From NCBI GenBank assembly GCA_002269645.1, contig NIVC01000001.1, forward strand, positions 1,364,001 through 1,428,000: a stretch of DNA of 64,000 nucleotides, written 5' to 3'. Origin of the DNA: Macrostomum lignano. Taxonomy: Eukaryota. The first letter of the stretch is position 1. The number at the start of each line of letters is the position of its first letter. Positions 1 through 64,000 of this stretch are shown here, one piece after another. Below the pieces are notes generated by a model that was given only the letters and a program-made list of their open reading frames with translations, did no database searches and had not been told where the DNA came from. The translations under genes and the position numbers were made by a program.

Positions 1-723
1 CCCTCCTGTCCTCGTCCGTTGAAGGTGCCCAGCGCCAGATCGATAGGCTGGTCGAGATGGCATCGAGCGTCGGTCTGGTTGTCAATACACTACGCTGAAG
101 ATCGAGGTGCTGACTGTGCCGGCCGAAATCCCAGCGGACCTGATGTACCGCGGCGCAGACTGGCAGACGACCAAGCTCGCACGCTGCCAGCTGGTTCAAC
201 AACCCGGCGGTCTAGTGCCCCACGTGAAGAGGACCTCCGGCGGCGTAGAGGACTTGCCTGGATGGCTCTCATTCGATCCGAGCTAGCCGTCTTCCAGTCT
301 AAAGCGCTGCCCGATCAACAGAGGGCTCGGCTGTGCCAGGCGGTGGTCGAAACCGTTCTGCTCTATAACGCCAAGACGTGGACGCTGACGGCTACGCTGG
401 AGCGGCAGTTAGACTCGACGCACTCAGGGCCGCTCGAGCTGACGAAAGCGTCGGGACCGAGGCCCTGTACGATCGGGCCAAGCTGCAGCGCCCGTCCATC
501 ATCCTGCGCCGGTGGCGACTTTAACTGGCGGGCCACGTGATCCGGGCCGAGAGCTACTGCCCCCCCCCAACCTGTTCAGGATGTCCTGCTACTCACCTTG
601 CAGGGTCCATTCAGGCGGGGTCAGGCCCGAACCCATCGATACGTGGACTGCCTGCTGTGCGACGCAGGGGCACCCGACAAGGTGGACTTCGTCCGCTCTC
701 AGGCTCAGCGGCGCGCCATCTGA
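1..723 (+). mobile_element. Degenerate 3' part of a non-LTR retrotransposon (RTE-like RT C-terminal region)
   Basis: Frames give LLSSSVEGAQRQIDRLVEMASSVGLVVNT, AVVETVLLYNAKTWTLTATLERQLD and AGHVIRAESYC. These resemble RT domain 6 and the thumb region of RTE-like LINEs. Frameshifted; TGA at 721-723. Confidence 0.72.
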
Positions 724-1471
724 CGCGCCCTGCTCTGTGACCCTTGCACGCGGGGATGGGTATTTTGTTGTTGGTAGCGGAGGTCAAGGACAAGTCACGG
801 CCTTCAATATCACGTATCGCGCTCACGTGATCGCGTGACGCGTGACAACAGAGCTATAAATAAGAGCTCTTTTGAGCCCTGAGCGGCTACCGTTTTCCGC
901 GTTCCCTTCCCCGCCCGTTTCCTTACGGACCCTTCAGAGCTGCAACAACCGTTCGGAGCCCCTCCTCCCTTTTTTCGGCGCTGAGCTGTAACTTCCCTTG
1001 GCTTTGACCTCCTGACGTGTCTCGTCTGGACTGATCGTGACTGCAACCGCCGCCGTGACTATCCGACGACCACCGTGCCAAGCAGCCCTGCACGTCGGTC
1101 GCGTCTGTAAGGTATTTCTTTCTCTGTTGCGCTGGCCTTGGGTATAGTCAGCCCCGTCTCTCGCCGGCCCTTGATCATCATCTCCTTGTTTTTCAATCTT
1201 AACTTATTGATTCCGTTTTAATATTTAACCGAGAGGTTAAGGCCAGTTTTACGAGCGTAGGCCCAGTATTTCAGGGCATTAGCTATAATTCAACTCGTTT
1301 GTTTCTGTCTGTTAATTTACTTATTTAATATGAGACGTGACATGAAATGTGAGTAGTGAGTGCGCAGTGTCGCAGGGCATGGAATAGGATGTGCACCGCG
1401 TCCCCTTAGGATGTGCACCACGAGAGAGCCCTGGGATCTGCACTTCCCGATCCCCTGTGCTGCATCGAACC

Positions 1472-2301
1472 TGTCACGTTATTGGCGTAGTGGCTAGGAC
1501 CCTTAAAAGGGCCGTTTAATGGGAATCGTCGTAAGTCGTTGTAGTCCCAAAATGAATCGAAGTCAATTCTTGTAAAGCGGATTGTGTAGCGGAGCACTTG
1601 GCGTATAAGGGCAGGAAACTGCCGTAGCTAATTTATTGTCGAGATCAATATTAGACTGGTTAACGTCAATACAAAACTTATAGTGTTCTGGGCACTGGCG
1701 GCTTCAACAATGGTTTTGAAAGTGATTAGAATATGAAGTCGAGTGGCAGGCGAAGGATACAATGGCGACGCAACGTAGTGGGTGATGTCGATGAGCACAG
1801 TGGAGGCAGTGAGTAGTAAGTAAACAGGCAGATAAGTAGCGGTGAGAGTGGCGTTAGCCGTGGCAGTACACAGTGGAGTACAGTGTGTAAACAGGCTGGC
1901 CCAGACAGAGGAGCCGTGGCGAGAGATAAGGAGGCTCGAGGCAGCCAGCAGAGAGAGAAGGAAAACGAGAGCCAGACGCCCGAAGCCAGAAGCCAGAAGT
2001 GAGGAGGCCCCTAGCCCGCCGCCAGGCGGGGGTTAATAAAGAGCGCAGAAGGGTTAGCATAAAACACGGAGAGTTTTCATTGGCTGGCGAGAGAACTCGA
2101 AATTATCGATCGTGCTAAAATTTACAGACGAACGCAAGGCCTACCAAATACACAGTGAATTAGCAATTGATACAGATTATTTGCGCGCTACTACAAGTAA
2201 CCGTTAAAATAAACTATTGGAGAAATTTAAACGAGAAATTGCAAGAGAAACTATAGTCCAACGGCCCTTTTGCGGGACCACCTTAAACTAGCAACGTCAC
2301 A
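1472..2301. mobile_element. Solo LTR, copy 1 (830 bp)
   Basis: Begins TGTCACG and ends CGTCACA. 4-bp TSD AACC at 1468-1471 and 2302-2305. A close homologue lies at 44990-45798 with its own TSD. Confidence 0.85.
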
Positions 2302-2459
2302 AACCCATCTAGGAGGAAAGACATTAAGATAGTGTTATCTACTGCATGTCAAATTATGCTACGAGCGTAATGTATTAGTGATAATAGTAATAACAATAAT
2401 ATTATTAATATTAATATTAACAAGTTAATAATAATTGACTACACCTATCCTAAAAAGGC

Positions 2460-2715
2460 AGATGTGCAACCGACACTGAAGGCTGAAGGCTGGTTACGGC
2501 TGTTCAGTCCAAGGACTGTGGGGTTGCTACACACACCCTCAGTTACCCCATGCAGCTAATGCTGGCACCCACTTTACAGCTGGATGAAATGAAGCAATAC
2601 ATAGTTAAGTGTCTTGCTCAAGGACACAGATTGTTCCATGTAAGTCAAAAACAGAACCCCCCCCCCCCACCTTAGTGTCGTAGGCCCGACTCTCTAACCT
2701 TTAGGCTACTATACA
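2460..2715 (+). mobile_element. Possible SINE remnant (CORE/Meta-SINE-like central motif)
   Basis: GGCACCCACTTTACAGCTGG and GTTAAGTGTCTTGCTCAAGGACAC resemble conserved SINE central-domain motifs as recalled. No A/B boxes identified. Confidence 0.3.
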
Positions 2716-3719
2716 ACCTCTAAAATTAAAAAAGAAAAACGTTCGTAATGCATGGCATTTTTAAACATGCTCTAAATACATACGAGTATATACTATCAGC
2801 TAGCAAATGTACAAAGCTTGATCATCATTCTCTGATACGTGAAGCAAAACAAACAAAGATTTACTGCGCTGCGTGCATCGCACGGATAGGAAGGGCCGAA
2901 CGATTTCACCGTTATTTCTGCTTCTGAACACTAAGAAAATCTGGGAAACTCCGCGGCAAACCTCGAGACCCCTGCAAATTTCCGGCCTGCAGGGCAGCAC
3001 TGCAACGGAAGCTACACCAGCTTAATTTTGCTGCGGGAATCAAAAACAAGTGTATGGTACTTGTCCGTAGGAGGACCGATTTCCCAAAGGAGTTCTCACG
3101 TCGCAGCTTTTCCCCAACTGGATTATCCCTCACATCCGTGCTTTCTATGTAGGTGCTGCAGCGCCAGCTGATTCGCAGAAAGTCGCGCGCTGTGAAATTA
3201 ATCAGACGTTTGCCTCTTCCGTTCTGAACTGTCACTCGGATATTGCATTGAGGATATATTTCGGCTTGTTAGCGCTCAGAATTTTGCTCTGTGCTTGAGT
3301 TGTTTGCTCACTTTGTCAATGAGATTGCTCTTTACTCTTTACGCTCATATAGCTAGGACGTGCAAAGTGGATTTCTAGAAAGAGAGATGAGGTTTTCTAT
3401 TGCAATCGTTCTATAAAGAAACACTAAATTTTATTTGACCACAGTGCGCTTATAAAGGTCACACTGCACTACTTCGAATCTTTGGAGCTGGTATATATCT
3501 GCACTCACTATACGGCACATCGGCTTAAAAGTCTGTGACCAGCGTTCAGCGTTCAATCATATTTGACGTACTCATATGGACTGTTGCTATTACTAGGCTA
3601 TACCTACAAACGTAAGCTCGTGTGCGTGTCTTGGCTTACTTCTTGACTTCACTAGCTGTTTTAGACAGGGTGACGTTAATCTCGGCTCTTTTTCGAACAC
3701 AGGATCCTGCCGGGATTTT

Positions 3720-4335
3720 GCACGTTCCGATGTGCCACACTCTAAGGGATCCTGAACGTTCCGATGTGCCACACTCCAAGGGATCCTGAACGTTTCAATT
3801 CACGTTCCGATGTGTCACACTCCAAGGGATCCTGTACAATCCAATGTGCCACACTCCAAGGGATCCTGTACGATCCGATATGTCACACTCCAAGGAATCC
3901 TGCACGTTCCGATGTCTGCACGTTTCGATATCTGCACGTTCCGATGTGCCACACTCCAAGGGATCCTGTACAATCCAATGTGCCACACTCCAAGGGATCC
4001 TGTACGATCCGATATGTCACACTCCAAGGAATCCTGCACGTTCCGATGTCTGCACGTTTCGATATCTGCACGTTCCGATGTGCCACACTCCAAGGGATCC
4101 TGTACAATCCAATGTGCCACACACCAAGGGATCCTGTACGTTCCGATGTGTCACACTCCAAAGGATCCTGCACGTTCGATGTCTGCACGTTCCAATGTGT
4201 CACACTCCAAGAGATACTGCACGTTCCGATGTGCCACACTCCAAGGGATCCTGTACGATCCGACGTACCACACTCCAAAGGATCCTGCACGTTTCGATGT
4301 CTGCACGTACCGATGTGCCACAACTCCAAGGGTCC
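3720..4335. repeat. Composite minisatellite (GATGTGCCACACTCCAAGGGATCCTG-type units)
   Basis: Tandem units visible directly; they explain the overlapping repetitive ORFs at 3764-4549. Confidence 0.9.
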
Positions 4336-6869
4336 TGACCAGGATCTCGTATTACTGGATTGGTTCCAAAATTGCACTGGATCAAGGCACGTTTCAAAAA
4401 TTTCTTGGGTCAGAAGACTTTGGCGGAATTTGTCTAAGACAAGCATAGCAGTTTCCAGTATATCCGTGCCAGTAAACATATTGGATTACAAAAGCAAAAC
4501 TACGATCTTCAGAAAAAGACTTTTTGCTGTTTGCGTTAGGTTCTCTTAGTTTAATGACTAAAATACACTGACTGGCAAAGAATACACTACTGATATTAGT
4601 GTAAGAATATCGAGCAACTTCACAAAAAGCACAGCTAAAATACAAGATAGAAGCAAACGGCTTGGCGGATGCTGTGTGGAAATGAAATCCCGGGATTGAC
4701 TAGATTGCATTTCGGTATAAAGTTTACAAAATTATCGCAAAAAACTGTTTGCGTTCGAACAATAAGCCATCCCGGGATCGAGTGCGAAATCCCTCGGGAA
4801 CCCGCCACGTGACTTCCCGGGGACCGGGACTGCTCAGGGGGCGAAACGGATGCGCGTGCACAATGGCCCATCTGCTGTCTGCATAGCCGCCATGCAAAGC
4901 ACCAATACTCGCTTCAAGTGCACCTCCAACAAATTGTTTATGCATGGTATCAGCATAATTCGCCCGCAGGATTATATGATTTGGCTTAGCAATGTGGATT
5001 TAGCATTTTTACCAGCAGCACTAGAAAGCTGTGGCACCGGCCACTTTACTGAATGTTGCATCCATACGGGAATAAAATTGCGTTTTTATCGTTATTTTTC
5101 TAAGCCTGCATGCAATGTCTGGAGCTGGAATGCGTTCGCTCGAGAACTTTATGAAAACGATGATTTGAAACGATGGTTGAAACAAAGCTACATACTAAAA
5201 AGTACATTGTGTACATGTTACTTTGCCCAGCACAGATGTTATTGTGTACATCCAACCTCGTTCTTTCACCCAAACACACTAGCTAACTTAGTTTTAGCCA
5301 TTGTTCCACAGTTGCTCCTCAAAATACAGTCAAGGACCACTAGAAGTTACCGTTGTATCAGGTCAGGACGTGGCACGCTTTAAAATATTGCAAAATTATT
5401 TGAAGGCCGGCTTGCTTGTATTGCAACTAAACTTCAATTTAATTCGTTTTTGAATGCAAACATCGCTAAATACAAGCAATTAAACAACTGAGCCTTCAAA
5501 AAATACAGATTTTACAAGTTACATCCCGATACAACCGTAGTGGCTTTTGAGTCTTTGCGTCTGGATGAAAGACGTGCTTAAACATGATTGCGCCAGGTAA
5601 AAATTACCTGCTTGATTTTAACAACAGGTAGAAGTAAAGCTACTCGTAAATCTGTAATCTGCAAGAAGGGTCCACGTGACCCGGTACAAAACAATATCTG
5701 AGCGTCCTAATCTGACACTTAAGTTCCAACTTTGTTTATAAAACGACCCCTGATCGTACTAAATAGCTCCATGTTGAAAAAATCCAATATACTAAAAATA
5801 CTAAACTAAAGACTATTTAATTGGAGTTAAATTGAAGGAGCAGGATGAGCAGGAAGAGCAGTAAGTGGGCGCAGGGCCCAAACCAATATATTTATAGAAC
5901 ATTTAACTTTGGGGGGTTGAGCCCAGAATAATAAAGAGAGGGGGTGGAGTGCGCGACTGAGGAAAGAGGCGAGAACGGAGAGCCAATCAGAACGCAGCAA
6001 GGGAGAGAGATAAGAATAACAAGATTGAGCTAGACAGAGAGAGAGAAAACGGAGTAAACAGAGACAATTGAAGGTGAACTAAGAAATGACTAGGAAAGTC
6101 GCGACAAGCTCAAATAAAACTTTTTTGATCAAAAGTTTTTGCCGTCGCCCAGCTGAGATCATTATAAACGATGGGTCTTGCTCGCGTCTCTTTTAAGCAA
6201 ATAGATAAGACTCTACTGAGTGCAGGAACTTTTAACAGAAACGGCCTAGTGTTTGAGCAAAATTCGCAGAACTCGCGCTACAGTTCTCAAATTATCGTAA
6301 TCACTGCAATATCGGCCGTAGCCAGTTCTAGACACTTAATTGAGACAATTAACTATGAGGTTTGGGGTCTAATTTATTGTCCCCGCGGCTCTCTGTAATT
6401 GTTCTCGGCAGACAATTATAGAGTTGAAAATCAATACTCATTTCTTATCTAACAGCCCCGCACACAAGTAGATATGCGATATTCAAGCGGGCCGCGCTAT
6501 AGAGAAATACTCGTAAATTGATTCAATGCCTCTATGGCTGCTGCTTTGCTTATCTATTGCAGCCCCGATGCTGCGGAGCACATTGGGAACAAACATTGGT
6601 CGAGGTCCTGAATACGAATTTATTAGTACAACAACGGGCCCCGGACAATCAGATCATGGGAAACTTTTAATTTGAACGAATCTCAATAAACAGAATTCAA
6701 ATCTATAAGAAAAAAAGCGAATTTGGTTCGAGTTTTTCCTTGCCTAGGTTTCTGACTGACTGCCCATTTTCTTGTATCACCTTTGTTCTCTTAGTTTCAC
6801 CTCTGCTCCCTATCATTTATTCTACTCGCATCACAAATTTACTCTCTGTCTCTTTTTTGTATCACCTTT

Positions 6870-7290
6870 GTTCTCCGGATCTCATGTTGTCTCACCTTTA
6901 CTCTCCGGATCTCTTCTGTTGTCTCACCTTTACTCTCCGGATCTCTTCTGTTGTCTCATCTTTACTCTCCGGATCTCTTCTGTTGTCTCACCTTTACTCT
7001 CCGGATCTCTTCTGTTGTCTCACCTTTACTCTCCGGATCTCTTCTGTAGTCTCACCTTTACACTCTCCGGATCTCTTCTGTAGTCTCACCTTTACTCTCC
7101 GTCTCTTCTGTTGTCTCACCTTTACTCTCCGGATCTCTTCTGTAGTCTCACCTTTACACTCTCCGGATCTCTTCTGTAGTCTCACCTTTACTCTCCGGAT
7201 CTCTTCTGTAGTCTCACCTTTACTCTCTGGATCTCTTCTGTTGTCTCACCTTTACTCTCCGGATCTCTTCTGTTGTCTCACCTTTACTCT
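6870..7290. repeat. 32-bp minisatellite TCTCACCTTTACTCTCCGGATCTCTTCTGTTG
   Basis: Unit recurs every 32 nt (e.g. 6901, 6933). Confidence 0.9.
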
Positions 7291-8289
7291 GTATCCCCTT
7301 TCTCGTATAGTCTAATCTTTAATCTACATCTCCTTTGTTGTCTTGTCTCACCTACTAATTTGTCTACTTTGTCTCATATAAAATATCAACTTCTCGTATT
7401 ATCACCTTTGCTTTTTGCTACCTTTTCTTATTTCCACACAGTTTCTCGTTCTATAGTCAAAACGATTTGATGGCAAGTGCAGCTGCGCCCTTCACCCACG
7501 CAGCAGCAAGCCAGGGCCGCTGGGCCCCAAGCTCAAACTCCAATTCCCAGTCACGCCACTGGCCAAAGTGTTTGCTCAAATTGTGTCGCCACTCTGCCCC
7601 CCCAACTGACGTTATCTGCCTCTGCCTCTTGCGGGGCTGCACCAAAAAACCCCAATCGAGTCTCCACCTAGGGGCTCGCCTTGTCACCTTATTAACAATT
7701 CTGAGCTCCGGTTGAAGCTGCGATCGTCCGGCGCCACGCAGAAGACGGTTGTAGGGGAGGGGGGGGGGCATAAATTTCAGCGTTCGGGCGCCCCACTATG
7801 GCGCTGGCAGGTGCTTCTTATCGGGCTCGCACTACTCAGAAATTGCCATGTCGCGCTGCTTGTTTCAGGTTGCACAGGCGGCCACAGGCGGACTCAGAGA
7901 GTCGGTTGCCGCTCGGAGCTCCCACTCCGATTTCCAATTTCCGTGCTTCAGCAGGCTGACGCCAGCAGGGCAGGGGGAGGCGGTGGGGTAAATTAAACGT
8001 GCCGTTTTTGTTGATCTGTGTTGCCAGGGTGAGATAACTAAACTCCTGGGCTGGGGGGGGGGTGAAGTTGAAGGCTTCGAGGACCTGTCATCTGACAGCG
8101 AGCTTATTCGCAATGCACCTGTTTACTTGGAGTTCTGCAGACAGATTTATTATAAAACATCAGGTGTTCCTTTAAGCCTGTCTAAAGTTCTCTTATTAAG
8201 AGAGACTTGTTGAGAGACAGCAGAAGTTGAACCTTCTGAAATTGCATCATAACCTGACCCTCTTATTGGTTAAATGGTGTCATACTGCT

Positions 8290-9030
8290 GCTCATGAACT
8301 CACTCATGGACTCATGAACTCACTCATGGACTCATAAACTCACTCATGGACTCTTGGACTCACTCATGGACTCATGGACTCACTCATGGACTCATAAACT
8401 CACTCATGGACTCATGGACTCACTCATGGACTCATGGACTCACTCATGGACTCATGAACTCACTCATGGACTCATGGACTCACTCATGGACTCATAAACT
8501 CACTCATGGACTCATGAACTCACTCATGGACTCATGGACTCACTCATGGACTCATAAACTCACTCATGGACTCATGAACTCACTCATGGACTCATGAACT
8601 CACTCATGGACTCATGAACTCACTTATGGACTCACTCACTGTTATGGACTCCCGAACTCAATCAAGAACTCATTCATGAACTCACTCATGAACTCACTCA
8701 TGAACTCACTCATGAGCTCAATCAAGAACTCATTCATGAACTCACTCATGAACTCACTCATGAACTCACTCATGAACTCACTCATGAGCTCAATCAAGAA
8801 CTCATTCATGAACTCATTCATGAACTCACTCATGAACTCACTCATGAACTCACTCATGAGCTCAATCAAGAACTCATTCATGAACTCATTCATGAACTCA
8901 CTCATGAACTCACTCATGAACTCACTCATGAGCTCAATCAAGAACTCATTCATGAACTCACTCATGAACTCACTCATGAACTCACTCATGAACTCACTCA
9001 TGAGCTCAATCAAGAACTCACCCATAAACT
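8290..9030. repeat. 12-bp minisatellite ACTCATGAACTC (two adjacent arrays)
   Basis: Direct inspection. The reverse complement of the same unit forms the array at 12620-12870. Confidence 0.9.
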
Positions 9031-9659
9031 CACTCTTGATTTCTTTCATAAACTCAGGGACTCACGCACAATCTCCCAAACGCCTTCGAATTAGCTATGT
9101 CTGTTGACATTATGGGTAGCATCGAGGGAAAGTTGATATTTGTAAGAAAAGTTTGGCCAAGACTCGCTAGTTTTCCTACCTGCCTGGATCATATTTTTCT
9201 GATTGTAGCTCGTATATGAGCGCGCAGAGATGGATCGGACGGGCCAGAATCCCTGATTAGACAGGCTGAGCTCTGGCCTAGCAAACAGACTGCTGGTTGG
9301 CCTAATCGACATCCGCGGTCTTTCCTCGGTTCGCCTGTCTGTCGGTTTTGCTCAATTCGTTATGGATTATGCATACATGCCGGTTTCAGTTAGGAGTCTT
9401 GGAATCCACCCGAGCTGGGGATGTCTAAGCAGTACTTGGACGGAGGCTTAATTACTGGGGGGATGCCAGCTACTTGGGAAAGAAATTATTTTATATAAGG
9501 GTACAGAGAGCGAAGTAAAGAGAAAGGAAGGCTAGGGAGGTGAAGGGAGGGAAGAGGCAGGGAAGGGAGGTAAGGGAAGGAACGGAAAATTTAAATGGTA
9601 GAAAATGAAGGGAAGGAAGAGAAGGGTAGAAAAAAATAGACAGTGAAAAGAAAGTTGAG

Positions 9660-10045
9660 GATAGAAAGGAAATTAAAGGTAGAAAGGAAGTTGAGGGTAG
9701 AAAGGCAGTTAAAAGGGTAGAAAAGCAGTTGAAGGGTACACAGGAAGTTGAGGGTAGAAAGGCAGTTAAAAGGGTAGAAAAGCAGTTAAAAGGGTAGAAA
9801 GGCAGTTAAAAGGGTAGAAAGGCAGTTAAAAGGGTAGAAAGGCAGTTAAAAGGGTAGAAAAGCAGTTAAAAGGGTAGAAAGGCAGTTAAAAGGGTAGAAA
9901 GGCAGTTAAAAGGGTAGAAAGGCAGTTAAAAGGGTAGAAAAGCAGTTAAAAGGGTAGAAAGGCAGTTAAAAGGGTAGAAAAGCAGTTAAAAGGGTAGAAA
10001 GGCAGTTAAAAGGGTAGAAAAGCAGTTAAAAGGGTAGAAAAAAGT
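9660..10045. repeat. 20-bp minisatellite TTAAAAGGGTAGAAAGGCAG
   Basis: Direct inspection. Confidence 0.9.
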
Positions 10046-10469
10046 TGAGGGTAGAAAAGAAACGGAGGGTAGAAAGTTCCTGTCCTGAATCAGGGTGCAG
10101 ATGCATGCTTCTATTCCAATCCTACTCAGTTTACAGGACTTCACAGGGAGCTTTTGCCGCAGCAAATGCGAGGCAGACAGGCAGTTTCCATCCATTAGCG
10201 ACCTCTAGCATAAATTATTACTTTCTAATGCAGATTTTCGAATCAGTCAGCAGAAATCTCACTTGCTCAGGGAAATTCTGCTTCTGGTAGAGAATGTTAA
10301 TCAGCTTCGAGAACGTGCCGAAAAGAAGCAGGAAAAGAAAAATTTTGAGAATTCCCTAGGGGACCGGGATCTCATCTGCACCATGAGACTTGTGCTCTAA
10401 AAAAGTTGAAAAACCGTTTGAGAATTTCAGCTCCAGATCATGTTTTGCACTCAGCAGGTGTCTCAATAA

Positions 10470-10690
10470 GTCTGCAGCTTGAAGTCCCACGTCCCTCGAC
10501 CACTTACTGCAGGTGTTGTTTACAAGTTTCAGTGCCCTAAGGATCAGAATATCTCTTGCATAGGGAAAACGAAACGACACCTGTACACTAGGATCAAGGA
10601 GTATTGGACTAAAAGATCAGCCTTCCAAGAACACCGGCTCACGTGTGACTCATGTTGTAGCAGCAAACCTCTCGACTTGTTTAAGATCCA
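10470..10690 (+). pseudogene. GIY-YIG endonuclease fragment of a Penelope-like retroelement
   Basis: LKSHVPRPLTAGVVYKFQCPKDQNISCIGKTKRHLYTRIKEY...SAFQEHRLTC fits the PLE pattern VVYKF.C...YIG.T.R.L..R.KEH. It is cut off by the 15-bp array. Confidence 0.7.
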
Positions 10691-12005
10691 GTAGCTAGAT
10701 TTCCTGTAGCTAGATTTCCTGTAGCTAGATTTCCTGTAGCTAGATTTCCTGTAGCTAGATTTCCTGTAGCTAGATTTCCTGTAGCTAGATTTCCTGTAGC
10801 TAGATTTCCTGTAGCTAGATTTCCTGTAGCTAGATTTCCTGTAGCTAGATTTCCTGTAGCTAGATTTCCTGTAAGCTAGATTTCCTCTAGCTAGATTTCC
10901 TACAGCTAGATTTCCTCTAGCTAGATTTCCTATAGCTACATTTCCTGAAGCTAGATTTCTTGTAGCTAGATTTCCTATAGCTACATTTCCTGTGGCTACG
11001 AGCAGATTTCCTGTAGCTAGATTTCCTGTAGCTAGATTTTCCTGTAGCTAGATTTCCTGTAGCTAGATTTCCTGTAGCTAGATTTCCTCTAGCTAGATTT
11101 CCTGTAGCTAGATTTCCTATAGCTAGATCTCCTGTAGCTAGATTTCCTGTAAGCTAGATCTCCTGTAGCTAGATTTCCTGTAGCTAGATTTCCTGTAGCT
11201 AGATTTCCTATAGCTAGATTTCCTATAGCTAGATTTCCTGTAGCTAGATTTCCTATAGCTAGATCTCCTGTAGCTAGATTTCCTGTAGCTAGATTTCCTG
11301 TAGCTAGATTTCCTGTAAGCTAGATTTCCTATAGCTAGATCTCCTGTAGCTAGATTTCCTGTAGCTAGATTTCCTATATCTAGATTTCCTGTAAGCTAGA
11401 TTTCCTGTAAGCTAGATTTCCTATAGCTAGATTTCATGAAGCTAGATTTCCTGTAAGCTAGATTTCCTGTAAGCTAGATTTCCTGTAGCTAGATTTCCTA
11501 TAGCTAGATCTCCTGTAGCTAGATTTCCTGTAGCTAGATTTCCTGTAGCTAGATTTCCTATAGCTAGATTTCCTATAGCTAGATTTCCTGTAGCTAGATT
11601 TCCTATAGCTAGATCTCCTGTAGCTAGATTTCCTGTAGCTAGATTTCCTGTAGCTAGATTTTCCTGTAGCTAGATTTCATGTAGCTAGATTTCCTGTAAG
11701 CTAGATTTCCTGTAAGCTAGATTTCCTATAGCTAGATTTCATGAAGCTAGATTTCCTGTAAGCTAGATTTCCTGTAAGCTAGATTTCCTATAGCTAGATT
11801 TCATGAAGCTAGATTTCCTGTAAGCTAGATTTCCTGTAAGCTAGATTTCCTATAGCTAGATTTCATGAAGCTAGATTTCCTATAGCTAGATTTCCTGTAA
11901 GCTAGATTTCCTGTAGCTAGATTTTCCTGTAGCTAGATTTTCCTGTAGCTAGATTTTCCTGTAGCTAGATTTTCCTGTAGCTAGATTTTCCTGTAGCTAG
12001 ATTTC
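10691..12005. repeat. 15-bp minisatellite GTAGCTAGATTTCCT (~1.3 kb)
   Basis: Direct inspection. Confidence 0.92.
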
Positions 12006-12218
12006 CAGCGCCCCATCTCCTGGGTAAAAAGCAATTCGTTCAATCGAATGCACCAAGGCAGATCGAACTCCTCCAAAAGGAAGCAGTTCCGCCATTGGCT
12101 GGCTGCATTCCCACTCTGCCCAGAGCCGCAAAACTGCGGTAGATAAACTGCCGCTCTGTGGCAGAAGGAGCTTCGCCCCCAAACGACGTCCTCCACAGCT
12201 GATCTACCGGCTACCGAA

Positions 12219-15200
12219 ATGTTTCTCTTCATCCGCGACAACCATTGCCGTTTCGACGAGTTCAACTTGACTCGCCTGCTGCACGACGATGACTACCAGG
12301 ACCTGGAGCGGCGGATGCTGGCCTGCATCTGCCCCATTAGCTTGCTGGCTCTGTGCGCCAACGCTCTGAGCCTCTTTGTGTTCCTGCGGCAGCGCTGGGA
12401 CAACCGGGCCATCCGCCTCGTGCTGGTCAGCGTCTCCGTCTGGGAGGTGTTGCTCCAGTCTGCCATCCTGCTAGAGGCTGTGCTGGTGTTCAGCGGAGTC
12501 AAGCACAGCCACAGTCCAGCCAGTTATGCGATCACCTCGCTGCTGCAGGTGCGTCTTGAGCACTGTGTACTCTAACTAACTAATCATTAGCTGGGAGTGA
12601 GTTTGTGCACTACTTGAGTTCATGATTGAGTTCAGAGTGAGTTCATGAGTGAGTTCATGAGTGAGTTCATGAGTGAGTTCATGAGTGAGTTCATGAGTGA
12701 GTTCATGAGTGAGTTCATGAGTGAGTTCAAGAGTGAGTTCATGAGTGAGTTCATGAGTGAGTTCAAGAGTGAGTTCATGAGTGAGTTCATGAGTGAGTTC
12801 ATGAGTGAGTTCATGAGTGAGTTCATGAGTGAGTTCATGAGTGAGTTCATGAGTGAGTTTATGACTGAGCTCATAGCTGAGTACATCAGCTCGCTTTCAT
12901 CGCCGCTGCCCCGCCCGCAGGTGTGCATCAACGCAGCCACGGCGGTCCGAAACTGGAACATGGTGGTGCTGAGCCTGTCCCGCTGCGAGCTGGTCTGGTA
13001 CCCGATCCCGTCCCGCGGCCAGCAGCTCATCTTCACCATGCGCCGGCTCAAGCTGCTGCTTGGCCTCATCGTGGCAGCCGGCCTCGTCCTCGGCTGCCTT
13101 GCCCGCCTCGAATACATCGGCGTGGTCTGCGAGAACATCAGCGACCCAGAGATGGGCTCCGTGGTGATGCGCCCTCTGCTCAGCGGAGTTCAGCTGCACC
13201 AGCCGCCGCCTCCGTCGCCGTCCGCGCCGCCCGCGGTCCTGAGCGGCGATTCCAACCTGTCTGGCGGCAATTTCAGCCAGCAGTCTCTGCTGCTAGAAGC
13301 GGCAACAGCTGAGCCGATCGGCGCCCCCGGCCTGCCGTCCATCGCCTTTTACACCTTCCAGTCGCTGCTGCCGCCGCTAATCATCCCCTTCCCCACCGTG
13401 CTGATGCTGCTGAAGCTTCGGCGAGCCCGGCAGGTGACCAGAATCCTGCAACTGTCGAGGAGCTCCAATTTCCAACTGCCCGGCTCGAGGGCCGACCTGC
13501 GGCTGCTGATGCGGAGAGGGACTTCCGAGCAGCAGCCCCAGCAGCCAGCCAGGTAAGAGATTGCCCTGCTGACTTTCACGGTTTCTGAGTTACCGCAGAC
13601 TCAAATCCCAGTAGACTCAAATCCCAGTAGACTCAAATCCCATGCAGTAGACTCAAATCCCATGCAGTAGACTCAAATCCCATGCAGTAGACTCAAATCC
13701 CATGCAGTAGACTCAAATCCCATGCAGTAGACTCAAATCCCATGCAGTAGACTCAAATCCCATGCAGTAGACTCAAATCCCATGCAGTAGACTCAAATCC
13801 CATGCAGTAGACTCAAATCCCATGCAGTAGACTCAAATCCCATGCAGTAGACTCAAATCCCATGCAGTAGACTCAAATCCCATGCAGTAGACTCAAATCC
13901 CATGCAGTAGACTCAAATCCCATGCAGTAGACTCAAATCCCATGCAGTAGACTCAAATCCCATGCAGTAGACTCAAATCCCAGTGGACTCAAATCCCATG
14001 CAGTAGACTCAAATCCCAGTGGACTCAAATCCCATGCAGTAGACTCAAATCCCAGTGGACTCAAATCCCATGCAGTAGACTCAAATCCCAGTGGACTAAA
14101 ATCCCATGCAGTAGACTCAAATCCCAGTGGACTCAAATCCCATGAAGTAGACTCAAATCCCAGTAGACTCGAATCCCAGTAGACTCGATTCCCGGTAGAC
14201 TCGAATCCCAGTAGACTCTATTCCCAGAAGACTTAATTCCCAGTAGACTCGATTCCCAGTAGACTCAAATCCCAGTAGACTCGAACCCCAGTAGACTCAA
14301 TTCTCAGTAGACTCAATTCCCAGTAGACTCAAATCCCAGTAGACTCGAATCCCAGTAGACTCGATTCCCGGTAGACTCGAATCCCAGTAGACTCGAATCC
14401 CAGTAGACTCAAATCCCAGTAGACTCAAATCCCAGTAGACTCAAATCCCTTAGATCCCGACTCAAAAAGGATTCGATTCCATGAAACATCTCATGAGCTC
14501 GCATCCTCAACTGGCAGATCTCACTCACTGCGCAGTCAGCAGCAGCAGCCCACCGAGAGGCTCTCGTCGTCGCAGTCGAGCTCGTACGCGGCGCAGCAAT
14601 ATCGAACCTCCGTGTTGGTGCTGGCCCTGGTGTTAATCTTCTGCCTGCTCGAGTCGCCAACCTTTCTGAGCACGCTGTCTCACTACCTGCTGCCCAAGCT
14701 TGACCTGCTGGGCCACAATACCATCTTCATTGTCAACATCCTGACCGTGATGGACTCGCTGCTCAACTTCTTTGTTTACGCCGCCGCGAGCTCAACATTC
14801 CGTCAGGTTTGTTAGCTGCCGACGTTCCAGATCCCAAATTCCCAAATCCGAAAATCCCATATCCCAAAATCGCAAATCCCGAATCCCAAAATCCCAAATC
14901 CCAAAGTCCCAATTCCCAAAGTCCCAATTCCCAAAGTCCCAATTCCCAAAGTCCCAATTCCCAAAGTCCCAATTCCCAAAGTCCCAATTCCCAAAGTCCC
15001 AATTCCCAAAGTCCCAATTCCCAAAGTCCCAATTCCCAAAGTCCCAATTCCCAAAGTCCCAATTCCCAAAGTCCCAATTCCCAAAGTCCCAATTCCCAAA
15101 GTCCCAATTCCCAAAGTCCCAATTCCCAAAGTCCCAATTCCCAAAGTCCCAATTCCCAAAGTCCCGAATCCCAAAATCCCAAATCCCAAATCCCAAAGTC

Positions 15201-15774
15201 CCAAATCCCAAATTCCCAAATCCTAAAGTCCCGAATCCCGAAATCCCAAATCCCAAATTCCCAAATCCTAAAGTCCCGAATCCCAAAGTCCCAACTCTTA
15301 AAGTACCAAATCCCAAAGTCCCGAATCCCAAAGTCCCAACTCTTAAAGTACCAAATCCCAAAGTCCCGAATCCCAAAGTCCCAAATCCCTAAGTTCTTGG
15401 ATCCTAGCCGCTAGGCCAGACCCTATTTAAAACCTCCAACCCCGGTGCCTCCTCCCCAGGAGACCAAGAAGGCTCTGCTGTGCCGGCCGTCCCCGCCGCC
15501 GACGCACTTCATCCTGCGCACGCCGAAGAACTCAACCGTAACGCCGCCCAACATGGCCGGCCTGCAGTTGAGCAGCTGCTCCGCCGCGAACGCCGCCGCC
15601 GCCGCCGCGGCTGCCACCAGCGTCCGCCGACGCTCGCTGTTGCACCCGCCGCCGCCATCGCCGTCCATCTCGGCTGCCTCATCGTCGGCGCATTCGATGC
15701 AGCAACAGCAGCCGCAGCAGCAGCAGCAGCCGCAGACTTGCGTCAGCTGGGATGCCTGCATAGTGATCGTGTAG
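12219..15774 (+). CDS. Class A (rhodopsin-like) peptide-type orphan GPCR, ~515 aa; exons 12219-12548, 12921-13552, 14536-14806, 15460-15774
   Basis: All introns are GT-AG and phases join (0,2,0). Hydrophobic helices carry TM1 [12 protein letters not shown]3 end LSLSRC, TM6 IFCLLESP and TM7 DSLLNFFVY. The C-tail is Ala/Gln-rich. Confidence 0.85.
12620..12870. repeat. 12-bp minisatellite GAGTTCATGAGT in GPCR intron 1
   Basis: Reverse complement of the 8290-9030 unit. Confidence 0.9.
13596..14450. repeat. 20/16-bp minisatellite CATGCAGTAGACTCAAATCC in GPCR intron 2
   Basis: Direct inspection. Confidence 0.9.
14830..15395. repeat. 15-bp minisatellite AATTCCCAAAGTCCC in GPCR intron 3
   Basis: Direct inspection. 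Confidence 0.9.
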
Positions 15775-16399
15775 AACTCGCCCAGCAACTGTTGCAGATG
15801 AGGCTCCGTGTGAAACATTAAAAAAGTGTAAATAAAACCTGCTAAGACTCGGTTAAAAATGAATATGAAAGCTCTGATTGTTGTCTCTGGTTTGTTGTGC
15901 ATGCCGCTTTAAATTAACCAGCTGTTGTCGTGTGCTCCCATTCGCTCTTTTTTGAAGATTTTCGATTTACGAATTTATTAGATCAGTGTATAAAAATATG
16001 TTTTAGCTAGGATTTTTTGTTGGATTATTTTATCAGGTAAATATGCACTACTTAGTACTGTTACGTTTGTACTATCAGTAGTTGCCTCAGAGTATTGCAC
16101 CTTGTAAAAAATTTCTTACTAGTCAGCAAGCGGCTTTTACTATGCAAATTTAAAATATATTTTATTTTGAAATCAGTGACTGATTACGAGGTATCCACCT
16201 TTCGGACAATAGATTTGTAATAGCATTTGTCACTGTTTTTGTAAGTGACCCAAGTTTCTTGGTAAGCCATGCGCATTCACCGAAGATTCACGCCAGCCCA
16301 TTCACACATGCCCATGATTCTTGGAAACTCATTCACATTCACCAGTTTCCGAGAAACGAATTCACATTCGCCCATTCTAGGGAATTCTAGGGAACCCAT

Positions 16400-16990
16400 T
16401 CACATTCGCCAAAGCTTCAAGGAAATCTATTCACAGTCACTCAAGATTCTAGGAAACCCATTCAAATTCACTCAAGATTCTAGGGAACCCATTCAAATTC
16501 ACTCAAGATTCTAGGAAACCCATTCAAATTCACTCAAGATTCTAGGGAACCCATTCAAATTCACTCAAGATTCTAGGGAACCCATTCAAATTCACTCAAG
16601 ATTCTAGGAAACTCATTCAAATTCACTCAAGATTCTAGGAAACCCATTCAAATTCACTCAAGATTCTAGGAAACCCATTCAAATTCACTCAAGATTCTAG
16701 GAAACCCATTCAAATTCACTCAAGATTCTAGGAAACCCATTCAAATTCACTCAAGATTCTAGGAAACCCATTCAAATTCACTCAAGATTCTAGGAAACGC
16801 ATTCACATTCGCCCAGTGTTCTAGGAAGCTCATGCATTCACATTCATCCAATATTATAGTAAACCCATTCACATTCGCCAAAGCTTCTAGGAAATCCATT
16901 CACATATACTCAGGATTCTAGGTAAGTCATTCAAATTCACCCAAGATTCTAGGAAACGCATTCACATTCACCCAAGATTCTAGGAAACCT
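16400..16990. repeat. 31-bp minisatellite TTCAAATTCACTCAAGATTCTAGGAAACCCA
   Basis: Direct inspection. Confidence 0.9.
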
Positions 16991-17874
16991 GTATTAGTCA
17001 AGAGCTCAGGGATTTTTAGCTTTAATCTCCAGCTGGGTCTCATGCCGTTACCTTTTCATCTGTGATGTATTTCCCCGTGCTAGGCAGCTGTGTTCAATCT
17101 AGAGCTGCTTACACCAGCATTGAGCTGGCTCACTCTTGCGGAATCAAAAGTGAAGCAAAGCGACACAATAGCAGAACATTTCCCAGGCTATAAGTCAGCT
17201 CAGAACAGACTTTTTTAGGAGAGGACGAAAGTTCAAGTGCCCGACTGCAGTGTCAGCAGCAGCACCAGCGGCTGTTTCCCTTCCTCTCTCCTCCCTGTTG
17301 TTCTCAGCTCTGAGCCACCGCTGCCGCCATATCAGCCAGCAGTGCTTCCCCATTCACCCCTGGGCTATGTACACTGCGCCGGGCTGCTCAAACATTCAAA
17401 CAATGTGCATAAGCACGCTTCCCCAGAGTCATAAGCTGAGAGCCAAGTGTGTGTTTTTAGAATAGAAAAGCAGTTTTTATATTCATAAATTGAGCTATGA
17501 GAATGATTGTCCTACGTGGATCGATTATGAATGCATGGCCGATGTCGCAACTCAAGGCCAGTTAGAATCGCATAGGGAAACTGTCAACAAATCAAAAGCA
17601 TGCTCATCATTTTACAAGCTATAGTCGGGCACAGATTAGTTCCCAATTCAAGAATCTAAAAGTCCCTGGTAGAGTTTTGGGCTGAAGAAGACAGAGGGCG
17701 TACGTGCGAGTGCAGTGGATTGGCTGTTCTAAAAATAGCTCTTCAAGACGCGTTGGCCCCTGCCCAGAAAAGCGGCTTGCAGAGAGCTGAGCTGCTGGAA
17801 AGGCGTGACAGGCAGACAAACTGACAGACTTGGAGCTGACAATTTGCGATTTGCGCTGACAGATCGAAGCCGAC

Positions 17875-20800
17875 ATGCTGGGCCAGCAGCGCAGGCAGCA
17901 GCGGTCGGGAGCGATCTCGCTGCCCGCCGCCAGTTCGCAGACTCGATTTCAACGCTTCATCCGGCGATTCTACGCCGCTCCGGGCAGCTTAATTGGGCAG
18001 GTGCGACGCAAATCCATGGCGGTGCTCAGCCCGCAAACTGCCGCGGCTGCAGCGGCTGCCGCCGCTGCTACAACAACTTCGGCCATATCGCCGAATTCAA
18101 CAACGGGTGGAGCTGGTGACACCTGCGGCAGCCAGGCGGATCTGGCCAGCATGATGCTGATGAAGCGGCCGCAGCCGGCCAGCCTGCAGTCGCTGCTGAG
18201 GAAAACTCGATTTACCAGCATCGAGCTCAAAGCCATTTATCGACGCTTCAAGACAGAGTGTCCCTACGGTAGGGCTGGGGCGGAGCTTTTACCTGGATCT
18301 GCTCTATTTTGTTTTGCTTGAGCAATTTTACCCCATAAAGATTGACGTGGCGGCTTATCAAAGAGATTGGGGAGGCGGCTTATCAAAGAGATTGGGGAGG
18401 CGGCTTATCAAAGAGATTGGGGAGGCGGCTTATCAAAGAGATTGGGGAGGCGGCTTATCAAAGAGATTGGGGTGTCGGTTTATCAAAGAGTAGGTTGGCT
18501 GTGTTGTGACAGTGCAACGAGATTTAGTTTACATGATGACTCATTGAATAGTTTGCTCTGATATCTATTGATAAGTGATTGCACAATCAGTGTTTAGTTT
18601 AACGTGCAAATGTTAGCTAACGATTGAGTAATTTACGTCGTGCATGCTTTGACTATAAATATATTGACCGAGACAGAAGTGTCTCCACTGTCTGACTAGA
18701 CTGAATTGAATTCATCAATTGACTACAAACACAAAAAATGGCGACGAGCGGACTCCCGTACCCAGCGGAGTTTCAACCAGTACCAGGCGAACCTCCTGTG
18801 ACATGGGCAAGGTGGATCAAGTCATTTGAGAACTTCCTGGTAGCTGGAGCTCTCGAAGAGGCATCAGAGAGTCGGAAAAAGGCGATCCTCCTGCATCTGC
18901 TCGGTGAGGAAGGACGCCGCCGAGCTGCAAACGTCGATGCAAGCAAGTCGCTTCAGGAGACCAAAAAGGCACTGAAGGCGATTTTCAGCTCGTCGAGAAG
19001 CGTCATAGCAGAGCGCTTCGCCTTTCGGCAGCGAGCCCAGCACGACGGCGAGAGCATCGGAGACTACGCGATGGCCTTGAGAGAGCTGGCAACAAACTGC
19101 AACTTTGGAACTTTCCACGACGAGATGATTCGAGACCAGCTCGTGGAGAAAACCTGCGTACCTCGCATCAGGGAAAGACTCCTGATGGAGGAGGACGATC
19201 TGACGCTAGATGACGCCATCAAGAAGGCAGAGCGAATCGAAGCAGCCATCAGAGATGCCAAGCAGGTCAGCGGCCCAGAGCTCCACGTGAAGGCGCTGAG
19301 CAAGAAGCCGAAGCCAGCTGCTCGCCATGAGAAGACTGCAGCACCATGTTCAAAGTGCACTCGATGCGGAGGCAACCACGGGCACAAGGGCGAATGCAAG
19401 GCGATGGGCCAGAAATGCAGACGATGCGGCAAGACGAACCATTTCGCGAAAATGTGCCGCATGAAAGCGGTCTCTGCGATCGACACCCAAGAGCCTGCAG
19501 AGTCCAGCCTGACGGTCCTGGCCGTGAACAACAAGAGCACAGACAGCTTATTCTGCGAATGCCGTCTGGACGGACAGCTGATTCGACTGCAAATCGACTG
19601 CGGTGCTGCCGTTTCGTTGCTCAACACGGAGACGTTCAAGAAGTCCTTCGCCAGGCACCCGCTGCTTCCGACGGGCACAAAACTGGAGGCATACGGCGGA
19701 TCTGCGATCAAGACCATCGGCAAGGTCGAGCTTCCTGTGACGTTCAACGGCATCAGGACAGAAGCCACATTCTACGTCGCCGACAAAGGAGCGAACATCC
19801 TGGGCCGCGACCTGTTTCAGGCCCTCGGATTCAAAATCTTCCAAGGTGACAGCAGAGTGATGAGCATCAGCGAGACTACGATCGAGCGCGACTTCCCCGG
19901 AATCTTCGACGGTCTGGGCCGGTCCAAGAGCTTCATTCACCGGACAAAGATCGACGCCTCGGTCAAGCCTGTGTCTCAGCCAATGCGGAAGCTGTCGATC
20001 GGCCTGAAGGACGAAGTGACGTCAGAGATCAGCCGGATGGAGCAACAGGGCATCATTGAGAAGGTCGACGCGTCCGAGTGGGTTAGCAACGTTGTCGTGA
20101 CGCGCAAGAAGGAGTCCAACAAGGTTCGCCTCTGCGTGGATCTGCGGCAGGTCAACAAGGCGGTGATCGCGAACCGCTATCCGGTACAGTCAATCGAGGA
20201 CCTATCGGCCAGCATCAACGGCTCGAAGTGCTTCAGCAAGCTGGACCTGCGTCAAGGCTACCAGCAGATTCCGCTGCATCCAGACTCTCGAGGACTGACG
20301 TGCTTCATCACCGATGACGGCCTGTACCAGTTCACCGTGGTTCACCGTGGTGCCATTAGGGCTATCCAGCTCCGGAGCTGCCTTCCAGCGAGCCCTGCAG
20401 ACGGTGCTTCGAGGAGCTCCTGGCGCCATCAACATTGTGGACGACATCCTGGTGCACGGCAAGGACGAGACTGAGCACGACAAGAACCTCCGAGAAGTCC
20501 TAGGGCGGATTCATCGCGAAGGCTTCACACTCAATCGAGAGAAGTGCAAATTCCGGCAGGCGAGCGTGGATTTCTTCGGATTGGTCATCTCTGCAGACGG
20601 CATCAAACCGACCAAATCCAACGTCGACGCAATTCTAAGAATTCCTGAGCCATCAACGGTCGCGCAAATTCAATCGTTTCTTGGCGCAGTGAACTTTTTG
20701 CACAAGTTCATACCGCATTACTCAGCAATTGCCGAGCATCTGAGACAACTGCTTAAAAAAGACGGCGACTGGCACTGGGGTGAGCGAGAACGTACAGCCT

Positions 20801-23800
20801 TCCGTACACTGAGTCAGCCGTAACCAGCAGCCCAGTGTTAGCTCATTTTGACTGCTAAGATGAGACGTACGTCACCTGCGATGCAAGTCTAGACGGACTG
20901 GGGGCGGTGCTCAGCCAAGTACAAAATGGAAAAGAGGTGCCAATCGCGTTCGCATCGAGAGCACTCAGCCCAGCGGAAAAGCGATACTCAGCCGGAGAGC
21001 GAGAAGCCCTGGCCTGTGTATGGAGCATCGAACGCTGGCACTACTATCTATACGGCAGACGAGTAACGCTGCGCACCGACCACAAGGCCCTGACAACTTG
21101 CTCGACTCGAAAGGCATGGGGCACAGGCCTCTGCGCATTCATCGATGGGTCGAGAGACTTCGCGGCTACGACGTCCGGTTTGAGCACATCCCTGGCGCTG
21201 ACAACAAGTGCGCGGACATGCTGTCCAGATGGGCCACGACGGAGCGCGTTCCAGCCGAGGAGACCGACGAGGAGGGCTACGTCTACGCAGTCGTTGACTC
21301 GAAGACAACGCTGACGGCAGACGCACTGGCAACGGCGACCAAGGAGGACGAAGTGCTGCAGGCGGTTTTGCGGTACATCTCGGGCGGCTGGCCAACGAAG
21401 GTGAACAGCTCTCTGAAGCCGTACTTCAACGTCCGGGACGAGCTGTTCTGCTGGAACAATGGTCAGTGCCTCGGCCGAGGTGAACGCGCGATCATCCCGA
21501 CGAGCCTGTGACTTCAAGTCATCGAGGAGGCCCACGAAGGGCATCCGGGCGTTGTTCGGTCAAAGCAGCGGTGCCGCGACACGGTCTGGTTTCCTGGAAT
21601 TGACCGGCAGGTGGAGGACCACGTCAAGAACTGCACGGCCTGCACTCTGGCGGAGAAGTCCGGCAAGCCTCAACAGACGATCGTGACACCAATCGAGTGG
21701 CCAGATGGACCGTGGGACAAGGTCGAGATCGACATCTTCGGCGAGGTCGCCGCGGCTCCTCGACACCAGCGGTTCCTACTGGTGATCCACGACCTGTACA
21801 GCAAGTGGCCGGAGATTGCAGCCATGGAAACCGTCACCTCTGCTAACATTATCAAGACGCTTCGGAAGCTATTCGGCCGGTGGGGAGTCCCAAAGATGCT
21901 GATCAGCGACAACGGACCCCAGTTCGTCAGCGACGAGTTCAAAGAGTTCCTGCAAGCCGAGGGCATCCAGCACAGCCGAGTGAGCCGGTACTACCCGCAA
22001 GGCAACGGCGGAGTCGAGCGATTCAACAGGAGTCTGAAGGAGGGCCTGGCAGCGAACCTGAGGGCGGGAGCGAAGTTCGAGGACGCCATCGACCTGGTGC
22101 TCAAGACCTACAGGACCAGCCAGCACGCTCTCACCGGGCCGACTCCAGCCGAGCTGATGATCGGGTGCAAGCTGCGGTCCGGACTGCAGCTGCTCAGGCC
22201 AACTCCAGTGCAACAGCGGGACGACAGCGATCTGCGCGACGCTATCACTGAGAGGCAAGCCAAGAACGCCGACTACACCAACAAGCGAAGGCGGGCTCGT
22301 GACTCTACGCTCCAGGCCGGAGACTGGGTCTGGCGACAGACGCCGCACCGAGCGCACAAGCTGGCGACCTTCGTGCTGTCCGACGGTACAAAGTGGCAAG
22401 CGAGTCGGCTGGTTAAGTGCAACAGCCCACCGGCTGACAACGGCGCGGCCGACCAAGAGGACGACTTGTTCGATCTGCCGCTGCCGCCAGCTCCGCACCC
22501 ACTGACGGGCAAGCCGCCACCTCCACCTGAACTTCGAAGGTCGACTCGAGCTCGACGACCACCGGCGCGCTTCCCTCTCCCGGAAGGGGGGGAGAATGTT
22601 GTGACAGTGCAACGAAATTTAGTTTGCATGACGACTCATAGAATAGTTTGCTCTGATATCTATTGATAAGTGATTGCACAATCAGTGTTTAGTTTAACGT
22701 GCAAATGTTAGCTAACGATTGAGTAATGTACGTCGTGCATGCTTTGACTGTAAATATATTGACCGAGACAGAAGTGTCTCCACTGTCTGACTAGACTGAA
22801 TTGAATTCATCAATTAACTACAAACACAACAGGCGGATCATCAAAGAAATTGGGGTGGCGGCGGCTCATCAGAGAGATGGGGCGTCGGCTCATAAAAGGC
22901 CCTGTGCAATAATGGCAGCTAATGAGGAAATCAGTATTGAAATTTTTTGGCAATAAAGTCAAGGCCTTGTAGTTGATGGCAATTGGCAAGCTATAAGTAG
23001 TTAATCAAGCAAAAAAGGCTTTGAATTGAAGATCTATTATCGGCTCATTTTGTCATAAAAGGTGGCATAAATTGCAGCGCAAAGAGAGAGCACTAAATCA
23101 GCGAATATCGCAGGAGAATCTGAGTTTAATATTAATAGTGCAAATCGTCAGTATAATAAAGCTGGCAGTAAAAGCTGCCTGTTTTAGGCCATCAAAGTCT
23201 GCTGGCTTTTGGCTATGAATTATGCATGTATTGCCGCATTTTTATGCCTTTTGAAAAGTGGCATAGAATGTGCATAGAATGGCCCTTGCCAGGGAGCTAG
23301 TGAAAATCTCCAATGCCATGCACCAGGAGACTCACAAAGCATTGAGCTGATCAAGAGAATGAAACAGATAATGGAAAATAAAAATTGGTAATGAATGCGT
23401 TAGAATTAACTTGCATGGTGAGCTTTTTGGCGCAGAAGTCTTCCTACCTCAGGCCTGCACTGCAGCAGCACTCTATTGACATTCTTGCATTATTGAAGGC
23501 AGTCATTCTCTCCCCTAACCAGTGTTCCACTCTGGCTAACCATGTATAGTTGCTCCACACCAGTAGCGCAACCAGAAATGTTTTTAGGGGGGGGGGGAGG
23601 CGGATTCTGGAGAGTAAAGACCCAAGGGGGCGGATTCTGGAGGGTAAAGACCCAAGGGGGCGGATTCTGGAGAGTAAAAAGACCAAAAGGGGCGGATTCT
23701 GATTTTTTTAGGTCTCCGCCTTTGGGGGGAGCCAGCGCTCCACACCCCTTGCTTTTTCTTGCTTTAAACTGGATGTACATTTACTGCACGCCAATCAAGT

Positions 23801-26139
23801 TCCTCTCTCTCTCCAACTTCTCTTGCTCTCTCCACTGGATGTACATTTACTGCACGCCAATCAAAGTTCCTCTGTCTCTCTCTCCACTGGATGTACATTT
23901 ACTGCACGCCAATCAAATTTCCCCCCTCTCTCCCCACTGGATGTACATTTACTGCATGTCAATAAAATTTCCCCCGTTTCTCTCTCCACTGGATGTACAT
24001 TTACTGCACGCCAATCAAATTTCCCCCGTCTCTCTCTCCACTGGATGTACATTTACTGCACGCCAATCAAGTCCCCCCCTCTCTCTCCACTGAATGTACA
24101 TTTACTGCACGCCAATCAAGTTCCCCTCTCTCTCTCCACTGAATGTACATTTACTGCACGCCAATCAAGTTCCCCTCTCTCTCTCCACTGAATGTACATT
24201 TACTGCACGCCAATCAAGTTCCCCTCTCTCTCTCCACTGGATGTACATTTACTGCAGCACGCCAAACAAGTACCTCGCTCTCCCCACTGCATACCTGCAT
24301 ACCCTTCCTCATGCCTAATGAATCAAAACTTACGACATGCCGCTTTGCTTCCTTATCGATTCAAGTTCTCGAAATTTTCCCTTCACGAGTGCACTGAAGT
24401 AGCTGCTTAGTCTATAGCCCAATTAAGCCAAATCAATCTTCTGAAGTATTATCAATGCTATTGACGCAAAAAGTCCTTGCATAGTTGACGAGATTTTCTT
24501 AAGAAAACTGCAGCTCTCTCAGCATTAGCAGCACTCAGACAATCGATGACGCTGAGAAGCTATTTTAGCTACTGCTGTCAGGATCTCTACAACATAGGAT
24601 AGGAGAAAGCCGTCAATCGATTGAGGGTCTCACATCGAGCAGAATTGCTCAAGAGTCCAGTCTACGTATCGATGAATGGTTGCTGGATTGGCAAAATGGG
24701 CCCAGCAACTCACGAAAACCCAGCTTTTAAACCTGCTGCTTGCTGCTCCGCAGAAATAAGCACTATTCCTTAGTCGTCTTAAGTCTTTCTTGACTATCAA
24801 CGCAGTCAGAGCTCTGCGAAAGCGAAAGCGCCCTCTCTGCCCTCCGGCTCAACGAAAAAGAGGAGAGTTGCCATCGCCCCAGCCCACTTGTTCAGGGGCT
24901 TTTCTCTCAATTAACATTCCCAGGGCACTTCATTGCCTGCTGAGACCTTCAGAACTGCGCTTCCGGGATTCCTAGGCCAGGCGTGGTGTAGCGCCTGACC
25001 CAGCTGGGCCGCTTCTGTATTATTCATGTCCTGGGCTTAGGGATCTGAGGCCCCCTCAACTATTGTACCGAATTGCTATCTCGGTGGCTTGCCCAGCTGG
25101 AGTGATACCTGCCGGTGCTTTTGGCTCATTAACTTCAATAGAATGCTGACATTGGGGAGCATTGGGCAGTGAAGCAGTACAAGCTACCATTCCGCAAATC
25201 CACTGGCTTTGCAGTAACCTGCAGCGTTTTGTACTTTAATAATGAGCGAAATGCATGGAATGCTTCAGCCTTAAACATGGAACTCTTCTTGTCTGTTCTG
25301 ATCTGCTCTGCTTCTGCTTCTGTTTCTGCTTCTGTTTCTGTTTCTGCTTCTGCTTCTGTTTCTGTTTCTGCTTCTGTTTCTGTTTCTGCTTCTGCTTCTG
25401 TTTCTGCTTCTGCTTCTGTTTCTGTTTCTGTTTCTGTTTCTGTTTCTGCTTCTGCTTCTGTTTCTGCTTCTGCTTCTGTTTCTGTTTCTGTTTCTGTTTC
25501 TGCTTCTGTTTCTGTTTCTGCTTCTGCTTCTGTTTCTGCTTCTGCTTCTGCTTCTGCTTCTGCTTCTGCTTCTGTTTCTGTTTCTGTTTCTGTTTCTGCT
25601 TCTGTTTCTGTTTCTGTTTCGGCTTCTGCTTCTGTTTCTGCGTTCACCCGAGTGCCCACCTGAACCCCGGACGGCATCCCGCAGGCGTCATGCACGAGGA
25701 GATCCTGGAGCACATCCTGGCGCAGATCTTCCCACTGGGCAACGCGCACCTGTTCTCGCATTTCGTCTTCTGCTGCTTCGACGTCAACCGAACCGGCTCG
25801 GTGAACTTTGAGCAGTTCGTGCTCTGCCTGAACATCCTGCTGAAGGGCAGCCGGGAGGAGCGGCTGCGCTGGATCTTCAACATGTACGACATCAACAGGG
25901 ACGGCGAAATCAACCGGCGCGAGCTGCAGGAGCTTGTCGGCGCCGTTTTCGAATTGCTCGGCGCCCGAGTGCGACCGGCTGTGTCCCCCGGCGACATCGA
26001 ACGTCACACTGGCGAAGTTTTCTGTCGACTGGACACCGACGGCGACGGAGTGATCAGCTGGGAGGACTTCCGGGCTCACTTCCGCCGGAATCCGCAGCTG
26101 GCAGCCGGAATGGACGCCCTGCTCACCCCTATTGCTTGA
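17875..26139 (+). CDS. KChIP/calsenilin-like neuronal calcium sensor, ~282 aa; exons 17875-18268 and 25685-26139
   Basis: Exon 1 ends [19 protein letters not shown](G), matching the NCS-family CPxG disabled EF1. The phase-1 GT-AG intron joins to GVMHEE... with EF loops [24 protein letters not shown] and [12 protein letters not shown]. An N-terminal extension without a myristoyl Gly is KChIP-like. Confidence 0.88.
18345..18490. repeat. 25-bp minisatellite GGGGAGGCGGCTTATCAAAGAGATT (insertion target of the Gypsy element)
   Basis: Direct inspection. Degenerate units resume at 22832. Confidence 0.85.
18502..18736 (+). repeat. 5' LTR of Gypsy-1
   Basis: TGTTGTGACAG...CACAAAA, direct repeat of 22597-22831. 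Confidence 0.92.
18739..18748 (+). promoter_or_regulatory. Primer-binding site TGGCGACGAG (tRNA-Ser-like), overlapping the gag ATG
   Basis: Lies 2 nt after the LTR and is complementary to a tRNA 3' end CUCGUCGCCA (tRNA-Ser GCU, from memory). Confidence 0.7.
22582..22596 (+). promoter_or_regulatory. Polypurine tract of Gypsy-1
   Basis: Purine-only run ending GGGGAGAA immediately before the 3' LTR. Confidence 0.85.
22597..22831 (+). repeat. 3' LTR of Gypsy-1
   Basis: TGTTG...CAACA. Confidence 0.92.
23770..24260. repeat. ~50-bp minisatellite (CTCTCCACTGGATGTACATTTACTGCACGCCAATCAAG...)
   Basis: Direct inspection. Confidence 0.88.
25308..25640. repeat. Hexamer microsatellite (TTCTGC/TTCTGT)n upstream of the KChIP exon 2 acceptor
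   Basis: Direct inspection. Confidence 0.92.
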
Positions 26140-26419
26140 ATTGGAGGAGCTCAGGAGGCTTCGGTTGCATTGACAACTCAAGTAAAAGGGCGCTGTACCA
26201 AAGTATCAATCAAGTATCAAGCAAGTCCTTGGAAAAACGTTACTGAAGGTATATTATATTAAAATACAGCTGTGCTCTCTAAGTGGATGGTGAGACATTG
26301 TGACTTTTAATGAGATTTAAGATTTGCACGAGCTGCGGTGTAAGCTTGCCATGGACAGCTGAAGCAGAGGTCCCTGGACTCGCAATTCGTGCAAATCTTA
26401 CTGGAGGCCCCCAGGTATT

Positions 26420-26810
26420 CGCTTCTCTCCGTTTCTCCCTCTCCGTATCCCCCTCTCTGTATCTCCCTCTCTGTATCTCCCACTCTATATCTCCCTCTCT
26501 GTATCTCCCTCTCTGTATCTCCCTCTCTGTATCTCCCTCTCTGTATCTCCCTCTCTGTATCTCCCTCTCTGTATCTCCCACTCTCCGTATCTCCCTCTCC
26601 GCATCTCCCTCTCCGTATCTCCCTCTCTGTATCTCCCTCTCCGTATCTCCCTCTCTGTATCTCCCTCTCCGTATCTCCCTCTCTGTATCTCCCTCTCCGT
26701 ATCTCCCTCTCCGTATCTCCCTCTATGTATCTCCCTTTCTGTATCTCCCTCTCTGTATCTCCCTCTCCGTATCTCCCTCTCTGTATCTCCCTCTATGTAT
26801 CTCCCTTTCA
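26420..26810. repeat. 14-bp minisatellite GTATCTCCCTCTCT
   Basis: Direct inspection. A second array of the same family lies at 27850-28288. Confidence 0.9.
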
Positions 26811-27849
26811 TTCTCCTCAAACAAAGTCGCAACAAGTGACTTTTACGAACTTCTGAATTAAAATGAAAGCAAGTCGGAACGGGGATTTGCCATTGACAAG
26901 TTCCGTCGAGAAAAATCCCATTTACGAGTAAATGCTCATCAAAGTCAATCCCCAGATAATGGGCTGACAATCCTTCTCTCAGGACAGCTGCAATTTGATT
27001 GGCTGATTCCTACCCCCAGAGTCCCCTTATCGCCCTCGCCTATTTCAGATGAAATGTACAATTTTACAATTCACTTTGTGTTACTAAAAATAGCTCCCTC
27101 TCCCAGAACTGCAATATGATTGGCTGATGCACATCGTTAAGCCAAAATAACTTCGACCTCCTCTGCCCTCAAACTTTAATGGGAAATTCATATCATACAT
27201 GTATATCACTTAAATTTATTAATTATTATTTTATTATTAACTTCTACTAAGCGTCTCTAATATTTGCTCTGATAGTGATATTACCGTCTATTCATTTCTC
27301 TCCTTTGTTACAATATATTTTTTTAGAAAATTTCAATACTATATTATAAAAATAAATGTATAAATCATTCAAGAATGTAAAATCCAACAAATCTACGAGA
27401 TTTTTGTAATTTGTGAGCAACACTCCATTCACCGCGATGTGGGTACACTCAATACCACTCCCCCATTTTTAATCATCCCTCAGACTTTTCCGTGTAATCA
27501 ATTATAAAACTGAAAATATTCTGCCTACACTACTGCATCTACTGAAATAAGTAGCGCTTTAGATTTATGATTTTTGAAAAAATCTCTTTGAAAAAAAAAG
27601 TTATGGTAACTTCGGATTTCAAATCAAGCCGTTCATGACGCCAAAGTTGAATTCGCAGCGAGAAAAATTTTATTTAATAATTAATTCGTGCTCCTTCAAA
27701 GTAGGCAGATGTTGCAGAACAGGCTGCCATTGTTAACAATTGCTGACATCCTTTTCAGTTGCTGTCGGTAATCGAATTCCAGCTCTGCGGATGGCGCTCT
27801 GAAGTGCAGTTTGGAGCGGAGCATCAAGTTCCCTTGCGAGTGTTCCTTT

Positions 27850-28288
27850 CCATATCTCCCTCTCTGTATCTCCCTCTCAGTATCTCCTTCTCCGTATCTC
27901 CCACTCTGTATCTCCCTCTCTATATCTCCCTCTCAGTATCTCCCTCTCAGTATCTCCCTCTCAGTATCTCCCTCTCCGTATCTCCCTCTCAGTATCTCCC
28001 TCTCAGTATCTCCCTCTCCGTATCTCCCTCTCAGTATCTCCCTCTCCGTATATCCCTCTCCGTATCTCCCTCTCCGTATCTCCCTCTCCGTATCTCCCTC
28101 TCAGTATCTCCCTCTCAGTATATCCCTCTCCGTATCTCCCTCTCCGTATATCCCTCTCCGTATCTCCCTCTCAGTATCTCCCTCTCAGTATATCCCTCTC
28201 CGTATCTCCCTCTCCGTATATCCCTCTCCGTATCTCCCTCTCCGTATCTCCCTCTCCGTATCTCCCTCTCAGTATCTCCCTCTCTCCG
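27850..28288. repeat. 14-bp minisatellite GTATCTCCCTCTC(A/C)
   Basis: Direct inspection. Confidence 0.9.
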
Positions 28289-28695
28289 TAGATTTCTTCG
28301 GCTGCTATTGGCAATAGTTTTCTTAATCAGCAAACTTGAAGGCTCCTATTCTGCTGTCCAAGCCTGAAGCCCAGTTCAATTCATTGGTTGATGACTCAAC
28401 CCCCCCCCCCCCTATTGAGCGTTTCTGTCTAAAAAGTTGCCTTTTAGCTTTTCTAATAACTGAAGTCGGACCAGACGTGAATACTGGGATTGGGATAATT
28501 TCCCGAAACGAAAAACTCCACGTTGCTACATATGGATGATGTTGAGCAATATGGGAGCTCACTGCAATTTCTCAGTTTTGGTGGTGGCTAATTAGTATTA
28601 ATTCCTCCAATTATACAAGTAACCTAATCTGCAGGTGCTAGATTAGCAATCCATTCTGAGTTCAACTGAATCGCCGAATTGAAACACGGACTTAC

Positions 28696-29098
28696 CCTCG
28701 GCTATCTCAATCAGCTTCATTTCTAATAGATGTTCAGCGACATTGCCGAATCGAGCCTCGGACCTCTTCCTGCCCGGGTGCCACGAGTTGTGAAAGTGGA
28801 CACTGCGGAAGTAGGCGGGCCGGTCTTCGGAGGAGCCGCCGCCCCCGCCGCCGCCGCCCCCGCTGCTGCCACCCCCGCCGCCAGCCGGAGTCATCGACTG
28901 CTGCGGCTGCTGACTGCGACAGGCCGGTCCCCAGCTTCTGCACGGCATCAGGTTGAAGAAGCGTCGAGCTCTCGACAAAGTTGGCGAAGCCGAAGATGGC
29001 GGAGCAGCTAGACAGAGGCCTGTCAGCAGCAGCAGCAGCAGCAGCAAGTGCAGCGGCGGCTGTCGTTGGTACAGCACGCCATCGGCTGGCGAAGGCAT
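28696..29098 (-). CDS. Neuropeptide precursor, first coding exon (Cys-loop peptide plus GnRH/corazonin-like amidated peptide)
   Basis: ATG at 29098; signal peptide [16 protein letters not shown]; RR-FFNLMPCRSWGPAC-R; Gly/Ser spacer; R-SVHFHNSWHP-G-RKR. GTAAGT donor after 28696; the downstream exon is not securely located. Confidence 0.78.
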
Positions 29099-29404
29099 GG
29101 CTGATGATGGACTAGTTTGAGCCGGCTGGTTCAATTGGATGACAGTCTCCGGGTCAGGCCTTCCAGGTTGATGGCGAAGTTCGCGAGGGGCGGCTTGATT
29201 TTATTTTTGGCAGAGGGAATGCCCGGGGAATCAGGGGGATTGGCTGAGCTGAGTTGATTGGCAAACTGGGAGTCGGGCCACTCATCCACTCGCTGCACCT
29301 GGCTGCGATCACAGAAAATTGTTTCGAGTCACTGTTAGCCAACTCTGAGTTGATGTGAAACCTGGCTTGGAGCAGCTGAGGAACAAAAATGGCTCACTGA
29401 TTTC

Positions 29405-29705
29405 TGTTTCTCCGCCATTCACTTTGTCACTTTTTATCTTGTCACTTTCCACCTTGTCAGGTTCCACCTTGTCAGGTTCCACCTTGTTAGGTTCCGTCTT
29501 GTCACTCTCTACCTTGCCAGGTTCCGTCTTGTCACTCTCTACCTTGCCAGGTTCCGTCTTGTCAGGTTCCACCTTGTCAGGTTCCACCTTGTCAGGTTCC
29601 GTCTTGTCACTCTCCACCTTGTCAGGTTCCGTCTTGTCACTCTCCACCTTGTCAGGTTCCGTCTTGTCACTCTCCACCTTGTCAGGTTCCGTCTTGTCAC
29701 TCCCT
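29405..29705. repeat. Minisatellite of CCTTGTCAGGTTCC / GTCTTGTCACTCTCCA units
   Basis: Direct inspection. Confidence 0.85.
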
Positions 29706-30499
29706 TCCTCGTCACTCTAGCTCTCTATACGGTCTCCGCACATCCCCTGCCTCTCTAATTAAGAAAAGATCAGGTAAAGTTCAGGTAAACCCATCATAGA
29801 ATCTGTCAGTGAGCGGCGTTCATGAGGCACGGAGTTCAATGGGGATCTATGAGGATTTATAAAGCCGGTTAATTTTGATAATTTGATTACTCGTACATGT
29901 TACTGACATTCCGTGCCCAATCCTGGCAACACGCAGAGCTCATGTATTTTTAACTTCATCATAGCAAAAATGATTATAAAAAAGCCAATCTCCCTGTTTA
30001 GAGGCGGGCCCAGTGCAAGCTTCTAATTTTGGCATCAATCCGACGTCATCTGCAGGCTCCGATTCAGCGCATTCAGAAACGGTTGGATGGATGAATGGAT
30101 CACGAGAACGGGAAGGGGCCGGTTGAGTGCGGAAGAGTTTAGCTGACACAAATTGGCTCAGAGCCAAGCTGCATGAGGCCCCGCGCTCTGGCGCAGAGCG
30201 CCATCAAGCTCAGTTGAAGCTCAGTCACCCAGTGCAGCTGCACAGATTGACTGACAGGTCTGCAGCTGGGGCTAACGGACCGTCCAAGGGCGCGGGCCTC
30301 GCGGCTCGCCCACGCATGCCTTGGGGGGGGGGGGAGTTAGGGAACAACACACCTACGCTTTTGCCCTGAGGCGATTCTGCCCTGAGAGACTGACTGGGCG
30401 GGCTCGAAGAGACGATGAAGAGACAAGCTGAGGGATTTGTATAGGAACGCTTGAAACTAAGAGAGATGGATGAATATGAAAGAGATCGAGAGGATGACA

Positions 30500-32400
30500 A
30501 AGAGAGAGGAGATGGCGAAAGGAGATGGGGATGGAGGCGGAGGGAGGTGGAGAGGGAGGCGGAGGGAGGGAGATGGAGAGGGAGGCGGAGGGAGGTGGAG
30601 AGGGAGGCGGAGGGAGGTGGAGAGGGAGGCGGAGGGAGGGAGATGGAGAGGGAGGCGGAGGGAGGGAGATGGAGAGGGAGGCGGAGGGAGGTGGAGAGGG
30701 AGGCGGAGGGAGGTGGAGAGGGAGGCGGAGGGAGGGAGATGGAGAGGGAGGCGGAGGGAGGGAGATGGAGAGGGAGGCGGAGGGAGGTGGAGAGGGAGGC
30801 GGAGGGAGGTGGAGAGGGAGGCGGAGGGAGGGAGATGGAGAGGGAGGCGGAGGGAGGTGGAGAGGGAGGCGGAGGGAGGGAGATGGAGAGGGAGGCGGAG
30901 GGAGGTGGAGAGGGAGGCGGAGGGAGGTGGAGAGGGAGGCGGAGGGAGGGAGATGGAGAGGGAGGCGGAGGGAGGTGGAGAGGGAGGCGGAGGGAGGTGG
31001 AGAGGGAGGCGGAGGGAGGGAGATGGAGAGGGAGGCGGAGGGAGGGAGATGGAGAGGGAGGCGGAGGGAGGTGGAGAGGGAGGCGGAGGGAGGTGGAGAG
31101 GGAGGCGGAGGGAGGGAGATGGAGAGGGAGGCGGAGGGAGGGAGATGGAGAGGGAGGCGGAGGGAGGTGGAGAGGGAGGCGGAGGGAGGTGGAGAGGGAG
31201 GCGGAGGGAGGGAGATGGAGAGGGAGGCGGAGGGAGGTGGAGAGGGAGGCGGAGGGAGGTGGAGAGGGAGGCGGAGGGAGGGAGATGGAGAGGGAGGCGG
31301 AGGGAGGTGGAGAGGGAGGCGGAGGGAGGGAGATGGAGAGGGAGGCGGAGGGAGGTGGAGAGGGAGGCGGAGGGAGGTGGAGAGGGAGGCGGAGGGAGGG
31401 AGATGGAGAGGGAGGCGGAGGGAGGTGGAGAGGGAGGCGGAGGGAGGTGGAGAGGGAGGCGGAGGGAGGGAGATGGAGAGGGAGGCGGAGGGAGGTGGAG
31501 AGGGAGGCAGTGGGAGGGAGATGGAGAGGGAGGCGGAGGGAGATGGAGAGGGAGGCGGAGGGAGATGGAGAGGGAGGCGGAGGGAGATGGAGAGGGAGGC
31601 GGAGGGAGATGGAGAGGGAGGCAGAGAGACTGAGGGGGAGACGGAGATGGAGAGGGAGGCAGAGAGACTGAGGGGGAGACGGAGATGGAGAGGGAGGCAG
31701 AGAGACTGAGGGGGAGACGGAGATGGAGAGGGAGGCGGAGGGAGATGGAGAGGGAGGCGGAGGGAGATGGAGAGGGAGGCGGAGGGAGATGGAGAGGGAG
31801 GCAGAGAGACTGAGGGGGAGACGGAGATGGGAGGGAGGCAGAGAGACTGAGGGGGAGACGGAGATGGAGAGGGAGGCGGAGGGAGATGGAGAGGGAGGCG
31901 GAGGGAGATGGAGAGGGAGGCGGAGGGAGATGGAGAGGGAGGCAGAGAGACTGAGGGGGAGACGGAGATAGAGAGGGAGGCAGAGAGACTGAGGGGGAGA
32001 CGGAGATGGAGAGGGAGGCAGAGAGACTGAGGGGGAGACGGAGATGGAGAGGGAGGCAGAGAGACTGAGGGGGAGACGGAGATGGAGAGGGAGGCAGAGA
32101 GACTGAGGGGGAGACGGAGATGGAGAGGGAGGCAGAGAGACTGAGGGGGAGACGGAGATGGAGAGGGAGGCAGAGAGACTGAGGGGGAGACGGAGATGGA
32201 GAGGGAGGCAGAGAGACTGAGGGGGAGACGGAGATGGAGAGGGAGGCAGAGAGACTGAGGGGGAGACGGAGATGGAGAGGGAGGCAGAGAGACTGAGGGG
32301 GAGACGGAGATGGAGAGGGAGGCAGAGAGACTGAGGGGGAGACGGAGATGGAGAGGGAGGCAGAGAGACTGAGGGGGAGACGGAGATGGAGAGGGATAGG
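30500..32400. repeat. 1.9-kb G/A-rich composite minisatellite (GGAGAGGGAGGCGGAGGGAG...)
   Basis: Direct inspection. The long ORFs here are repeat artefacts. Confidence 0.93.
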
Positions 32401-33163
32401 CATAGAGGTGCAGTCGCACAAAAATAATGGCTACATATTGCAGGTAAAAGTTATGTAAGAAACAATGGCGTGATCACATCATCAAAACCGTGTGTGGGGG
32501 GGGGTGGCATTTCCGCACAGGACAGCAGCTGATCAAGTGCTTGGTTGTCAACAGCAGCAGCTTGAGCTACTCATGCAGATTAAACAGATGAAGCAGCTAC
32601 CTTGGCCGTTGCCATTGGTGCCCGAGCCCAAACAGTCGCCAAGGCGGAAAGTGCAGGGAAATCCAAATGAGAGAATGAGCTGAGAGCGTGATGTAAAAGC
32701 ATGAAAAAAGCAAACCATGCAATGAACACTGGAAGCTCCATGCCACATGTACTGCAGAGCGCAACAGCCCAATTATGGAATTATTATTCATAAAATTTAT
32801 TTATCTCAATAATCGCGGTGGCCTAAGAAATAATAAACAAATTTGGTGCTTCTAAGCTTCTGCAGGTTGCCGGGCAATGATTTGCTCCTCAGAAAAGATT
32901 TGATCGAAGCTTATAAACATAACTGAAGGTATAGTGGCGGAAAACCCATGGAATATTGAAGAAAACACAGTTAGCAAAATCAGGCAGTTCCCAGTGAAAC
33001 TGGATGAAGCAATATCAGTGGAAGCAACAGGTGGAGCAGGTGAGAGGAAAAAACAATGCTGGACAGCTGTTGGTTCGATGCCAGACGCCGCAGGCGCTGG
33101 GGTCAGTACGCAATTTACAGTTTACATACAGTAGATGGGTCACTCAGCACATTTGCGTGTAAG

Positions 33164-33506
33164 CTACTTTCAGTTCAGTAGTAAGTTAAACTGAAGCATT
33201 TTTTTGTATTTTTAAAGCCAAGGCTCTTTTTATTGGCTCTTACCCCCCCAGCCTTAAACCCTCCAACCGCGCATTTCCACACTACCCCCCGCCTTGCCCA
33301 ATTTTTATTGCCCTTCTCGGAATTCCAGCCTAAAGCTGCCATGTACATTTCAGTGGACTCGCTAATGTACATTACTGCTGAACCAATTAGCAAGCTGTTT
33401 ACGCCTGCAAGCTTGTAGGCTTCTAAACTTATCAAAGTCATTTCAATTGCCTTTATTTTTATAAAATAGCTTATGTATTCTTCTTTTGCTACTGAACTGA
33501 AAGTAG
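33164..33506. mobile_element. MITE-like element (343 bp)
   Basis: Perfect 18-bp inverted repeat CTACTTTCAGTTCAGTAG (33164-33181) / CTACTGAACTGAAAGTAG (33489-33506), non-coding interior. TSD only imperfect (TAAG/AAAG). Confidence 0.5.
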
Positions 33507-34369
33507 AAAGCTGCTTTACCATCTTGCTATTCTAGTATCTGTGCAGTACACTGGATACAGGTACAGATGAGTGAGATCTATTTGAGGGGGGCTAAATCAC
33601 AGTTTCTAGCAAATTCTCAACAATGATTAACAATAATAAAAAACCAGAGTAGATAATAAAAGTACATGTGGATTACTAATCAGAGTTGGAGATTATGACA
33701 GAAATTGCTTAATAAATGCTAATTAATCAAACCAGTTCACAGGCTTAACTAACAAATTTTTGTTATAATAAGATTTTAGCTTTAGATATTAATATAAATC
33801 ATTTACGCAGTAAATTTACACACGATAATTAAGGTAATTTTGCATAAATATATGCTACTACACTACTACAGATAAGTAGCATTAGTAAAAAACAAAAATA
33901 GAAATGTTTTTATATACCTTAAAAAAGATATGTAAAAGAGAAAAAATTGGTTTGAGATTGTAGTCCCAATGAGCAGTTCACTTGGTCATGGTTTCTTAGA
34001 AAACCGACGAGATCTAGACAGCGCGCAAAATGAGCAGCAAAATTTTTAGATAGGGAATTTTTTTCAGCTAGATAGGGTATCTTTGTCAACTATATAGATA
34101 TTGGTAATTAGCTTCAACTCGATAGGGAATTATTTTGAACAAGATAGGGAATTATCCTAAAATAGACGGGGAATTATCTAGGGTTAGATGGGAAACTATT
34201 TAGAATTAGGTGGGGAATTATTGCAAACTAGATGGAGAATTATGGTCAGATTAATCAGCTAGATATCCGCTACAGTCAGTTGGATGGGAGTCGCACACGA
34301 ATACACGAACAAAACCGATAGGGCCGTTGACAAATTGAGGCCGGAGTCAAACGGGGGTCACACGCGGGG

Positions 34370-41968
<7,599 letters not shown>

Positions 41969-42009
41969 CTGAGGAGATAAGGAAACGATGGGGAGATGAG
42001 AAGACGACT

Positions 42010-42139
42010 AACTATATGGTTAAAGGGACTAGCAAACTAACTGACTGATTAACTAGCTAACTGACTAGCTAAATAACTAACTAACTAACTAGCAAACTAA
42101 CTAACTAACTAACTAGCTAACTAACTAGCTAACTAACTG

Positions 42140-42191
<52 letters not shown>

Positions 42192-42268
42192 GCTATCTAA
42201 CTAACTAGCTAACGAACTAGCTAACTAACAAATTAAATACAATAACTAACTAACTAACTAGCTAGCTG

Positions 42269-42364
<96 letters not shown>

Positions 42365-42520
42365 GCTAACTAACTAACTAACTAACTAGCTAACTAACTA
42401 ATTAAATAACTAGCTAGCTAACTAACTAGCTAACTAACTAAATAACTAACTAACTAACTAACTAATTAAATAACTAACTAACTAACTAATTAACTAACTA
42501 ATTAACTAACTAACTAACTT

Positions 42521-42586
<66 letters not shown>

Positions 42587-42590
42587 ATTA
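42010..42590. repeat. (TAAC)n microsatellite
   Basis: Direct inspection. Confidence 0.93.
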
Positions 42591-42591
42591 A

Positions 42592-42795
42592 TGTGATGCT
42601 CTGCTGGCAACTCTAGTGCTTGATGAATAACGAAGCTCGTATCTTGCTTTGCTTGTTTATTTGGCTTTAGGACCACATTAATGCTAGCGGGGCTTGTAAC
42701 AAGATTATGAAACTAGGACACTTATATATTAGGAAGGGATGAGGGAGGCGGCATTTTGGCGCAGCGGCCATAGACTATTGCACGAGCGTATGTCA
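42592..42795 (-). repeat. 3' LTR of Gypsy-2
   Basis: Minus strand TGACATACG...CATCACA, preceded by PPT GGAGGGAGA. Confidence 0.8.
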
Positions 42796-42941
42796 TGTCT
42801 CCCTCCAGAAGGAAAGAGTTGAACTGTTTCCGAACAATGTAAACTTTATGTTAGGAACTCAACAGATAACTAATTCAAATTCAGCGTGTCAGGTTTCATT
42901 TTGGTTACTCGTAATGTGTAGCTAATGCGTTTTTTTAGCAG

Positions 42942-62950: not shown

Positions 62951-64000
62951 TGGCATGAGTGGGAAAGCTAGAGGGCAAAAATGAAGACAGTGAGTTTTCG
63001 ATCCAGAGGTCGGTCTTGAAACTGACAATGGGAGGAATAGAAGTGAGCACTATAGGCAATCATGCAGTGTAGTCTGGTCGATATCACTCAGAAAAGCGTC
63101 GCTATATTTTTTGGCCAAAAAACTGCATAAAAAAGTTCAGGTCTTTAAAATATAACTTCACAAAATTTAAGGCATGAAGTTAAAAAGCATAATTTTAAAT
63201 CACAGACAAATTGAGCAGAATAATTAAAAAATAGCCAATAAAATTTGCCTGCTAATGTAATAACTCTGTAGGATTAGAAGTAATGATACAACCAACGAGG
63301 GAGCGTCAAAATCTCGATTGAAATTTATACGCTCGCACTTCGCAGAAACGAAAAAATACTTATTTAAGAGTAACGCGAATGGCGAGTAACAATTAACGGT
63401 TCATTTAACACAAAAATGTTGTCCACTCTGCTTTCAAAATAAAACAATTTTTTACAGCTTAGAAAAACGTCTTCTTAAGCTTGGTGTTTTTTCCTTAATT
63501 GACAGTGTTAAGTCAAGGATGAACAAAATCTATTTCTTTTCATTTTGTTTAAATATGACAGCGAAAAAATCCGACTGGATAAGGAAAACCTTCTGTGTAG
63601 ATGTTCTTACATATATGACAAGCATTTAGCAAGCTGTGTAACATTATCAAACACGATTCCATACCGGAGAAGATGCCACAATACAACCGGCAGTGTACGA
63701 GCTAAAACAAACTCAATAAATTCAATACCGTTCAGCGTACATGTAAAAAGCATCGGTAGCAAAGTCTGTTTCTGCGTTCAAATTAGCGCCTTTTTAGCGT
63801 ATTTTTATCAGAAATATTGCCTGCCATCTTCACCAGCCCTGGAGGGTCCCTGGAATTCAATTAGGAAATGAATATTGTAGTGATATACTTTAGCTTTTGG
63901 TTGCTCGGGCTAGGTGTTGTTCCTCGAATCCCACCGCTGCCACCAGTGTAGTAACTGAGCTTTTGCTTGGGTGGTTCGGCAGGTTTTGATATCCCACCGC

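Follow-up and report, generated by a model that had tools for sequence, protein, structure and literature searches.

Known GnRH/corazonin-type precursors

GnRH/corazonin signalling is among the oldest hormone systems of the Bilateria, and its precursors are unusually uniform, with a signal peptide, a pyroGlu peptide, an amidation site and a Cys-bounded associated peptide in that layout. They fall in the "N-terminal peptide" class, in which the hormone immediately follows the signal peptide (PMC8557429). Among spiralians, corazonin-type precursors have been described in molluscs, annelids, nemerteans, phoronids and brachiopods, with Crassostrea QNYHFSNGWQPGKR..., oct-GnRH and Helobdella pQSIHFSRSWQPa as examples (PMC5592718, PMC8557429). 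Departures from this layout are on record elsewhere: xenacoelomorphs have peptides without pyroGlu and a two-ligand Nemertoderma precursor (PMC6188537), the starfish hormone ArCRZ (HNTFTMGGQNRWKAG-NH2) lacks pGlu (PMC4923880), ascidian GnRH genes are multi-copy (PMC5592718), and the Capitella AKH/GnRH precursor contains a second, pGlu-less copy, AFSFSLPGRWGAQ.

The flatworm record of the system consists of planarian grh-1 and, recently, of polyclads. Smed-grh-1 (UniRef E3T7U7) is a GnRH-like precursor that co-encodes other peptides (Collins 2010, PMC2953531; sequence in supplement 26 of PMC8557429), arranged as a signal peptide, QSYHFSNDWLPGKR, two peptides ending in FRL and a Cys-bounded tail. 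In polyclads, GnRH/corazonin precursors appear in the larval atlas of Prostheceraeus crozieri (PMC10396302), and two GnRH/CRZ peptides and four receptors are reported for Stylochoplana/Notoplana (PMC13551398); these papers make no mention of Macrostomorpha. Polyclads show GnRH/CRZ signalling in free-living marine flatworms, a habitat that M. lignano shares. A 2026 review still regards planarians and parasites as having lost the system; Macrostomorpha, which branched off early among flatworms, are not covered. Flatworms also possess FRL-peptide precursors (Smed-spp-18/-19, Sma/Sja-npp-28), one product of which, GYHFFRL, has been confirmed by mass spectrometry (PMC2953531).

A predicted two-exon gene on the minus strand

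The window analysed here is a stretch of 64,000 nucleotides of Macrostomum lignano (contig NIVC01000001.1, positions 1,364,001 to 1,428,000), and all coordinates refer to it. On its minus strand lies a two-exon gene with a predicted product of 148 aa (Table 1). What is established for it is the reading frame, with its sites and splice structure, as well as a second copy in the genome and a statistical similarity to the family. The signal peptide, RR-FFNLMPCRSWGPAC-R, the Gly spacer and R-SVHFHNSWHP-G-RKR all lie where the original prediction had placed them, and the last exon, which it had left to be confirmed, was located as a short predicted exon 2 that adds 14 codons (ERHPQSWNSITDSN) before the stop and is followed by a poly(A) signal.

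Table 1. Features of the predicted precursor gene (window coordinates).
Feature	Position	Strand	Basis or comment
Coding exon 1, ATG to splice donor	28696..29098	-	134 codons + first base of codon 135
Start codon ATG	29098-29096	-	read from sequence
Predicted signal peptide, residues 1-31	29006..29098	-	predicted cleavage A31/A32
RARR, furin/prohormone-convertase-type site (R-x-R-R)	28961..28972	-	sequence; cleavage inferred
FFNLMPCRSWGPAC, putative Cys-x6-Cys peptide, unproven	28919..28960	-	sequence
R after FFNLMPCRSWGPAC	28918-28916	-	sequence
Spacer SQQPQQSMTPA-G5-SS-G9-SS-EDRPAYF, (GGC)n-type low complexity	28808..28915	-	sequence; predicted disordered
R98, putative monobasic cleavage site, Arg at P6	28805..28807	-	codon CGC; cleavage inferred
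SVHFHNSWHP, GnRH/corazonin-like decapeptide	28775..28804	-	family HMM, hhalign
G-RKR: amidation donor Gly (28774-28772) + tribasic site (28771-28763)	28763..28774	-	sequence
Exon-1 part of associated peptide, SEARFGNVAEHLLEMKLIEIAE	28697..28762	-	predicted helix with K-L-I-E-I-A-E-E-R
Splice donor GAGG/gtaagt, consensus	28696/28695	-	sequence
Intron, 897 nt, phase 1, gtaagt...cacttcag	27799..28695	-	junction AE/ER
Acceptor ...cacttcag/AG	27799/27798	-	sequence
Coding exon 2, 44 nt, (E)RHPQSWNSITDSN + TGA	27755..27798	-	sequence
Overlapping ATTAAA/AATAAA poly(A) signals	27669..27678	-	~80 nt past stop codon

The predicted signal peptide is a strong one, with a hydrophobic core at residues 16-31 with a mean Kyte-Doolittle hydropathy of 2.61 and a putative cleavage site, C-L-A/A, whose small -3/-1 pair follows the (-3,-1) rule; it is also the only confidently helical segment of the AlphaFold model (block pLDDT 72-86). 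The rest of the predicted structure is mostly disordered, in line with what is expected of a prohormone; computed from a single sequence and of low confidence, the model is weak evidence for disorder. At 148 aa with a predicted N-terminal signal peptide, the product falls within the size range of family precursors (about 80-170 aa).

Codon usage across exon 1 favours the coding frame overall (+0.148 bits/codon, against -0.474 and -0.245 in the other frames), and does so in the signal-peptide, spacer and peptide/tail segments; for residues 33-72 it gives 0.001 in the coding frame against 0.23 in another frame. Within the window exon 1 is unique, the only exceptions being matches of its (GGC)n and (CTG)n type. 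A second copy is represented by UniRef A0A1I8GWJ3 (Macrostomum lignano, 82 residues), which is 99% identical to the product over 68 residues, contains an identical Gly run and reproduces the exon junction AE/ER, with ERHPQSWNWITDSN at its end; no genomic locus encoding it is on record.

These data bear on whether the locus could be non-functional, which we consider distinctly unlikely: it might be a duplicate in decay, the genome being repeat-rich and recently polyploid, or a chance ORF and motif caught by automatic annotation. The locus does sit between satellite arrays, and an array of a 14-bp satellite occupies part of the intron itself (27845-28284). Furthermore, the GC-rich (GGC)n tract leaves frames uninterrupted, the exon shares its span with other ORFs, and the codon usage of residues 33-72 is indecisive. 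Over six frames, chance would supply the strict motif HF..[GS]W.PG[KR][KR] 1.8e-5 times in a window of this size and ~0.2 times in a 764-Mb genome; an HMM score as high as that of the decapeptide ORF, taken by itself, would turn up about once per genome over all ORFs. Against this reading, one ORF combines an ATG and a signal peptide with basic sites flanking the decapeptide and an amidation Gly, and these features coincide with good phase-compatible splice sites, a stop codon, poly(A) signals and an independent gene model, so that chance is very unlikely; both genomic copies, this locus and A0A1I8GWJ3, remain intact throughout 82 residues and differ by 2 substitutions only, and codon usage backs the frame in three segments.

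The database labels A0A1I8GWJ3 a "Spondin domain-containing protein", and this label on an 82-residue fragment is the sole support for reading the product as the N-terminal portion of an extracellular matrix protein with a spondin domain, to which we give almost no credence. Neither Spondin_N, a beta-sandwich of ~190 residues, nor any other domain was found in Pfam at E up to 10, and a PDB search with the non-repetitive half, from which the Gly run had been removed, returned nothing at E up to 10; the PDB matches obtained before that removal were artificial Gly-Ser linkers. In addition, the product stops at 148 residues and is followed by a poly(A) signal, its model is disordered, and minus-strand translations downstream to 19 kb, inspected by eye, show repeats and transposon remnants only.

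The A0A1I8GWJ3 model begins at Q67, downstream of the Cys-x6-Cys segment, and consequently the link between signal peptide and hormone depends solely on the uninterrupted ORF. The Gly-rich spacer is included in that model, and therefore at least this part separates any signal peptide from the hormone. The hormone gene could be real and its layout a gene-model artefact, if the true mRNA had a different 5' exon or spliced out an internal intron, so that the hormone came directly behind a signal peptide and the Cys-loop went untranslated, but we regard this as very unlikely. Such a reading would accommodate the absence of anything upstream of Q67 in A0A1I8GWJ3, the resemblance of CGCAG/T directly ahead of the decapeptide to an acceptor, and the Cys-loop segment being the weakest coding signal. 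However, there are just three in-frame GT...AG pairs, all with poor donors (GTCTAG, GTCGAG, GTGCAG), and none of the three joins the signal peptide to a Gln or cleanly removes the whole spacer; no frame-compatible Gln precedes the decapeptide, and the Gly-rich spacer is translated in A0A1I8GWJ3.

Similarity of the decapeptide to the GnRH/corazonin family

The original prediction described a secreted prohormone with an amidated peptide resembling the GnRH/corazonin superfamily, and as a prediction this is backed by profile comparisons. To build a family HMM, 17 published spiralian precursors of the corazonin type ("invertebrate GnRH"), none of them from flatworms, were used and the query sequence was left out. 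This HMM matches the SVHFHNSWHP region at 17-20 bits (17.8-19.7 for the product; E ~1e-7, Z=1), a score reached by 0 of 5,000 composition-matched shuffles, the best of which scored 8.2 bits, and ranks the decapeptide ORF first among the 721 ORFs of the window, 9 to 12 bits over the runner-up. With hhalign, the alignment to the family extends over 38 columns from the decapeptide through the helix (94.7% probability, E 5.8e-8). On the same family models, Smed-grh-1 scores 22-29 bits against 17-19 for the Macrostomum decapeptide.

Residue by residue, the profile of the family core, x-x-H-[FY]-S-x-[GSD]-W-x-x, is matched with Ser6 replaced by His. A likeness to the octopus peptide (oct-GnRH) had been proposed and stands at 6/10 identical residues in register, but closer comparators exist in the peptides of Smed-grh-1 (pQSYHFSNDWLPa) and of the leech (Hr-GnRH, pQSIHFSRSWQPa), each likewise identical at 6/10 and sharing the Pro-amide end of SVHFHNSWHP. 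The amidation donor and basic site are present as WHP-G-RKR-S, with an identical G-RKR-S in the Lottia and Capitella precursors. Spiralian precursors and Macrostomum have in common the core H-F-x-N/x-[GS]-W-x-P, a Gly for amidation and a site of two or three basic residues.

The position of the peptide is a different matter. A signal peptide followed by a Gln-peptide, the canonical layout assumed from the outset, is found in 17/17 references, in Smed-grh-1 and in the database matches. In Macrostomum, as had been proposed, the hormone is internal and devoid of an N-terminal Gln: 67 residues separate it from the predicted signal-peptide cleavage site, the position of the Gln is taken by Arg98, and the peptide starts with Ser. 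The xenacoelomorph, starfish, Capitella and ascidian cases indicate that the family tolerates Gln loss and an internal copy between basic sites. Nevertheless, those precursors retain a family peptide after the signal peptide, whereas nothing recognisable occurs there in Macrostomum: FFNLMPCRSWGPAC, tried as a decayed second hormone copy, scores -0.8 bits, and 2,145 of 10,000 shuffles do as well (p = 0.21).

Searches for an orthologue in another species, comprising a word-seeded search, a metagenome scan, two profile searches and an exhaustive HMMER run against 1.84 billion representatives, yielded none. They returned only A0A1I8GWJ3, together with canonical mollusc, annelid, nemertean and planarian precursors in the case of the profiles; HMMER matches P0002-P0005 were poly-Gly artefacts. 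Literature string searches for SVHFHNSWHP and FFNLMPCRSWGPAC found neither peptide.

The associated peptide and its intron

Downstream of the hormone, the AlphaFold model predicts a helix at residues 118-127 of the associated peptide. Both hhalign and MAFFT place this helix collinear with the family motif K-I-I-E-D-E-V-E-R, and MAFFT sets MKLIEIAEER under the family IKIIEDEVER with an invariant Arg. A helix of the form K-[IL]-I-E...E-R ~16 residues past the cleavage site, with one intron within it, may be common to the spiralian precursors and Macrostomum. The score added by the tail is weak (p = 0.057 and p about 0.04), with 96% of tail-only shuffles scoring below the real tail.

The details of this region differ from the 17 references, in all of which the helix is bounded by a Cys pair spaced 24-27 residues apart; no Cys follows the hormone in Macrostomum. 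The family intron lies in phase 0 and immediately follows the helix column K-I-I-[EQN], as read on DNA in oyster (...ATA GAG/gtaaat), another bivalve (...ATA GAG/gtgagt) and Capitella (...ATC AAC/gtaggt), and as deduced for an annelid and a nemertean from read-through ORFs. The Macrostomum intron (AAG CTG ATT GAG ATA GCC GAG G/gtaagt) also falls within this helix, but it lies in phase 1 and is shifted by 10 nt in the 3' direction.

In view of these differences, the product might be a real secreted but lineage-specific prohormone whose ...SWHP-amide likeness is convergent, or which has diverged too far for signalling through a GnRH/CRZ-type receptor; we judge this rather unlikely, though more probable than the other alternatives. 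The hallmarks pGlu, N-terminal position, Cys pair and intron phase are all missing, the likeness is confined mostly to ~11 residues with a marginal tail signal, and Sakai et al. caution that partial consensus motifs may mislead in this superfamily (PMC5592718). On the other hand, all strongly conserved peptide positions except Gln1 and Ser6 match (H, F, W, Pro-amide, Gly, basic site), the match keeps the family register and length, the tail and intron are collinear with the family, and a bona fide member is known in another flatworm. On balance, we interpret the locus as probably a real two-exon gene of M. lignano, or of a near-identical relative, whose secreted 148-residue product would be a neuropeptide precursor and would belong, in divergent form, to the spiralian GnRH/corazonin type (grh-1).

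Comparison with Smed-grh-1 and the upstream Cys-x6-Cys segment

Smed-grh-1 resembles the Macrostomum product in being a small flatworm precursor (97 residues against 148) that carries more than the hormone. Since it is already known as a flatworm multi-peptide GnRH-like precursor, the kind is not new, and a layout of this sort had been named beforehand as one that might prove already described; this holds insofar as Smed-grh-1 co-encodes further peptides, but their order and identity differ. In the planarian, pQSYHFSNDWLP-NH2 comes first and with its Gln, while the Macrostomum hormone is internal and without it. The additional planarian peptides, YHTGHQMFRL and GFHYFRL, are linear and lie downstream, as opposed to a candidate with two Cys residues upstream in Macrostomum; the planarian tail keeps a Cys...Cys pair, and the Macrostomum tail has none.

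The claim of a two-peptide composite, with an excised Cys-loop peptide FFNLMPCRSWGPAC as the presumed second product, is unsupported: the segment has no relatives among 1.84 billion representatives searched with HMMER, in Pfam, in PDB or in the literature, its frame is not favoured by codon usage, and the independent gene model does not begin until after it. Disulfide-loop peptides of the allatostatin-C/somatostatin type have the loop consensus C-[YA]-F-N-[PA]-[IV]-S-C at the C-terminal end of their precursor. They share only the ring size (C-x6-C) with FFNLMPCRSWGPAC; the Macrostomum segment lies in the N-terminal region, and RSWGPA, the sequence of its loop, is unlike that consensus.

Kinship of RARR-FFNL with the flatworm YHFFRL peptides was also considered and rejected, as the BLAST matches (E 0.3-4.1 in a five-sequence database) were not significant and the family HMMs give no link to the FRL-peptide precursors. 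In those precursors a short propeptide and a basic site precede an internal peptide, and the likeness of RARR-FFNL to KR-GYHFFRL is superficial: they present x-Y-[HQ]-F-F-R-L between KR and KK with a Cys-bounded tail, whereas RARR-FFNL-MPC is not followed by a basic pair.

A stronger version of the composite, in which Macrostomum rebuilt the precursor to release an internal hormone without pyroGlu at a monobasic site together with a new bioactive disulfide 14-mer, cyclo-FFNLMPCRSWGPAC, from the inserted N-terminal region, appears unlikely. If true, a single gene would encode two hormones that are not related to each other, and their order would be the reverse of that in planarian grh-1.

Proposed processing and implications

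For the precursor as we interpret it, that the gene is transcribed, how the product is processed at each step and which receptor it acts on are predictions. The signal peptide would send the precursor into the secretory pathway, where prohormone convertases may cut after RARR46, R98 and RKR112. Monobasic sites generally call for a basic residue at P4, P6 or P8, and R98 has an Arg at P6. A carboxypeptidase would then trim the basic residues, and peptidylglycine alpha-amidating monooxygenase would turn Gly109 into the amide, with SVHFHNSWHP-NH2 (calculated [M+H]+ 1246.586) as the predicted product. This peptide would act on a GnRH/corazonin-type rhodopsin-class GPCR. Regarding the origin of the layout, a 67-residue insertion, partly a (GGC)n expansion, may have moved the hormone away from the signal peptide, in contrast to every other known family precursor; in addition, the hormone would have lost its pyroGlu start and the associated peptide its Cys pair.

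The prohormone reading would correct the public annotation of A0A1I8GWJ3 as a "Spondin domain-containing protein", which is misleading. M. lignano is a model flatworm in which RNAi and transgenesis are available. If the gene is expressed and processed as predicted, the GnRH/corazonin family would extend to Macrostomum lignano, and its decapeptide would bear on how strictly receptor activation depends on pyroGlu and an N-terminal position.

Gene structure and coding support

The minus-strand open frame of the putative prohormone begins with ATG and ends at the donor GAGG/gtaagt, and both peptides of the original prediction lie exactly where it had placed them when checked against the window sequence. 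The only database relative found for the product is P0001, an independent M. lignano gene model in UniRef (A0A1I8GWJ3), which is a fragment of 82 residues without the N-terminus that begins at Q67, is 99% identical to the product over Q67-E134 and continues with ERHPQSWNWITDSN. Because this tail is coded in the window behind an acceptor (...cacttcag/AG) in a phase compatible with exon 1, and is followed by TGA (with overlapping ATTAAA/AATAAA ~80 nt further downstream), the gene has two coding exons and a 148-residue product. Its intron measures 897 nt and contains a 14-bp satellite; the prohormone exon occurs once within the window.

For codon usage we derived a scoring table from those host exons in the window that have Pfam support. 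The whole exon gives +0.15 bits per codon in frame versus -0.47 and -0.25 in the others, and the signal peptide, spacer and peptide/tail segments also support the frame; residues 33-72, Cys loop included, do not favour it. A non-functional locus is a rather improbable reading.

P0001 carries the UniRef name 'Spondin domain-containing protein', under which the locus would be a spondin fragment. This reading is opposed by a product that ends at 148 residues, by the lack of a Pfam match to the product and of a PDB match to its non-repetitive half (both at E up to 10), and by a single-sequence AlphaFold model that is mostly disordered (mean pLDDT 55.7) and confident only in the signal-peptide helix. 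We consider it extremely improbable, and the name looks like an annotation artefact of a mis-annotated entry. When the full product was compared with PDB sequences, only artificial Gly-Ser linkers matched.

Genomic context

The window is animal DNA, in which no tRNA or Rfam match was found; the elements identified are listed in the table. The open reading frames of the Maverick/Polinton-like element were scanned one by one. Dense satellite arrays flank the prohormone gene on both sides, and one 14-bp unit is common to its intron and the region downstream. A 15/30-bp array lies ~320 nt upstream of the ATG, and a 1.9-kb purine-rich array (periods 22, 48 and 96 bp, 66% GC, GC skew +0.71) further upstream.

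Features of the prohormone gene and of the surrounding window
Feature	Coordinates	Strand	Description
Prohormone exon 1	29098-28696	minus	Translation: 31-residue signal peptide, APPSSASPTLSRARR, FFNLMPCRSWGPAC, R, SQQPQQSMTPAGGGGGSSGGGGGGGGGSSEDRPAYF, R, SVHFHNSWHP, G, RKR, SEARFGNVAEHLLEMKLIEIAE
Prohormone exon 2, P0001 tail	27798-27755	minus	ERHPQSWNWITDSN
ORF pair	12219-13556	plus	Several hydrophobic stretches, GPCR transmembrane exon-like, split by (SEFM)n microsatellite; no significant Pfam match, DUF6097 below cut-off only
LTR-retrotransposon pol region	18738-22666	plus	RVT_1, rve; at least four overlapping ORFs split by frame changes
EF-hand ORF	25255-26139	plus	First half (TTCTGC)n-like 'CFCFCF' repeat, second half two EF-hand pairs (E 1e-18), resembling neuronal calcium sensor or KChIP; probably an exon behind a microsatellite
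Satellite arrays	26425-26806, 27845-28284, 29420-29701, 30504-32396
Cadherin exons	34370-41965	minus	Host gene of type-III/DN-cadherin-like kind, lying upstream of the prohormone locus; large cadherin with EGF and laminin-G modules, transmembrane segment and a classical cadherin tail on the cytoplasmic side (CADH_Y-type_LIR, E 1e-15)
Second integrase/RNase-H-like remnant	42942-44299	minus
Maverick/Polinton-like virus-type transposon	48797-61293		~40% GC, AT-richer than rest of window
rve integrase (Maverick/Polinton-like)	48797-49594
Protein-primed family-B DNA polymerase and Endonuclease_7-like stretch (Maverick/Polinton-like)	51581-54308
A32-type packaging ATPase (Maverick/Polinton-like)	56543-57304	minus
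Double-jelly-roll capsid-like protein (Maverick/Polinton-like)	59128-60411

Similarity of the decapeptide to spiralian peptides

Protostome peptides of the superfamily are tabulated by Sakai et al. 2017 (Table 1, PMC5592718). Leech pQSIHFSRSWQPa in that table is closer to SVHFHNSWHP than the octopus peptide first proposed as comparator. Our profile HMMs contain no flatworm sequence; they were built from 17 spiralian corazonin-type ('invGnRH') precursors, all full-length, that Thiel et al. 2021 give in supplement 26 (PMC8557429). Against these the Macrostomum product scored 17.2-19.7 bits (E about 1e-7 in a one-sequence search), aligning nyhFSnGWkpG-Krs over SVHFHNSWHPGrKRS. None of 5,000 composition-matched shuffles exceeded 8.2 bits on the family HMM, and the prohormone ORF ranked first among 721 stop-to-stop ORFs in the window, 9 to 12 bits over the second.

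For a strict motif, the expected number of occurrences is 2e-5 in the window and about 0.2 in a genome. When the search space is every six-frame ORF in about 764 Mb, the size taken for the genome, the HMM E-value corresponds to about one chance match; peptide similarity alone is therefore not proof of membership. A chance origin is unlikely, since the peptide is accompanied by a signal peptide and processing sites, by splice signals and by an independent gene model.

Associated-peptide helix and intron position

All 17 reference precursors carry a K-I-I-E-D-E-V-x-R-type helix between two Cys after the cleavage site. The Macrostomum tail reads K-L-I-E-I-A-E-E-R, starting 16 residues past RKR where the oyster motif starts 17 past KR, but lacks the two enclosing Cys. 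hhalign joined peptide through helix over 38 columns (probability 94.7%, E 5.8e-8), and MAFFT independently gave the same alignment, with the motif Arg invariant (14/14 sequences). A helix-only HMM gave the tail 1.2 bits (p = 0.057), and with the peptide fixed, 30 of 800 tail shuffles scored at least as high in hhalign as the actual tail (p about 0.04); the extra family signal from the tail is small.

Several of the database matches are ORFs predicted from genomic DNA that run on into an intron. A check on DNA at three loci found a conserved phase-0 intron right behind the K-I-I-E column in each (oyster, ...ATA GAG/gtaaat; another bivalve, ...ATA GAG/gtgagt; Capitella, ...ATC AAC/gtaggt), and annelid and nemertean read-through ORFs point to the same K-I-I-[EQN] column. 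No statement of this phase-0 intron in spiralian corazonin-type genes was found in the literature examined. The Macrostomum intron (AAG CTG ATT GAG ATA GCC GAG G/gtaagt) also falls within this helix, displaced 10 nt to the 3' side and lying in phase 1, a placement that is suggestive of common descent without being a strict match.

On balance, we lean towards a rearranged precursor belonging to the spiralian GnRH/corazonin-type family, of which the locus would be the Macrostomum member or one of them. Convergence, by which a lineage-specific prohormone would have come to resemble the family, is unlikely; it is followed in falling likelihood by a non-functional locus, an artefactual layout and a spondin fragment.

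Departures from the family layout

The family has been defined as 'N-terminal peptides' (PMC8557429), and the Gln-peptide follows the signal peptide in every reference, every database match and the planarian GnRH-like precursor Smed-grh-1. In Macrostomum 67 residues intervene, against none in the reference precursors, and Arg precedes the peptide where family peptides start with Gln; the hormone is indeed internal and without N-terminal Gln, as had been proposed. PyroGlu is absent in xenacoelomorph peptides (PMC6188537), in starfish ArCRZ (PMC4923880) and in a second copy within the Capitella AKH precursor, but there a family peptide still stands behind the signal peptide, whereas in Macrostomum it does not. 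A gene-model artefact, affecting the layout only, is quite improbable, given that no internal intron restoring the canonical layout was found within the exon.

The proposed pairing with a Cys-x6-Cys peptide fared less evenly: FFNLMPCRSWGPAC is present at its predicted position, but has no relatives in sequence, Pfam or literature searches, and it lies within the stretch of weakest coding signal, upstream of the P0001 start. Excision of this putative peptide is conceivable, with RARR as the upstream site and, downstream, a single Arg that has another Arg at P8. The segment does not look like a decayed duplicate of the hormone (p = 0.21), and similarity to flatworm YHFFRL-type peptides was not significant.

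Relation to known flatworm precursors

Planarian 'gonadotropin releasing hormone like-1' (Smed-grh-1), so named by Collins et al. 2010 (PMC2953531), is expressed in restricted CNS cells, and its predicted peptide is pQSYHFSNDWLPa. Smed-grh-1, for which the spiralian family HMM gives 22-29 bits, is ordered as signal peptide, QSYHFSNDWLPGKR, YHTGHQMFRLKK, GFHYFRLKK and a Cys-bounded tail; a GnRH-like precursor with more than one peptide is therefore already known from flatworms. A 2026 review that regards GnRH/corazonin-type peptides as lost from freshwater planarians (PMC13551398) is at odds with this description. GnRH/CRZ peptides and receptors are reported in polyclads (PMC10396302, PMC13551398). 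Profile searches returned no canonical flatworm precursor beyond Smed-grh-1, a weak negative, as they are word-seeded and peptide scores lie near the E-value ceiling.

No description of a GnRH/corazonin-type gene in Macrostomum was found in the literature searched. The sequence observation is confirmed and its interpretation partly supported. The family was known beforehand, as was a composite precursor in flatworms, and the Macrostomum gene would represent a rearranged variant.
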